Assembly (NCBI GenBank): GCA_937891845.1
Contig: CALATP010000049.1
Location: 103,743 to 167,742 of the forward strand
Direction: 5' to 3'
Source of the DNA: an uncultured Porphyromonadaceae bacterium
Lineage (GTDB): Bacteria; Bacteroidota; Bacteroidia; Bacteroidales; Barnesiellaceae_A
DNA length: 64,000 nucleotides
Shown piece by piece: positions 1 through 64,000 of the stretch. A program made the position numbers and the translations under genes. The notes below the pieces were generated by a model that had not been told where the DNA came from, did not search any database, and worked only from the letters and a program-made list of their open reading frames with translations. Position 1 is the stretch's first letter, and every line of letters starts with the position of its first letter.

Positions 1-218
1 TTAAAGTATTGCAACGTTATGATAATAACTTTATATCAACGTCGCAACAACTGGCCGATGCTATTGTAGAGATGAGCAAAATGAGTAAAAAAGATAAAAA
101 CGCCATTGACCGTGCAGCCACAAAGTTGGCTGCCGAGGCCGAATGGAAAAATTTTATAGTATACTATGAGCAAGCTTATGAAATAGCATTGCAACGTATG
201 CAAGAAAGAAAACAATAA
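1..218 (+). CDS. 3' end of a CDS truncated by the window edge; function unknown (possibly the glycogen-synthase-type glycosyltransferase that often precedes glgP)
   Basis: The frame is open from the window edge (frame of nt 3) to the stop at 216-218. The only functional hint is that glgP lies 24 nt downstream. Confidence 0.35.
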
Positions 219-241
219 TACAAATCATAAACATTAAAACT

Positions 242-2806
242 ATGACAGTAAAAGCAAGTAATACCAACGCTCCTATCTGGCGTGATGTTACAGTAAAAGC
301 GAGTCTGCCTGCAGAGTTGTCAAATCTTGAAACTTTGTCAAAGAACCTTTGGTGGGTATGGAACACATCGGCCAAAAGTCTCTTTCGCGACCTTGACCCT
401 GAATTGTGGAATGCCACAAAAGAAAATCCTGTTTTGATGCTGCAAAGTATGAGCTACGAGAAAATCGAGGCTATACTTTCGGACAAATCAATGATGCGTC
501 GTATTGCAGATGTATATGACGAATTCCAAGAATATATGAATGTTGAGAAACGTACTGATGTCCCTTCAGTATCATACTTCTCTATGGAATATGGTCTTGC
601 AGCTGCTCTCAAGATATATTCGGGCGGTCTTGGCGTTCTTGCCGGTGACTACTTGAAAGAGGCTAGCGATAGCCGTGTTAATATGACCGGTGTCGGCTTT
701 TTGTATCGTTATGGATACTTCTCGCAAACACTCTCAATGGATGGTCAACAAATTGCCAACTACGAGGCTCAAAAGTTCAACCAACTTCCTATCGAGCAAG
801 TATGCGAGCCTGATGGACGTCCTATGATTCTTGAGGTGCCTTTCCCCGGCCGTATTATCTATTCACACATTTGGCGAGTGAATGTTGGTCGTATTTCACT
901 CTATTTGATGGATACAGACCTCGATTTGAATAGCGAGTTTGACCGTCCTATTACCTTCCAACTTTATGGCGGTGATTGGGAAAACCGTATGAAACAAGAG
1001 TATATGCTCGGTATCGGTGGTGTGCTTATGTTGCACAAACTTGGTATCAATAGCCAAGTATATCACTGTAATGAAGGTCACGCAGCTCTTCTCAACGTTC
1101 AACGTCTTGTTGACTATGTTGGTAAAGGCTTGAATTTTGCCGAGGCTCTTGAAGTAGTTCGTGCTTCATCTCTTTATACAGTACACACACCTGTTCCTGC
1201 CGGTCACGACTACTTTGATGAGTCACTCTTTGGCAAGTATATGGGTGAATTCCCTGCCAAATTGGGCATTTCTTGGAATGACTTTATCAATATGGGTCGT
1301 GAAAATCACGATAGTTCTGAGAAATTCTCTATGAGTGTATTTGCTTGCAATACTTGTCAAGAAGTAAATGGTGTGAGCTGGTTACACGGTAAAGTTTCTC
1401 AAAAGATGTTCCAACCTATTTGGAAAGGATATGCACCAGATGAACTTCACGTTGGCTACGTAACCAATGGTGTGCATATGCCTACTTGGGCGGCTTCAGA
1501 GTGGAAAGAATTCTACAATGAGAAACTTGGTAAGGAGTATATGCAAGACCAATCAAATTGCGATATATGGAGCCGTATTTATGAGGTTGATGACCAAGAA
1601 ATATGGAATATGCGTCAAACAATGAAAAACAAATTTATCAAATTTGTTAAAGAGGACTTCCGTGAAACTTGGTTGAAAAATCAAGGTGATCCTTCTCGCA
1701 TTGTTTCGGTACTCGAACGCATTAATCCCAATGCATTGCTTGTAGGTTTTGCTCGTCGCTTTGCTACATACAAACGCGCTCACTTGTTGTTTACCGATCT
1801 TGAGCGTCTTTCTAAGATTGTAAACAATCCCGATCGTCCTGTACAATTCATTTTTGCAGGTAAGGCTCACCCTGCCGATGGTGCCGGTCAAGGTCTTATC
1901 AAACGTATTGTTGAGATTTCTCGTATGCCCGAATTCCTTGGTAAGATTATCTTCTTGGAGAATTACGATATGAAGATTTCAAAACGCCTTATTTCGGGTG
2001 TGGATATTTGGATGAATACTCCTACTCGTCCTCTTGAGGCATCCGGAACATCGGGCGAGAAAGCCGAGATGAATGGTGTCCTTAACTTCTCGGTACTTGA
2101 TGGATGGTGGTATGAAGGTTATCGCGAAGGTGCAGGTTGGGCTTTGACCGCCAAACGTACATTCCAAGATCAAGCACAACAAGATAAACTTGATGCTGCT
2201 ACTATCTACTCAATGTTTGAGAACGAAATTATTCCTCTCTACTTTGCCAAGAACAGCAAGGGTTATTCACCCGAGTGGATTCAATACATCAAGAAATCTA
2301 TCGCAGAGATTGCTCCCGTATATACAATGAAACGTCAGCTTGATGATTACATCGATCGTTTCTATCGTAAAGAAGGAGAGCGCTCAACTCTACTTCAAGC
2401 CAATAACTTTGCCAAAGCTAAAGAAATTGCTGCGTGGAAAGCTCAAGTTTCAGCTAAATGGGATGAGATTGAGATATGTGATGTAAAAATCCCCGATCCT
2501 ATGCTTTACGCTCCTCAAGCTGGTGAAACATATCCTATCGAGGTTACAATCGATAACAAAGGTTTGGGCAACTGCATTGGAGTTGAGTTGGTTGCTATTC
2601 CTGCCGATAGCGCAGTGAACAGTCACGATATGGTACTCCACAGTGTACAAAAACTTGAAGTAGTAAAAATTGAAGGTTCTCGTATCACATATCGTTTGCA
2701 AAATACTATTGATAAAGCAGGTGCATTCCGTTTCTCATTCCGTATGTATCCTAAAAATAGTGATCTTCCCCACCGTCAAGATTTTGCATACGTTCGTTGG
2801 TTCTAA
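242..2806 (+). CDS. glgP: alpha-glucan (glycogen/maltodextrin) phosphorylase, GT35 family
   Basis: 854 aa with an ATG start. Contains [14 protein letters not shown] (PLP-lysine signature region of GT35) and the [11 protein letters not shown] and HCNEGHAA motifs. Confidence 0.9.
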
Positions 2807-2833
2807 ACTGAATAAACTGTATTATATCTATTG

Positions 2834-2866
2834 GCAACACGTTCATAATGAGTGTGTTGCTTTTTT
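2834..2866 (+). terminator. intrinsic terminator after glgP
   Basis: Stem GCAACAC (2834-2840) pairs with GTGTTGC (2854-2860), followed by TTTTTT. Confidence 0.55.
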
Positions 2867-2946
2867 ATAATAATTTATTAACCATTATTTGTCTAAATCG
2901 CCAATTATTTATAATTTTACAGTGTAAAATCTTAATTTTAAAACTT

Positions 2947-3273
2947 ATGGGAAAATTTGTAATTTCTACTCGCAAAAATGGCGAGTTCCAATTCAACCTC
3001 AAAGCCACTAATGGCCAAGTAATCCTTTCGAGCGAGGGATATACTACAAAAGCTGCTTGTGAGAATGGTATCGAGTCAGTAAAGAAAAATGCTCCTGAGG
3101 ATGCGCGTTACGAGCGTAAGGAGGCAGCAAATGGTAAATTCTACTTCAATTTGAAAGCTGCCAATGGTCAAGTAATTGGTAGTAGTCAGATGTATCAAAG
3201 CGAAGACTCTCGAGATAATGGTATTGAATCTGTCAAGAAGAATGCCCCTGACGCAGAGGTCGTAGAAGAATAA
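2947..3273 (+). CDS. YegP-family protein (UPF0339/DUF1508), two tandem repeats
   Basis: Start taken at the ATG at 2947, because the longer ORF from 2848 adds only hydrophobic junk. Two copies of NG(E/K)F.FNLKA.NGQVI.SS..Y....NGIESVKKNAP. Confidence 0.8.
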   Translation: MGKFVISTRKNGEFQFNLKATNGQVILSSEGYTTKAACENGIESVKKNAPEDARYERKEAANGKFYFNLKAANGQVIGSSQMYQSEDSRDNGIESVKKNAPDAEVVEE

Positions 3274-3298
3274 ATTAAGAATTGGTTAAGGTAAAGTG

Positions 3299-3335
3299 CT
3301 GTATCAAAGTATATTTTGATACAGTTTCTTTTTTT
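3299..3335 (+). terminator. intrinsic terminator after the yegP-like gene
   Basis: CTGTATCAAA / TTTGATACAG 10-bp stem with a 6-nt loop, then TTTCTTTTTTT. Confidence 0.7.
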
Positions 3336-3483
3336 ATATATCTAATTACAACTGTCCACCCTATCACTATTTATGACTTATTGGTCAAAAACATTATATA
3401 AAATGGTTGGAATCTATTGGTCTTTATATTTTTGCGCTATTTTCAACAGAAATGTATAAATAGTATTTATAAGAAAATACAAT

Positions 3484-3520
3484 AAAAAATAATCCGCTGT
3501 AGTGTACGCTACAACGGATT
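3484..3520 (-). terminator. intrinsic terminator after fabD
   Basis: 12-bp stem (AATCCGTTGTAG / CTACAGCGGATT with one G-U pair) followed by ATTTTTTATT on the minus strand. Confidence 0.55.
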
Positions 3521-3551
3521 ACCTATATTATTTTAAATTGATATTTACTTA

Positions 3552-4436
3552 TTATTGACGACCGGCAACGACCACATTGGGATTGATCTTCTTTATCATA
3601 CCTTGTAATGCTGCACCGGGACCTACTTCAGTGAACTCTTCAGCTCCATCTGCAATCATATTATTTACAGCATAACTCCAACGAACTGCGGCAGTAAGCT
3701 GAGCTATAAGGTTTTGCTTTATCTCTTCGGGATTGGTATGAGGACGAGCATCAACATTTTGATATACCGGACACGAGGGAGTCATAAAAGGTGTTGCTGC
3801 AATAGCATCGGCAAGCTCGGTACGTGCCGACTCCATCAATGGTGAGTGAAAAGCACCATTTACTTTCAGAGGCAATGCACGTTTTGCACCAGCTTCTTTA
3901 AGTTTTACACAAGCAGCATTTACCGCTTCAACGCTACCCGAGATAACCAATTGTCCGGGGTTGTTATAATTGGCAGGAACGACACAACCATCAGTAACCT
4001 CCGCACAAATTTTTTCAATGACATCATCGGGCAAACCAATTACAGCCGCCATAGTAGATTTTTGCAAATCACAGGCTTTTTGCATAGCCATAGCGCGAGC
4101 CGATACGAGGCGAAGGCCATCTTCAAAGGTCATTGCTCCGGCAGCTACCAGTGCCGAGAACTCTCCCAGTGAGTGACCGGCAACCATATCTGGAGTAAAC
4201 TCATCGCCCATAGTTTTGGCCAAAATTACTGAATGGAGAAATACGGCAGGTTGTGTTACTTTTGTTTGGCGTAGATCTTCATCAGTGCCATTAAACATAA
4301 TATCTGTAATGTTGAAACCTAATATATCATTGGCTTTATCAAACATCTCTTTTGCTACGGGAAAATTCTCATACAAATCTTTTCCCATTCCAACAAATTG
4401 AGAACCTTGACCGGGAAATACAAATGCTTTTTTCAT
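3552..4436 (-). CDS. fabD: malonyl-CoA:ACP transacylase
   Basis: 294 aa. FPGQGSQ N-terminus, GHSLGE active-site serine motif, and GAFHS. Confidence 0.92.
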   Translation of the reverse strand: MKKAFVFPGQGSQFVGMGKDLYENFPVAKEMFDKANDILGFNITDIMFNGTDEDLRQTKVTQPAVFLHSVILAKTMGDEFTPDMVAGHSLGEFSALVAAGAMTFEDGLRLVSARAMAMQKACDLQKSTMAAVIGLPDDVIEKICAEVTDGCVVPANYNNPGQLVISGSVEAVNAACVKLKEAGAKRALPLKVNGAFHSPLMESARTELADAIAATPFMTPSCPVYQNVDARPHTNPEEIKQNLIAQLTAAVRWSYAVNNMIADGAEEFTEVGPGAALQGMIKKINPNVVVAGRQ

Positions 4437-4549
4437 ACCTATTAAAAATCATTTTAAATTATCGGGTGCAAAGTTAGTAAAATTATATTCATTAATTATG
4501 TTTTGCCAATATTATTATCTACTTTTGTATTGAAATATAATTATTGAAT

Positions 4550-4744
4550 ATGATTACAAATATTTTACTACTGCTTAACCTCGGAATTTGGGAAATTGTT
4601 CTCATTGTGTTGTTGGTTTTACTTCTCTTTGGAGGCAAAAAAATACCTGAACTAATGCAAGGACTTGGCAAAGGAGTTCGTAGCTTTAAGAAAGGTATGA
4701 AAGAAGTCGAGGATGAAATAAAGAACGACGATACTGAAAAGTAA
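4550..4744 (+). CDS. tatA: twin-arginine translocase subunit TatA/E
   Basis: An N-terminal TM helix followed by the amphipathic LFGGKKIPELMQGLGKGVRSFKKG. The ATG at 4550 is preferred over the TTG at 4544. Confidence 0.85.
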   Translation: MITNILLLLNLGIWEIVLIVLLVLLLFGGKKIPELMQGLGKGVRSFKKGMKEVEDEIKNDDTEK

Positions 4745-4771
4745 TATATTCTTTTCGTTAGATTGCTGACT

Positions 4772-5569
4772 ATGAGTAAACAGCAAGAAATGACATTTTG
4801 GGAGCATCTTGATGAACTGCGCAGTATCTTATTGCGAATTATAGCTGTGTGGATTGTAGTGTTATTCGCTACAATTATTGTAATGCCCCATATTTTTGAT
4901 TCTGTGATTTTGGCTCCTTGTTCATCCAATTTTATACTTTATAGATGGCTTGACCAAATAAGTCGTTTTTTGCCACAGATGCCTCAATTTGTTGCTGATA
5001 ATACCGATATTTCTCTTATCAACATTCAGCTCACATCGCAATTTGTTACACATATTACCACTTCTATGTGGTTGTCATTGCTATTGGTTTTTCCATATAT
5101 CTTATATCAAATATGGACATTCGTGTCACCAGCCCTATATTCTCACGAGAAAAGCAATGTTAAGTTTACATTCGGTGTTGGCAATCTTATGTTTTATTTG
5201 GGTATTGCAATAGGATATTTGATAGTTTTTCCTCTTACCTTACGTTTTCTTGCCAATTATCAAGTAAGCGATCTTATACCCAATACCATAAGTTTAGACT
5301 CCTATATGAGTAATTTTTTTACTCTCACAATGGCTATGGGGGTAGTTTTTGAGTTACCTCTCATATGTAAACTTTTATCATCAATGGGGCTGATAGATCG
5401 CTCATTCTTTACAATTTACCGTCGACACGCCATTATAGCCATACTCCTACTCGCTGCAATCATTACTCCCAGTGGCGACCCATTTACTCTCATCGTAGTT
5501 TTTATTCCTATTTACATTGTCTACGAAATTAGTGCCCTGTTTGTATCACCTCACAAGAAACAATCTTGA
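4772..5569 (+). CDS. tatC: twin-arginine translocase subunit TatC
   Basis: MTFWEHLDELR-type N-terminus, six hydrophobic segments, and a position adjacent to tatA. The ATG at 4772 is preferred over the TTG at 4763. Confidence 0.88.
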   Translation: MSKQQEMTFWEHLDELRSILLRIIAVWIVVLFATIIVMPHIFDSVILAPCSSNFILYRWLDQISRFLPQMPQFVADNTDISLINIQLTSQFVTHITTSMWLSLLLVFPYILYQIWTFVSPALYSHEKSNVKFTFGVGNLMFYLGIAIGYLIVFPLTLRFLANYQVSDLIPNTISLDSYMSNFFTLTMAMGVVFELPLICKLLSSMGLIDRSFFTIYRRHAIIAILLLAAIITPSGDPFTLIVVFIPIYIVYEISALFVSPHKKQS

Positions 5570-5730
5570 TAAGCACTATTAGTCGATTTTTAGAAATCAT
5601 TTATAATCAATATTTATATCGATTTTTATCTATTTATAATTCATTATATCAGCATTTTTTGTTTACTTTGCAGAGATATACATTTACGACTGAATAAAAT
5701 AATTGTATCACATTTATAAAATCGTTATTT

Positions 5731-7215
5731 ATGAAAAAAATTCTACTATTTACTATTGCTTTGTTTGCAGCATTGACAATTAATGCCGAGCAAATTACAA
5801 TTACTTGGAGTGGCCAAAGCGATTGGGAAGGTGCTGTTGAAGCTGCAAGTACTATTTCTTACAGCTCAAACGGTATCTCTATTACTGCCGATAAGGCTGA
5901 AGGTTCTAACAAACCTACTATTAATGCCAATTCTAACGATTTTCGTTCTTATGCCAACAATACAGTTCGCATAACAAGCGAGGTTGGTAATATGTCACAG
6001 TTGGTATTTGAGCTTTCTAACCAAGGTAAAAAACGTCTTCCTGATCTTACAGTTACAACAGGTACTGTGACTTACGATGTAAATAACGGAAAAGTAACTT
6101 GGACAGGTGATGCTATTGATGTTACATTTACAGTAGGTGCAAAAGCTACTCACGGTACAGAAGGTGCAGAGAAAGCCGGACAATTTGACTTCAACAGTAT
6201 CACAGTTACTACATCTGGTGGTGCTCCTACAGTGGCTATGCCTATCTTCTCACAAAACGGAGGTTCTTTCTACACTCCTGTAACTGTCGAACTTTCTTGC
6301 TCAACAGATGGTGCTTCAATATATTACACTCTTGATGGCACTACACCCGATGCAACTAAAACTCTCTACAACAGCCCTATTACTATTGAGCAAACTACAA
6401 CTGTAAAGGCTGTAGCTGTAAAAGGTAATGATGTATCAAGTGTAAACGAAGCAACTTATACTATATTGTCAATTCCCGAAGTTGACGATATAGCAGCTTT
6501 TTTGGCAACCAACACAACCGGTGCTGCAAAGACCGATGTGTATCGTATAGCTTGCCCTGTTACAGTTATCTATCAATTTGACCGTTACTTGTATATTACA
6601 GATGGTAACACATATATGCAAGTATATGGCTCACTTGACAACACCTATCGCAATGGTGATGTTTTGACTGATATTTGCGGTAGTGTTGGATACTATAACG
6701 GAACATATCAAATGACTCCTGTATCATCTACTTTCGGAGCTGCTACACAAGGTGAAGAGGTTCAACCTATCATCTTTACAGTAAGCGATATTACTGAAGA
6801 AAATGTAAGCCAATATGTTCGCATCAACAATGTTACTGTATCAGAAGAAAAGAAATTTACCGATGCTACCGGTACTATCGATGCTTATAAACGTTTTGAT
6901 GTAGAACTTCCCGCTGTTGGTTCTGACACATATACAGTTGAAGGTTTTGTAAGTATTTATAAAACTACAATCCAAATTTTCCCCACTAAAATCACTAATA
7001 CAACAGCTGTAAGCGCTCAAAAATTGGATGTTAATCGAGTATTCTCGGCTAATGGTTATATCAAAACAACCGGTAATCCTGAGACTGTACACGTTTACAA
7101 CGTAACAGGTAAATTGGTTGCAACCGGTGTTGTTGGTCGTGATATTAAAGTTGCAAATAAAGGTATTTACATTGTCAAAGTTGGCAACAAAGCTACTAAA
7201 GTTGTTGTTAGATAA
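5731..7215 (+). CDS. secreted T9SS cargo protein, adhesin-like (Chb/Hex-C-like Ig domain, OB-fold-like module, C-terminal sorting domain)
   Basis: Signal peptide MKKILLFTIALFAALTINA. GGSFYTPVTVELSCSTDGASIYYTLDGTTPD...TTVKAVAV matches the chitobiase/hexosaminidase C-terminal-like domain pattern. The C-terminal ~80 aa (VHVYNVTGKLV...GIYIVKVGNKATKVVV) matches the T9SS CTD pattern. Confidence 0.75.
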   Translation: MKKILLFTIALFAALTINAEQITITWSGQSDWEGAVEAASTISYSSNGISITADKAEGSNKPTINANSNDFRSYANNTVRITSEVGNMSQLVFELSNQGKKRLPDLTVTTGTVTYDVNNGKVTWTGDAIDVTFTVGAKATHGTEGAEKAGQFDFNSITVTTSGGAPTVAMPIFSQNGGSFYTPVTVELSCSTDGASIYYTLDGTTPDATKTLYNSPITIEQTTTVKAVAVKGNDVSSVNEATYTILSIPEVDDIAAFLATNTTGAAKTDVYRIACPVTVIYQFDRYLYITDGNTYMQVYGSLDNTYRNGDVLTDICGSVGYYNGTYQMTPVSSTFGAATQGEEVQPIIFTVSDITEENVSQYVRINNVTVSEEKKFTDATGTIDAYKRFDVELPAVGSDTYTVEGFVSIYKTTIQIFPTKITNTTAVSAQKLDVNRVFSANGYIKTTGNPETVHVYNVTGKLVATGVVGRDIKVANKGIYIVKVGNKATKVVVR

Positions 7216-7241
7216 GACATTTTATAAGCAATAACATTGGT

Positions 7242-7278
7242 AACGCACAATCTCAAATGATTGTGCGTTATTTTTTTT
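7242..7278 (+). terminator. intrinsic terminator after the T9SS cargo gene
   Basis: AACGCACAATC / GATTGTGCGTT 11-bp stem followed by ATTTTTTTT. Confidence 0.75.
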
Positions 7279-7444
7279 CCTTATTTCAAATCATAATTAG
7301 TGTCAGATACTACAATAATAATAGCTAAAATCTGATATTTATTGGCTATTTATTATATTTGCAGTATGGCACTGTATTATGAAAAATTAGTTCTAAACAA
7401 CTTTCAAAGGTGTCATTGTTCATCACATAAGGAATAAAAACATT

Positions 7445-9202
7445 ATGATTAAGAGAGTATATACTATATCACTATTTATAATCATTTTTGTATGCAATGC
7501 TACTGCTCGCGAGTACATTGTTGAGACACAATGGTATGTAGGTAAAAGTGACTTTAGAGAGGCTACTATTGACAAAGAAAACAGGCTCACCGATAGCTAT
7601 ACACTGATGGATAGTGATACAGTAAATGCATTTTCGACAGGTACCGGCAGTGAGTATCACCTCAATGTAAATGTTATGATTACCAATTTACATAACAACT
7701 CAAAGAGGCGGTATGAGCAATACTACAAAAGTGTCGATGGAAGAATAAAAAAAGGAAAATCGGCAGACCGTCCGGTATATGGATGGGTCTGGGGAATGAA
7801 AGATATGTTGCATTATAATGCTTTGTGGTTACGTCCGAGTAAATTGGACGATGATTTATATGCCAATGAAACTGTAGAATATTGTGTTGTCAGCATTAAT
7901 GGTAGCGATACAACTTATTTTGTAAATTGGAAACAGGCCAATTTCCCTAATATGGCATTCAATAACGGAAAGAATAATATATGGTTACAATACAACAACA
8001 ACACATTGTGGGTAGGCGGTGGTTTTAGTATGGATATACCTTGGTCGGTCGTTCATAATATTCCTTCATTCGGTAATCTTACCGGATTGTATTTGAGTGC
8101 AGGAGCTAAAGTTGTAGTTGAAGATGCTCTTATAGCAGTCATTGACAAAGGAACTATCGAGCAGACTCATTGGAATAGATATACGCTTGATCAATATTTT
8201 ACAAACAATACCACTTCTATGATAGAGGGATTTTGGGATGTATTATTGAGCAATAGAAAGATATCGAATGTGAAAATGGGTGGTAAATATAAATTTGCCA
8301 TTGTGAAGGATGAAGAAATATATAAGTTAATCTATATAGATGGTGCTGAAATATATCCGGGTAAATGGAATGAAGGTGCCGTTAAGGCTATATTAAAACC
8401 CAATATTGTCGGATATTATGAAGTTGTGTGGTATGATGCCGAATGTGAAATGATCGATAACATTATGGCTGCTCAGACCGGAAATGAAATAATATTTGAA
8501 TTTCTCGACGAGGGAACTGAACTTATACTTCAGCGTGCCACTAACTATGACATTCCACGAATGAAGGTCATTGAACATTATGGTACAGGAAGCGGATTTG
8601 CTGTATCATCCGATGGTTATATTGTTACGAACTACCACGTTATATGTGACGGAAAAGATTATAAAGTGTGCCACTATGATAATAATGTTTTCAAGTCTTA
8701 TAGCGCAGAGATTATAGCAGTAGATAGTATATACGATCTAGCCATTCTACAAATAAATGATACTGCTTTCCAAACACTGGATACACTCCCCTACACCATT
8801 ACAGATAGAAAACTACGCAATGGCGAAGAGCTATTCAATTCAAGTTTTCCTGTTGTTGATATATTAAATTACTCACTCAAAAATACTACCGGTATATTAA
8901 CGTCCATATCAGGACTGCACGACTTTAGTTATATGACATCATTAAATATAGACTACGGTAGTAGTGGCAGTTGTGTTTTTGATGGTAATGGTGATATTGT
9001 AGGTGTTATTTTTCAAAAAATCAAAAGCGGTTTATCCAGTATTAATGCTACATATGCAATAAAGACCGAGTATTTAATTTCACTTATGGAGTCAATCGGC
9101 TTAAGTCATAATTGTGGCAGTAATAAATTAAAGGAGTTACCACTACCCGACCGCATCGAGGTGATAACTCCCTATATGTTCCTTATATACGTTAGCTATT
9201 AA
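7445..9202 (+). CDS. secreted trypsin-like serine peptidase (S1 family) with an uncharacterised ~370-aa N-terminal region
   Basis: Signal-like N-terminus. The C-terminal ~200 aa carry the His/Asp/Ser triad contexts TNYHVI, DLAILQI and GSSGSCVF. Confidence 0.75.
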   Translation: MIKRVYTISLFIIIFVCNATAREYIVETQWYVGKSDFREATIDKENRLTDSYTLMDSDTVNAFSTGTGSEYHLNVNVMITNLHNNSKRRYEQYYKSVDGRIKKGKSADRPVYGWVWGMKDMLHYNALWLRPSKLDDDLYANETVEYCVVSINGSDTTYFVNWKQANFPNMAFNNGKNNIWLQYNNNTLWVGGGFSMDIPWSVVHNIPSFGNLTGLYLSAGAKVVVEDALIAVIDKGTIEQTHWNRYTLDQYFTNNTTSMIEGFWDVLLSNRKISNVKMGGKYKFAIVKDEEIYKLIYIDGAEIYPGKWNEGAVKAILKPNIVGYYEVVWYDAECEMIDNIMAAQTGNEIIFEFLDEGTELILQRATNYDIPRMKVIEHYGTGSGFAVSSDGYIVTNYHVICDGKDYKVCHYDNNVFKSYSAEIIAVDSIYDLAILQINDTAFQTLDTLPYTITDRKLRNGEELFNSSFPVVDILNYSLKNTTGILTSISGLHDFSYMTSLNIDYGSSGSCVFDGNGDIVGVIFQKIKSGLSSINATYAIKTEYLISLMESIGLSHNCGSNKLKELPLPDRIEVITPYMFLIYVSY

Positions 9203-9204
9203 AA

Positions 9205-10485
9205 TTATGCCTCCATTGCTTGCTGTATGTCGGCAATGATGTCACTCACATCTTCTATACCAACCGAAAGTCGGATTAGGTCTGGTTCTACGCCTGCCTG
9301 ACGCAGTTGCTCATCAGAGAGTTGTCGATGTGTATGACTTGCTGGATGCAACACCGATGTTCTTGCATCGGCAACGTGAGTAACAATTGCAGCAAGTTTG
9401 AGATTATCCATAAATCTAATTGCGACATCTCTACCACCTTTGAGCGCAAATGATATAACGCCACAAGATCCGTTGGGAAGATATTTACGCCCAAGCTCGT
9501 AGTAGCGATCTTTGGGAAGACCGCAGTAGTGTACCCAAGCTACACGTTCATTGCTCTCTAAAAACTCTGCAACACGTTGAGCATTCTCGCAATGACGTTG
9601 CATACGTAGGTGCAATGTTTCCAATCCTATATTCAACAAGAACGCATTTTGCGGCGATTGTATCGAGCCTAAATCTCGCATAACCTGGCTTGTGGCTTTT
9701 GTTATATATGCCATTTTTCCAAAGCGTTGAGTATATATTAGGCCATGGTAAGATTCATCGGGTTCTGTAAGACAAGTGTACTTATCGTGATAAAGTTCCC
9801 AATCGAAATTTCCACTATCGACAATCGCGCCACCAACAGCTGTAGCGTGACCATCCATATACTTAGTGGTTGAATGAGTAACAATATCACATCCCCACTC
9901 AAAGGGTCTGCAATTGATAGGTGTGGCAAATGTATTATCTACAATCAGGGGTACGCCTCGGCTGTGTGCCAGTCTGGCCATACGCTCAATATCCAGAACA
10001 CTGCAGCCGGGATTGGCAATTGTTTCTCCAAATAAAAGTTTGGTGTTTTCTCTGAAAGCTGCAAGTATAGTTTCGTCGTCGGCATCCTGATCAACAAATG
10101 TTACTTCTATACCTAGCTTTTTCATTGTGACAGCAAACAAGTTGTAAGTTCCGCCATAGATACTGGAAGTACTCACAAAGTGATCACCGGCATTACAAAT
10201 ATTGAATATTGCATAAAAATTGGCTGCTTGACCCGATGATGTGAGCATTGCTGCAACACCACCTTCCAACGCAGCTATCTTTGCGGCAACAGCATCATTT
10301 GTAGGATTCTGAAGGCGTGTATAAAAATAACCATCAGCCTCCAAATCAAACAATTGAGCCATCTGTTCGCTAGTATCATACTTAAATGTTGTACTTTGTA
10401 CTATGGGTAATACTCGTGGTTCTCCTTTAGTCGGTGTCCAACCACTCTGAACACACAGTGTTGCAGGTAAAAATTTATTTTTCAT
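9205..10485 (-). CDS. metY: O-acetylhomoserine aminocarboxypropyltransferase / sulfhydrylase (PLP-dependent)
   Basis: 426 aa. HSTTKYMDGH (PLP lysine), plus YTRLQNPT and the SVGIED C-terminal motif of the Cys/Met-metabolism PLP family. Confidence 0.88.
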   Translation of the reverse strand: MKNKFLPATLCVQSGWTPTKGEPRVLPIVQSTTFKYDTSEQMAQLFDLEADGYFYTRLQNPTNDAVAAKIAALEGGVAAMLTSSGQAANFYAIFNICNAGDHFVSTSSIYGGTYNLFAVTMKKLGIEVTFVDQDADDETILAAFRENTKLLFGETIANPGCSVLDIERMARLAHSRGVPLIVDNTFATPINCRPFEWGCDIVTHSTTKYMDGHATAVGGAIVDSGNFDWELYHDKYTCLTEPDESYHGLIYTQRFGKMAYITKATSQVMRDLGSIQSPQNAFLLNIGLETLHLRMQRHCENAQRVAEFLESNERVAWVHYCGLPKDRYYELGRKYLPNGSCGVISFALKGGRDVAIRFMDNLKLAAIVTHVADARTSVLHPASHTHRQLSDEQLRQAGVEPDLIRLSVGIEDVSDIIADIQQAMEA

Positions 10486-11902
10486 ATATACCTTTTTTAT
10501 ATCTATTTTCGTCTATATATACACTCAATATATTTCGTAATTGCTCAATACGTTCTCTTATTGACAACCAAGACTTCTGAATTTCTACCGGAAGTTGTTC
10601 TATAATTTTATCATCATTTGAAATTTCTTCTGACTGAGCAACCCATTGTAAAGCCTTATCGTAATCTCCCAACTGCATATAACACAATATAATATCAAAT
10701 ATGTAGTGAGGATCGTATGGATCTTTCTCTATAAGTTGTAACAATATATCGAGAGACTCATCGTATTTCTGCAAGTGAATACATACATCGGCCAGTGCAG
10801 AAGCCGGTACTGTATCGGTGACAGGACGATAATCAATTAGTGACAAATGTTTATAAGCCTCCTCAAAATCTTCGTTTTCCAATAGTAATTCTCCAAGAAA
10901 AGAGTGGGCTTCAATGTCATTATTGTCGCAGGCTACAGCTTTATATAGATGCAATATAGCCTGTTCATTATCACCCATATAATAATGGCTTACAGCCAAT
11001 TTGTAATACAAATCGTGGTTGCTATCATTCAACTCAATGGCTTTATGAAGATAATTTATAGCGTCTTCGTGCAACTCCATTCTTTCATACACTTCTGCTA
11101 TAAGTTCGTATGCAAACAATTTATCATTAGTCTTTTCAAGAAAAATTAAAAATTGTTCCACTGCCTCGGCATATTGGCCACTGTCATACAAGCAATAACC
11201 TCGAAATGCTAGGATATTATCATCGCTATCGTTTATAGCCAGGGCAAAATCACACGCTTCAATTGCTTTGTCGTAATCCTGCATTCTGGCATAAACTTTG
11301 GCAAGGGAGAACCAATCGTCTGCCGAAAAGGGATTTATATCTAGTATTTCATTATAAATACTTATAGCAAGCTCATTATCTTCTGTCTCTTCATAGAGTA
11401 GAGCCAACTCTCGCAAGTAGGGAGTTACATCATCAAATCTCTTTTTTACAAATTGCGTAAAATCTTGTAATAGCTGAGTGTGATTGACTTCAGCGCAGAT
11501 ATCAATTACGTCAATACAATCTTCAAGTGTACATTCTACATCATTTACAATATGCTTGAATGCTTCTAAAGCACTAGAAATATTATCTTGAAGCAACTCC
11601 ACTTCGGCTAAAATAAAGTAGTACTCTAGATTATGGTCAATAATAGATTGGAGTATCTCGAAGGATTCAATGATATTTCCCGTTGCTAGTAGACAACGAG
11701 CTTTATGAATTTTAAAGGGCTCGAAACCAGGATATAAAGACATACCGTATGAGATGGCACTTAATGCTTTTTCAAATGCCATATTCTCTTCATAATAGTC
11801 TGCAATAACATCCAATTCATCCGGCTCAAAGTAATACTTACAACCACTTCTCACCATCTCTTCGTATCGTTCGCACAACTTATTTATATCGGCCTCTTTC
11901 AT
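10475..11902 (-). CDS. cytoplasmic tetratricopeptide-repeat protein
   Basis: 475 aa with repeated A..Y..AL..-type TPR helices and no signal peptide. Its stop overlaps the metY start by 11 nt. Confidence 0.7.
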   Translation of the reverse strand: MKEADINKLCERYEEMVRSGCKYYFEPDELDVIADYYEENMAFEKALSAISYGMSLYPGFEPFKIHKARCLLATGNIIESFEILQSIIDHNLEYYFILAEVELLQDNISSALEAFKHIVNDVECTLEDCIDVIDICAEVNHTQLLQDFTQFVKKRFDDVTPYLRELALLYEETEDNELAISIYNEILDINPFSADDWFSLAKVYARMQDYDKAIEACDFALAINDSDDNILAFRGYCLYDSGQYAEAVEQFLIFLEKTNDKLFAYELIAEVYERMELHEDAINYLHKAIELNDSNHDLYYKLAVSHYYMGDNEQAILHLYKAVACDNNDIEAHSFLGELLLENEDFEEAYKHLSLIDYRPVTDTVPASALADVCIHLQKYDESLDILLQLIEKDPYDPHYIFDIILCYMQLGDYDKALQWVAQSEEISNDDKIIEQLPVEIQKSWLSIRERIEQLRNILSVYIDENRYKKGIYEK

Positions 11903-11929
11903 AAGGAAATAGTTGTTATTAATAATTTA

Positions 11930-11961
11930 GTGGGTGTGCCTGATATGCGACACACCCACTA
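11930..11961 (-). terminator. 10-bp GC-rich hairpin downstream of glnS (possible terminator, no clear U-tract)
   Basis: AGTGGGTGTG (11930-11939) pairs with CACACCCACT (11952-11961). Confidence 0.35.
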
Positions 11962-11979
11962 TTTATAATAACTGTTTTT

Positions 11980-13731
11980 TTATTTTGTTTTAGCTTTTTC
12001 CCAACTATCTTTAAGTAGGACGGTGCGATTGAAAATAAGTTTTTCGGATGTCGATTCTTTATCTACGTTGAAATAACCAATACGACGGAATTGTAGATGG
12101 TCGAGAGGCTTGGCTTCAGCAAGATAACGTTCTACATAACAATTGGTCAGTACTTTTAACGAATCGGGATTAATAACCTCTTTCATTGCCTCTAGTGCAT
12201 CGCATCCACGTTCATCGCGAATGTTTTGTATTTCAAGACGCGGATTTTCTACTTTCCACAATCTATCATAGAGTCTAACTTCAGCTTGAATACAGTGTGA
12301 ACAGCTTACCCAATGCAGTGTACCTTTCACTTTACGGTTGGCACCGGGCATACCACTGCGAGTTTCGGGGTCATACTCACAATATATTTCTTCTATTTCA
12401 CCAGCATCATTCTTCTTGCATCCGGTACACTTAACAATATATGCATTCATCAAACGCACCTCTTGTCCCGGTGTCATACGGAAGAATTTCTTGGGAGCAT
12501 CTTCCATAAAATCTTCGCGCTCCATCCACAATTCTCTGCTAAATTCAATTGTGTGTGTGCCGGCAGTTGGATCTTCGGGATTATTTACACATTCCATTAC
12601 TTCAACTTTATCCTCGGGATAATTGGTAATGATGAGTTTAACAGGATTGATTACTGCCGATACACGAGTGGCTCTTGAGTTAAGATCTTCTCTCACTGCA
12701 CTCTCTAACAAAGCAAAATCATTGACTGCCTCGTACGTTGTATATCCAATTTTGTCAACAAACTTTCTTATCGATTCAGGAGAGTATCCGCGACGACGGA
12801 AACCACATAATGTAGGCATTCGGGGATCATCCCAGCCATTAACCAATCCTTCTTTTACAAGTATCAACAAGTTACGTTTACTCATCAATGTGTAACTAAG
12901 GTTGAGCTTATTAAACTCGAATTGGTGAGGACGATTGTCATTAAGGTCTTCCCCACCTTTTGCCCAGTCTACAAAAAGATCATATAGCGGGCGGTGAGGT
13001 ACAAACTCTAATGTGCAAATTGAGTGCGTTACACCCTCAAAATAGTCACTTTGTCCGTGTGCAAAATCGTACATAGGATAAACATTCCAAGTAGTACCTG
13101 TGCGATGGTGCGGATGCTTGAGAATACGATACATTATAGGATCACGGAAGTGCATATTGGGTGATGCCATATCAATCTTAGCACGTAATGTGAGTGTTCC
13201 TTCCTCAAATTCGCCTGCATTCATACGCATAAACAAGTCAAGACTTTCTTCTATAGGACGATTGCGGAAAGGACTTTCGATACCGGGTGTTGTTGGTGTT
13301 CCTTTTTGAGCTGCAATCTCCTCTGATGTTTGTTCTTCAACGTATGCTTTTCCTTCTTTTATAAGACGAATTGCCAAGTCAAATAATTGAGGGAAATAAT
13401 CTGATGCATAATATAAACGATCGCCCCAGTCAAAACCGAGCCAATGTATATCTTCCATTATAGCGTCGACATATTCAACATCCTCTTTTACAGGATTTGT
13501 ATCATCAAAGCGTAAATTGCAAGTACCGCCATAACGTTCGGCAATACCAAAGTCCATACATATAGCCTTGGCGTGACCGATGTGCAGATATCCATTAGGT
13601 TCAGGTGGAAAACGAGTACTCAATCTACCACCGTTTTTACCTGCCTCTAGGTCGGACTTTACAATCTCTTCAATGAAATTCAGACTTCTGCTTTTTTCGC
13701 AGTTATTGTCAATCTTTTCAACCTCTGTCAT
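11980..13731 (-). CDS. glnS: glutamine--tRNA ligase
   Basis: HIGH motif (LHIGHAKA) and KMSKS-type motif (LMSKR), class I fold. The ATG at 13731 is preferred over the TTG at 13758. Confidence 0.92.
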   Translation of the reverse strand: MTEVEKIDNNCEKSRSLNFIEEIVKSDLEAGKNGGRLSTRFPPEPNGYLHIGHAKAICMDFGIAERYGGTCNLRFDDTNPVKEDVEYVDAIMEDIHWLGFDWGDRLYYASDYFPQLFDLAIRLIKEGKAYVEEQTSEEIAAQKGTPTTPGIESPFRNRPIEESLDLFMRMNAGEFEEGTLTLRAKIDMASPNMHFRDPIMYRILKHPHHRTGTTWNVYPMYDFAHGQSDYFEGVTHSICTLEFVPHRPLYDLFVDWAKGGEDLNDNRPHQFEFNKLNLSYTLMSKRNLLILVKEGLVNGWDDPRMPTLCGFRRRGYSPESIRKFVDKIGYTTYEAVNDFALLESAVREDLNSRATRVSAVINPVKLIITNYPEDKVEVMECVNNPEDPTAGTHTIEFSRELWMEREDFMEDAPKKFFRMTPGQEVRLMNAYIVKCTGCKKNDAGEIEEIYCEYDPETRSGMPGANRKVKGTLHWVSCSHCIQAEVRLYDRLWKVENPRLEIQNIRDERGCDALEAMKEVINPDSLKVLTNCYVERYLAEAKPLDHLQFRRIGYFNVDKESTSEKLIFNRTVLLKDSWEKAKTK

Positions 13732-13900
13732 AATTGATAGGTCTTTAATGTTAATCAAAATATCAAGTTGCGAATTTAGTGAAATTTGCTCAAATTACAA
13801 AGTGTATGAGCTATTTTATAGACAGCTTTGTAATAATACGATAGTAAATATCAAAGTTGTTGCAAACTATAACATCTAAATCTATGTCAATACGATATTA

Positions 13901-13938
13901 TTAAACAAGAAACGAGCTTCCTTAATAAGAAAGCTCGT
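13901..13938 (-). terminator. hairpin terminator overlapping the DUF2461 gene stop
   Basis: ACGAGCTT / AAGCTCGT stem followed by TTCTTGTTT on the minus strand. Confidence 0.45.
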
Positions 13939-14584
13939 CTACTGTATAATTAAGAAAATCATTCATTGGCTTGATGAGCAACAGCTTTTGAGCCGCTTGC
14001 TCAACCCAATCGGATTGAGAGATGAAACTATCCGGTTGTATGCCCCATACTGTATAGTCTTTACGCTTCACCCATTGTGTATGCAATCCTTCTTTGGGAA
14101 ATTCTTTAGGGACTGTTTTGAGTACATCACCTACAAATGATGGATATACAGCTTTGAAGTCCGGAGCTTCAACAATCGACAACCATTCATCTAGATTATC
14201 ATATATAGCTTGTCGTAGAGCTCTTATAAGTCGAGTATCGGGACACCATATTCCTCCACTTAATGCAATATTACCCGGTTCTATATGCAGGTAGTAACCT
14301 GCTCTCGGACTTTTCTTTCCGCCACGAGCCATATAGGCCGAAAAATATGTTTTATAGGGAGTCTTGTCGGGCGAAAATCTAATATCGCGATATATACGAT
14401 AAATACAATCTTGCACACGCAATGTCCTCAACTCGGTATCTTGAGCCGCAAGTAAGGCGATAAGACGCTCTACATCATCTATAAATTGCTCTCGCAAGAA
14501 GTCATAACGATTCTTGTTGGCTTGAAACCAACTTCTATCATTATTATGGCGTAAATCCGTTAGAAAATCAACAAGACCAGTCAT
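13922..14584 (-). CDS. DUF2461 (TIGR02453) family protein
   Basis: 220 aa. FL..L..NNDRSWF..NK..Y, RIYRDIRFSPDKTPYKT and YYLHIEPG fit the family pattern. It lies 6 nt downstream of purF. Confidence 0.75.
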   Translation of the reverse strand: MTGLVDFLTDLRHNNDRSWFQANKNRYDFLREQFIDDVERLIALLAAQDTELRTLRVQDCIYRIYRDIRFSPDKTPYKTYFSAYMARGGKKSPRAGYYLHIEPGNIALSGGIWCPDTRLIRALRQAIYDNLDEWLSIVEAPDFKAVYPSFVGDVLKTVPKEFPKEGLHTQWVKRKDYTVWGIQPDSFISQSDWVEQAAQKLLLIKPMNDFLNYTVDELSY

Positions 14585-14590
14585 AAGTTA

Positions 14591-16474
14591 TTAATTTTTG
14601 CCGGCACGACGTTTCTCTACATAACGTATATATGCCTCATTTACTAAGCGATTTCCTCCCGGTGTGGGATAATCACCTGAAAAATACCAATCACCTGGAT
14701 GGTTGGGTATGGCTTTATGCAGGCCTTCGAGAGATTGATATACTATATCTACAGGACAAGAAATATCAGTTGTCAACATTTCAGATATTTTGGCAGAAAT
14801 TTCTTCCATTGTAAAGTGTGAATATATCTCTTTCACATAGTTTACAATCTCTTCTTTCGGTTTATTTCTTTGTGCAATTGATTTTTCGTATATCTCATCT
14901 ATCAGATATAGCATTCCTCTTTCTTTAAGTAATTCGACAGTGGCACGGAATGCTATAAATTCATCCATATTCGACATATCTATACCATAAAAATCGGGGT
15001 ATAGTACTTGTGGCGATGAAGAAACAATAACTATTTTCTTTGGATGCAATCTGCTGAGTATCTTTAGGATGCTTTGTTGTAAGGTTGTACCTCGCACAAT
15101 ACTATCATCGATAACAACGAGATTATCGACATATGGTGTAATAGTACCGTATGTAATATCGTATACGTGAGCAGCCAAGTCGTTGCGGGTATTTGTTTCC
15201 GAAATAAATGTACGTAATTTTATATCTTTGATTGCGACTTTTTCTGTGCGAACGTGCATTGATAAAATTCTATACAATTCATCCTCCGACAGTTTGTTAC
15301 GTTCGCCCTTAATCAACTTAATCTTCTCCGAAATAAGGTAGTCAGTCATACCTTGTGTCATACCATAATAAGCGACCTCCGCAGTGTTGGGAATAAATGA
15401 AAATACGGTATGCTCAAGGTCGTAGTTGATGCTTTTGAGGATCGATTCTGTTAGTTGCTTACCCAACATCTTACGTTCGTTGTAAATGTCACAGTCACTA
15501 CCGCGTGAGAAATATATACGTTCGAACGAGCAAGCCTCGTTTTTAAGAGGCTCTTGAATTTGTTCAAAATTGACCTCTCCGTTTTTCTTTATTATAATAC
15601 TTTCACCGGGACTTAACTCATAAACATCCTCTACCGGTATGTTCATTGCTGTCTGTATAACAGGACGCTCCGATGCAATAACAACGATTTCATCATTGCG
15701 ATAGTAGAATGCAGGACGAATACCGTGAGGATCTCGCATTGCAAACATATCACCACTACCTGTTTGACCACACATTACATAGCCTCCATCCCATATAGGT
15801 GATTCACGACGCAATATACCTGCAATATCGAGGTTGTCTTCAATCAAATCATTGAGTAATCCGGTATGTCCTTCTTCACGGAACTTACGACTGAGTCTGT
15901 AATTCTCTGCATCCAGTGCCGAGCCCAATTGCTCTAATATAACAAATGTATCGGCCATATATCGAGGGTGTTGTCCTTGCGAAACTACGTAGTCAAAAAT
16001 CTCGTCTACGTTAGTCATTGTAAAATTACCACAAAGCAACATATTTTGAGAACGCCAATTACTACGACGAAGGAAGGGATGAATGTATGACAATCCTTGC
16101 TTATCTGTCGTACTATATCGTAAGTGTCCCATATAGCTTTCACCAACAAATGGCAAATGTTTTTCTACCCATTCTGCATCTTTATCATCATAAGGATGCT
16201 CCATTATTGTCTTTTGTACCTTTGCAAATATTTCTTGTATGGCACTGGTTCCTAATGCACGTTCACGGTAAATAAATTCTTCGGCAGGTTGTGCGTGCAG
16301 TTTTACACAAGAGAGTCCGGCTCCTTCTTGACCTCTATTATGTTGCTTTTCCATCAAAAGCATCAACTTATTAAGACCATATAAATACGTTCCGTATTTT
16401 TCTTTATAATAAGATAGTGGTTTTAATAGACGCACAAGGGCAATACCACATTCGTGTTTGATTTGATCTAACAT
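14591..16474 (-). CDS. purF: amidophosphoribosyltransferase (long Bacteroidetes form)
   Basis: 627 aa. N-terminal Ntn cysteine context (HECGI) and the PRPP-binding loop VVIDDSIVRGTT. Confidence 0.88.
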   Translation of the reverse strand: MLDQIKHECGIALVRLLKPLSYYKEKYGTYLYGLNKLMLLMEKQHNRGQEGAGLSCVKLHAQPAEEFIYRERALGTSAIQEIFAKVQKTIMEHPYDDKDAEWVEKHLPFVGESYMGHLRYSTTDKQGLSYIHPFLRRSNWRSQNMLLCGNFTMTNVDEIFDYVVSQGQHPRYMADTFVILEQLGSALDAENYRLSRKFREEGHTGLLNDLIEDNLDIAGILRRESPIWDGGYVMCGQTGSGDMFAMRDPHGIRPAFYYRNDEIVVIASERPVIQTAMNIPVEDVYELSPGESIIIKKNGEVNFEQIQEPLKNEACSFERIYFSRGSDCDIYNERKMLGKQLTESILKSINYDLEHTVFSFIPNTAEVAYYGMTQGMTDYLISEKIKLIKGERNKLSEDELYRILSMHVRTEKVAIKDIKLRTFISETNTRNDLAAHVYDITYGTITPYVDNLVVIDDSIVRGTTLQQSILKILSRLHPKKIVIVSSSPQVLYPDFYGIDMSNMDEFIAFRATVELLKERGMLYLIDEIYEKSIAQRNKPKEEIVNYVKEIYSHFTMEEISAKISEMLTTDISCPVDIVYQSLEGLHKAIPNHPGDWYFSGDYPTPGGNRLVNEAYIRYVEKRRAGKN

Positions 16475-16580
16475 TTTATTTATTATTTACTGTGTCTAAT
16501 TTATTGCAAAAATAATGTTTTTATTCTTTTTGGCACGTATCATAACACTATTTTTTTATTCTATTATTTATACCATTAAA

Positions 16581-16622
16581 TAAAATACAGATAACTATCA
16601 ACTTAAGTCGATTGCTATCTGT
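16581..16622 (-). terminator. imperfect hairpin terminator after the GS-III gene
   Basis: A 16-nt arm pair (ACAGATAGCAATCGAC / GTTGATAGTTATCTGT, 3 mismatches) followed by ATTTTATTT on the minus strand. Confidence 0.45.
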
Positions 16623-16650
16623 ATATAGTTTTATCTGCAATTGAGTATTG

Positions 16651-18834
16651 TTACTTAATAAACATCAGTTCGCGATATTTGGGCAATGGCCACGACTCAT
16701 TGTCAATCATTAATTCCAACTTATCCACGTGGTATCGTATTTGTTCCATATACGGCATCACATTGTCGTGATAAGAAACTGCTTTTTCGCGCTCATCCTC
16801 TATACGATTAGCTATCTTACGAGCTTCTACCATATTATTGGCTAACTCTTTGATTGCGTGCATATGTTGTGCCATTATTTCAATATCTTCCATATCTTTT
16901 GCCGCTATAGCATCTACCTTCTCAGCCGGGAAAAGATTCTTTATCTTGAAGACATTGTCTATGAGAATAGATTGATATCGTGTTGCAGCAGGAATAATAT
17001 GATTGATAACTAAATCTCCGAGAACTCTGGCTTCAATCTGAATTTTTTTGGTATAAAGTTCCCATTTAACTTCATTACGAGCCTTGAGTTCTGCTTCGGT
17101 CATAACCCCTGTTTTCTTAAACATCTCAATTGTTTGTTGCGAGATGTAATTATCATACATACGTGGTGCAGATACTTCACAATCCAGTCCTCTGCGGGCA
17201 GCCTCTTCTTTCCATTCATCGCTATATCCGTTACCATCAAATCTGATTGGCTGACTATTGATGAGCAGTTTTTGTACTTCTGCAAATATGGCTTCTTCTT
17301 TATTCTCTCCGTTACCGATACGAGCATCAACATTCTCTTTGAACTCCATCAGTTGACAAGCAACAGCGGCATTTATTACTATCATAGCCGATGCACAATT
17401 AGCCGATGAACCTAGTGCTCTAAATTCAAATCTATTACCGGTAAATGCAAATGGTGAAGTGCGGTTTCGATCGGTGTTATCAATGAGTAATTCAGGTACT
17501 TGGAACATATGCAAATCCAACCCGCTTTTAGAAGCTATGTTTAATGCATCGGCCGAGGGCGATTGAATAATTTTATCGACCAACTCCCCTACCTGCTTAC
17601 CTAGGAATATTGATATTATTGCAGGTGGTGCTTCGTTGGCACCTAGACGATGTTGATTGGTGGCTGATATAATTGACGCCTTGAGCAGTCCATTATATTT
17701 ATGTACGGCGGCCATAACATTAGCTACAAATGTCACAAATTGGAGATTGGCATTGGGTGTCTTGCCGGGTGCAAAAAGTTGAACGCCTGTATCTGTTCCT
17801 AATGACCAATTATTATGCTTTCCCGAACCATTAACACCGTTGAAGGGTTTTTCGTGCAATAGGACTCTAAACTTATGTCGACGTGCCACGTTGTTCATTA
17901 CAGTCATCAACTGCAAGTTGTGATCATTGGCAAGATTTACTTCTTCATATATAGGAGCAACCTCATATTGATTGGGGGCAACTTCGTTATGACGTGTTTT
18001 ACAAGGGATACCAAGTTTGTGACACTCTATCTCAAAGTCACGCATAAATGCTTCAACTCTCAAAGGGATTGAACCGAAATAGTGATCTTCAAGCTGTTGA
18101 TTTTTAGCACTTTCGTGACCCATAAGCGTACGCCCTGTGAGCATAAGGTCGGCACGACAGTTATACAATGCTTCATCTACCAAGAAATACTCTTGTTCCC
18201 AACCCAAGTAAGGTATGACACGTTTTACATTTTCATCAAAATATTGGCACACAGCTGTAGCCGCTTTATTTACACTGTTCAGTGCTTTGAGCAATGGTGT
18301 CTTATAATCGAGAGACTCACCTGTATATGAGATAAAAACAGTAGGAATACACAGAGTTTTATTCAAGATAAAAGCAGGTGAAGAAATATCCCAACCCGAA
18401 TATCCGCGTGCTTCAAATGTACTGCGAATACCTCCGCTTGGGAAACTTGACGCATCGGGTTCTTGTTGTATGAGCAACTTACCACTGAATTCTTCTACCA
18501 CTCCGCCTTTGCCGTTATACTCTATAAAACCATCGTGTTTCTCGGCTGTTCCATCTGTAAGTGGTTGAAACCAATGCGAATAGTGTGTTACACCCATATC
18601 AATTGCCCATTGTTTCATTCCGGCAGCTACACCATCAGCGACCTCACGACTTAAGGGTTTCTGGTTATCAATTGCATCAACAATTGCATCATATGTTTTC
18701 TTAGGGAGATACTTAAACATCTTCTCTCTATTAAACACATATTCACCGAAATATTCAGAAGGACGACAGTTGGGTTCATTAACAACAACCGGTTCGCGAC
18801 TTAGAGTCTCCTCTACTGCTTTAAAACGTAACAT
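16651..18834 (-). CDS. glnN: glutamine synthetase, type III
   Basis: 727 aa, the length typical of GS-III as in Bacteroides fragilis. Contains NGSGKHNNWS and the HRLGANEAPPAIIS region. Confidence 0.9.
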   Translation of the reverse strand: MLRFKAVEETLSREPVVVNEPNCRPSEYFGEYVFNREKMFKYLPKKTYDAIVDAIDNQKPLSREVADGVAAGMKQWAIDMGVTHYSHWFQPLTDGTAEKHDGFIEYNGKGGVVEEFSGKLLIQQEPDASSFPSGGIRSTFEARGYSGWDISSPAFILNKTLCIPTVFISYTGESLDYKTPLLKALNSVNKAATAVCQYFDENVKRVIPYLGWEQEYFLVDEALYNCRADLMLTGRTLMGHESAKNQQLEDHYFGSIPLRVEAFMRDFEIECHKLGIPCKTRHNEVAPNQYEVAPIYEEVNLANDHNLQLMTVMNNVARRHKFRVLLHEKPFNGVNGSGKHNNWSLGTDTGVQLFAPGKTPNANLQFVTFVANVMAAVHKYNGLLKASIISATNQHRLGANEAPPAIISIFLGKQVGELVDKIIQSPSADALNIASKSGLDLHMFQVPELLIDNTDRNRTSPFAFTGNRFEFRALGSSANCASAMIVINAAVACQLMEFKENVDARIGNGENKEEAIFAEVQKLLINSQPIRFDGNGYSDEWKEEAARRGLDCEVSAPRMYDNYISQQTIEMFKKTGVMTEAELKARNEVKWELYTKKIQIEARVLGDLVINHIIPAATRYQSILIDNVFKIKNLFPAEKVDAIAAKDMEDIEIMAQHMHAIKELANNMVEARKIANRIEDEREKAVSYHDNVMPYMEQIRYHVDKLELMIDNESWPLPKYRELMFIK

Positions 18835-19019
18835 TGTAAAATGATTTTAACCTTATAATAAACCTATTGAATTAATAGCGGCTTGCTATATAATTTCACA
18901 TCGCAAATTTATATTAAATTCATCATTTATCAAAAGCATTTTGATGAGTTTTTTCCTAATTCAACAATTTCTTATTAAATTTGCAATATTAATTTATAGA
19001 CAAATAATATCTTATAATT

Positions 19020-19856
19020 ATGCTTTGCGCAATAGAATGGAACCCTTCGCCCGAGCTGTTTTCTATCGGGTCATTTACTATACGTTATTATTCAATGTGG
19101 TGGCTCATAGGTCTTGCCGCAGCGTATTTTATACTGAATAAGTTATACAAGCAACAAGGACTCAACGAAAAGGACTTTGACCGACTTATCATATATGCAT
19201 TTGTCGGCATATTTGTAGGAGCTAGATTGGGACATTTCCTCTTTTATGACCCCATTTATTTTATAACACGTCCATTGGAAATTATATTGCCCATAGCCCG
19301 GGATGCATCAGGTCATTATCATTTTATCGGTTATGCCGGATTGGCTAGTCACGGTGGCACATTGGGATTGATGTTGGCACTATGGCTATATGCCCGAAAA
19401 ACAAAAATCAATCTGTGGCAAACTCTCGATAATATTGCAATAGCAACACCCATTACTGCTTGTTGCATAAGAATGGGAAACTTCTGGAATTCAGAAATAA
19501 TTGGTAATCCGACAGGTAGTGATTGGGGAATTATATTCTCGCAGGTCGACAACATTGCCCGCCACCCATCTCAGTTGTATGAGGCTATTGCCTATATTTT
19601 TATATTCATAATCGGTATTCTTTTATATAAATTTATAGGAAAGAAAGTTCACCGCGGATTTTTCTTTGGATATTGCCTTACTACTATATTTGTTAGTAGG
19701 TTTATAATAGAATTTTCAAAAATCAATAATGGTATATTTGAAGGTTTTTCCCTCAATACCGGTCACTATTTGAGCCTTCCATTTATTGCGTTAGGATTGT
19801 TCTGTATGCTATATAAAAAAGTAGACAGATATACCATTGGTACTAATACAAAATAA
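19020..19856 (+). CDS. lgt: prolipoprotein diacylglyceryl transferase
   Basis: Polytopic membrane protein with the GARLGH, GLASHGG and HPSQLYEA motifs. Confidence 0.85.
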   Translation: MLCAIEWNPSPELFSIGSFTIRYYSMWWLIGLAAAYFILNKLYKQQGLNEKDFDRLIIYAFVGIFVGARLGHFLFYDPIYFITRPLEIILPIARDASGHYHFIGYAGLASHGGTLGLMLALWLYARKTKINLWQTLDNIAIATPITACCIRMGNFWNSEIIGNPTGSDWGIIFSQVDNIARHPSQLYEAIAYIFIFIIGILLYKFIGKKVHRGFFFGYCLTTIFVSRFIIEFSKINNGIFEGFSLNTGHYLSLPFIALGLFCMLYKKVDRYTIGTNTK

Positions 19857-19871
19857 TATACTGGCAAATTT

Positions 19872-20798
19872 ATGAAACGACTGTGTTTAATATTATTACA
19901 ATTTATAATAGCGATGAGTGCTATATGTCAGGCATCTAGTTGGGGTATTATATCACTATGTTGTGTGCACCTTCGCCAAGAGCCTCGCCATAGTGCCGAA
20001 CTGATAACTCAAGCTGTTATGGGTACTCCTGTTATGGTATTGGACACGATGAATGATTGGTACTATATAGAAACTCCAGAAGGATACAAATCGTGGGTAC
20101 ATCCCCAATCTATCGCACTGAAAAGTCAAGCTCAAATGGATAAATGGCGTAATTCCACAAGATATATATACACTGAAATGAACGGTTATGCCTATAATGC
20201 GCCTCATAACAGCTCTACCCCCATCAGTGATATGGTATTGGGCTGCATAGTTGAAGCCACAGGTAATGTTCAGGATGGTTACATAGAAATAGTTACCCCC
20301 GATGGTCGTATGGGTTATGTCAAGGACAAAGAAGTGCGTGAGCTATCAATGTGGTCTCAACAAGAATTCAATGTAGAACGTCTTGTCAATGAAGCCTTCA
20401 AAATGATGGGTACTACCTATCTTTGGGGTGGCACGTCGACCAAAGGTGTTGACTGTTCAGGCTTCTCAAAGATTTTATACTACTCTCAAGGAATAATTAT
20501 ACGACGTGATGCATCGCAACAAGCCACAACCGGAGATGTTGTAGATCACACAGATTATCGAAATTTTCGCTGCGGTGATTTATTGTTCTTTGGAAATGAT
20601 AAGGGGCGTGTAACGCACGTAGCAATATATCTTAACAATGGGCAATATATACATAGTTCGGGAAGAGTAAAGATAAACAGTGTTATACCCGGAGATAATC
20701 TTTATAACGGCCTAAAGGTTATTGCTGCCAGACGCATTATTACAGCAGTTGATAGCGATGGGATACGCTCTTTGTGCCAACATCCTTGGTTTTTCTAA
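19872..20798 (+). CDS. secreted SH3-domain NlpC/P60 peptidoglycan endopeptidase (YkfC-like gamma-D-Glu-L-diamino acid endopeptidase)
   Basis: Signal peptide. The catalytic Cys context is GGTSTKGVDCSGFS and the His context is THVAIYL. SH3b-like repeats lie upstream. Confidence 0.82.
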   Translation: MKRLCLILLQFIIAMSAICQASSWGIISLCCVHLRQEPRHSAELITQAVMGTPVMVLDTMNDWYYIETPEGYKSWVHPQSIALKSQAQMDKWRNSTRYIYTEMNGYAYNAPHNSSTPISDMVLGCIVEATGNVQDGYIEIVTPDGRMGYVKDKEVRELSMWSQQEFNVERLVNEAFKMMGTTYLWGGTSTKGVDCSGFSKILYYSQGIIIRRDASQQATTGDVVDHTDYRNFRCGDLLFFGNDKGRVTHVAIYLNNGQYIHSSGRVKINSVIPGDNLYNGLKVIAARRIITAVDSDGIRSLCQHPWFF

Positions 20799-20809
20799 TT
20801 TCAAAAGAA

Positions 20810-21949
20810 ATGAAAAGACGCGATTTTATTCGATATATTGGAGTTGGAGCAGCAGCGTTAGCTATTGTTCCGGACAAAATATTTGCACAAGATATTATTG
20901 TTGCACAACCTTATAAGAGCGGCAGCTTAAATTTATCTTTCAAGCCCTATCAACTTGATTTGATACACACCTTTACAGTATCAAAAAACTCACGTAAGCA
21001 CACCCCCGATGTATTGGTTTTTCTAGAATACGACGGAGTAATCGGCTATGGTGAAGCATCAATGCCACCCTACTTGGGAGAGACAGTTGATAGTGTTTGC
21101 CGGTTTCTTTCAAGATTGGATTTATCTCAATTTACCGATCCCTTTAGAATGGAAGAGATATTGGAGTATGTTGATAAAACAGCCGAAGGGAATAGAGCCG
21201 CAAAAGCATCAATCGATATAGCACTGCACGATCTAGTGGGCAAATTGATAGGTAAACCGTGGTGGAAAATATGGGGACTTACTCCTGAAAAGGCACCCTG
21301 TACGTCATTTACAATAGGAATAGATATTCCTGAAATAATAAGACAAAAAGTTGATGAAGCAGAACCTTACAAAGTATTGAAGGTAAAAGTGGGAGTTCCT
21401 AACGATAAGCTACTTATAGAAACAATACGAACCAAAACAGACAAGCCTATATGTGTAGATGCCAATGAGGGATGGAGCAACAAAGAAGAAGCACTTGAGA
21501 TGGCATATTGGCTTGCCGAGCGTGGTTGTATATTTATCGAACAACCATTCCATAAGTCAATGCTCGATGAGACCGCTTGGCTTCGAGAGAGAAGTCCCCT
21601 ACCCATTGTTGCCGACGAATTCTTGCAAAGAATTGACGATGTACCCCGAGCATATGGAGCCTATGATGCTATCAATATAAAGTTGATGAAAAGTACAGGA
21701 ATGCACGAGGCATACCAAATGGCTGCTGCTGCAAAAGCTATGGGTATGAAGCTAATGATAGGCTGTATGACTGAAACTTCCTGCGCAATATCTGCAGCCG
21801 CTCAATTATCACCTATGTGTAATTGGGCCGATCTTGATGGCAACTTGCTCATATCTAATGATTGCTACGATGGAGTTAAAATAATAGATGGACGTATTAC
21901 ACTCAATGAACGCCCCGGAATTGGAATTCTTGAAAAATCTAATACATAA
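20810..21949 (+). CDS. dipeptide epimerase (enolase superfamily, L-Ala-D/L-Glu epimerase-like) with a twin-arginine signal
   Basis: The start at ATG 20810 gives MKRRDFIRYIGVGAAALAIVP...FAQ, a Tat motif. Contains KVKVG, DANEGW and the metal-ligand/acid-base regions of the MR/MLE enolase family. It lies directly after a YkfC-like gene. Confidence 0.8.
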   Translation: MKRRDFIRYIGVGAAALAIVPDKIFAQDIIVAQPYKSGSLNLSFKPYQLDLIHTFTVSKNSRKHTPDVLVFLEYDGVIGYGEASMPPYLGETVDSVCRFLSRLDLSQFTDPFRMEEILEYVDKTAEGNRAAKASIDIALHDLVGKLIGKPWWKIWGLTPEKAPCTSFTIGIDIPEIIRQKVDEAEPYKVLKVKVGVPNDKLLIETIRTKTDKPICVDANEGWSNKEEALEMAYWLAERGCIFIEQPFHKSMLDETAWLRERSPLPIVADEFLQRIDDVPRAYGAYDAINIKLMKSTGMHEAYQMAAAAKAMGMKLMIGCMTETSCAISAAAQLSPMCNWADLDGNLLISNDCYDGVKIIDGRITLNERPGIGILEKSNT

Positions 21950-21953
21950 AACA

Positions 21954-23111
21954 ATGAAATGGTATAACTTAATACTTACCTTGACTATCGCTTTGTGCAT
22001 TAGTTGCGGTGACAAAAATGACAATAGTGGTGGTAATAACGGTGGTAATACAGATGAACCACCTGTTATCATACAACCTACATTTGACAACAAGTATATT
22101 GGAGCCGACTTATCACAATGGTTAGCCTACAAAAACGATGGTGCCGAGTGGAAAGAGAATAATATAGCTATAGATAACCTACCATTATTCTTCTCAAACA
22201 ACGGTTACAGTATTGCTCGCCTGCGATTATTTGTTAATCCCGACCTGAACAGCACTGCTTGTCAGAATCTAGAGTATGTAATAGAAAGTGCCCACGCACT
22301 GCAAAGTGCTGGAATGACAATCTGTTTGGATTTTCACTATTCAGATACTTGGGCCGATCCTTCTAAGCAATATAAACCTTCTGAATGGAGTGCGCTTGAT
22401 GCGACAGCATTGAAAAACAAAATTTATGAATACACCAAAGAGACGCTAAATGTACTGAAAGGTGAAAACATATCTGTTTCACACATACAAATAGGCAATG
22501 AAATCACTGCCGGAATGTTATGGAACACAGGTCGTATTGGCGTATGGAGTGATACATACGACACTCCCACCCAATGGGCTAGTTTCCTTTCTCTGTTGAG
22601 CAATGCATCTAAGGCCTGCCGAGAAGTATATCCTCAAGCTAAAATAATAGTTCATACCGACCGTGGTGGAGATGTAGAAACGTCCAAAAGATACTATGAA
22701 CGCATTGCTGATATAGATTATGACATTATAGGTCTTAGTTACTACCCTTACTGGCACGGCTCACTCAGTCACCTATCAGCAACACTAGGGGCTCTATCTA
22801 CCAAGTTTCCCAATAAAGAGTTGATGATAATGGAAACCGGATTTGGCTATAATGAATGGAGCGATGACAGTGCAACAGCTCAATATGGCAATTATGCATC
22901 AACGCCCGAGGGTCAAGAAGAGTTTATGCAAGACCTTATTTCAACACTTAAGCAGTATGAACACGTTACAGGAGTATTTTATTGGTTCCCTGAAGAGACA
23001 AAAATCGATTGGCGCAGCAAATATCGCATTGACCTCAATAGAGGATTATTCGACAAAGAAACAGGGAATGTATTACCTGCTTTTTACGTAATGCCACAGT
23101 TTGCCCAATAG
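21954..23111 (+). CDS. arabinogalactan endo-beta-1,4-galactanase (GH53), probable lipoprotein
   Basis: The start at ATG 21954 gives a signal peptide ending in a Cys. IQIGNEITAGMLW carries the acid/base Glu and IMETGFGY the nucleophile Glu. Confidence 0.85.
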   Translation: MKWYNLILTLTIALCISCGDKNDNSGGNNGGNTDEPPVIIQPTFDNKYIGADLSQWLAYKNDGAEWKENNIAIDNLPLFFSNNGYSIARLRLFVNPDLNSTACQNLEYVIESAHALQSAGMTICLDFHYSDTWADPSKQYKPSEWSALDATALKNKIYEYTKETLNVLKGENISVSHIQIGNEITAGMLWNTGRIGVWSDTYDTPTQWASFLSLLSNASKACREVYPQAKIIVHTDRGGDVETSKRYYERIADIDYDIIGLSYYPYWHGSLSHLSATLGALSTKFPNKELMIMETGFGYNEWSDDSATAQYGNYASTPEGQEEFMQDLISTLKQYEHVTGVFYWFPEETKIDWRSKYRIDLNRGLFDKETGNVLPAFYVMPQFAQ

Positions 23112-23126
23112 GAACTCGGTAATAAT

Positions 23127-23160
23127 AAAAAAGGTGCATCAAATTAAGTTTTGATGAACC
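23127..23160 (-). terminator. hairpin followed by a U-tract on the minus strand (likely pepO-like terminator)
   Basis: GGTGCATCAAA / TTTGATGAACC stem (1 mismatch) preceded on the plus strand by AAAAAA. Confidence 0.45.
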
Positions 23161-23171
23161 TTATATTTACT

Positions 23172-23209
23172 AATGTTGTTATTCGTATGAATAACAACAT
23201 TATTTTTTT
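23172..23209 (+). terminator. intrinsic terminator after the GH53 gene
   Basis: Perfect 13-bp stem AATGTTGTTATTC / GAATAACAACATT with a 4-nt loop, followed by ATTTTTTT. The T-tract runs into the pepO-like stop codon. Confidence 0.65.
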
Positions 23210-25262
23210 ACCATATAATTACACGCTTTTCGGGAGCAAGATACATAGCATCCTCTTCAGTAACACCAAAGGCTTGATAGAATGTTTCGATATTACGCAA
23301 GGTTGCGTTAACACGCCAACGACCTAATGAATGGGGGTCGGTAGTTGTGCGACGTAATATTTCAGCATCACGAATATTACCAGCCCAAAGTGCAGCATAA
23401 CCGAGGTAGAAACGTTGATCGGCTGTAAAACCATCGATAGCTTCAGGCTCTACACCGTTAAGAGAGTTGCGGAAAGCAGTATATGAAACGCGAAGACCAC
23501 CTTGATCGGCAATATTCTCACCAAGAGTGAATGTACCATTTGCATATACCGGGCCATTTTCTCCATTAAATACAACAATACTATCAAATTGGTTTATAAG
23601 TATATCGGCACGCTCTTTGAAACGATTAGCATCTTCTTCCAACCACCAATTGTTCAAGTTACCATCTTTGTCATATTGACGACCTTGATCATCAAATCCG
23701 TGAGTCATTTCGTGACCTATTACAACACCAATAGCACCATAGTTTACTGCATCATCGGCATTGGGATTGAAGAAAGGAGGTTGTAAGATACCAGCGGGGA
23801 AACAAATTTCGTTGGTAGTGGGGTTATAATATGCATTTACTGTTTGAGGAGAGATAAGCCACTTGTCTTTGTTTACAGGTTGACCAACTTCAGCAAGATT
23901 GTATTCGTTTTCAAACTCAACAGCACGTAAGGCATTGGCAAGATATGACTCTTCAGGATTTATCTCAAGACCGTCGTAGCTACGCCATACATCGGGATAA
24001 CCAATCTTTACGTGGAAAGCAGCAAGTTTCTCGTGAGCTTTTGCTTTTGTTTCATCACTCATCCATTCAAGATTATCAATGTGTTGACCGAGGGCTACTT
24101 GCAAGTTTTTCACCATTGTTACCATACGCTCTTTTGATTCGGGTGAGAAGTATTTCTTGACATACATTTCACCAACAGCTTCACTCATAAGAGAATTGGG
24201 TACTGCCAATGCGTGTTTCCAACGAGGCTCTTGCTCTTGTTTACCTGAAAGAGCGCGTCCATAAAAATCAAATTGTGCAGTAACAAACGCATCGCTCAAG
24301 CAGTCGGCAGCAGCATTTATCATATTGAATGTAAGATAAGTGCGGAATTCATCATCGCTGAGAGTTCCAATAAGACGGTCGGCAGCAGCAAGTGATCTGA
24401 CTTGACCAACAACAACTTCATTGATATTACTTACACCTAGTGCTGTGAAATATGCATCCCAATCGATATTAGCAAATTCAGACTTCAATACATCAATAGA
24501 TTTTTTATTATAGTTGGCTTCGGGATTACGCAACTCTTCACGAGAGAATGCAGCAGTTGCCAACTCTGTTTCTATCTTCATTACAGTTTCAACAGCAGCA
24601 GCTGCTTGTTCTTCGCTATAACCTGCTAAAGTAAAAAGAGTCTTGATATAAGTCTTATATGCATCACGAATAGCAACTGTGGCATCATCATTATTGAGGT
24701 AATAGTCACGGTCGCCCATACTCATACCAGACTGGTAGAAATTGAAGATATTAATACTACTGTTCTTCTCATCGGCACCTACATAACCAATAAAGAATGG
24801 AGCAGCATTACGTTTGTGCAAAGTGGCAATCATTGCGGCTTTCTCGGCAGGCGTTGCAACAGCTGCAATTTCATCCAAATAAGGCTTTAAGGGAGTAGCA
24901 CCTTCTTCATTGAGACGAACACTGTCAAGACCCATATTATATAGGTCGGCAATTTTACGTTCGCTGGTACCTACGGCAGCATTACTTTGAGAAAGCTCTT
25001 CAAAAAGTGCGCGTAATTGTTCTTCATTATCTTCGGCCAATTTATCGAATGAACCGAAACGAGAATGCTCGGGACGGAGAGGATTGGCAGCCATCCAACC
25101 TCCACAAGCATACTGATAAAAATCTTGAGCGGCAGTTACAGTAGTGTCGAGATTGGCTAAATCAACACCTGGAACTACGTCTTTCTCTTCAGTGGCCTTG
25201 GGTGCACAAGCACTTAATGCAGCAACTGCAACAGCCATCGAAAAATACTTCATTTTTGACAT
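23208..25262 (-). CDS. pepO: M13 family zinc metallo-endopeptidase (PepO / neprilysin-like), lipoprotein
   Basis: HEMTHGFD zinc motif and ENIADQGG. The lipobox is ALSAC. The true start may be the second ATG at 25253. Confidence 0.9.
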   Translation of the reverse strand: MSKMKYFSMAVAVAALSACAPKATEEKDVVPGVDLANLDTTVTAAQDFYQYACGGWMAANPLRPEHSRFGSFDKLAEDNEEQLRALFEELSQSNAAVGTSERKIADLYNMGLDSVRLNEEGATPLKPYLDEIAAVATPAEKAAMIATLHKRNAAPFFIGYVGADEKNSSINIFNFYQSGMSMGDRDYYLNNDDATVAIRDAYKTYIKTLFTLAGYSEEQAAAAVETVMKIETELATAAFSREELRNPEANYNKKSIDVLKSEFANIDWDAYFTALGVSNINEVVVGQVRSLAAADRLIGTLSDDEFRTYLTFNMINAAADCLSDAFVTAQFDFYGRALSGKQEQEPRWKHALAVPNSLMSEAVGEMYVKKYFSPESKERMVTMVKNLQVALGQHIDNLEWMSDETKAKAHEKLAAFHVKIGYPDVWRSYDGLEINPEESYLANALRAVEFENEYNLAEVGQPVNKDKWLISPQTVNAYYNPTTNEICFPAGILQPPFFNPNADDAVNYGAIGVVIGHEMTHGFDDQGRQYDKDGNLNNWWLEEDANRFKERADILINQFDSIVVFNGENGPVYANGTFTLGENIADQGGLRVSYTAFRNSLNGVEPEAIDGFTADQRFYLGYAALWAGNIRDAEILRRTTTDPHSLGRWRVNATLRNIETFYQAFGVTEEDAMYLAPEKRVIIW

Positions 25263-25308
25263 AATTGATTAGTTTTTTAGGTTAGTAATTCTAATTATTT
25301 ATTTGTAA

Positions 25309-27255
25309 TTATAAACTTGATTTAAGTTCTTCCAACTCTTCGGTACAACTCTCCCAACGAATCATAGCATCATCAAGTTGCTTTTTTAGTGAAGCGTGTT
25401 CTTCATATAGTTTCATATCAGCAGCTCCTTCGGGTGTTGTCATTTTATTTTCTACAACATCAATGGCATACTCAATACCTGCTATTTCGTCTTCTATGGC
25501 AGCAACTGTTCGCTCGGCTTTTTTGATGCGACGAGAAATTTCTTTTCTCTCTTCATACGAAACTTTAGCCTCACTCTTTTCTTGTAAGTTAGATTGCTTG
25601 GTTTTATTGCTTTGTGATTGAGTAGACAACTCCAACTGTCGTAGTGAGTCTAGCTTCTTCTTTTCTAGGAAGTCATATATACCACCTAAATGTTCGCGAA
25701 CACGACCTCCGCCAAACTCATACACTTTATCTACCAACCCATCCAAAAATTCACGGTCGTGCGATACAATGATAACAGTACCATCGAAGTCACAAATGGC
25801 CTTCTTTAATACATCTTTGGTGCGCATATCAAGATGATTGGTCGGCTCATCCAGTATAAGCAAATTGACCGGCTCTAGCAAGAGTCTAATCATTGCTAAG
25901 CGTGTTTTTTCGCCACCGGATAGTACACTGACTCGCTTGTCGGATGCTTCACCACCAAACATAAATGCGCCCAAAATATCGCGTATTTTCGTGCGTATAT
26001 CACCCACCGCGACTCTATCTATCGTATCGAAAACCGTAATTGAGCCATCCAATAATGATGCTTGGTTCTGCGCAAAATATCCTATCTTGACATTATGCCC
26101 TAGTTTGAGAGAACCTTCGTATGGTATTTCTCCCATTATGCACTTGACAAGAGTAGATTTTCCTTCACCGTTTTTACCCACAAATGCTACTTTTTCTCCT
26201 CGTTTCAATGTAAATGTAGCATTCTCAAATACCAAATGCTCTCCATAACATTTACGTACATCGTCGGCAATAATAGGATAATCACCCGAACGAGGTGCCG
26301 GAGGGAAACGTAAGGAAATATGTGAGGTATCTACCTCATCTACTTCAATGCGATCGATTTTTTCTAGTTGTTTAATACGAGATTGCACTTGCACCGCTTT
26401 GGTCGCTTTGTAGCGAAAACGTTCAATAAAAGACTCTGTATCTTGGATTTGTTTTTGTTGATTTTCGTATGCACGTTGCTGTTGTTCAAGGCGCTCTTGC
26501 CGGAGAACAACGTACTTTGAGTAATTTACTTGATAATCAAAAATTTTACCGAGAGAAATCTCTATTGTTCTATTTGTTACATTGTCAATAAAGGCGCGGT
26601 CGTGAGAAACCAACATAACAGTTGCGGCTCTTGTAGCAAGAAAATTCTCTAACCATTGTATTGATTCTATGTCCAGGTGGTTAGTTGGCTCATCTAGTAG
26701 CAATACATCGTGATGTTGTAAGAGCAACTTTGCCAACTCTATGCGCATACGCCATCCACCACTAAATTCTGCTGTTGGACGATCAAAATCGGTGCGTAAA
26801 AAACCAAGACCCATCAGTGTCCGCTCTATCTCGGCTTGATAGTTGGCACTTCCTGCAAGAGCCAGTTGTTCTGTTGCTGTGGAAATTCGTTCTATCAATT
26901 CCTGGTAATCGTCACTATCATAATCGGTGCGCGAAGCCAACTCTTCATTCATACGCTCAACCCTACTTCGCAACTCAAATACATGTGCAAATGCTTGTTC
27001 CGCTTCTTGCATTACCGTTCGAGTATCACTCAATTGCATCTGTTGGGGCAAGTAACCAATTGACAAATCTTTTGGACGATTAACACGTCCCGAGGTGGGC
27101 TCTTGCAACCCTGCAATAATTCTCAACATCGTAGTCTTTCCGGCTCCATTCTTTCCTACAAGAGCTATGCGATCACGCTTATTGACTACATAAGTAATGT
27201 TATCAAAAAGAGGATTTGCTCCAAACTCAACCGTTAATCCTTCAATCGAAATCAT
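25309..27255 (-). CDS. ABC-F family ATPase (two ABC domains, C-terminal coiled-coil extension)
   Basis: 648 aa. Two Walker A motifs (GKNGAGKT, GKNGEGKS), two LSGG signatures, and an inter-domain linker. The C-terminal ~95 aa are a Ser/Lys-rich stretch followed by heptad-like sequence. Confidence 0.9.
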   Translation of the reverse strand: MISIEGLTVEFGANPLFDNITYVVNKRDRIALVGKNGAGKTTMLRIIAGLQEPTSGRVNRPKDLSIGYLPQQMQLSDTRTVMQEAEQAFAHVFELRSRVERMNEELASRTDYDSDDYQELIERISTATEQLALAGSANYQAEIERTLMGLGFLRTDFDRPTAEFSGGWRMRIELAKLLLQHHDVLLLDEPTNHLDIESIQWLENFLATRAATVMLVSHDRAFIDNVTNRTIEISLGKIFDYQVNYSKYVVLRQERLEQQQRAYENQQKQIQDTESFIERFRYKATKAVQVQSRIKQLEKIDRIEVDEVDTSHISLRFPPAPRSGDYPIIADDVRKCYGEHLVFENATFTLKRGEKVAFVGKNGEGKSTLVKCIMGEIPYEGSLKLGHNVKIGYFAQNQASLLDGSITVFDTIDRVAVGDIRTKIRDILGAFMFGGEASDKRVSVLSGGEKTRLAMIRLLLEPVNLLILDEPTNHLDMRTKDVLKKAICDFDGTVIIVSHDREFLDGLVDKVYEFGGGRVREHLGGIYDFLEKKKLDSLRQLELSTQSQSNKTKQSNLQEKSEAKVSYEERKEISRRIKKAERTVAAIEDEIAGIEYAIDVVENKMTTPEGAADMKLYEEHASLKKQLDDAMIRWESCTEELEELKSSL

Positions 27256-27266
27256 TTTTATAAGTA

Positions 27267-28592
27267 TTATTGAGGTTCCGATTTATTATTTCTAGCACTA
27301 TTATTCTTGCCACTGCGACCACGATGGTGTGACTTTCTTCGAGAAGTATCATTTCTGTTATCGGTATTACCCAATGTGTTATTTACCTCTCGACGGCGAT
27401 TACGACCTCTACGATTATTATTTCGTCTCGGCATAGGTTGTGGGGTGTATGACGGTGCCTCTCCCAGCTCAGCCGGTAATTCATTTTTGTGTACATCATA
27501 GCCGAGAAAACGCTCAATACGCTTAAATCGTACTTGGTCATCTACCGCTATAAATGTGATGGCACGTCCCGTGGCACTGGCGCGAGCTGTACGACCTATC
27601 CTATGAATGTAATCTTCAGGGTCACGAGGTACATCATAATTTATGACAAGACCTATTTGGTCAATATCTATACCACGAGAAACTATATCAGTAGCGACAA
27701 GAATATCTATTTTATTGTTTTTAAAGTCAAGCATTACCTTGTCTCGCTCTTCTTGCTCGAGATCGCTATGCATAGCAGCGACACGAAATTTTTTTCGTTT
27801 CAACAAGTATGCTACTTCTTTACATTTAATCTTTGAAGAAGCAAACACAATGGTTTTGCCATCTATTTCATTTGAGAATAAATGTTCTATAATACCAATC
27901 TTTTGTGCCTCATAACAAACATAAGCACTTTGATCGATTGCATCATTGGGTCGAGAGATAGCGACACTGACCTCAATAGGATTACGTAAAATATTACGAG
28001 CCAATTGGCGTATTTTAGGAGGCATTGTAGCCGAAAACAACAATGTCTGTCTCTCTTTAGGCAAATACGAAACTATATCCATAATGTCATCGTAAAAGCC
28101 CATATCGAGCATACGATCGGCTTCATCAAGAATTAGATATTCTACTCCCGAAAAATCAATATTACTTATCTTAAGATGTGAAATGAGCCTTCCGGGTGTT
28201 GCAATAATAACATCAGCCCCTAGTGTGAGTCCTCTCTTTTGTTGCTCCCACGATGCACCATCGCCTCCGCCTGACACTGCAACGGTCGATATAGGTGCAA
28301 AATATGAAAAACCTTCAAACTGTAAATCTATTTGCTGAGCCAACTCTCTTGTAGGGGTAATAATAACAGCCTTAACTTTATTTTGTTCATTCCCGGTTAC
28401 AAGCAATTGACTCATTAGAGGAAGAATAAAGGCTGCCGTTTTACCTGTTCCTGTTTGGGCGCAAGCTATCAAGTCGCTACCATCCATTATTACAGGGATA
28501 GCCTTCTCTTGTATAGGAGTAGCCTCGCGAAAATTCATCGCGTCCAGACCATCTAAAATCTCATACTCAAATCCAAATTCATCAAATGTCAT
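27267..28592 (-). CDS. DEAD-box ATP-dependent RNA helicase with a basic R/N-rich tail
   Basis: Q-motif region, AQTGTGKT, DEAD, SAT and HRIGRTAR. The start at ATG 28592 (MTFDEFGF) is preferred over 28622. Confidence 0.9.
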   Translation of the reverse strand: MTFDEFGFEYEILDGLDAMNFREATPIQEKAIPVIMDGSDLIACAQTGTGKTAAFILPLMSQLLVTGNEQNKVKAVIITPTRELAQQIDLQFEGFSYFAPISTVAVSGGGDGASWEQQKRGLTLGADVIIATPGRLISHLKISNIDFSGVEYLILDEADRMLDMGFYDDIMDIVSYLPKERQTLLFSATMPPKIRQLARNILRNPIEVSVAISRPNDAIDQSAYVCYEAQKIGIIEHLFSNEIDGKTIVFASSKIKCKEVAYLLKRKKFRVAAMHSDLEQEERDKVMLDFKNNKIDILVATDIVSRGIDIDQIGLVINYDVPRDPEDYIHRIGRTARASATGRAITFIAVDDQVRFKRIERFLGYDVHKNELPAELGEAPSYTPQPMPRRNNNRRGRNRRREVNNTLGNTDNRNDTSRRKSHHRGRSGKNNSARNNKSEPQ

Positions 28593-28800
28593 AACAAATG
28601 GCATTAACAATGCATAAATCATACAAAGTTAACGTTTTTTTTGTCTCACATCACAAGTTTAGTATTAGAAGTAATATTTTTTCACATAAAAATACACCTC
28701 TTTATAACAAAACAAATATCGACAATGATTGAATATGCTAATTGGGAATCAGTATACCGATAAGAATTTATTGTTGCCGAATTATTCTTGTACTAATCAA

Positions 28801-30684
28801 CTAGAATCTCTTTACTATTTCGTCCATTGTAAAAAGAGTAAAGACTGGCTTACCATCTTGCGTATAATTGGGTGTAGAAAGAGCAAAAAGGTCTCCTATT
28901 ATTTGTTCCATCTCGGTAGACGAAAGTACTTGACCTACCGGTATTGCTGCAGATTCGGCCAAGGTAGCGGCTATGCGGTTAAACAGTTCTTCCTTTACGC
29001 TACATTCACATCCTTCGGCCGATAGAAACATCTGTTCGACAAGCGTGCTTACATCAATTCCATCTATTCCGGCCGGTATTCCGCACACGGAGTAACTACC
29101 GCCACCCATATCAGACAAGTCAAACCCCAATTGTGATAAAACCGGTTCTATTTCGCTAAACATTGCAGCACGAGTCGGTGATAGTTGTATCAATTCGGGG
29201 AACAATAATTGTTGCGAAGGCAGAGAATTTTCTTCCAACCGACGCTGCGTGTACTGCTCAAAAAGTATTCTTGCGTGAGCTCTATGCTGGTCTACCAATA
29301 GCAATCCATTCTTTGACGGTGTAATAATGTATCGGCCTTTGAATTGCATATACAGCGATGGAGAATGAATATTTGTAGTTACTAAGTTTAACCCCGATTG
29401 AACTAATTCATCGTTACCGGCAAATAAACTATTATCTACATTATTATCCGATTGCATTGGTGTTATACTACCGGTCTCATTGGTTTGAGGCATATCATTC
29501 TTTGACGATACAAAACCATCATATAGCTTCTGCCAATCATACTCCGGTCTTTTAGTGGAACTCGAGCGTGAAGGCTGATTGAAAGGATTATATTGAGGAT
29601 TATATCCTTTAGATGGTGGCGCAATATTACTTCCTGGTGTGTATGCCGGTATTACCGGTGCATCTTCCATATCAAAATCTATAGATGGAGCAGCGCAGAA
29701 TTTTCCGAGTGCTTCTTTGACACCGGCCAAAACTATAGGCCAAATAGCTTGCTCTTCTTCAAATTTGATTTCGGTCTTTGTAGGATGAATATTTACATCG
29801 ATTGTGTCGGGTGACACAGAGAAATTCAAAAAGTAATTGGGCATTTCATTGGCTGGAATCAGTTCCTCATATGCTTTCATTACCGCCTTGTGAAATGCAG
29901 GATGACGCATATATCGCCCATTTACAAAGAAATACTGCAAGGCACCGCGTTTACGGGCTGCTTCGGGTTTGCCTACAAAACCGGAAAGGGTAACTATTGA
30001 TGTCTTGGCTTCAACCGGCAGTAGTTGTTGGTTGAGACTCTTACCAAAAAGAGCAACAATACGTTGGCGTAGAGAACCAACCGGTAAACGATGTATCTCA
30101 ACATCATTATGGGTCAAAACAAATTCTACGTCGGTATTGACAAGTGCCATTCGTTCAAATTCATTAACAATATTACTCAGTTCCACTTGATTACTTTTCA
30201 AGAATTTGCGTCTGGCAGGAACATTGAAGAATATATTTTTTATACTGAAATTACTTCCAACAGGAGCCGATACAACCTCCTGAGACTCACACTGTGAAGC
30301 TGCTATGCGCAGATAAGTGCCCACTTCATCTTCGGCACGACGTGTACGTAGCTCAACTTGTGCTATAGCTGCAATAGAAGCAAGTGCCTCGCCACGAAAT
30401 CCCATCGTTTGTAACGAAAATAAATCATCAGCCTTTTTAATTTTGGAAGTAGAATGTCGTTCAAATGCCAATCGGGCGTCTGTTGGCGACATACCACAAC
30501 CATTGTCTATAACTTGAATAAGTGTACGACCTGCATCTTTAAGAATAATCTGTATGTTGGTTGCACCTGCATCAACAGCATTTTCGACCAACTCTTTAAT
30601 AACAGAAGCCGGGCGCTGAATAACCTCGCCGGCAGCTATTTGATTGGCTACAGAATCGGGCAGTAGGTGTATGATATCATTCAT
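28801..30684 (-). CDS. mutL: DNA mismatch repair protein MutL
   Basis: N-terminal GHKL ATPase motifs (LPDSVANQIAAGEVIQRPASVIKELVENAVDAG, DNGCGM) and a C-terminal dimerisation domain. Confidence 0.92.
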   Translation of the reverse strand: MNDIIHLLPDSVANQIAAGEVIQRPASVIKELVENAVDAGATNIQIILKDAGRTLIQVIDNGCGMSPTDARLAFERHSTSKIKKADDLFSLQTMGFRGEALASIAAIAQVELRTRRAEDEVGTYLRIAASQCESQEVVSAPVGSNFSIKNIFFNVPARRKFLKSNQVELSNIVNEFERMALVNTDVEFVLTHNDVEIHRLPVGSLRQRIVALFGKSLNQQLLPVEAKTSIVTLSGFVGKPEAARKRGALQYFFVNGRYMRHPAFHKAVMKAYEELIPANEMPNYFLNFSVSPDTIDVNIHPTKTEIKFEEEQAIWPIVLAGVKEALGKFCAAPSIDFDMEDAPVIPAYTPGSNIAPPSKGYNPQYNPFNQPSRSSSTKRPEYDWQKLYDGFVSSKNDMPQTNETGSITPMQSDNNVDNSLFAGNDELVQSGLNLVTTNIHSPSLYMQFKGRYIITPSKNGLLLVDQHRAHARILFEQYTQRRLEENSLPSQQLLFPELIQLSPTRAAMFSEIEPVLSQLGFDLSDMGGGSYSVCGIPAGIDGIDVSTLVEQMFLSAEGCECSVKEELFNRIAATLAESAAIPVGQVLSSTEMEQIIGDLFALSTPNYTQDGKPVFTLFTMDEIVKRF

Positions 30685-30696
30685 AAATACAAGTAG

Positions 30697-32361
30697 TTAT
30701 AGTTTAGGCTGTAACGGTGACACTGATTTAACATCATCTGTAATGCTGGCATCCGTAACAGTGGTAGAGTCTTCAGCTACTGATATATCTACGTTACGGC
30801 CAACACTACGAAAAATATCATCTTTATCGGCAGGGCGCTCATTTTCAAACCATTTATACCTAGATAAATATAAGTCGGAAGGAGTCAACATCTCAAGAGG
30901 ATACATTTTACCTGCAACCGACGGCCACATTACCATCTTATTTAGCTTTTGTTCTTCTAGATAGATATTAAGGAAACTGGCATCACTATTAAACATTCCC
31001 ACAATGGTAGAATCACTTTCTTGCGGATAAAAAATAGCACGAACATTTCCAAGTCCTTCTATCAGTTTCATTTCGCCATTCTCAAAATATGCTTTAATTT
31101 CGTTACATTCCAACTGATCATAGTAAGGTTTATCCTTGAGTTGAGTGGCAAATGCAGAGTTAATGACGTGTGCCCAATCGACTGTTGAATCATTAAAAAA
31201 TATGCGAATGGTGTCACCAAAAATTTGCTGCTCACCACTCCACATAATAGGATTGTCGTAGAGAGTAAGAGTACTATCGCGAGATACATATTGCAAAGAA
31301 TCGCATACACCTTGAGCATCTACCCTGAAAAATCGCACTCCATAGAACGCACGTAGCACTCTTGTCGAATCGGTATCAAGATAGGACAACAGAGTATCGG
31401 CATGCATATACAACGTATCTTTATGTGAAAACTCAAGTACTCGCGCACTATCGGTAGCAAATCCGTATTCGGTCTTTTCATTGTACAAGCCATAGTTGCC
31501 CTCCATTATTACCGAACGAGTCGAGTCTATCATAAACATATTACCAAAGGCCTCTCCTACTCCTAGATTTCGGTCATAAAATAGCGTATCACCTATGAGC
31601 AGGGTGCTATCGCCATAAAGTTGAGATCGCTCCAGTAGCATAGCATAGTTGTTGGAAGTATCATACCAACCTAATGTTGTAACTATTGTATTACTATCTG
31701 ATACTATGGTAGATGGGCCATACAGATAACTGACATTCGTAGTTGTGTTATATGTGAGTGTATCGGAGTATATAACATATTCTTCGTTGGTAAGCACTAC
31801 GTTGTAATTAAACATTGCAATCTTTGTAGAAGGGCTATATTCACCATATACCGAAACAAGTTCATTCTCTTCATCAACAATCTTTCCACCGACAAAATAA
31901 TATCCTAGATTATCAATCATATCGTAGTTAAGGCTGTCGGTATAAAGAGTAACAGATCTATTTATCATTCGCACATTATCGCGCAACTCGGCCATTTGAG
32001 CTTGTCCATCATAGTAGAGATAATCACTGTAAATGAAGAGTGTATCTCCTTGCTCCATTCTTACATTTCCAAAGGCATCAAGCGAATTGTTAGCATCATA
32101 GAAGTACGCACTATCACAGTACATATACATACTATCCTTACGAAATGTAACGTTGCCGTGTAACACCTTATATTCGGCACTCATAGCAGCATCAAAAGTA
32201 AGCGAGTCGGCGTGTAATAGATAGACTTTTTCTTTTACTTGCTTGGTAGAAGTAGTAGTTGTTTGTCGGGGTTGCACAGATTGTCCCACCTGTGGCAATG
32301 CAAATATAGATATTGCCACAGAGAGTATAAATATAATGGGTAATATGCGCGACTTGTTCAT
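30697..32361 (-). CDS. OstA-like (LptA/LptD N-terminal-like) repeat protein, secreted
   Basis: Signal peptide and repeated beta-jellyroll-like units (L.AD...YD........GNV......D.L..D...Y). The envelope-chaperone gene neighbourhood supports the call. Confidence 0.6.
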   Translation of the reverse strand: MNKSRILPIIFILSVAISIFALPQVGQSVQPRQTTTTSTKQVKEKVYLLHADSLTFDAAMSAEYKVLHGNVTFRKDSMYMYCDSAYFYDANNSLDAFGNVRMEQGDTLFIYSDYLYYDGQAQMAELRDNVRMINRSVTLYTDSLNYDMIDNLGYYFVGGKIVDEENELVSVYGEYSPSTKIAMFNYNVVLTNEEYVIYSDTLTYNTTTNVSYLYGPSTIVSDSNTIVTTLGWYDTSNNYAMLLERSQLYGDSTLLIGDTLFYDRNLGVGEAFGNMFMIDSTRSVIMEGNYGLYNEKTEYGFATDSARVLEFSHKDTLYMHADTLLSYLDTDSTRVLRAFYGVRFFRVDAQGVCDSLQYVSRDSTLTLYDNPIMWSGEQQIFGDTIRIFFNDSTVDWAHVINSAFATQLKDKPYYDQLECNEIKAYFENGEMKLIEGLGNVRAIFYPQESDSTIVGMFNSDASFLNIYLEEQKLNKMVMWPSVAGKMYPLEMLTPSDLYLSRYKWFENERPADKDDIFRSVGRNVDISVAEDSTTVTDASITDDVKSVSPLQPKL

Positions 32362-32379
32362 CTTATTTTTCGTGGTATA

Positions 32380-33747
32380 TTATCGTTGTTTTACCCAACC
32401 ATCATATTTAAAATCGCAATTGCGCCAACCTTCTTTTATGCGCACAAATGTCTCTTTTTGTTTTTTTGAAATCCACTCTTCAAGAATATCGGCACGTTTT
32501 TTAGCTTCGAGCATATTGGCTATTACTTGATAATCGGTAACCAAATCGGCTCGGTGTGCTGCTCTACGCGAGCGCAACTTGACAATCATAACAACTTCTT
32601 TATTGGTCTTAACATCCATTGTTACAAAAGGCATCGAAATTTCACCTTCTTGCATATTGGCGATAGTACGAGCTATATCTTGTGGCAACTCACCCATTTC
32701 AAAGCGTGTTGAACCGGTATTGGGATTACTCATCAAGCCTTCATTGTAGCGGCTGTCTTTGTCTTGTGACACGTATGCAGCAGTGTTTTCAAAAGTGAAT
32801 GTTCCTGCCATAATATCGTTACGAACTGAATCTAAAAGATGTTTGGCCGACTCGATATCTTTATTTGAGACACGAGGTCTCATAAGGATGTGACGGCAAT
32901 TGATTTGATCACCGCGCTTCTCTATCAATTGTATTATGTGATAACCAAACTCGGTTTCAACAATTTTAGACACTTTGGTAGGGTCACTCAGATTGAAAGC
33001 AACAGCAGCAAATTCAGGAGCCAATGTACCTTTACTAACGAAACCCAATTCACCACCGCGCATCGCACTTCCGGGGTCTTCCGAGTGGAGTATGGCAAGA
33101 GTAGAAAATTCTCTTTCGCCCGAATTGACTTGTTCCGAGAACTCACGCAACTGAGCCTTTACATTATCAATCTCTTGCTGTGGCACTTGTGGATATATGG
33201 CAATAACTTGAACTTCAACTTGTAGAGGAATAATAGGCAGACTATCTTGAGGTAAGCTATTGAAATAGCGACGTACTTCGGCAGGCGATACTTTTATATC
33301 ACTTACGAGTGTGCGTTGTACTTCTTGAACGATACTATTGTTGCGTACATACTCCGATAATTCTTCACGTATATCATTCATTGATTTTCGGAAGTATTCT
33401 TCAACTTTCTCTTTCGAGCCCAACTGTTCAATAAAATAGTTTATACGCATATCCACCTCTTGTTGAACAGATGTTTCGGGAACGATGATTGTATCAAGTT
33501 TAGCCTGATGCAGATACAACTTCTGTATAGCCATCATTTCGGGTATAACGCAATAAGGATCACCATCAATTTCTTGTCCTTCATACTGCATTTGACGTAT
33601 GTGGGTTTCTACCTCCGAACGATATATTGGCTCATCACCTACAACCCATACAACTTCTTCTATGATATTGTTGTGTGTGACTTGTGCTACTGCTATAGGT
33701 ACAATTATTAATAATAAAATTCCTATTATCAGAATTGTCTTTTTCAT
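32380..33747 (-). CDS. SurA-like periplasmic chaperone / parvulin-type peptidyl-prolyl isomerase
   Basis: Signal peptide, a SurA-N-like region, and a parvulin core (RHILMRP ... GGELGFV ... FGYHIIQL). Confidence 0.8.
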   Translation of the reverse strand: MKKTILIIGILLLIIVPIAVAQVTHNNIIEEVVWVVGDEPIYRSEVETHIRQMQYEGQEIDGDPYCVIPEMMAIQKLYLHQAKLDTIIVPETSVQQEVDMRINYFIEQLGSKEKVEEYFRKSMNDIREELSEYVRNNSIVQEVQRTLVSDIKVSPAEVRRYFNSLPQDSLPIIPLQVEVQVIAIYPQVPQQEIDNVKAQLREFSEQVNSGEREFSTLAILHSEDPGSAMRGGELGFVSKGTLAPEFAAVAFNLSDPTKVSKIVETEFGYHIIQLIEKRGDQINCRHILMRPRVSNKDIESAKHLLDSVRNDIMAGTFTFENTAAYVSQDKDSRYNEGLMSNPNTGSTRFEMGELPQDIARTIANMQEGEISMPFVTMDVKTNKEVVMIVKLRSRRAAHRADLVTDYQVIANMLEAKKRADILEEWISKKQKETFVRIKEGWRNCDFKYDGWVKQR

Positions 33748-33763
33748 ATCTTATTCATTTAAT

Positions 33764-34645
33764 CTATTCAACATTGATGCTGTCGTTGTCCGAATTATAG
33801 AACTTCTCAACCATACCTTGATGCAGTGCTTCTTCATACAGCTCTTGCTCAAGTTCTCGATTAAAATTGATACGATACTCATTGAGTAAAATTTCTATAA
33901 TTCTTTTACGTGCAAATTCATAGGGCATTACATCTCCTGTATTGAGATATTTATCAACGTGTAGCAAGTATATAATATCTTCATTTCGACATTCGAGTAC
34001 TTTATTCTTTCTCAAGAAAGTATCATCATTATCAAAATCATAGGGAATATTATCTTTAATATCATCAAACCACACCCATTTATCAAAAAAATAGTCATAG
34101 CCAATAGCATTTTTAATGGCATATTTTTCTATTTTTTCGATTGCTTGATCATCGGCCGATTTTACCCACTTGCGTATATTGGATAATTGTGGAGTATTAT
34201 ACGGAACTTTTAGGAGCAGTCCGCTTATTATAGGTTTGTGTAGAAGAAAATCTTGCTTATGCTCTTCATAGAATTTTACAAGTGTATCTTCCGGAATATC
34301 ATCAGAGAGCCTTTCGTTACTCAGCCTCGTGCGATATTCGTGACTGAAAAGATCTCTACGATAAGCTTCTACCATTTCATCCAGATGTTTGGTGTCAGGC
34401 AGATTCTTGCGTGCTACATTATATACCAATTGTGAAGTAATCCAACTATCTACATATTTATCGGTAAAAGCTACACGAGCCGAGTCGGAAAGTCCTTCCG
34501 GCATATCGGCATCGAGTTGTTCTTGTGTAAGCATTACCGAACCAACACGAGCCAATACATTATCAGCAGGCTTTTGATTACTACTGCATCCCCATACCGA
34601 CAGTATGAGGATGCAAGTACAAGCTATGTAATATAATCTGTTCAC
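33764..34645 (-). CDS. lipoprotein related to the SurA/PpiD N-terminal chaperone domain; parvulin motifs not recognisable
   Basis: GTG start, with no upstream ATG before the lipobox-like VWGC. The position between two parvulin genes supports the call. The catalytic His and GG.LG motifs are absent. Confidence 0.5.
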   Translation of the reverse strand: MNRLYYIACTCILILSVWGCSSNQKPADNVLARVGSVMLTQEQLDADMPEGLSDSARVAFTDKYVDSWITSQLVYNVARKNLPDTKHLDEMVEAYRRDLFSHEYRTRLSNERLSDDIPEDTLVKFYEEHKQDFLLHKPIISGLLLKVPYNTPQLSNIRKWVKSADDQAIEKIEKYAIKNAIGYDYFFDKWVWFDDIKDNIPYDFDNDDTFLRKNKVLECRNEDIIYLLHVDKYLNTGDVMPYEFARKRIIEILLNEYRINFNRELEQELYEEALHQGMVEKFYNSDNDSINVE

Positions 34646-34698
34646 TACTTACTTATATTTTGCCTATAAAAGTACAAATAAAAGACAAAATCGGCATA

Positions 34699-36627
34699 CT
34701 AGTTAATAGTTTTTAATACATCTTCATTTATTTCGATTGTAGCTTCGCGATTGAGACGCTCTATCCACAATTTTTCGAGGTACTCTTGATAGTCGGCAGT
34801 AACTTGACCGCGCACATCCAAGTAGCACTCAGGATTTTTAAGTTTCTTACCCGAAACAAATACGATGGGTAGTGACTCATCACGAGAGGCTTTAGCTCCC
34901 TTGAATATCAATTCATCAACATATTTGTTGTCGCCTTCTGCAAACAAGCCTCGCTCAATAAACACATTTACAACCGAGTCATTATTGAAAGTACTATCTA
35001 TCAAAGCAACAACTTTGTCATCATCTGTTTTCTTTATCAATCGGCGTACTTCTTTGGCAATGCTATCATTGGCACAAGAAACAACAAATCCCTTGAAACG
35101 AGGACGTTCCCAACTATAGTTTTTCTTGTTTTTCTTGAAGAATTGCGCCAAACCATCTGTGTCGACCGATGCTTTAGCCCACACTTCTCGGTTACTTATT
35201 TCAAACAACAACATACCATCGCGATACTCATTGATAAGATTGCGATATTCGGGATAACGATCAACCAATGAGGCGGTTTCCAATTCAATCAATCCTAATG
35301 TGGCTTGTCGTTCAATTTCTCTATCCAACATTTGAGCCGATGTAAATCCGGGAGATACACGATGCTTGCTCAACGAATTGGCTATTTCAAAAGTTGTTAT
35401 TGTATTATTATCGTATGTAGCCAATACTATATCTTCTTTGTTTAATGCAGCAATAAATGCAGAGTCGGGATACTCGGGACATTGCGATAAAAATGCAGAA
35501 ATAGCCGACTCGTTAACAGCATAATTGTATTTGTTCTTTATGTTCTCCAAGAATACGCGGTGAGCCATTGTACCACGTTCATCACGTGACATACGTTGTG
35601 TCAATTCATAGCGCATTTCATCAAATGAACGCACATCTCTCTTATCATTGAGCATTACAATATGATATCCATATCTCGAACGTATGGGAGCCGAAAACTC
35701 ACCTACGTTGAGTGAGAAAGCTGCATCTTCAAACTCTTTTACCAAGTCACCGGTAGTACACCAAGGTAACAAACCACCTTGCGAAGCATTGGCGCGATCT
35801 TCCGATTTGTCACGAGCCATTTGAGCAAAATCGGCACCGGCCAACAGGTCATTATATATGGCTTGTGCTTCGGCTTGTTTTTGTGCTTCAACCTCGGGAG
35901 TAGCACCTTGAGGCACCATCAAGAAAATGTGCGAACATAAGCGATCTCCACGGTCGGGACGAACGCTGTGAACCTTGATAATATGATAGCCGAATTGAGT
36001 CTCAACAGGTTGAGATACTTCACCGGCTTTCATCGCAAAAGCAACTTTTTCAAAGGGATAAATAAGTCGACCGCCTTTGATATAACCCAAATATCCACCT
36101 TTATCTTTTGAACCCGGGTCTTCAGAATATTGTGCAGCAAGTTGTGTAAAGTCCTCTCCGGCAATAGCCTTTGCCGCAACTTCTTGTGCTTTGGCCAGGG
36201 CTGCGGCTTTATCCTCTGCAGTAGCACCCGGTTCAATCATAATAAGAATGTGACTCAACTCTACATTCTTACAATAGTTGTCGTATGCTTCGCGCAGTAA
36301 GCGTTCCTCGGTTTCCAAGTCGGTCAAGTATGGACGAGCCAACTCTTCACGATAACCATTGAGTTCTTGAATAAATGCCGCAGTTGTATCAATACCGGCC
36401 TGCTCGGCAGCATCTACTTTGAGCTTATAATTGATAAAAAGAGGTAAGTATTCATCCAGATTTTTAAGTTCAATCTGTTGTCTATTATTCTTATTGTAAA
36501 TATATTCAAATTCTGATTTTGTAATATCTTTTCCGTTTATAGTCATCAAGACAGCATCATCTTGAGCAAATGATGACACAGAAAACATAGCAGCAACAAG
36601 TGCCGACAGTATCCAACGTTTCTTCAT
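34699..36627 (-). CDS. periplasmic peptidyl-prolyl isomerase with two parvulin domains
   Basis: Signal peptide from ATG 36627 (MKKRWILSALVAAMFSVSSFA). Two parvulin cores end in FGYHIIKV and YGYHIVML. Confidence 0.8.
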   Translation of the reverse strand: MKKRWILSALVAAMFSVSSFAQDDAVLMTINGKDITKSEFEYIYNKNNRQQIELKNLDEYLPLFINYKLKVDAAEQAGIDTTAAFIQELNGYREELARPYLTDLETEERLLREAYDNYCKNVELSHILIMIEPGATAEDKAAALAKAQEVAAKAIAGEDFTQLAAQYSEDPGSKDKGGYLGYIKGGRLIYPFEKVAFAMKAGEVSQPVETQFGYHIIKVHSVRPDRGDRLCSHIFLMVPQGATPEVEAQKQAEAQAIYNDLLAGADFAQMARDKSEDRANASQGGLLPWCTTGDLVKEFEDAAFSLNVGEFSAPIRSRYGYHIVMLNDKRDVRSFDEMRYELTQRMSRDERGTMAHRVFLENIKNKYNYAVNESAISAFLSQCPEYPDSAFIAALNKEDIVLATYDNNTITTFEIANSLSKHRVSPGFTSAQMLDREIERQATLGLIELETASLVDRYPEYRNLINEYRDGMLLFEISNREVWAKASVDTDGLAQFFKKNKKNYSWERPRFKGFVVSCANDSIAKEVRRLIKKTDDDKVVALIDSTFNNDSVVNVFIERGLFAEGDNKYVDELIFKGAKASRDESLPIVFVSGKKLKNPECYLDVRGQVTADYQEYLEKLWIERLNREATIEINEDVLKTIN

Positions 36628-36747
36628 AACGTACATTTTTGTGTGATAGTGATTGTTAAATTAATTTCTTTTATAAAACGAGGACAACAGACAATAAATT
36701 GTCTGTCGCCCTGTTAATATAGCTTTATATAATAAAATTAATATTCA

Positions 36748-38223
36748 TTATTGACCACGGCTATAGTTGGGTGCTTCACTTGTGATGTTAACATCGTGCG
36801 GGTGACTTTCAGCAACACCGGCATTGGTTATACGTGTAAACTTGGCCTTATGTAGCTGATCGATATTGGCAGCGCCACAATAACCCATACCGGCACGCAG
36901 ACCGCCTATCATCTGATATACAACCTCGTAAAGCGAACCTTTGTATGGTACACGGGCGGCAATACCCTCCGGAACGAGTTTCTTGGCATCCATTTCGTCT
37001 GCTTGGAAATAGCGGTCTTTTGAACCTTTTTCCATAGCTTCAAGCGAGCCCATACCTCTATACGACTTGAATTTACGGCCATTGTATATAATAGTTTCAC
37101 CGGGAGACTCTTCAACACCGGCCAACATACCACCTAGCATAACCGAATAGGCTCCTGCTGCAAGAGCTTTAACAATATCGCCAGAGTAACGAATACCACC
37201 ATCGGCAATCAAAGGCACACCTGTACCCTCCAATGCTTTGGCAACATCATATACTGCCGAGAGTTGAGGCACACCTACTCCTGCAATAACACGTGTTGTA
37301 CAGATTGAACCCGGACCAATACCTACTTTTACACCATCAGCACCGGCTTCAACAAGATATTTGGCGGCATCGCCTGTGGCAATATTACCAACTACTACAT
37401 CAAGATTGGGATACTTGGCTTTTACAGCTTTGAGTATAGTAACCACACCCTTGCTATGTCCGTGAGCTGTATCTATTACTATTGCATCGACGCCTGCTGC
37501 TACAAGAGCATCAACACGATCCATCGAGTCGCCGGTAACACCAACACCGGCAGCAACTCGCAATCTTCCCAACTCATCCTTACAAGCATAAGGTTTATCT
37601 TTGGCTTTTGTTATATCTTTATATGTTACCAAACCAATCAAGTGGTTATCCTTATCAACAACAGGCAACTTTTCGATTTTATGCTTTTGAAGAATATCGG
37701 CAGCCTCTTGCAAATCGGTTGTTTGGGTTGTAGTAACAAGATTTTCCTTAGTCATCACATCATCGACAAGCGAATTGAGATTGCGTTCAAAACGCAAGTC
37801 ACGATTGGTGACAATACCCACTAATTTGCAATCTTCATCAACAACAGGTATGCCTCCGATGTGGTATTCTTTCATCATAGCAAGAGCATCACCTACGGTA
37901 GAACCTCGTGTAATTGTAACAGGATCATATATCATACCGTTTTCGGCTCGTTTTACAGCGTGCACCTGACGTGCTTGCTCGGCTATGGGCATATTTTTAT
38001 GAATAACACCTATACCACCTTCGCGAGCTATGGCAATAGCCAACTTGGCTTCGGTAACAGTATCCATAGCTGCCGAAACGATAGGTACATTCAATTGAAT
38101 ATTGCGTGAAAACTTTGTCGAGAGTTCGACATTACGAGGGAGAACCTCTGAATAGGCCGGGATTAACAAGACATCATCAAATGTCAATCCGTCCATAACT
38201 ACCTTATCTGCAATAAATGACAT
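36748..38223 (-). CDS. guaB: IMP dehydrogenase
   Basis: 491 aa. Catalytic loop [11 protein letters not shown], a CBS pair insert, and GGIRYSGD. Confidence 0.93.
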
Positions 38224-38465
38224 AATGTATAAGCATTAAATTTTATTGCACGCAAAGTTACATATAATTCGGCAAAAAATCATAGCATCTTAAATATTTT
38301 TTTTGTAAAAATGCACTCAAGGCCGACTATCAAACTCAATAATACATATTAATATTACATATATGTACAACAAGCCACCATCATCCACACTATTATTGCT
38401 AATAAAACCGGTTAGCTTCTACACATAATAATAATTAATATTTCAACACTGAAAAGTCAAACATC

Positions 38466-38930
38466 CTACCCTTCCCACATATCCCAAATGGCTTTTACTT
38501 GCTTGAAACCATTTTCCAATTTTATCATATTTACGACCATAAATTTATAAAACTCATCCCATTGAGCCTGACGATGAATATCAAGCCCCGACTGCATACA
38601 ATAAATACGAATAACTCTTTTACCGCAATCTTTTACATAATTCACATCCCATATAAGTGATTCTTCAAAATCACACTCAAGCAAACTCTTGTTTTCTAAA
38701 AAATGGTTATATAATTTTTCTTGTTGTTCTTCACTACGATGATCAATTTCCAAAATTACATAAGCGCCATCACGAGTTGCATCAAACTTCATTGCTACAC
38801 CTTTCATTCGTGTATTATGCAGCATAAATTTATGCTTGCGAGACTGTAATTCGGGATATTGCTCGGCATACGCACTGAGTCCATCCCAAAATCTTTTTTT
38901 CAATTCTCTTACTTCGTCTTTTGAATACAT
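38466..38930 (-). CDS. DUF4268-like protein
   Basis: 154 aa. The N-terminal RFWDGL...-type motif and the size fit my recollection of DUF4268. There are no catalytic motifs. Confidence 0.5.
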   Translation of the reverse strand: MYSKDEVRELKKRFWDGLSAYAEQYPELQSRKHKFMLHNTRMKGVAMKFDATRDGAYVILEIDHRSEEQQEKLYNHFLENKSLLECDFEESLIWDVNYVKDCGKRVIRIYCMQSGLDIHRQAQWDEFYKFMVVNMIKLENGFKQVKAIWDMWEG

Positions 38931-39088
38931 ATGTAAATGCTTTATAAGACTTAAAATTCATATTACGGCAAGCAAAGATACAATAAATTTTAGAATATAT
39001 TAAACAACCCATTTATACTCGCCGGGATGAATATTTATACAAATACAAACCAAGAATATTAGAAAAATTTAAAAATATTGCAAAAATA

Positions 39089-39119
39089 TTTGTATTTATA
39101 AAAAAATATACTAAATTTG
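39089..39119 (+). promoter_or_regulatory. Bacteroides-type promoter (orphan)
   Basis: TTTG at 39089-39092 and TAAATTTG at 39112-39119, with a 19-bp spacer. Confidence 0.45.
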
Positions 39120-39123
39120 CCTT

Positions 39124-39197
39124 TGAAGAACCTTTTCATCATACTTGTTATATGTTAAAGCCGACTAGTGCGCGATGCATTGGTCGGCATTTTTTTA
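39124..39197 (+). ncRNA. candidate ~70-nt small RNA or leader transcript (promoter to intrinsic terminator)
   Basis: Starts about 5 nt after the -7 box. Ends in the hairpin GCCGAC(39160-39165)...GTCGGC(39183-39188) followed by ATTTTTTT. No plus-strand gene lies upstream that this terminator could serve. Confidence 0.3.
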
Positions 39198-39230
39198 TCA
39201 TCAACACTAGAGAAAAATATAATTTAGTTG

Positions 39231-39238
39231 TAATTTTG
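39231..39238 (+). promoter_or_regulatory. -7 box upstream of the DMT gene
   Basis: TAATTTTG lies 30 nt before the ATG at 39268. I saw no clear -33 TTTG. Confidence 0.3.
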
Positions 39239-39267
39239 CGGCCGATTAAAAACGAACAACCAAAATT

Positions 39268-39636
39268 ATGCGCGCAATTATTACCATCGTTCTGCTTATT
39301 ATATCAAATGTTTTTATGACATTTGCTTGGTATGGACACCTCAAACTACAAGAAACAAAAGTTGTAAGCAACTGGCCATTGTATGGCGTAATATTACTTT
39401 CGTGGGGTATTGCGCTATTTGAATACTGCTTCCAAGTACCGGCCAATCGTATGGGTTTCAGAGAGAATGGAGGTCCTTTCTCATTGATGCAACTCAAAAT
39501 CATTCAAGAAGTTATAACACTGGTGGTATTTACAATCTTTTCTACCCTACTCTTTAAAGGCGAGTCGTTGCAATGGAATCACATCGCAGCATTCTTATGC
39601 TTGATAGGTGCTGTTTACTTTGTTTTTATGAAGTAA
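39268..39636 (+). CDS. DMT-superfamily small membrane protein (DUF486 family)
   Basis: 122 aa with four hydrophobic helices. The FAWYGHLK and FEYCFQVPANR motifs are characteristic of DUF486. Confidence 0.75.
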   Translation: MRAIITIVLLIISNVFMTFAWYGHLKLQETKVVSNWPLYGVILLSWGIALFEYCFQVPANRMGFRENGGPFSLMQLKIIQEVITLVVFTIFSTLLFKGESLQWNHIAAFLCLIGAVYFVFMK

Positions 39637-39842
39637 TACTTTCGTCGTTATCGTCGTCGTATCCCATTGTAATCTTGACCTTATCACCGGGATTGAAAAT
39701 GATGTCTCTCTCAGGTAATACGGTACCATCGGTATTGTCTCTAGTCAGATAAGGATTAAGCGGGAGAGTTATTTCGGCTGTATCGAAAATATCGGTAACA
39801 GATTTTTTGATAGTTACGGCAGACGGTTTGATAGAACGCACA
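39626..39842 (-). pseudogene. ~70-codon fragment resembling the N-terminus of a phage late-control-D / baseplate-hub (gpD-like) protein
   Basis: Translation (V)RSIKPSAVTIKKSVTDIFDTAEITLPLNPYLTRDNTDGTVLPERDIIFNPGDKVKITMGYDDDNDESITS*. The pattern vtD..f..a.i.L......DG.v.lP......G..v.i.lGy recalls the P2 gpD N-terminus (from memory). There is no ATG, and the stop overlaps the DMT gene end. Confidence 0.3.
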
Positions 39843-39884
39843 AAAGAAATTAAAAGGTTATTAAATAAAAAGTTGCTGAAAAAT

Positions 39885-39915
39885 TTTGTAGTTAGGAAAA
39901 ATGGTTGTACATTTG
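39885..39915 (+). promoter_or_regulatory. Bacteroides-type promoter (orphan, inside the islet)
   Basis: TTTG at 39885-39888 and TACATTTG at 39908-39915, with a 19-bp spacer. Confidence 0.45.
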
Positions 39916-39919
39916 TAGT

Positions 39920-39991
39920 GCTCTGTGCGGGGTGGGGGCTGTTGCCTATCCTCGCTGTTGAGGAGTAATGGGAGGGAGACCTCCCTTTTTT
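39920..39991 (+). ncRNA. candidate ~70-nt GC-rich small RNA, convergent with and abutting the nuclease-like ORF
   Basis: Transcript model CUCUGUGCGGGGUGGGGGCUGUUGCCUAUCCUCGCUGUUGAGGAGUAAUGGGAGGGAGACCUCCCUUUUUU. The terminator is GGGAGG-GAGA-CCUCCC followed by U6. The heptamer GCUGUUG occurs twice (39938-39944 and 39954-39960) in potential hairpin loops. Confidence 0.35.
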
Positions 39992-39992
39992 A

Positions 39993-40685
39993 TTACCTCC
40001 ACCTTGAGCAGTCGAATGTGTGTAATTCGTCATCAACAAGTACATATATATACTCTATGTAATTTGTTTTTTTCTCGTGTGTTAAAAAATTATTAAGATT
40101 CGTCCATCCTAATTTAAGTTTGTCTTCATCCCAGCCGGTGGCATTGGGTATGTATAAAAACAAGCAATTTTCTCTATCTCCAGTTTTGTGATAGTATCTA
40201 GGAAGTTGTCTATTTTTGGTATTAAGAGCATTTCTGTAACCGTTATGCTCGAAATTTACCGGTATTTCTGTTATGGTTTTAATATCCATAACCTTTCCAT
40301 TTATTAAGGCATCCAAGGCTACAACAACATTGTTGTCCTCTCCTATTATATCTTCGGGCAGTAAGATGCAAGAGTGTCCGTTGTTATAAAGCCAATTTTG
40401 CACCCTTTTTTCGCATAGTTTTCCGAAGTCATTTTTTTCTGCCTTGTTGTGTCCTATATGCGTCGCTTTCATACCACCCTTTGCATTGATTTTGACATCT
40501 TTGTAATCGGGGTTGTTCTTATACTCCTTATAAAGTTGTTTGTTAACAATAGAATTTGCCGATAAACACACATAGCAATCGCCACGGCTACCTCTAGCCA
40601 GAGCCATTAGTTTTTTGCCTATATTGACAAAAGGGCAGGAAGTGCAGTTCTTGGGAAAGTAAGGGTGATGGTCGTTGAATAACAC
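39993..40685 (-). CDS. orphan ORF: Cys4 zinc-ribbon-like N-terminus plus PD-(D/E)xK-like nuclease core; possibly a 5'-truncated toxin cassette
   Basis: 230 codons from a GTG, with the frame open a further 34 codons upstream (to 40787) without an ATG. Contains C-x2-C...C-x2-C (NCTSCP...GDCYVC). Also contains helix-E (LCEKRV), VVALDAL, and VMDIKT (D...DxK, coded at ~40281-40328). I found no TAnnTTTG promoter. Confidence 0.45.
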   Translation of the reverse strand: MLFNDHHPYFPKNCTSCPFVNIGKKLMALARGSRGDCYVCLSANSIVNKQLYKEYKNNPDYKDVKINAKGGMKATHIGHNKAEKNDFGKLCEKRVQNWLYNNGHSCILLPEDIIGEDNNVVVALDALINGKVMDIKTITEIPVNFEHNGYRNALNTKNRQLPRYYHKTGDRENCLFLYIPNATGWDEDKLKLGWTNLNNFLTHEKKTNYIEYIYVLVDDELHTFDCSRWR

Positions 40686-40887
40686 TCCGTCCTTTCCGGG
40701 ATTGTTGTCGAGTCCCGGTGCGGGTGAGTTTTTGGCATCACCGATGGGTATAGTAGGGATATCGGTAGGAGGCAGGTCGGTAAAGAATCAAAGTGGAGGA
40801 TATAAATATCTTATTGCAACTTTTTCATCACTACATTACTATTATTAATAAGAAAAGTAGTAAATTTGCACAAAATAATGCCTTACA

Positions 40888-42174
40888 ATGAATACCTCAG
40901 AGAGAAACCAAATTGTCAACCTCGTTAAGCACGAAGTTGTACCCGCTATCGGTTGTACCGAACCCATAGCAGTAGCCTTGTGTGTTGCATACGCAACAGA
41001 AACCTTGGGATGTCGTCCTGAAAAAATAGACGTATTTTTAAGTGCCAACGTATTGAAAAATGCGATGGGCGTGGGAATACCCGGAACAGGAATGATAGGA
41101 TTGCCTATTGCAATTGCTCTAGGCGCACTTATCGGAAAAACCGAATATCAGCTTGAAGTACTTAAAGATTGTAACCCCGACGAGGTAGAACGGGGCAAAA
41201 AGATGATTGAAAGTAATTGCATTAACATCAAGCTCAAGGAAGGAATTACCGAGAAGTTGTATATTGAGGTTACTTGTCAAGCCAACGGACATAAAGCCAC
41301 TGCTACTATTGCCGGCACACACACCAATGTGATTTACCTGGCATACGATAATGACGTGCGCGTGAGTAAGTCAGCTTCATCGGCCGAGGCTACAAATGAA
41401 GATACTGTCAATCTTACGATGAAACGAGTGTGGGATTTTGCTACAACAGCACCACTAGAAGAAATAGATTTCATACTGGAATCGGCTCGCCTCAATAAAG
41501 CCGCCGCAGAATTTTCGTTCAAAGGCAACTATGGACACTGCCTCGGCAATACAATGAAGGGTAAACTCGAACAAGCCATAATGGGTAACAATACTTTTAC
41601 ACACGTACTATCATACACATCTGCCGCTTGTGATGCACGTATGGCCGGTGCTATGGTTCCTGTTATGAGTAACTCGGGAAGTGGCAACCAAGGTATTGCA
41701 GCAACTATGCCTGTGGTAATATTTGCCGAAGATAACAGAAACAGTAAAGAGCAACTTACTCGCGCTCTTATGCTCAGTCACCTTACTACTATCTACATTA
41801 AGCAAACACTAGGTCGTTTGTCGGCTTTGTGTGGTTGTGTAGTTGCCACAACAGGCGCAAGTTGCGGTATTACTTACCTTATGGGTGGTGATTATACCAA
41901 TATTACATACGCTGTAAAAAATATGATAGCCAACCTCACCGGTATGATATGCGATGGTGCAAAACCCAGTTGTGCGCTGAAGATAACTGGAAGTGTTGCC
42001 AACTGTATGATGGCGGCTATGCTTGCAATGGAGGGTCGCTATGTAACGGCTCTGGAAGGAATTATAGATGAAGACGTAGATAAATGCATACGTAACCTCA
42101 CTCGCATTGGAGCACAAGGTATGAACGAAACCGATGCATTGGTATTGGACATAATGACTCACAAAAGTTGCTAA
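40888..42174 (+). CDS. UPF0597 family protein (serine dehydratase alpha-like / L-cysteine desulfidase-like)
   Basis: 428 aa. VVPAIGCTEPIA N-terminal motif, a SGSGNQG loop, and ICDGAKPSCALK. A TAAATTTG -7 box lies upstream. Confidence 0.8.
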   Translation: MNTSERNQIVNLVKHEVVPAIGCTEPIAVALCVAYATETLGCRPEKIDVFLSANVLKNAMGVGIPGTGMIGLPIAIALGALIGKTEYQLEVLKDCNPDEVERGKKMIESNCINIKLKEGITEKLYIEVTCQANGHKATATIAGTHTNVIYLAYDNDVRVSKSASSAEATNEDTVNLTMKRVWDFATTAPLEEIDFILESARLNKAAAEFSFKGNYGHCLGNTMKGKLEQAIMGNNTFTHVLSYTSAACDARMAGAMVPVMSNSGSGNQGIAATMPVVIFAEDNRNSKEQLTRALMLSHLTTIYIKQTLGRLSALCGCVVATTGASCGITYLMGGDYTNITYAVKNMIANLTGMICDGAKPSCALKITGSVANCMMAAMLAMEGRYVTALEGIIDEDVDKCIRNLTRIGAQGMNETDALVLDIMTHKSC

Positions 42175-42225
42175 TACTGAAATAGTTAAAAAACTCAACG
42201 ACAACCGACAACTGTAAAACAACGT

Positions 42226-44403
42226 ATGAAAAGAATTTTATGGGCTTTGTTGATTGCCCTTATGACAACAACTATCGGCTATGCGGCTGAACTGAACTTG
42301 CGAGACATTACCAACAATGTATATCGCGGTAGAGGTACTGAAGTAATTACACCCTCAAAAGATGGTATACACTACTATGCTGCCAACAATGACCTTACCA
42401 AGATTGAGAAGTTTGAATACAAAACCGGTAAGGCTGTAGCTACTCTGTTTGATGTAACAACAGCACGAGAGTGCCATATCAAATCGTTTGAAGGATATGC
42501 TCTCAGTGATGATGAAACTCGCTTGCTCATATATACCAATAGCGAACCCATATATCGTCACTCGTTTGTAGCCGATTACTACACATTTGAGATCAAACGT
42601 AATCTTCTTAAGCCCCTATCGACAGCTGGCAAACAACAAGCAGCAATATACTCTCCTAATGGTCGTATGGTAGCCTTTGTTCGTGACAACAACATTTATA
42701 TCAAAAAACTCGACTATGGTACTGAAATTGCTGTGACCAAGGATGGCGAGAAAAACAAAATAATAAATGGTGTGCCCGACTGGGTATACGAAGAAGAGTT
42801 TGGTTTTTCATCGGCTATGCAATGGAGTAGTGATAGCGAGTTACTTTCTTTCATACGTTTCAACGAAGAACCGGTAAAAGAATTTGCATTCACACTATTT
42901 GGCTCGTATAGCCCCAACTACCCTGAATATGAGTTATATCCCGGTGAAATGCGCTACAAATACCCCGTAGCCGGTGAAGTAAACTCACGCGTGCAAGTTG
43001 TTACATATACTGTTGAAACACGAGCTCTCAAGACTCACAATGTTCCTATGGATGCCGATGGTTATATTCCTCGCATCTACGCTATGCCCGAAGCCGATCA
43101 ATTGGCTGTTGTTACGCTCAACCGTCATCAAAACCATATTTCATTATACAAGCTCAATGTACGTTCGGGAGTGAACCGACTTCTGCTCGAAGATGAAGAT
43201 AATGCGTGGATAGACCAATCGGTGCTTGATATGATGCACTTCTACCCCGATTTCTTTATTTTTGCCAGTGATCGTGATGGATGGATGCGTCTTTACAAAT
43301 ACAACAACAATGGTCTGGTACAACAGGCGGTATCACCCGAAGCGCAAGATGTAACAGCATATTTGGGTTGTAACGAGGCAACCGGAACATTCTATTGTCA
43401 AGCAACAGCAGGTGCTATAAATCGTGCCATATACAGTTATGACAAGAAAAAAGGATTGGTCAATCTTACTCCCGAAGCAGGATTTCACACTGCTATGTTT
43501 AACCCTTCGTGTAGCTATTATATTCACGGATATAGCTCCGCCACTACCCCACCGGTATACAACCTTCGCACAGCCGATGGCAAGGTAATACGCAATATAG
43601 AGAGTAACAGTGAAGTAGTTGAAGCAGTAGCAGCTACCAACCTGCCTCAACGTGAGTTTTTCACAATGGATAATGGCAATGGATATATGCTCAATGGTTT
43701 TATGGTGAAACCTTATAACTTCGATGCACAACAACAATATCCGGCAGTACTTGTACAATACAGCGGTCCCGGCTCACAAGAGGTATTAAACAACTGGGAA
43801 GTCGATTGGTATCACTACCTGGCCAACCAAGGATTTGTTGTATTCTGTGTCGACGGTCGTGGAACAGGTGGTCGCGGTAAAGCATTTGAAAGTATTGTAT
43901 ATCAAAACCTCGGTCGATACGAAACAGAAGACCAAGTATCAGTAGCTCGTTATGCTGCATCATTACCCTATATAGATGGTAATAACATAGGTATATGGGG
44001 TTGGAGTTTTGGTGGATATGAAACATTGATGGCAATGACAACCGGTGGTGGCACATTCAAAGCAGGTGTAGCTATTGCTCCTGTAACCGACTGGCGCTAC
44101 TATGACACAATCTATGCCGAGAGATATATGCGCACACCCAACGAAAATTACGATGGATATAAATACGGAGCGCCTATCACTCACGCCTCTAAATTGCAAG
44201 GCGACCTTCTTATCGTTTCGGGAACAGCCGACGACAACGTACATATGAGTAATACAATGGAAATGGTATCGGCACTGATTGCAGCTGACAAGCAATTTGA
44301 TATGATGATATATCCCAATCAAAATCATAGTATCAGAGGTGAAAATTCACGCTTCCACATCTATACTCTTGTGTGCAACTTCTATAACGAAAAACTCAAA
44401 TAA
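42226..44403 (+). CDS. dipeptidyl-peptidase IV (S9B prolyl oligopeptidase family)
   Basis: 725 aa with a signal peptide, a beta-propeller region, the nucleophile motif GWSFGGY, and the GTADDNVH and NHSI triad contexts. Confidence 0.9.
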   Translation: MKRILWALLIALMTTTIGYAAELNLRDITNNVYRGRGTEVITPSKDGIHYYAANNDLTKIEKFEYKTGKAVATLFDVTTARECHIKSFEGYALSDDETRLLIYTNSEPIYRHSFVADYYTFEIKRNLLKPLSTAGKQQAAIYSPNGRMVAFVRDNNIYIKKLDYGTEIAVTKDGEKNKIINGVPDWVYEEEFGFSSAMQWSSDSELLSFIRFNEEPVKEFAFTLFGSYSPNYPEYELYPGEMRYKYPVAGEVNSRVQVVTYTVETRALKTHNVPMDADGYIPRIYAMPEADQLAVVTLNRHQNHISLYKLNVRSGVNRLLLEDEDNAWIDQSVLDMMHFYPDFFIFASDRDGWMRLYKYNNNGLVQQAVSPEAQDVTAYLGCNEATGTFYCQATAGAINRAIYSYDKKKGLVNLTPEAGFHTAMFNPSCSYYIHGYSSATTPPVYNLRTADGKVIRNIESNSEVVEAVAATNLPQREFFTMDNGNGYMLNGFMVKPYNFDAQQQYPAVLVQYSGPGSQEVLNNWEVDWYHYLANQGFVVFCVDGRGTGGRGKAFESIVYQNLGRYETEDQVSVARYAASLPYIDGNNIGIWGWSFGGYETLMAMTTGGGTFKAGVAIAPVTDWRYYDTIYAERYMRTPNENYDGYKYGAPITHASKLQGDLLIVSGTADDNVHMSNTMEMVSALIAADKQFDMMIYPNQNHSIRGENSRFHIYTLVCNFYNEKLK

Positions 44404-44420
44404 GAAGCAAGACTCTATAA

Positions 44421-45353
44421 ATGCTCGACCTAATAGCTATTATAGGCCCAACAGCATCGGGTAAAACGACACTTGCTGTAGCTTTGGCTAAGAGAATCGG
44501 TACTGAAATTATCAGTGCCGATTCTCGGCAGTTATATATAGGTATGGATATAGGTACAGGCAAGGACTTGGCCGAATACACCATAGACGGTGTCAATATC
44601 CCCTATCACCTCATAGATATATGTCCTGCCGGCTATCGGTATAATCTCTTTGAATATGTTAGAGATTTCAATGCTGTGTACACTGATATGATAGTGCGAG
44701 GCAAGCAACCTCTGCTATGCGGCGGTACAGGTCTTTATGTCGAGACAATACTAAAAGGCTATGCACTGCCTCCTGTGCCCGAGAATACCGCACTTCGCAG
44801 TGAATTAGAAGGCAAATCATTAGACGAATTAGCCAACATCCTACGTGGATATAAAGTACTACACAACACCACCGATATAGATACCTGCAAGAGAGCAATA
44901 CGCGCCATAGAAATAGCCCAATACTACAGCCAACAAGAGCCTGAATTGCTTGAACCTAAACCTCTACGTAACACCCTCATTGTAGGAGTTGATATAGACC
45001 GCGAATTGCGTCGTACCAAGATTACTCGTCGCCTACACGAACGCCTTAATGAAGGAATGGTAGACGAGGTAAAAGCGCTTATTGACAGTGGTATTGACCC
45101 GGAATCGCTTATATACTACGGACTAGAATATAAATTTCTTACCGAGTATATAATAGGTCGCACAACATATGATGAGATGGTTGAGAGACTAGAGATAGCC
45201 ATACATCAGTTTGCCAAGAGACAAATGACCTGGTTCAGAGGAATGGAACGACGCGGCCACACTATAAGATGGATAGATGCAACCATTCCTACCGACGAGA
45301 AAGTCGACATCATCGAACAATGGATTGAAGAGGCTGAAAAAGAAAAAGAATAA
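44421..45353 (+). CDS. miaA: tRNA dimethylallyltransferase
   Basis: P-loop GPTASGKT, SADSRQLY, and a conserved MiaA core. Confidence 0.92.
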   Translation: MLDLIAIIGPTASGKTTLAVALAKRIGTEIISADSRQLYIGMDIGTGKDLAEYTIDGVNIPYHLIDICPAGYRYNLFEYVRDFNAVYTDMIVRGKQPLLCGGTGLYVETILKGYALPPVPENTALRSELEGKSLDELANILRGYKVLHNTTDIDTCKRAIRAIEIAQYYSQQEPELLEPKPLRNTLIVGVDIDRELRRTKITRRLHERLNEGMVDEVKALIDSGIDPESLIYYGLEYKFLTEYIIGRTTYDEMVERLEIAIHQFAKRQMTWFRGMERRGHTIRWIDATIPTDEKVDIIEQWIEEAEKEKE

Positions 45354-45389
45354 AGCAAACATATACACCACATAATTACATATATATAA

Positions 45390-47039
45390 ATGATTTCAGT
45401 AGATGGACTTACCGTAGAATTTGGCGGTACTACCCTATTTCAAGATATTTCATTCGTAATTAACGAGAAAGACCGTATAGCACTAATGGGCAAAAACGGA
45501 GCCGGGAAATCGACCCTGCTAAAAATATTGGCGGGAGTTCGTCAAGCTACACGTGGTAGTATATCGGCGCCTAAAGATACGGTTATAGCCTACCTTCCGC
45601 AGCACCTTATGACCGAAAACAGCCGTACGGTCTTTGAAGAGACATCTCAAGCCTTTGCACACTTATTTGAGATGGAAGCTGAAATAAACAGGATGAATGA
45701 TGAGTTGGCAACACGTACCGACTACGAGAGTGAAAGCTACTACGCGCTCATAGAACAAGTAGCAGCTATGAGCGAAAAATTCTATGCCATCGACCTCACA
45801 CACTATGAGGAAGATGTTGAGAAAATATTATTGGGTCTTGGATTTGAGCGTAAAGACTTCAACCGTCCGACTGAAGAATTTAGCGGTGGTTGGCGTATGC
45901 GCATTGAATTGGCCAAATTATTACTCAAAAAGCCCGACGTACTATTGCTAGATGAGCCAACCAATCACTTGGATATAGAATCGATTCAATGGCTCGAAGA
46001 GTTTCTCATAAATAATGGTCAGGCAGTAATTGTCATCTCGCACGACCGCGCATTTGTTGACCATATTACAACTCGCACCATAGAAGTGACAATGGGTCGA
46101 ATATATGACTATAAAGTAAACTATTCGCAATATCTTGAACTTCGCAAAGAACGTCGCGAGCAGCAAATGAAAGCCTATAATGACCAACAAAAGATGATTG
46201 CCGAAACCAAAGAGTTTATTGAGCGATTTAAAGGTACATACTCCAAGACGTTGCAAGTGCAATCTCGTGTCAAGATGCTAGAGAAACTAGAGATTATTGA
46301 AGTAGACGAAGAAGATACATCGGCATTACGTCTTCGTTTCCCACCGGCACCTCGTTCGGGCAGTTATCCGGTTATAGCCGATGGTGTAGGAAAGGCATAC
46401 GGAGAAAAACGCGTATTTGCCAATGCAAATTTCACCATTGAACGCGGTGAAAAAGTAGCATTTGTTGGTAAAAATGGTGAGGGTAAATCAACCCTAGTCA
46501 AGTGTATTATGGGTGAAATTGAACACGAAGGTACGCTTACATTAGGACATAATGTAATGATTGGCTATTTTGCTCAAAATCAAGCATCGCTTCTTGATGA
46601 AAATCTCACTGTATTCCAGACAATAGATGATGTAGCCAAAGGAGACGTGCGCTTACAAATACGCGACCTACTAGGAGCATTTATGTTCGGCGGTGAGGAA
46701 TCTACCAAGAAAGTAAAAGTTTTATCTGGTGGTGAACGTACACGCCTCGCAATGATTAAGTTACTGTTAGAGCCTGTCAACTTACTTATTCTTGATGAGC
46801 CTACCAACCATCTGGATATGAAAACCAAGGATATACTCAAAAGCGCATTACAGGCATTTGATGGTACACTCATCGTTGTATCGCACGACCGCGATTTCCT
46901 TGATGGATTAGTTACTAAGGTATATGAATTTGGTGAAGGTAAAGTTCGCGAACATCTCGGTGGCGTATATGACTTCCTAGAAAAGAAACGCATAGAGAAC
47001 CTTAACGAACTTGAGAGAAACAAATTATTAAAATCCTAA
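45390..47039 (+). CDS. ABC-F family ATPase (paralog of 25309..27255, lacks the C-terminal extension)
   Basis: 549 aa. Colinear with the other ABC-F, and by eye most residues are identical. Includes the identical run GEKVAFVGKNGEGKSTLVKCIMGEI. Confidence 0.9.
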   Translation: MISVDGLTVEFGGTTLFQDISFVINEKDRIALMGKNGAGKSTLLKILAGVRQATRGSISAPKDTVIAYLPQHLMTENSRTVFEETSQAFAHLFEMEAEINRMNDELATRTDYESESYYALIEQVAAMSEKFYAIDLTHYEEDVEKILLGLGFERKDFNRPTEEFSGGWRMRIELAKLLLKKPDVLLLDEPTNHLDIESIQWLEEFLINNGQAVIVISHDRAFVDHITTRTIEVTMGRIYDYKVNYSQYLELRKERREQQMKAYNDQQKMIAETKEFIERFKGTYSKTLQVQSRVKMLEKLEIIEVDEEDTSALRLRFPPAPRSGSYPVIADGVGKAYGEKRVFANANFTIERGEKVAFVGKNGEGKSTLVKCIMGEIEHEGTLTLGHNVMIGYFAQNQASLLDENLTVFQTIDDVAKGDVRLQIRDLLGAFMFGGEESTKKVKVLSGGERTRLAMIKLLLEPVNLLILDEPTNHLDMKTKDILKSALQAFDGTLIVVSHDRDFLDGLVTKVYEFGEGKVREHLGGVYDFLEKKRIENLNELERNKLLKS

Positions 47040-47058
47040 CTACAATACACTAGGTTGT

Positions 47059-47532
47059 ATGAAAATACAATTCATCGTCGTTGGCAAAACTGCACAAAGC
47101 TATTTGGTAGAAAGTATAGCCGACTATACAGCACGAATACGTCGCTACCTACCATTCGATATGGAGGTAATACCGGAGCTGAAAAACACCAAAAGCCTCA
47201 CTACTGACCAACAAAAAGAGAAAGAAGGTGAAGCTATACTACGCACTTTACAACCGGGTGACTTCGTAGTACTTCTTGATGAACACGGACTAGAATTTAC
47301 TTCAGTTAAGTTCGCTCGTTACATCGAACAAAAAATGCAGACTGTGTCGCGTCGCTTAGTATTTGTTGTAGGTGGCCCCTACGGTTTTTCTCCGGCAGTA
47401 TATGACCGATGCAACGATAAATTATCATTATCTAAAATGACGTTTTCACACCAAATGGTACGCTTGTTCTTTACAGAACAATTGTACCGAGCAATGACAA
47501 TAATCAACAACGAACCTTATCATCACGAATAA
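47059..47532 (+). CDS. rlmH: 23S rRNA (pseudouridine1915-N3)-methyltransferase
   Basis: 157 aa SPOUT fold, with the LDE.G and GG.YG motifs and a C-terminal HQ..R..L.EQ.YRA. Confidence 0.9.
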   Translation: MKIQFIVVGKTAQSYLVESIADYTARIRRYLPFDMEVIPELKNTKSLTTDQQKEKEGEAILRTLQPGDFVVLLDEHGLEFTSVKFARYIEQKMQTVSRRLVFVVGGPYGFSPAVYDRCNDKLSLSKMTFSHQMVRLFFTEQLYRAMTIINNEPYHHE

Positions 47533-47548
47533 ATCGATACTATAACTT

Positions 47549-48262
47549 ATGAAAAAACACATTATCACATCACTGCTTCTACTGGTAGCAACACTGTGCG
47601 CATTGGCCAACGATGCAATGGAAACAATCGAGATGTCTGAATTAAACACATCTGAAAATGAGAGCCCTAAATATGTCAGTCACATTGGTACAATGTGGGA
47701 TCTTTCTATTGGAAAGGATTGGGGCTTTATGCGTGCAACTGTACAACAAAGTGTATTTACTATTGACACAGAATTGGAACGTGCTATGAGTATACTGAGT
47801 CTTGATGCGCCCATCATCCCTACCTATTTACGAGTAAATGCGCTTGGTTTTTATCTATACTATCGTATGGGACAAGGAAACTATCGCCATTTGCTTCGAT
47901 ATCACGCCGGACTCAGCGGTTCAGTTCCATTGAGGCCACTCAACATAACTTGGGCTACGCGATATGAGTCGACCTATGTACTTGGAAACGATGGCCCAAC
48001 AAATAAGTTTCGTGCGCGCTTAAGATTGGTAAGTAAAATTCCAAATTCCAAAATACAACCTTTCATAGGAAGCGAATTTTTTCTTGTACTCAATAATAAA
48101 AATGCAGGTCGTGGCGAAAGAATTTGGTACGACATAGGTGTAAGTTATACAATAGACAAAAACAACAAGATAGAATTTCTTGTACGTGAGGAACAAATGA
48201 TTCTCACAACACCTCGCCAATGGAATACCAACATAGGGTTTGCATATAAAATATCACTATAA
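47549..48262 (+). CDS. putative outer-membrane beta-barrel protein (resembles DUF2490)
   Basis: Signal peptide, alternating-hydrophobic beta-strand pattern, and a C-terminal aromatic-rich strand. The family assignment is from memory only. Confidence 0.45.
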   Translation: MKKHIITSLLLLVATLCALANDAMETIEMSELNTSENESPKYVSHIGTMWDLSIGKDWGFMRATVQQSVFTIDTELERAMSILSLDAPIIPTYLRVNALGFYLYYRMGQGNYRHLLRYHAGLSGSVPLRPLNITWATRYESTYVLGNDGPTNKFRARLRLVSKIPNSKIQPFIGSEFFLVLNNKNAGRGERIWYDIGVSYTIDKNNKIEFLVREEQMILTTPRQWNTNIGFAYKISL

Positions 48263-48287
48263 CAAACAATACATCACAGATAGCTGA

Positions 48288-48330
48288 AAATAACGCGATG
48301 CACAGAATAATGTTGTGCATCGCGTTATTT
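48288..48330. terminator. bidirectional terminator between convergent genes
   Basis: 17-nt arms AAATAACGCGATGCACA / TGTGCATCGCGTTATTT, A-rich on the left and T-rich on the right. Confidence 0.65.
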
Positions 48331-48356
48331 TTAAGTTATCGTAATATCAATTTATC

Positions 48357-50015
48357 TTACTTCCAAGTATCTCTCAAGTCATTGATTTCACCTGTCCAAG
48401 TAGCATAGACTGTATGTTTGGGTTCAGCATCATCTTTAAGACTGAAAGTAATAGTAAAAGTTCCATCCGAGTTTTCAACAATCTCAATATTTCCATCGGT
48501 AGCAGGAGCTTGAGCAACAGGATCATTGGCACCATCGACATATTGCAACCAACCCCAAGTACCTAGCATTACAGCATAATTGTAATAACCGGGAATAAAT
48601 GTGTAAGATTGCGGATTATCGAGACTTCCCAATGTATATGTTCCGACCGGAGATTTCACACCTTCAGGTACAATTAAATCTAGTATAAACGACTCATCTG
48701 TTCCGTGGTCATTAACGATAATTTCAAATTCGTTGAAACCGGCAACAGGATAGTTGGCATACATATGAGCATAAGCAAAAATATCGTCAGAGAAACTAAA
48801 CGTTTTATCTTCTTTAAGTGAACTTATCCAATCACCTTCAGGCTTTATAGGACGCTCATCAAATATAGAGACATCGCCCATAGGATATTCACCAGTCATA
48901 TGCACTCCATTTCTCATTGTAATGTCAACTTTAAGAGAGTATTGTTCGCCTTCACGTTTAAACTCAATAGTACCGGCATTGGCATAACCATAACGTATGA
49001 AACCATCAACATCGGCATTACGTAAGTCTTGAACATATGTTCCCACTTGCAATGGATAACCCATTAGCGTATAGCAATCACCTGCCATAAATGTAAAGGG
49101 GACAAACTCTTCGACCTCTTGATAGTCGGGACTTGAAACATAAACACCATCAGGAATAACAATCTCATCATTCTCCGGAACAGTTGTAAAGAGGTCTATA
49201 TTGAGTACTACACCACTGGTTATCACTCCATCCTCTGTGCAATCACCATCAAATAACTGAAGGCTGAAACGATGATACGCATCATCACCACCGTGGGCAG
49301 TAATTGCACATTCTTTGAACGTAGTATTTTCTACATCAGTCTCCATCAATGTATCTTCCGAGCTTGTACTCTTATCTTCAAACACTAAAGAACCGGTATA
49401 AAAAACATCAAACTTTTCACCTTCTACTGTAACAAAACTAGCCTCAATGTTATAACCTTCACTAATATGAGTAACCTTTACCCATCCGCTTTCCATAATT
49501 TTGTACTCAACCTCACCATCACTATTCAAGACACGTGCAAAAGTATAATCAAGGTTGCTTGTACCCGATTTAAGGTCACTAGTCAAAATATAAGTACCTT
49601 CAGGAATAATTGCATTCTTCGAATCGGCACTATTATCTCCGTAGATGTCAAAACACATCATCATACCAGGTTCAACGGGTAATAACTGTCCTGTAGCATC
49701 GTAAGAGGTTTCGACATCCGATAGACAGAAGTAATAATTGGCACTGCCATCACTACTGGTGCTGAGCAAACCTTCGTAATATTGTGCAACAGGCTGATAC
49801 TTCATCATTACAGGTAGCATTGCACGCTTAATAGATAAGATATTGCTCAACTCTATTCCTCCGATAGACCAATCACCATCGGGCTGCGAAGAGAATGATG
49901 CATTTCCATCCAGATGGGTTATTTTATTATCTAGGGTTTCTACAATAAATTGTGCTTGTATTGTAGTGGCGAAAAAAACTGCTATAAGTATAGCGTGTAT
50001 AATTTTACGTATCAT
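48357..50015 (-). CDS. secreted hypothetical protein with three tandem ~130-aa beta-rich modules
   Basis: Signal peptide MIRKIIHAILIAVFFATTIQA. The IP-x-G-x-Y-type motif recurs three times (IPEGTYILTS, IPDGVYVSSP, SPVGTYTLGS), each followed by a G.I/V.(I/F/V)...G..Y.(I/L) ending. I recognise no family. Confidence 0.7.
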   Translation of the reverse strand: MIRKIIHAILIAVFFATTIQAQFIVETLDNKITHLDGNASFSSQPDGDWSIGGIELSNILSIKRAMLPVMMKYQPVAQYYEGLLSTSSDGSANYYFCLSDVETSYDATGQLLPVEPGMMMCFDIYGDNSADSKNAIIPEGTYILTSDLKSGTSNLDYTFARVLNSDGEVEYKIMESGWVKVTHISEGYNIEASFVTVEGEKFDVFYTGSLVFEDKSTSSEDTLMETDVENTTFKECAITAHGGDDAYHRFSLQLFDGDCTEDGVITSGVVLNIDLFTTVPENDEIVIPDGVYVSSPDYQEVEEFVPFTFMAGDCYTLMGYPLQVGTYVQDLRNADVDGFIRYGYANAGTIEFKREGEQYSLKVDITMRNGVHMTGEYPMGDVSIFDERPIKPEGDWISSLKEDKTFSFSDDIFAYAHMYANYPVAGFNEFEIIVNDHGTDESFILDLIVPEGVKSPVGTYTLGSLDNPQSYTFIPGYYNYAVMLGTWGWLQYVDGANDPVAQAPATDGNIEIVENSDGTFTITFSLKDDAEPKHTVYATWTGEINDLRDTWK

Positions 50016-50036
50016 ATAAATATCTTTTAGAGGGTA

Positions 50037-50498
50037 TTACTTCTTGATAAATTTCACTACTGTATTATTGGTTTGGAGTAGATAACAACCCGCAACCAAC
50101 TCATCAACTCGTATAGTCATACTATTGTCGGCCATTACAGCAGTCTTTACTACACGTCCATCAAGAGATAAAATATTTATTACACTACCAACCTTGCAAC
50201 CAGTAATTGTAATTGATTCTTTAACAGGATTGGGGAATAAAGATAATCCTCCATCTGCTTCAATAGATGTTACGGCTGTAACATCGGAGAATGTTACTTC
50301 CTCTACATTTTCAATTGTAGCACCATTTTTCAAAATGATAGAAAATACTCTTTCATCATCGGCAGCCAATAAATAATCTACATCTGCCATTGCTATTACA
50401 TCACCGGTATTGGTTTTCATAGCCCACTCCTTTTGCTCAGCTTGCATTACATTAAATGATGTAACGGCAAGCAGTAGTAAAAACATCAATCTTTTCAT
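50037..50498 (-). CDS. mini T9SS substrate: signal peptide, ~60-aa passenger, T9SS C-terminal sorting domain
   Basis: 153 aa. The C-terminal ~80 aa (LFPNPVKESITITG...VINILSLDGRVV...GCYLLQTNNTVVKFIK) match the T9SS CTD pattern. It lies 21 nt upstream of the 552-aa gene. Confidence 0.7.
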   Translation of the reverse strand: MKRLMFLLLLAVTSFNVMQAEQKEWAMKTNTGDVIAMADVDYLLAADDERVFSIILKNGATIENVEEVTFSDVTAVTSIEADGGLSLFPNPVKESITITGCKVGSVINILSLDGRVVKTAVMADNSMTIRVDELVAGCYLLQTNNTVVKFIKK

Positions 50499-50526
50499 AT
50501 TAATTACATTTTGGTTATATCCTTTA

Positions 50527-50557
50527 CAAATGTATTTAGAAAATTATGTGTCTCAAA
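50527..50557 (-). promoter_or_regulatory. Bacteroides-type promoter for the 50498..48357 operon
   Basis: On the minus strand, TTTG (50554-50557) and TACATTTG (50527-50534) with a 19-bp spacer. Confidence 0.45.
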
Positions 50558-50584
50558 ATTTTTTGTACGGTTTTTAAAAATTTA

Positions 50585-50598
50585 TTGACATTTGTCAA
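50585..50598. promoter_or_regulatory. perfect inverted repeat TTGACA-TT-TGTCAA upstream of that promoter (possible operator)
   Basis: A 14-bp palindrome lying about 30 bp upstream of the -33 element. Confidence 0.25.
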
Positions 50599-50620
50599 AA
50601 ATACATCTATTATACTGCAA

Positions 50621-50661
50621 TAAAAATGGAGATTGATTTCATAAACGAAATCAATCTCCAT
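50621..50661 (-). terminator. intrinsic terminator after floA
   Basis: Perfect 15-bp stem ATGGAGATTGATTTC / GAAATCAATCTCCAT followed by TTTTATT on the minus strand. Confidence 0.7.
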
Positions 50662-50682
50662 AGTGTATTTGTAAATTGTGAC

Positions 50683-51657
50683 TTATTTATCTGATTTTAC
50701 AACAGGTTTGGCAATACTATCACGCATTGATGTATCGGCCTCTATATTCTTCATTTTGTAATAATCCATTATACCAAGATTTCCATTACGAAATGCTTCG
50801 GCCATAGCCAAGGGCACCTCTGCCTCAGCTTCAATAACTTTGGCTCTAGCTTCTTGTGCTTTAGCCTTCATCTCTTGTTCAAGAGCGATTGCCATTGCTC
50901 TACGTTCCTCGGCCTTGGCTTGTGCTATATTTTTATCGGCTTGAGCCTGATCGATTTGTAGTGTTGCACCAATATTCTTACCTATATCAATATCGGCAAT
51001 ATCAATAGATAGAATTTCAAAGGCTGTACCTGAATCAAGGCCCTTGCGCAATACAAGTTTAGAAATTGAATCGGGATTTTCCAATACTTCTTTGTGAGAC
51101 TCACTAGAACCAATTGACGATACAATACCCTCACCAACACGAGCCAAAATAGTGTCTTCGCCTGCACCACCTACCAACTGACGAATATTGGCACGAACTG
51201 TAACACGTGCTTTGGCAATAAGCTGAATACCATCTTTAGCAACTGCTGTAACAGGAGGAGTATCTATTACTTTAGGATTAACCGACATTTGCACAGCCTC
51301 ATAAACATTACGACCGGCAAGGTCGATGGCCGAAGCCATCTTAAAATCAAGTTCAATATTGGCCTTCGCAGCCGAAACGAGAGCGTGTACTACACGTTCT
51401 ACGTGACCTCCGGCCAAATAATGTGCTTCTAGTTCATCACGTGTAATTGTACTTAAACCGGCTTTGTGAGCCTCAATCATACCACTAACAATAATTTGGG
51501 GTGGAACTTTACGAATACGCATCAAGAAGAGCTGTAATAACGAAATGTTTACACCCGATACTCGTGCCGATAACCATAATAGGAAAGGCACAAAGTAGAA
51601 AAACAGAGCTATCAATATGATAACCGCTGCTAACAAGAGAATAGTTACTACTTCCAT
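50683..51657 (-). CDS. floA: flotillin-like protein FloA (UPF0365, SPFH domain)
   Basis: 324 aa with an N-terminal TM. Long matches to the FloA/YqfA pattern ([69 protein letters not shown]). Confidence 0.88.
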
Positions 51658-51683
51658 AATTACTTTATTTTCGAGTTAATAAA

Positions 51684-52157
51684 TTATTTATCTATCGGCT
51701 CAACCAATACATTTGTTGCATCAACCTTTACAACACGTATATGGGTCGATTCATCTATAAATTCAATTGCACGTGCTTCTACTGTAATATCGCCAATTAA
51801 CACTTTTCCCATAGGATTGAGACGTGATAGTGTAACACCACAATCGCCTACCGAAATCGATTGGTTAATACGTGTAGGTGCTGTATTTTCTATATTGGTA
51901 TGCAACGACATTTTATCGAGTGTACGAGAACGCATAAAGTACCATATAAAAAACAGCGTAAACAGAACAGCTACTACAAGTGTTATTACGCCTGCAACAC
52001 TGCCCAAATGTGAAAATGAATAATATATGGCTACACCATAAAATACGACAGATAAGAAACCGGCAACTGATAGTCCCGGAAGGAAAAACAGCTCAAGAAT
52101 CACCAATAATATGGCAACCGACAAGAGTGCTATTATGATTACTATATCTAATATCAT
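51684..52157 (-). CDS. nfeD: NfeD-family membrane protein
   Basis: Three or four TM helices followed by a C-terminal OB-fold-like segment (VGDCGVTLSRLNPMGKVLIGD...VKVDATNVLVEPI). It sits immediately upstream of floA. Confidence 0.75.
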   Translation of the reverse strand: MILDIVIIIALLSVAILLVILELFFLPGLSVAGFLSVVFYGVAIYYSFSHLGSVAGVITLVVAVLFTLFFIWYFMRSRTLDKMSLHTNIENTAPTRINQSISVGDCGVTLSRLNPMGKVLIGDITVEARAIEFIDESTHIRVVKVDATNVLVEPIDK

Positions 52158-52177
52158 ACCTATATTATTAATTTATA

Positions 52178-53626
52178 TTATTCATCCAACAAATTTAAAA
52201 AAGAAAGCTCGGCACGTCGGGCTCTACTCTCATATAATTGGGGCATAGATTGCATCTTAAGTAACTGACTTTCACGATTAAGTATCATATCAGACAACTG
52301 ACTGCGAACTGCATCATTCCCTTCATAGTAGAGTCTGCGCATCTCAGACAATTCTGTTTGCAATTCTACAATCCTATTACGTGCTACACAGGCTTGATTG
52401 TAATATCTTAATGCGTCTTTATTTTTGAAATCCGATGTGTGTGTGTATACCATTCCATTACACAACACAAAGCGAATATTAGAATTATTGTCGCTATTAT
52501 CATCATATTTAATGGCTGCAACAGCATCCAGCAATTGAGTATAATCGGCACCATCGGGCCAGGTATCTACTATAGATGATAGTCTTGCCAGCGAAATGAG
52601 TGTATCGGGATCACAATCTTGATAAACGCGTTTTGTTGCGTTGGGTATAAAAATATATAGTGTAAGTACACCGGGATAGTGGTTGCGATCAGTTACAAAC
52701 CATCCTACATCCAGTGTCTCATCTATGGCCATCATAAAATCATTATCTAGTGAGTTGAAAGGCATTCCAACATTCTGTGGTCGCATATAATCTTCCAGTT
52801 CGGTGCTATATAGCGTTACAAATATATCTAACCCGCCAATACTATTTTCACCATCTTGAGCAAAATATAGAGTCTGACCATCACTCAACATATATGGATA
52901 ACATTGATTATCAGCAGTATTTAGAATATCGGACAACGGATGCCATTCACTCCAACCACTCTCCAGTAGTTTATTGGACGAAACAAGATCATAATTGTCT
53001 TCATTATATATACTTGAATATACAACATTCTCACGTTGAGGCATATAGGCAATACTACCACTATCCGAGCATAAAGGCTCGGGCAGTATTGATAAATCGA
53101 CAATACGACCGGCTTGAGGAGACAATTTGTAATAAGATATAAAAGATAGAGAGTCAACCAATATACTGTCTATAACTTGTACCTGTTCTACACCTCTCAT
53201 CATCTTAACACCCAATTGTGCTACTGCGACACGTTGCAGTTCTTCGGCTGTTACTTCACGTTGGTTGTTGTTCATTATCTCTTCATAGTCAGCAAAAGCA
53301 TTTACAGCATCTTCAAACTGATATAATTGTATGTAAGCTTCCCCCAGATAATAACCGGCTTTTATAACCTTACGAGAGACGGCTTTAGTAAGATATTGGA
53401 TACAATCATTGTATTTGCCTTGATGATATAGGCACACACCATAATAGTAATTAGCCATACCATTATTGGGCGATTTCTTTACCTGTTTGGCATACAGTTC
53501 GGCAGCTTCATCATACCTGCCACTTTCAAAAAGTTGCTCGGCCGACGGTTGCGATTGGGCATAGGCAACAGTGGCACAAAGCATTACAAATGTAACAACA
53601 AAAGCATTTATAACCCGAAAACGCAT
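52178..53626 (-). CDS. secreted TPR protein with a PD40/TolB-like beta-propeller-type segment and a C-terminal coiled coil
   Basis: Signal peptide, N-terminal TPRs (YYYGVCLYHQGKYNDCIQYL), PD40-like signatures (DGQTLYFA, GGLDIFVT), and a heptad-like tail. Confidence 0.6.
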   Translation of the reverse strand: MRFRVINAFVVTFVMLCATVAYAQSQPSAEQLFESGRYDEAAELYAKQVKKSPNNGMANYYYGVCLYHQGKYNDCIQYLTKAVSRKVIKAGYYLGEAYIQLYQFEDAVNAFADYEEIMNNNQREVTAEELQRVAVAQLGVKMMRGVEQVQVIDSILVDSLSFISYYKLSPQAGRIVDLSILPEPLCSDSGSIAYMPQRENVVYSSIYNEDNYDLVSSNKLLESGWSEWHPLSDILNTADNQCYPYMLSDGQTLYFAQDGENSIGGLDIFVTLYSTELEDYMRPQNVGMPFNSLDNDFMMAIDETLDVGWFVTDRNHYPGVLTLYIFIPNATKRVYQDCDPDTLISLARLSSIVDTWPDGADYTQLLDAVAAIKYDDNSDNNSNIRFVLCNGMVYTHTSDFKNKDALRYYNQACVARNRIVELQTELSEMRRLYYEGNDAVRSQLSDMILNRESQLLKMQSMPQLYESRARRAELSFLNLLDE

Positions 53627-53701
53627 ATTTTGAACATTTATTAATTTTATAATTCAAATATACATTATTTTTTTTGAAGTACGTCTGTTTATTACAGATT
53701 T

Positions 53702-54184
53702 TTACGATATAAATTGAGGTAAATAAGTTTGTTCAAATAGTTTCAGCTGTTCCGGTTCTTCAAAAGCATCTCGGGATATATAGAAATATGTATATTTATC
53801 GGTATATAAATGAATTGAATCGGGGTGTATTTCGGCTCTTTTCACTTGTTTCCATCGCAATATCTCTCTTTGTTGCTCGTTATATTCACAATCTATTCCT
53901 TCTCTATGTATCATTATACTCTTATCTACTACCGAGTAAAAGGCTTCTCTACGCAAAGCATAGTTGTAGTACAAGAAAAAAAGCAACAATGGTAACGCTA
54001 AGAAAATAATCATTAACAACACAATAACAAACCTCACATCATAACACACTCCTGCAATTAACGCTACTGCGAACAATACCAATATACTCCACCAATCGCG
54101 CATTACATTACGAAACAAAACAGCAAAATATCGCATAGATGATATGCGATAGGACTTTGTTGTAAATAATATTTGATTATCCAT
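53702..54184 (-). CDS. YcxB-like membrane protein
   Basis: Two TM helices followed by a C-terminal segment (W..V..AEI....I.LY.......YISRDAF..PEQ...F) that fits the YcxB-like pattern. The ATG at 54184 overlaps the upstream stop as TAATG. Confidence 0.5.
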   Translation of the reverse strand: MDNQILFTTKSYRISSMRYFAVLFRNVMRDWWSILVLFAVALIAGVCYDVRFVIVLLMIIFLALPLLLFFLYYNYALRREAFYSVVDKSIMIHREGIDCEYNEQQREILRWKQVKRAEIHPDSIHLYTDKYTYFYISRDAFEEPEQLKLFEQTYLPQFIS

Positions 54185-55227
54185 TACTGTGTGGCACAAA
54201 TCCATACTCCTTGGAATAGAGAATGTTCTTGAGAATTATACAATGACAATTGCGACTCGGCTTGTTCCAGAGTACTATACCCGTCAATATATAGCCGATA
54301 TTTGCTACCACATACACATATTTTAATATCATTCTCTACACCCATTTCTTTAAATTCGGCTATTCGTTTTTCTGCCAAACTTTGTGATGGCAATGAACCT
54401 ATTACCAATATATATTGCGGATGTTGAGGCTCGATAACTAAGGCGTCAGATGCAACTACCGGCATTTCTGATAAATCAACAGATAACCGATCCTCTTGTA
54501 TAACGGCTGTTGGTATAAGGGATACGGTATCACAACAGATAACTTCTTGGTATGACTCAGCAGTTTCTGTATAAAGCGAATATCCTAAAACCTCGGTAGC
54601 TACCAATGAAGCATAGTCGCTACTAGCCTCAAAATTATCAATGGGTGTCGATACCATAAGCATCAACAAAAAAATTGCTGCAACGGATGCAACCGACTGC
54701 CATACTCTATGATGCCAATGAATGTTGGTTTTGGGTTCTTCTATCTCAACATTCTCAACGGCTCTTACATCATTGTCAAATTCTTCTTCTGAGTGTAACG
54801 ATAAGACATCTACCAACAATGGGAGTTCAATAGGCTTGAGTATAGTTAGTGCAACATTAACTATACTTTCGTTACTTTCAACAAAAATAATTGAATTGTT
54901 TTGCTCTAAATCAAATCGTCCGATACCTTGCCATTCGACACTTTTTTCTGTCTGCAATATTTTGCGCCACGATGCAACATCTTGTTCAATAAATTTCATT
55001 GCTTGGGCATAGTTGCATTGCATAGCCCTCATTACAGAGTGAGCCAATATGCCATCATTGTGTGACAACAGAGGATTAAAACTTATCCATTTACGAGGCG
55101 GTGTCAAGGTATTATCGGCCTCAACGAGAGCGCTAGTGTGTTGCACTATCATAGCTCCCCACCCCGGCACTATTACGCAATCGTGCTGTGTGAGAAGGTA
55201 TTGAATATGCGACACAAGATTTTTCAT
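54184..55227 (-). CDS. HU-like (HU-CCDC81-type) N-terminal domain, TM segment and C-terminal SPOR peptidoglycan-binding domain protein
   Basis: The N-terminus LL..HDCVIVPGWGA.IVQ...A is typical of bacterial HU-CCDC81 domains. There is a central hydrophobic helix. The C-terminus YILVIGSLPSQ..AEK.IAEFKEMG....ICVCGSKYRLYIDGYSTLEQAE is SPOR-like. Confidence 0.6.
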   Translation of the reverse strand: MKNLVSHIQYLLTQHDCVIVPGWGAMIVQHTSALVEADNTLTPPRKWISFNPLLSHNDGILAHSVMRAMQCNYAQAMKFIEQDVASWRKILQTEKSVEWQGIGRFDLEQNNSIIFVESNESIVNVALTILKPIELPLLVDVLSLHSEEEFDNDVRAVENVEIEEPKTNIHWHHRVWQSVASVAAIFLLMLMVSTPIDNFEASSDYASLVATEVLGYSLYTETAESYQEVICCDTVSLIPTAVIQEDRLSVDLSEMPVVASDALVIEPQHPQYILVIGSLPSQSLAEKRIAEFKEMGVENDIKICVCGSKYRLYIDGYSTLEQAESQLSLYNSQEHSLFQGVWICATQ

Positions 55228-55277
55228 ATTGCAAAGATAATGAAATACAACGAATAAAAAAATATTTTCAGCATTTC

Positions 55278-56105
55278 TTACTCGCCCAAGATAGCCGATA
55301 TAAGATTATCGCAAGTATCAGGATTGTATCCCAATGAACGAGCCAACTCAATGTCTTTGACAGCATCGGCATACTCATATTTAGCTATTTTACTATATGC
55401 ACGCAATATATAGACAAAAGGATCATCGGGGGTCAATTCAAGCGCTCTCGCTATATCTTTATCGGCTTGCGCTACGTGACCCCATAAGATATAAGCCTCG
55501 GCCCTGCCAACATATATCTGCGGTAAATCGGGATTGCTACGCACCACTTGATTATACATCTCAACAGCTTCGTGATAATAACCTTGTGCCTTAAAATAGG
55601 CTGCAAAAGCCAATCTTGCTTTGGCACTAGCAGGGTTTTGTGTCAACATAAACTCCAAGTCCTTGCGACAAGCTGTCGTATCACCTTGCTGCATATATAT
55701 CAAAGCTCTACTATAAAGAGCATCTTCATCAGTATCATCTAGAATAATAAGACGACTGTAATCAGCCACAGCTTTATCCAAGCTATCCATCTCGGCATAG
55801 AGAGCAGCTCTGTTACGTAGTAGCGTTTTAGAGGCAGGATTCATAAATAATGCCAACGAATATGATTTAAGAGCCTCATTATATTTCCCGCAATAACGCT
55901 GCACAGTACCCAAATTTGACAACAACAAGGCATTTTGGGCGTTGGCTGGCTCAGCACGCAATGCATTTTGTAATGATGCCTCAGCTCGTTCCCAATCTTC
56001 ATTAGCTATATAAATATCGGCACTGTCAACCCAATGATAATATGTATCGGCCGATGCCGATAATGCTATCATTGAAAGAACTATTATAAATAACTTTAGT
56101 TTCAT
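55278..56105 (-). CDS. secreted tetratricopeptide-repeat protein
   Basis: The ATG at 56105 gives the signal peptide MKLKLFIIVLSMIALSASA. About six TPR units follow. Confidence 0.7.
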   Translation of the reverse strand: MKLKLFIIVLSMIALSASADTYYHWVDSADIYIANEDWERAEASLQNALRAEPANAQNALLLSNLGTVQRYCGKYNEALKSYSLALFMNPASKTLLRNRAALYAEMDSLDKAVADYSRLIILDDTDEDALYSRALIYMQQGDTTACRKDLEFMLTQNPASAKARLAFAAYFKAQGYYHEAVEMYNQVVRSNPDLPQIYVGRAEAYILWGHVAQADKDIARALELTPDDPFVYILRAYSKIAKYEYADAVKDIELARSLGYNPDTCDNLISAILGE

Positions 56106-56174
56106 ACTGCGAATATACAACAAAACTGTGCACTTGGCACAGTCTTGACATTATTTAAGGTGCAACACAAATTA

Positions 56175-56744
56175 TTACGAAGGCATATTGCCACTATAAC
56201 CCATCGGTTGCATTTTATAGCCCAATCGCTCCAATTCAAGCGCAGCACCTAGCCTAAACATCGCACGGCAAGCACGTACAAAAATGTGATACGCCAATTG
56301 GCTTTGAGGTTCAACTTGCTCGTGACGAATAAGGTCAACTGTAAGCTCGGCACAACGACGTATCATATCTTCAAGTTTTCTATTAATCTCACTTTCCAAC
56401 GAAAGACCCAGAAATTGAGTAACAATATTCTCGTCCATATCGTCAAACCCACGTTCACCATAGAACTCATTATAGGGTGTCACCATCATCTTTTTCCAAT
56501 CTTTGTCCCATCCATTTGCCACTGCCATACCCATATAGGCAGCCCATCCAACAGAAACAGTAGGATAATCACGCACTTGCTGAACAGCATCGGCCAGATA
56601 CTCGGGAGCCATCACTCGCCAATAATCATCAATATCCTCGGACGATGGGAAAATACCATTTAACGTATCGTACGAATGACATAACCCTATTAATTTCTCT
56701 AACAGTCCAATTTCAAATTTATCTAAATACTCAATATTATCCAT
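56175..56744 (-). CDS. hypothetical cytoplasmic protein, no recognisable family
   Basis: 189 aa from the ATG at 56744 (the longer ORF starts at a TTG). No signal peptide or TM, and mostly helical by composition. Confidence 0.5.
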   Translation of the reverse strand: MDNIEYLDKFEIGLLEKLIGLCHSYDTLNGIFPSSEDIDDYWRVMAPEYLADAVQQVRDYPTVSVGWAAYMGMAVANGWDKDWKKMMVTPYNEFYGERGFDDMDENIVTQFLGLSLESEINRKLEDMIRRCAELTVDLIRHEQVEPQSQLAYHIFVRACRAMFRLGAALELERLGYKMQPMGYSGNMPS

Positions 56745-56890
56745 AAGAAGGCTTATATTTTTATACAACTACAAATGTAACTATTTTTCTACATACATAA
56801 TATTTACAGTATAATATTTACTTGATAAAAGGATAATAATTATTAATTTTATTGTAACTTCGCACCACTAATATATAGAGACACAATAAA

Positions 56891-58024
56891 ATGAGATACA
56901 TTATCAGCATAGCAAGCATAATTATAGTAAGTTTACAATTAATATGTTGTTCTTGTCGCAAGGATGAGCCACCCATCACAACAACCAATCGCACTATTAT
57001 TGTATATATGCTTGCCGATAACAACCTAGGTAGCGTTTATCATTTCGATAATGAAAACATCAAATCAATGCTTAATGCATTTACCGACAATGAAATAGAT
57101 GGGCGTCTACTTATTTTTCACTCCGACAGAAATGCTCATCCTAGCTTGTATGAAATAATACAAAACAAAGATAAAACAGCTACTGACACATTACTTGTAG
57201 ACTATACCGGTTGTATCTCAACCGACACAGCAACAATGCGCCAAGTAATAACCGATGCTCAACGTATTGCACCGGCCGATAGTTATGGCATTATTTTTTG
57301 GTCACACGCCACCGGCTGGTTGCCTCAAAACAGATACTATGCACCACAATACAATAACAATACCACATCATTAGGTCGAGAAGGTAAAGAAGAGCTTACA
57401 ATAGATATAGACAAAATAGGCAAAGCCTTATCTCCATTTCACTTCAATTTTATTCTTTTTGATGCCTGCTTAATGTCAAGCATCGAGGTTGCATACGAAT
57501 TGAAGTCGGTATGTGATTATATAATTGCATCGCCAACTGAAACTATGGGTGCAGGCTATCCCTACGAGGAGATAATACCTATGTTATATGAAGACAATAT
57601 AGACTATAACGCTGTGTGTCAAGAATACTATAATAGATATATAGCCCCTACTGATTGGGACGGAACAATAGCCCTCATCAAGACATCGGCATTAGAACAA
57701 CTAGCTGATGTGTGTCGTGAAATTGTTTATAGCAACAATACAACAACATACTCTCACACAGGCATTCAATATTACGACCGTAAGACACCACACGTATTTT
57801 TTGATTTGGAACATTTTATGTCACAAATGGCTACCGATGAACAAAAAGAGTTATTGAAAAATGCACTCAATGAAGCTGTTATTTATAAAGCAGCAGATGA
57901 CAAGTTTTTGGGTCTTATTATAAATAATTACTGTGGATTGAGTTGTTACATACCCGGATGTGCAGATGAGATAACAGAAGAGTATTATAGCCAACTTAAA
58001 TGGTATAACAGAATATACAAATAA
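56891..58024 (+). CDS. clostripain-like cysteine peptidase (C11 family), probable lipoprotein
   Basis: Cys-rich signal end (LICCSC). The His context is IIFWSHATGW and the Cys context is ILFDACLMSS, as in the C11 His/Cys dyad. Confidence 0.75.
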   Translation: MRYIISIASIIIVSLQLICCSCRKDEPPITTTNRTIIVYMLADNNLGSVYHFDNENIKSMLNAFTDNEIDGRLLIFHSDRNAHPSLYEIIQNKDKTATDTLLVDYTGCISTDTATMRQVITDAQRIAPADSYGIIFWSHATGWLPQNRYYAPQYNNNTTSLGREGKEELTIDIDKIGKALSPFHFNFILFDACLMSSIEVAYELKSVCDYIIASPTETMGAGYPYEEIIPMLYEDNIDYNAVCQEYYNRYIAPTDWDGTIALIKTSALEQLADVCREIVYSNNTTTYSHTGIQYYDRKTPHVFFDLEHFMSQMATDEQKELLKNALNEAVIYKAADDKFLGLIINNYCGLSCYIPGCADEITEEYYSQLKWYNRIYK

Positions 58025-58053
58025 CAATACTATAACATTTAAATTATTTTACT

Positions 58054-58968
58054 ATGAGTAAATTATTTCTCAACATTAACCCAGATGCAACAGCTCAAGC
58101 TGATGTAACAACAGAAGCCCCAACAATTGAAGAGGCTGTTAACACCCTATCACAGATGAATTTTAATGATGTTATTTCACAGCTCACATCATCTGCTGTT
58201 GACCTAGGACTCAAAATTATAGTTGCACTACTTGTATATTGGATTGGTAAATTCCTTATAGACCTACTATACAAAGTAGTAAAAAAGACACTAGAACGTC
58301 GCAACATAGATGCTTCAATCAACTCATTTGTTCTCAGCCTTATAAGAGTTGTATTAATGTTTGTCCTCATTATTACCATTATTGGTGTATTGGGCATCAA
58401 CACAAGTTCATTTGTTGCACTATTTGCTTCGGCCGGTGTTGCCATTGGTATGGCATTGAGCGGAACATTACAAAACTTTGCAGGTGGAGTAATGATACTT
58501 CTCTTTAAGCCTTATAAAATCGGTGACTGGATTGAAGGTGCCGGTACATCAGGTTCGGTTAAAGAAATCCAAATATTCAATACTATACTTACTACTGCCG
58601 ACAATAAAGTAATTATTGTTCCTAACGGCAAACTATCCAATGATATGATTGTAAATTATAGTGCTGGTGGAACACGTCGTGTAGACTGGACATTCAACAT
58701 TTCTTACGGCAGTGATTATGACAAAGCTCAAGAAGTACTTCGTAAATTTATAAATGAAGATAAACGTATTCTTCAAACACCCGCCCCTACTGTTGTACTC
58801 GGTGAGTTGTCGGCCAGCTCGGTAGACATCGTGGTACGTGCTTGGGTTAACGGTGGTGACTATTGGGATGTATTGTACGATATGAATGAGCGTGTTTACA
58901 AAGAGTTTGCACAATATGGTCTTACATTCCCCTTCCCTCAATTGGATGTTCACATTACTAAAGAATAA
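58054..58968 (+). CDS. mscS: small-conductance mechanosensitive channel (MscS family)
   Basis: Three TM helices followed by the MscS core (LLFKPYKIGDWIE..G..GSVKEIQIFNT.L.T.DN..IIVPN). Confidence 0.85.
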   Translation: MSKLFLNINPDATAQADVTTEAPTIEEAVNTLSQMNFNDVISQLTSSAVDLGLKIIVALLVYWIGKFLIDLLYKVVKKTLERRNIDASINSFVLSLIRVVLMFVLIITIIGVLGINTSSFVALFASAGVAIGMALSGTLQNFAGGVMILLFKPYKIGDWIEGAGTSGSVKEIQIFNTILTTADNKVIIVPNGKLSNDMIVNYSAGGTRRVDWTFNISYGSDYDKAQEVLRKFINEDKRILQTPAPTVVLGELSASSVDIVVRAWVNGGDYWDVLYDMNERVYKEFAQYGLTFPFPQLDVHITKE

Positions 58969-58986
58969 TAATCTGAACAAATTTCT

Positions 58987-59022
58987 AAAAAAACGAGTAA
59001 CTGACTGTTACTCGTTTTTTTT
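58987..59022. terminator. bidirectional intrinsic terminator after mscS
   Basis: A6, the stem ACGAGTAAC / GTTACTCGT, then T7-8. Confidence 0.8.
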
Positions 59023-59226
59023 ATCTTTTAGTTATAAGGGGTATTGTGTCAACTTCAATTAATATCAAATACAAGAGTCAACCTCAATATGAGACAATCA
59101 TATAGAACAACTCTATTTTTATCATCATATATATAATGTTTAGTAGGGTGCATTGGAGTAACTCTTTATCTAAAAATCAAAGTACAATAAGATGCTACCA
59201 CCTAACAAAAATTAGTAACTAATTTA

Positions 59227-59370
59227 CTATAAGAATGTAGCTACAACTACATACAGAACAATTATCAATAAGAATACAAAAAACACAACCGAGAAACTTG
59301 CAAATTGTTTCCAAGTTCCGAAGTCATCTTTGGAATGATACTTCCTTTTATGATTGTTAGCCTCAGACAT
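59227..59370 (-). CDS. candidate 47-aa small membrane protein
   Basis: ATG-started ORF MSEANNHKRKYHSKDDFGTWKQFASFSVVFFVFLLIIVLYVVVATFL*, with a basic N-terminus and one C-terminal TM. A TATCTTTG -7 box lies 41 nt upstream. Confidence 0.3.
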   Translation of the reverse strand: MSEANNHKRKYHSKDDFGTWKQFASFSVVFFVFLLIIVLYVVVATFL

Positions 59371-59410
59371 AACCTTTATTTTCTTATTTAAGTTGGGAGA
59401 GGTTATCTTG

Positions 59411-59418
59411 CAAAGATA
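59411..59418 (-). promoter_or_regulatory. -7 box (TATCTTTG) upstream of the 47-codon ORF
   Basis: Plus-strand CAAAGATA at 59411-59418. A second box, TAACTTTG, lies at 59453-59460. Confidence 0.3.
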
Positions 59419-59572
59419 TCACCTTCTATAATCTCACTGTGAAAATGTTCTACAAAGTTAGTTCAATAATCATTCAATGTATGCATTTAATGGTAAAATT
59501 AATCAAAAATAATAGCTCAACAGTTCAAAATTTGTTAAATGAAACAAAATGAATTAATCTCACAAAAAAAAG

Positions 59573-59602
59573 AGTACCTAAAAAGGTACTCTTTACATAA
59601 AA
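59573..59602 (-). terminator. intrinsic terminator after rplT
   Basis: AGAGTACC / GGTACTCT stem followed by T8 on the minus strand. Confidence 0.8.
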
Positions 59603-59618
59603 TCAAAATGAATCGATT

Positions 59619-59963
59619 TTACTTTACCTTAGCAACCACAGCCTTAAATGCCTCAGGGTGGTTAACTGCCAAATCGGCCAAAACTTTACGGTTGATTTCG
59701 ATGCCGGCTTTATGAAGAGCACCCATCAACTTAGAGTATGACATACCCTCGAGACGAGCAGCAGCATTGATACGTTGTATCCACAAAGCACGGAAATTAC
59801 CTTTTTTGTCCTTACGGTCGCGATAAGCATAGGTAAGACCTTTTTCCCAAGTATTCTTGGCAACGGTCCACACATTTTTACGACAACCGAAGTAGCCGCG
59901 TGTAAGTTTCAGAATTTTTTTTCTTTTAGCTCTTGAAGCTACGTGATTTACTGATCTTGGCAT
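59619..59963 (-). CDS. rplT: 50S ribosomal protein L20
   Basis: [26 protein letters not shown]... from the ATG at 59963. Confidence 0.93.
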
Positions 59964-60078
59964 AGTTTTTTCTTTTTTGAATGTTAGCGTCACCTTTACG
60001 GTGCTCTTTATTGCTAAGACATTCGGTTAATACTATTGTAACTACTTTTTTTGTTTAGAGAATTTACACTTACTATGA

Positions 60079-60276
60079 TTACTTCATAGCGAGCAATTGC
60101 TTCACATTGTTCTCGTCAGCTTTAGAAATTACGGTAAAGTAACCGAGGTTTCTTTTTTGCTTTTTAGTTTTCTTTGTGAGAATGTGGCTCTTGTAAGCGT
60201 GTTTTCTCTTGATCTTTCCTGATCCGGTAAGGGCGAACCTCTTTTTGGCACCGGAATTAGTTTTAATCTTCGGCAT
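60079..60276 (-). CDS. rpmI: 50S ribosomal protein L35
   Basis: [14 protein letters not shown]...; 65 aa. Confidence 0.93.
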
Positions 60277-60328
60277 TTTTTTTTGTTTTTAGTGTTACAT
60301 TATTTATACTACGGAATATCCGTTAGTT

Positions 60329-60901
60329 TTACTTTTTCTTAGGCGAAATCATTATTATCATTCGCTTGCCTTCAAGTACCGGCATATTTTCGGCCTTGCC
60401 ATACTCCTCAAGATCATTTACAAAGCGCAACAATAACACTTCACCTTGTTCTTTGAAGAGTATCGAACGTCCTTTGAAGAACACATAAGCCTTGACCTTT
60501 GCACCTTCTTTAAGGAATTCGATAGCGTGCTTGAGTTTAAAGTTGTAATCGTGATCATCTGTTTGGGGTCCGAAACGTATCTCTTTTACAACAACTTTAG
60601 CAGCCTTTGCCTTTTGCTCTTTTTGACGTTTTTTCTGTTGATACAGATACTTTTGATAATCCAATATTTTACATACCGGCGGCTCTGCGTTAGGCGATAT
60701 TTCTATCAAGTCAAGTTCCAACTCATCAGCTATACGCAAGGCTTCTTGTATAGTATACACACCTTGTTCTACATTATCACCAACAAGACGTACTTCTTTG
60801 GCACGTATTTGTGTGTTTATGCGATGTTGGTCTTTGCTCTCATTACGGCCTCCTCGTTGTTGTTGACGTGGTGCACCGGTGGGTTTGGGTTTGTTCTCCA
60901 T
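60329..60901 (-). CDS. infC: translation initiation factor IF-3
   Basis: [15 protein letters not shown]... N-domain and a C-domain (KEIRFGP.TD.HD...K). ATG start, 10 nt after the thrS stop. Confidence 0.92.
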
Positions 60902-60910
60902 TCAATCAAA

Positions 60911-62851
60911 TTACCATTGGTTTATCATTTTCTCTACTTCATCAGAGATTTGCGCCGCAAAGGTAGTAATTTTTACGACACCTTTATCACCTTCGCCCTG
61001 TTTTCTTACAGAAACTTCTTCATTTTCTGCTTCTTTTTCACCAACTATGAGCAAATAGGGTACTTTTTTTATCTCTGTATCGCGAATTTTGCGTCCAATC
61101 TTCTCATTACGGAAGTCGACAAAAGCGCGAATATCTTGTTTAGCAAGTTCGTCAGCGACGTGTTGTGCGTAATCATTATATTTCTCACTGATGGGTAATA
61201 TTGCCACTTGGTCGGGTGTAAGCCACAAGGGGAATTTACCACCGGTGTGTTCAATAAGTACAGCAACAAAACGTTCCATTGAGCCAAAGGGCGCACGGTG
61301 AATCATTACCGGACGATGCTTTTGGTTGTCATTGCCGGTATATTCAAGGTCAAAACGCTCGGGCAAGTTATAGTCTACTTGTATTGTACCCAATTGCCAA
61401 CGACGACCGATGGCATCTTTTACCATAAAGTCGAGTTTGGGACCATAGAATGCGGCCTCACCCAATTCTACTCGTGCATTGAGTCCTTTTTCTTGACAAG
61501 CCTCTACAATAGCACGTTCGGCCTTTTCCCAATTTTCGTCTGTACCAATATATTTTTCACGATTATTGGGGTCACGCAATGATATTTGAGCTTCAAAATT
61601 CTCAAAATTCAAGGCTTTGAAAATAATGAAAATAATATCCATTACTTTGAGGAACTCATCTTTAAGTTGGTCGGGACGACAGAAGATGTGAGCATCATCT
61701 TGAGTAAAACCGCGAACACGTGTCAAACCGTGCAACTCTCCACTTTGCTCATAACGATATACTGTACCAAACTCGGCAAAGCGCAAAGGAAGATCTCTAT
61801 ATGAACGAGGCACTGTTTTGTAAATCTCACAGTGGTGAGGACAGTTCATAGGTTTGAGCAAGAATTCCTCGCCCTCCTCGGGTGTATGTATAGGTTGGAA
61901 CGAATCTTTACCATACTTGGCATAGTGACCCGATGTTACATACAAGTTTTTGGCACCGATGTGAGGGGTCATAACTTGTTGATAACCGAAACGCTTCTGT
62001 ATGCGACGCAAGAAGTTTTCTAGACGTTCACGTAATGCAGCTCCACGGGGCAACCATAAAGGAAGTCCTTGACCTACCGATTGTGAGAATGCAAAAAGTT
62101 CCAACTCTTTACCTATCTTACGGTGGTCGCGTTTTTTGGCTTCTTCCATCATTACAAGATACTCATCGAGCATCTTTTTCTTGGGGAATGTTATACCATA
62201 CACGCGAATGAGTTGTTGACGTGTTTCATCACCTCTCCAATAAGCACCGGCAAGTGAATTGATTTTCACTGCTTTTATGACACTTGTATTGGGGATATGC
62301 GGGCCACGACAGAGGTCGGTAAACGAACCTTGTGTATAGGTTGTAATTGTACCATCCTCGAGTTCGTTGATAAGTTCAACCTTATATTCTTCACCACGTT
62401 CTCCAAAGAGCTTCAAAGCATCGGCCTTAGAAATCTCTTGACGAACAATAGGCTCTTTACGAGCAGCAAGTTCCAACATTTTGGCTTCAATACGCTCAAA
62501 ATCGGCAGCTGTAAGTGAATGTTCTCCGGGGTCTACATCATAATAGAAACCACTTTCCAAAGCCGGACCAATACCAAACTTGATACCGGGATAAAGTATT
62601 TGCAAGGCTTCGGCCAAGAGGTGTGCCGATGAGTGCCAGAAAGCGTGTTTACCTTCTGCATCATCCCACTTAAACAGTTTGATAGCTGCATCTTTTTCAA
62701 TAGGACGCATCAAATCCCAAGCCTCTCCATCAATCTCTGCAACAAGCACATCCTGTGCAAGACGCGAGCTGATACTTTCGGCTACTGCAAGCGGTGTAAC
62801 ACCATTCTCGAACTCTTTTACCGAGCCATCAGGAAATGTTATTTTAATCAT
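60911..62851 (-). CDS. thrS: threonine--tRNA ligase
   Basis: 646 aa. TGS domain ([10 protein letters not shown]), a second additional domain (HSSAHLLA), the class II core, and an anticodon-binding domain. Confidence 0.95.
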
Positions 62852-62926
62852 CTTTATATCAGTTAATTATATTAATTTTAAATGTAAATATTATAGGATA
62901 TATACCATCCCACTTTTTTACAAGCC

Positions 62927-62957
62927 ACAAAGTTAGCAATATTTTTTTGTTTTACAA
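62927..62957 (-). promoter_or_regulatory. Bacteroides-type promoter for thrS-infC-rpmI-rplT
   Basis: On the minus strand, TTTG (62954-62957) and TAACTTTG (62927-62934) with a 19-bp spacer. This predicts a ~70-75-nt leader. Confidence 0.45.
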
Positions 62958-63081
62958 AGATATAAAGGTGATTATAAGCGAAAAATATCTATTATTGGTG
63001 ATTAATTAACATAGTATAAATCACTCATTATATAGCACTCGACAACAACTATACATTTGACGAAATAGTTGGTGCATTACC

Positions 63082-64000
63082 CTACTCAGCATCAAGACGT
63101 TTCAATATGTTATATGCAGCCATAACTCCCATTTCGCCGGCTTTTGACAGGTCGGCTCTTCCCGCTGTTGTATTTCCGGCTTTGATATAGGCCAATCCCC
63201 TATTGAAATACGCATCGGCAAAATCGGGCTGTAAGCGAATTGCCTCGGTGTAATCAGATATAGCATTTTCCACCTTATTCTGGGCAAAATATATATTTCC
63301 TCTATTGTAATATGCATAAGCAAATCGAGGTGATAATTCTATTGCTCTATTTAGATCTTCAACAATCAATTCATAACTAATCTGTGCAGCATCTATACTG
63401 ATGGGAGATGAAGAAGAGATATTGATAGATGAGGCTTGTGATGAAGTAGCAGATTCGGCATCCAAGTTCAATTCACTTTGATTATATTCCATATTTTTGT
63501 ATCGCAAATATGCCCTTTGGAAATAGGCCAACATAAAATTGGGACTCAAAGCAATTACCTTATTCACATCTTCAAGTGCTCCTGCATAATCTTGCAACAA
63601 CATCAAATCGAGCGAACGTCCCAAGTACTTGAGTATATCGTTTTTACTATCAGCATCTATCTCATTCGTATAATTGGTAGCAGAGGCAAAATGTGTAGCT
63701 ACTTGCATTGGCTCCAACACGGTCTCGTCATTGGTAAGTAATAACAGATATTTAAATGCTCTCAATTCATTGAGGCGATCCAACTCATCGGTAAAATGAT
63801 TATTGGGACGTAGTTCATTGGGTCTTTCATAATAGTTGAGAGCAAACATTGGTTGCAACGTAACCATAACATTCCTATTCTGTATACGTCCTCTTACCTT
63901 ACTCTCATATTGTGTTTCGAAGGCATCGGAGAAGTTTTCATCAGCTATCATCAGTCGGTCATACTTATTAATGTTCATATCCGACTCTCTTCGTGCATCT
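63082..64000 (-). CDS. tetratricopeptide-repeat protein, probably 5'-truncated by the window edge
   Basis: C-terminal TPRs (YYNRGNIYFAQNKVENAISDYTEAIRLQPDFADAYFNRGLAY). The frame stays open upstream of the ATG at 63978 to the window end. Confidence 0.6.
   Translation of the reverse strand, partial: DARRESDMNINKYDRLMIADENFSDAFETQYESKVRGRIQNRNVMVTLQPMFALNYYERPNELRPNNHFTDELDRLNELRAFKYLLLLTNDETVLEPMQVATHFASATNYTNEIDADSKNDILKYLGRSLDLMLLQDYAGALEDVNKVIALSPNFMLAYFQRAYLRYKNMEYNQSELNLDAESATSSQASSINISSSSPISIDAAQISYELIVEDLNRAIELSPRFAYAYYNRGNIYFAQNKVENAISDYTEAIRLQPDFADAYFNRGLAYIKAGNTTAGRADLSKAGEMGVMAAYNILKRLDAE

Follow-up and report, generated by a model that had tools for sequence, protein, structure and literature searches.

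In the window, by which we mean the whole stretch of 64,000 nucleotides that was analysed, an ORF on the minus strand at 39993..40685 encodes 230 aa from a GTG codon at 40685. Its frame stays open upstream of this codon until a stop at 40788-40790, giving a frame of 264 aa whose residue numbering is used throughout. Both the ORF and its open upstream continuation had been described in an earlier reading made from the letters alone (the sequence-only reading), and both are present. The same reading took the GTG to be the sole start; there is, however, a second in-frame start, ATG 40607 (M61, MALARG...), and it is this codon that the public gene calls for the locus use, yielding the 204-aa proteins P0002/P0193. 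A GC-rich hairpin (GGGAGG-TCTC-CCTCCC, 39970..39985) lies directly past the stop codon, and a search against Rfam found no RNA family in the window. A sigma-70 promoter scan was also run on the locus; the sigma-70 consensus does not apply to Bacteroidota.

The two CxxC pairs that had been read from the translation, 19 residues apart, are C48/C51 and C71/C74. The order of motifs reported further on was also recovered, namely FGKLCEKRVQNWL (E126), SCILLPE (E145), VVVALDAL (D159) and VMDIKT (D168, K170), and these elements fall on the helix-strand-strand-strand of an alpha/beta core in a high-confidence structural model. Since E126, E145, D159, position 168 and the cysteines are conserved in homologues, the features of the ORF are beyond chance. 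Searches of Pfam, NCBIfam and PDB sequences with the fragment alone gave nothing except a sub-threshold match of the window frame to the Pfam family CdiA_C (PF18451; E 0.023, 15.3 bits vs a gathering cut-off of 26.6 bits).

Homologues of the ORF reach E 4e-179. A search of approximately 5.8 billion proteins found P0001, a protein of 447 aa that is 98% identical to the 264-aa frame over 99% of its length and has, in addition, an N-terminal Phage_Mu_F domain (E 4.6e-6, 27.8 bits, slightly under the cut-off of 29.6). This domain (PF04233) is absent from the window frame, where homology begins at residue 186 of P0001. Compared as DNA, the P0001 gene (contig L007) and the window are about 99% identical over approximately 815 nt, starting at 40781 and running slightly beyond the stop codon; this near-identity ends at the hairpin, where L007 itself ends. 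Upstream of 40781 the alignment showed no similarity to L007, and homology thus begins abruptly. Because the similarity to the P0001 gene stops so abruptly at 40781, the ORF is the 3' 789 nt of a longer gene that was cut mid-linker: the MuF-toxin gene fragment occupies 39993..40781 on the minus strand and consists of 262 codons and the stop, equivalent to residues 186-447 of P0001. The window copy is a fragment of a MuF polymorphic toxin and not itself a member of that class. The suspicion that the ORF is a 5'-truncated polymorphic-toxin cassette was borne out by the extension in P0001, the break in DNA similarity at 40781 and the swappable C-termini described below, and the search that had been proposed for longer proteins sharing its C-terminus did yield one, P0001 with its Phage_Mu_F domain.

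Full-length homologues (420-462 aa) are always encoded directly downstream of a Portal_Mu gene, which was seen immediately upstream of the MuF-toxin gene in L005, L017-L021 and L087-L089. The contigs with full-length genes also encode the small and large terminase, Mu_Gp36, a Mu-like protease, DUF3164, an HTH repressor, an AAA_22 (MuB-like) protein and a 677-aa putative transposase with no Pfam match. The gene order in the phages is Portal_Mu, MuF-toxin, an optional ORF of 70-73 aa, and a gene for a 332-aa protein. What carries the toxin tip is, specifically, the MuF minor head protein of a phage. Among annotated phages, Bacteroides phage p00 (Hankyphage) and its relatives come closest, and the 'Mu F-like' or 'minor head protein' of the p00 group matches at approximately 45% identity over N-terminal residues 1-227. 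Hankyphage is a transposable temperate phage (PMC12135933). A blastn search of the region against GenBank phages and a scan of viral contigs with P0001 gave no match.

One conserved N-terminus and linker carries at least five unrelated C-terminal types. Many homologues of 420-460 aa share the N-terminus and the linker/Cys4 region (65-73% identity) and diverge just before the second CxxC. The full-length genes are not followed by an immunity ORF specific to the toxin, and in L004 and L019 the toxin gene and the 332-aa gene have no ORF between them. The ORF of 70-73 aa found in L017, L087 and L001 occurs in conserved form alongside different toxin types and is therefore not toxin-specific; for this reason the 73-aa ORF, which is deleted in the window, was rejected as an immunity gene. 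An ORF of 164 aa that accompanies one of the chromosomal alleles (allele C, see below) was likewise rejected in that role, as it is absent from the type-C phage. The statement in the sequence-only reading that no immunity-like ORF follows is correct for the window, but the DNA downstream of the ORF turned out to be more phage sequence with a deletion of 286 bp.

The Pro/Gly/Asp-rich stretch upstream of the cysteines (TDLPPTDIP...LDNNPGKDGVLFNDHHPYFP, residues 3-45; 40653..40781, minus strand) is the linker in the pre-toxin region of the MuF lineage. Its residues L26, N28, N29, P30, G31, D33, F37 and H41-P45 are at least 90% conserved among 22 homologues, and the region is 45% identical to the MuF-like protein of Hankyphage p00. 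The low pLDDT of the linker in the model suggests that it is probably flexible. It is followed, still within the pre-toxin region, by the Cys4 element, C48-x2-C51 ... 19 residues ... C71-x2-C74 (40566..40646, minus strand). Among the 22 homologues, which differ in toxin type, C71 and C74 never vary and C48/C51 reach at least 90% conservation; of 60 proteins that bear the linker, 49 have the element, the modal spacer being 19. Some proteins with the same nuclease lack it. Since the element is common to different tips and absent from some proteins with the same nuclease, it belongs to the pre-toxin region and is dispensable for the nuclease, and the boundary between the conserved and the variable part falls inside it, just before the second CxxC. 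Thus, the Cys4 motif that had been singled out is real and conserved, but it is part of the conserved pre-toxin region and not of the nuclease. It is a probable small zinc-binding module; AlphaFold2 (AF2) modelled the region with a pLDDT of 50-58, as helices rather than hairpins.

The toxin domain proper comprises residues 75-264 (39996..40565, minus strand), as supported by AF2 modelling, conservation, hhalign and Foldseek. It consists of an N-terminal helix and a His-bearing hairpin (H110, H113), followed by an alpha-beta-beta-beta-alpha-beta core of the PD-(D/E)xK type. The whole 264-aa frame was first modelled with AF2 at a mediocre pLDDT of 71, and Foldseek on that model was uninformative. 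The AF2 model of the tip with 85 sequences reached a pLDDT of 92.9 and placed the conserved residues on the helix-strand-strand-strand-helix-strand core. When 1.84 billion cluster representatives were searched with a profile, 506 relatives were obtained at E <= 1e-3. All relatives that were examined have the domain at their C-terminus, and Phage_Mu_F was detected at E <= 1e-3 in 31 of 47 long members of the family.

The candidate catalytic residues, all on the minus strand, were assessed in 85 homologues. E126 (40410-40412) is present in 85/85 and E145 (40353-40355) in 83/85; D159 (40311-40313) is Asp in 81 and Glu in three; D168 (40284-40286) is Asp in 74 and Glu in 11. K170 (40278-40280) is Lys in 45, Arg in 25 and Ala in 12. 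On the next helix, K191 is conserved in 54/85 and Q194 (40206-40208) in 79/85; judging from the alignment, these two residues may supply the function that is missing where position 170 lacks its lysine. Outside the candidate catalytic set, G137 (85/85), H110 (79/85) and H113 (81/85) are also conserved. The conservation that had been expected of a D-x-K motif was thus found in part: position 168 is acidic in all 85 proteins, but position 170 is lysine in only 45 of them.

Foldseek comparison of the tip model with the PDB gave nothing significant (best E 0.1-0.7). The sub-significant matches were mostly PD-(D/E)xK enzymes (MGME1, R2 endonuclease, BstEII, RecE and XisH). Against the viral predicted-structure library (BFVD) there were seven matches at E <= 1e-3, ranging from 2.5e-5 to 7.6e-4. 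They included phage 'minor capsid proteins', a MuF-fusion protein, a 'CDI toxin-like protein' (E 6.1e-5) and a 'tRNA nuclease CdiA C-terminal domain-containing protein' (E 7.8e-5), and PD-(D/E)xK and Mrr nucleases ranked after these significant matches. The check by AlphaFold and Foldseek that had been advised therefore succeeded with viral predicted structures and failed to provide a significant neighbour in the PDB. Relatives of the tip score better than the window frame against PF18451, with 42 bits for P0035 and 24.8 bits, just under the cut-off, for P0016, and hhalign of type A/B tips (A3) with PF18451-positive tips gave a probability of 95.5% and an E of 1.6e-8. The only matches of the tip profile to PDB sequences were to bromodomains, which we regard as spurious. 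Taken as sequence and model comparisons, these results support the assignment of the tip to a PD-(D/E)xK-type nuclease domain distantly related to CdiA-CT (PF18451). The restriction-endonuclease fold proposed for the tip from its motifs alone agrees with the weak CdiA_C match, the hhalign and BFVD results and the conserved acidic residues. The nuclease subfamily amounts to approximately 500 clusters at 50% identity and lies below the Pfam threshold; a dedicated model would improve its annotation.

The ORF is not the only phage sequence at the locus. A tblastn search of the 64-kb window with the phage ORFs gave matches at 40781-40023 and 39844-39650, and with all phage ORFs as queries no further phage genes were found in the window. 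The whole relic is a contiguous, internal piece of a Mu-like (Hankyphage-type) phage of 1.13 kb (39650..40781, minus strand), truncated at both ends and flanked by two host genes on the plus strand, DMT_6 (39268-39636) and a gene of the SDH_alpha family (40888-42174). It lies outside any head or packaging module, with no portal or other phage gene next to it. The 5' junction (ACCGACCTG..., 40781..40782, minus strand) is where homology to the intact MuF-toxin gene starts, and upstream of it is the host intergenic and promoter region of the divergent gene at 40888. Three parts make up the relic: 789 nt from the 3' end of the MuF-toxin gene, the intergenic stretch in which the 286-bp deletion lies, and approximately 65 retained codons of the next phage gene.

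The deletion was placed at 39841..39842 (minus strand) by alignment with the sister strain L001, whose extra 286 bp carry the 73-aa ORF and the start codon of the fragment of the 332-aa gene. It is specific to the lineage of the window's strain, and the same deletion junction is found in L012. In the window, the 5' fragment of the 332-aa gene (39650..39841, minus strand) has therefore lost its own start to the deletion and is broken after ...MGYDDD. The match at 39844-39650 is 75% identical to the 332-aa proteins of L017/L019 and covers residues 23-87 of the L019 protein. The 332-aa gene itself has a weak match to a baseplate-hub PHROG (phrog_4930, E 1.4e-3).

Contigs encoding an identical DMT_6 protein provided seven further versions of the interval. 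The 5' junction (FF[T/A]DLPPTD...) is identical in all versions that retain the MuF fragment, a part that is lost in L013, and the 3' junction (...GYDDDNDESITS*) is common to all seven sister loci. Between these junctions the strains, which belong to one species, differ. Toxin type A is intact in the window, L008 and L014 and frameshifted in L010; type B is intact in L009 and frameshifted in L012; type C is intact in L011, where it is accompanied by the extra ORF of 164 aa; and in L013 the toxin part is deleted altogether. The final 20 nt of the 73-aa ORF are still present in L013, which is therefore a deletion derivative; we rejected it as an ancestral empty site. The first approximately 180 nt are 99-100% identical among the alleles and to L007, and the alleles split at about codons 62-65. 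The core of type C is 94% identical to phage L087, whereas its flanks are just 76-82% identical. Ratios of synonymous to non-synonymous changes among type-A copies were 1:5, 5:7 and 5:4, counts that are too small for a real dN/dS test; from these sequences, the substitutions in the relic look near-neutral. The gene-call cluster of the ORF includes truncated products of 77, 98, 115 and 136 aa.

In our judgement the ORF is probably a non-functional, pseudogene-like relic of a MuF-toxin gene of a Hankyphage-type phage, which has repeatedly been overwritten by recombination with phages. From what is known of the family, the 420-460-aa protein of the intact phage would be built into the capsid beside the portal through its N-terminal MuF domain, and it would probably be ejected together with the DNA, its C-terminus being the swappable toxin. 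In the case of the window allele, that toxin would be a metal-dependent PD-(D/E)xK nuclease of the CdiA-CT (Bp1026b tRNase-like) superfamily that cuts host nucleic acid early in infection. The absence of a toxin-specific immunity ORF would fit an effector that is made only late in lytic growth and aimed at the next host. The 3' part of such a gene was presumably left behind in the chromosome along with the beginning of the gene that follows it in the phage. Because the MuF domain, the portal and all other phage genes are gone, the fragment is not packaged or delivered and is most likely inert. A single ancestral acquisition may then have been followed by repeated replacement of the centre through homologous recombination with infecting phages, in which arms would be provided by the conserved pre-toxin region and by the phage sequence downstream, alongside decay. 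Strains with identical junctions would thus carry different tips because the relic was overwritten by recombination with infecting relatives. Point changes, frameshifts and deletions would meanwhile erode it; the signs of decay are the frameshifts in L010 and L012, the window's 286-bp deletion and the loss of the toxin part in L013. The ORF should be annotated as a gene fragment of phage origin (MuF-toxin 3' remnant) rather than as a hypothetical protein or host nuclease.

A counterpoint to an inert relic is that the reading frame is intact in the window and in four other strains, with both the ATG and the GTG in frame, so that it may still be expressed. The origin of an internal phage segment between two intact host genes is left unaccounted for by the relic explanation.

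The possibility was considered that the orphan cassette is a silent reservoir, with which incoming Hankyphage-type phages could recombine to switch their capsid toxin. The arms that such exchange would use are retained (approximately 180-290 nt of conserved region upstream of the tip and approximately 190-250 nt of the next phage gene), there is a gene in a phage with 99% identity to the window allele, and the three toxin alleles at one scar with identical junctions imply exchange at least from phage to chromosome. Transfer from the relic to a phage is unsupported, however; there is no visible selection on the relic, as judged by its frameshifts, deletions and near-neutral changes, nor any obvious gain for the host, and passive gene conversion explains the allele diversity equally well. 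We consider a reservoir of this kind unlikely, and it is equally improbable that the scar is a working 'toxin library' whose tips are exchanged in both directions with infecting Hankyphage-type phages. If it were, host chromosomes would be reservoirs that diversify phage-delivered effectors, a phage counterpart of orphan CDI/Rhs modules.

The sequence-only reading had offered, as its alternative, a stand-alone nuclease of 26 kDa translated from the GTG. A domesticated nuclease starting at ATG 40607 or GTG 40685, for example an abortive-infection or toxin-type effector, could draw on the intact frame of 204/230 aa with all conserved acidic residues kept and on the size of the newly listed family representatives, about 100 of 147 of which are shorter than 350 aa. 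Many of these short database entries are, however, likely to be contig-end or relic calls. Moreover, the fragment begins mid-linker, there is no immunity or antitoxin partner at the locus, PADLOC gave no match to a known defence family, and sister strains have frameshifted or deleted copies. With the locus decaying in this way, a stand-alone nuclease is very unlikely. Least credible of all, to the point of having next to no probability, is a chance ORF with fortuitous motifs or a part of an active prophage. The only point in its favour is that the fragment alone lacks strong Pfam or NCBIfam matches, and against it stand homologues at E 4e-179, the family of 506 cluster representatives and a window without other phage genes.

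The relic that we favour has a known counterpart in the orphan cdiA-CT/cdiI and rhs-CT/rhsI modules. Like these, it is a 5'-truncated tip that keeps a conserved upstream stretch, and different tips occupy the same locus in different strains. Unlike these, it is phage-derived and decaying, without an immunity gene and without an upstream full-length locus; there was no full-length locus in the 64-kb window and no immunity gene at the relic. The occurrence of alternative toxin tips between strains at a chromosomal scar is modestly new. The 1.1-kb scar with its three toxin alleles is a natural record of recombination between phages and prophage remnants, and could help to follow, in metagenomes, which phages and hosts have met.

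Polymorphic MuF toxins of temperate phages are known, among them proteins with the CdiA-CT Bp1026b-type nuclease domain cd13442, and a survey in 2017 found MuF toxins mainly in Firmicutes (PMC5576092). MuF-effector fusions are also among the 'polyvalent proteins' (PMC5512222). MuF/gp7-type proteins are present in few copies in the capsid at the portal and are thought to exit with the DNA, delivering the effector (PMC5576092; PMC5512222). The parent protein of the relic resembles these toxins in its N-terminal MuF domain, the position of its gene in the head module beside the portal, its interchangeable C-terminal toxins and its temperate phage. It differs in that the hosts are Bacteroidales, the phages are Mu-like and transposable, and there is no toxin-specific small immunity ORF. 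The window copy differs further, as it lacks the MuF domain and is a chromosomal relic. The presence of MuF toxins in Hankyphage-type transposable phages of Bacteroidales is again new to a modest degree, and it means that such phages of gut Bacteroidales carry polymorphic, capsid-borne toxins.

The tip of the window allele has its likeness in CdiA-CT of B. pseudomallei 1026b (PF18451/cd13442; 4G6V), with which it appears to share the PD-(D/E)xK-like core, the Glu of helix 1, a K...Q motif in the helix that follows the core strands and, spread over neighbouring strands, an Asp...(D/E)-x-K arrangement whose lysine varies among homologues. The spacing of nine between D159 and D168 is presumably the same as that between D214 and D223 of the Bp1026b domain. 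At its N-terminus the window domain carries an additional subdomain of a helix and a His-hairpin (H110, H113) that sets it apart from Bp1026b, and 4G6V was absent from its significant Foldseek or HMM matches. Delivery also differs, since CdiA-CT is carried on a filament by two-partner secretion (T5SS) and the tip family on a phage capsid protein. The remaining modest novelty is that the nuclease subfamily is divergent, lies outside the reach of Pfam and has this additional His-bearing part.

The 'Mu F-like' protein of Hankyphage p00 (BK010646.1) resembles the parent in its N-terminal 227 residues, including the LxNNPGKDG...HPY linker, and p00 itself resembles the parent phages in that the MuF gene follows the portal and in being a transposable, Mu-like temperate phage (PMC12135933). 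The p00 protein differs in having a papain-fold Gln_amidase tip (PF15644) and in being without the Cys4 element. Among the tips of Hankyphage-type phages there are thus a CdiA-CT-like nuclease, a deamidase of the papain fold and two or more unassigned types.

Two more C-terminal toxin types, each of ~170 aa, were found on the one conserved MuF N-terminus, the first carried by P0009, P0010, P0012, P0014, P0024, and P0029, and the other by P0005, P0008, P0013, P0017, P0022, and P0023. Neither type had a match in Pfam. When the sequences were inspected by eye, both resembled PBECR/barnase-like RNase tips, for which they may be candidates. The 479-aa ‘Mu F-like’ protein of Bacteroides phage p00 (Hankyphage; L090 3432–4871, corresponding to BK010646.1 11824–13263) is a MuF toxin too: it contains Phage_Mu_F plus a papain-fold Gln_amidase at the C-terminus (PF15644, E = 1.1e-9, above threshold). 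No mention of its Gln_amidase or MuF-toxin nature was found in the Hankyphage papers searched.

Many cultured Bacteroides and Phocaeicola genomes (L060–L080), such as Phocaeicola plebeius DSM 17135 and Bacteroides finegoldii JCM 13345, matched the 264-aa frame in residues 3–43 alone, at ~61%. Since the match is confined to the linker (PTDIP...LDNNPGKDG...HPYFP), the linker is either a widespread module on other tips or present in other elements.

In some phages, the MuF gene is separated from the 332-aa gene by a conserved basic ORF of 70–73 aa (...SRSPRKLSRYATLPRGYKPPIIVKPPKPLR...), irrespective of toxin type; it lies at 6769–6990 in the sister-strain locus L001, and at 11471–11683 and 7483–7698 in the phage contigs L017 and L087, respectively. 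In the window it is missing, having been removed by a 286-bp deletion. The type-C relic allele (L011) has an extra 164-aa ORF that follows the toxin tip and precedes the hub-gene fragment (~965–1460 of the 1754-nt region, reverse-complemented interval), with a weak DUF6495 match (E = 2e-3), which is not present in L087, the closest type-C phage.

After the toxin stop codon there is a GC-rich hairpin (window 39970–39985). A T-run comes after it on the + strand, so its terminator score applies to transcription from the side of the host gene DMT_6, not to the toxin fragment.

The neighboring DUF4268 gene is unbroken in the window (38466–38930), and its counterpart in sister strain L009 (3200–3664) is split into two calls of 72 and 68 aa, suggesting pseudogenization in that strain. 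In L013, the strain that has lost the toxin part, the deletion joint shows a tandem duplication, GATTCTTT-GATTCTTT (~125–145 of the reverse-complemented interval), and TTTGC microhomology, which together point to illegitimate recombination or replication slippage.
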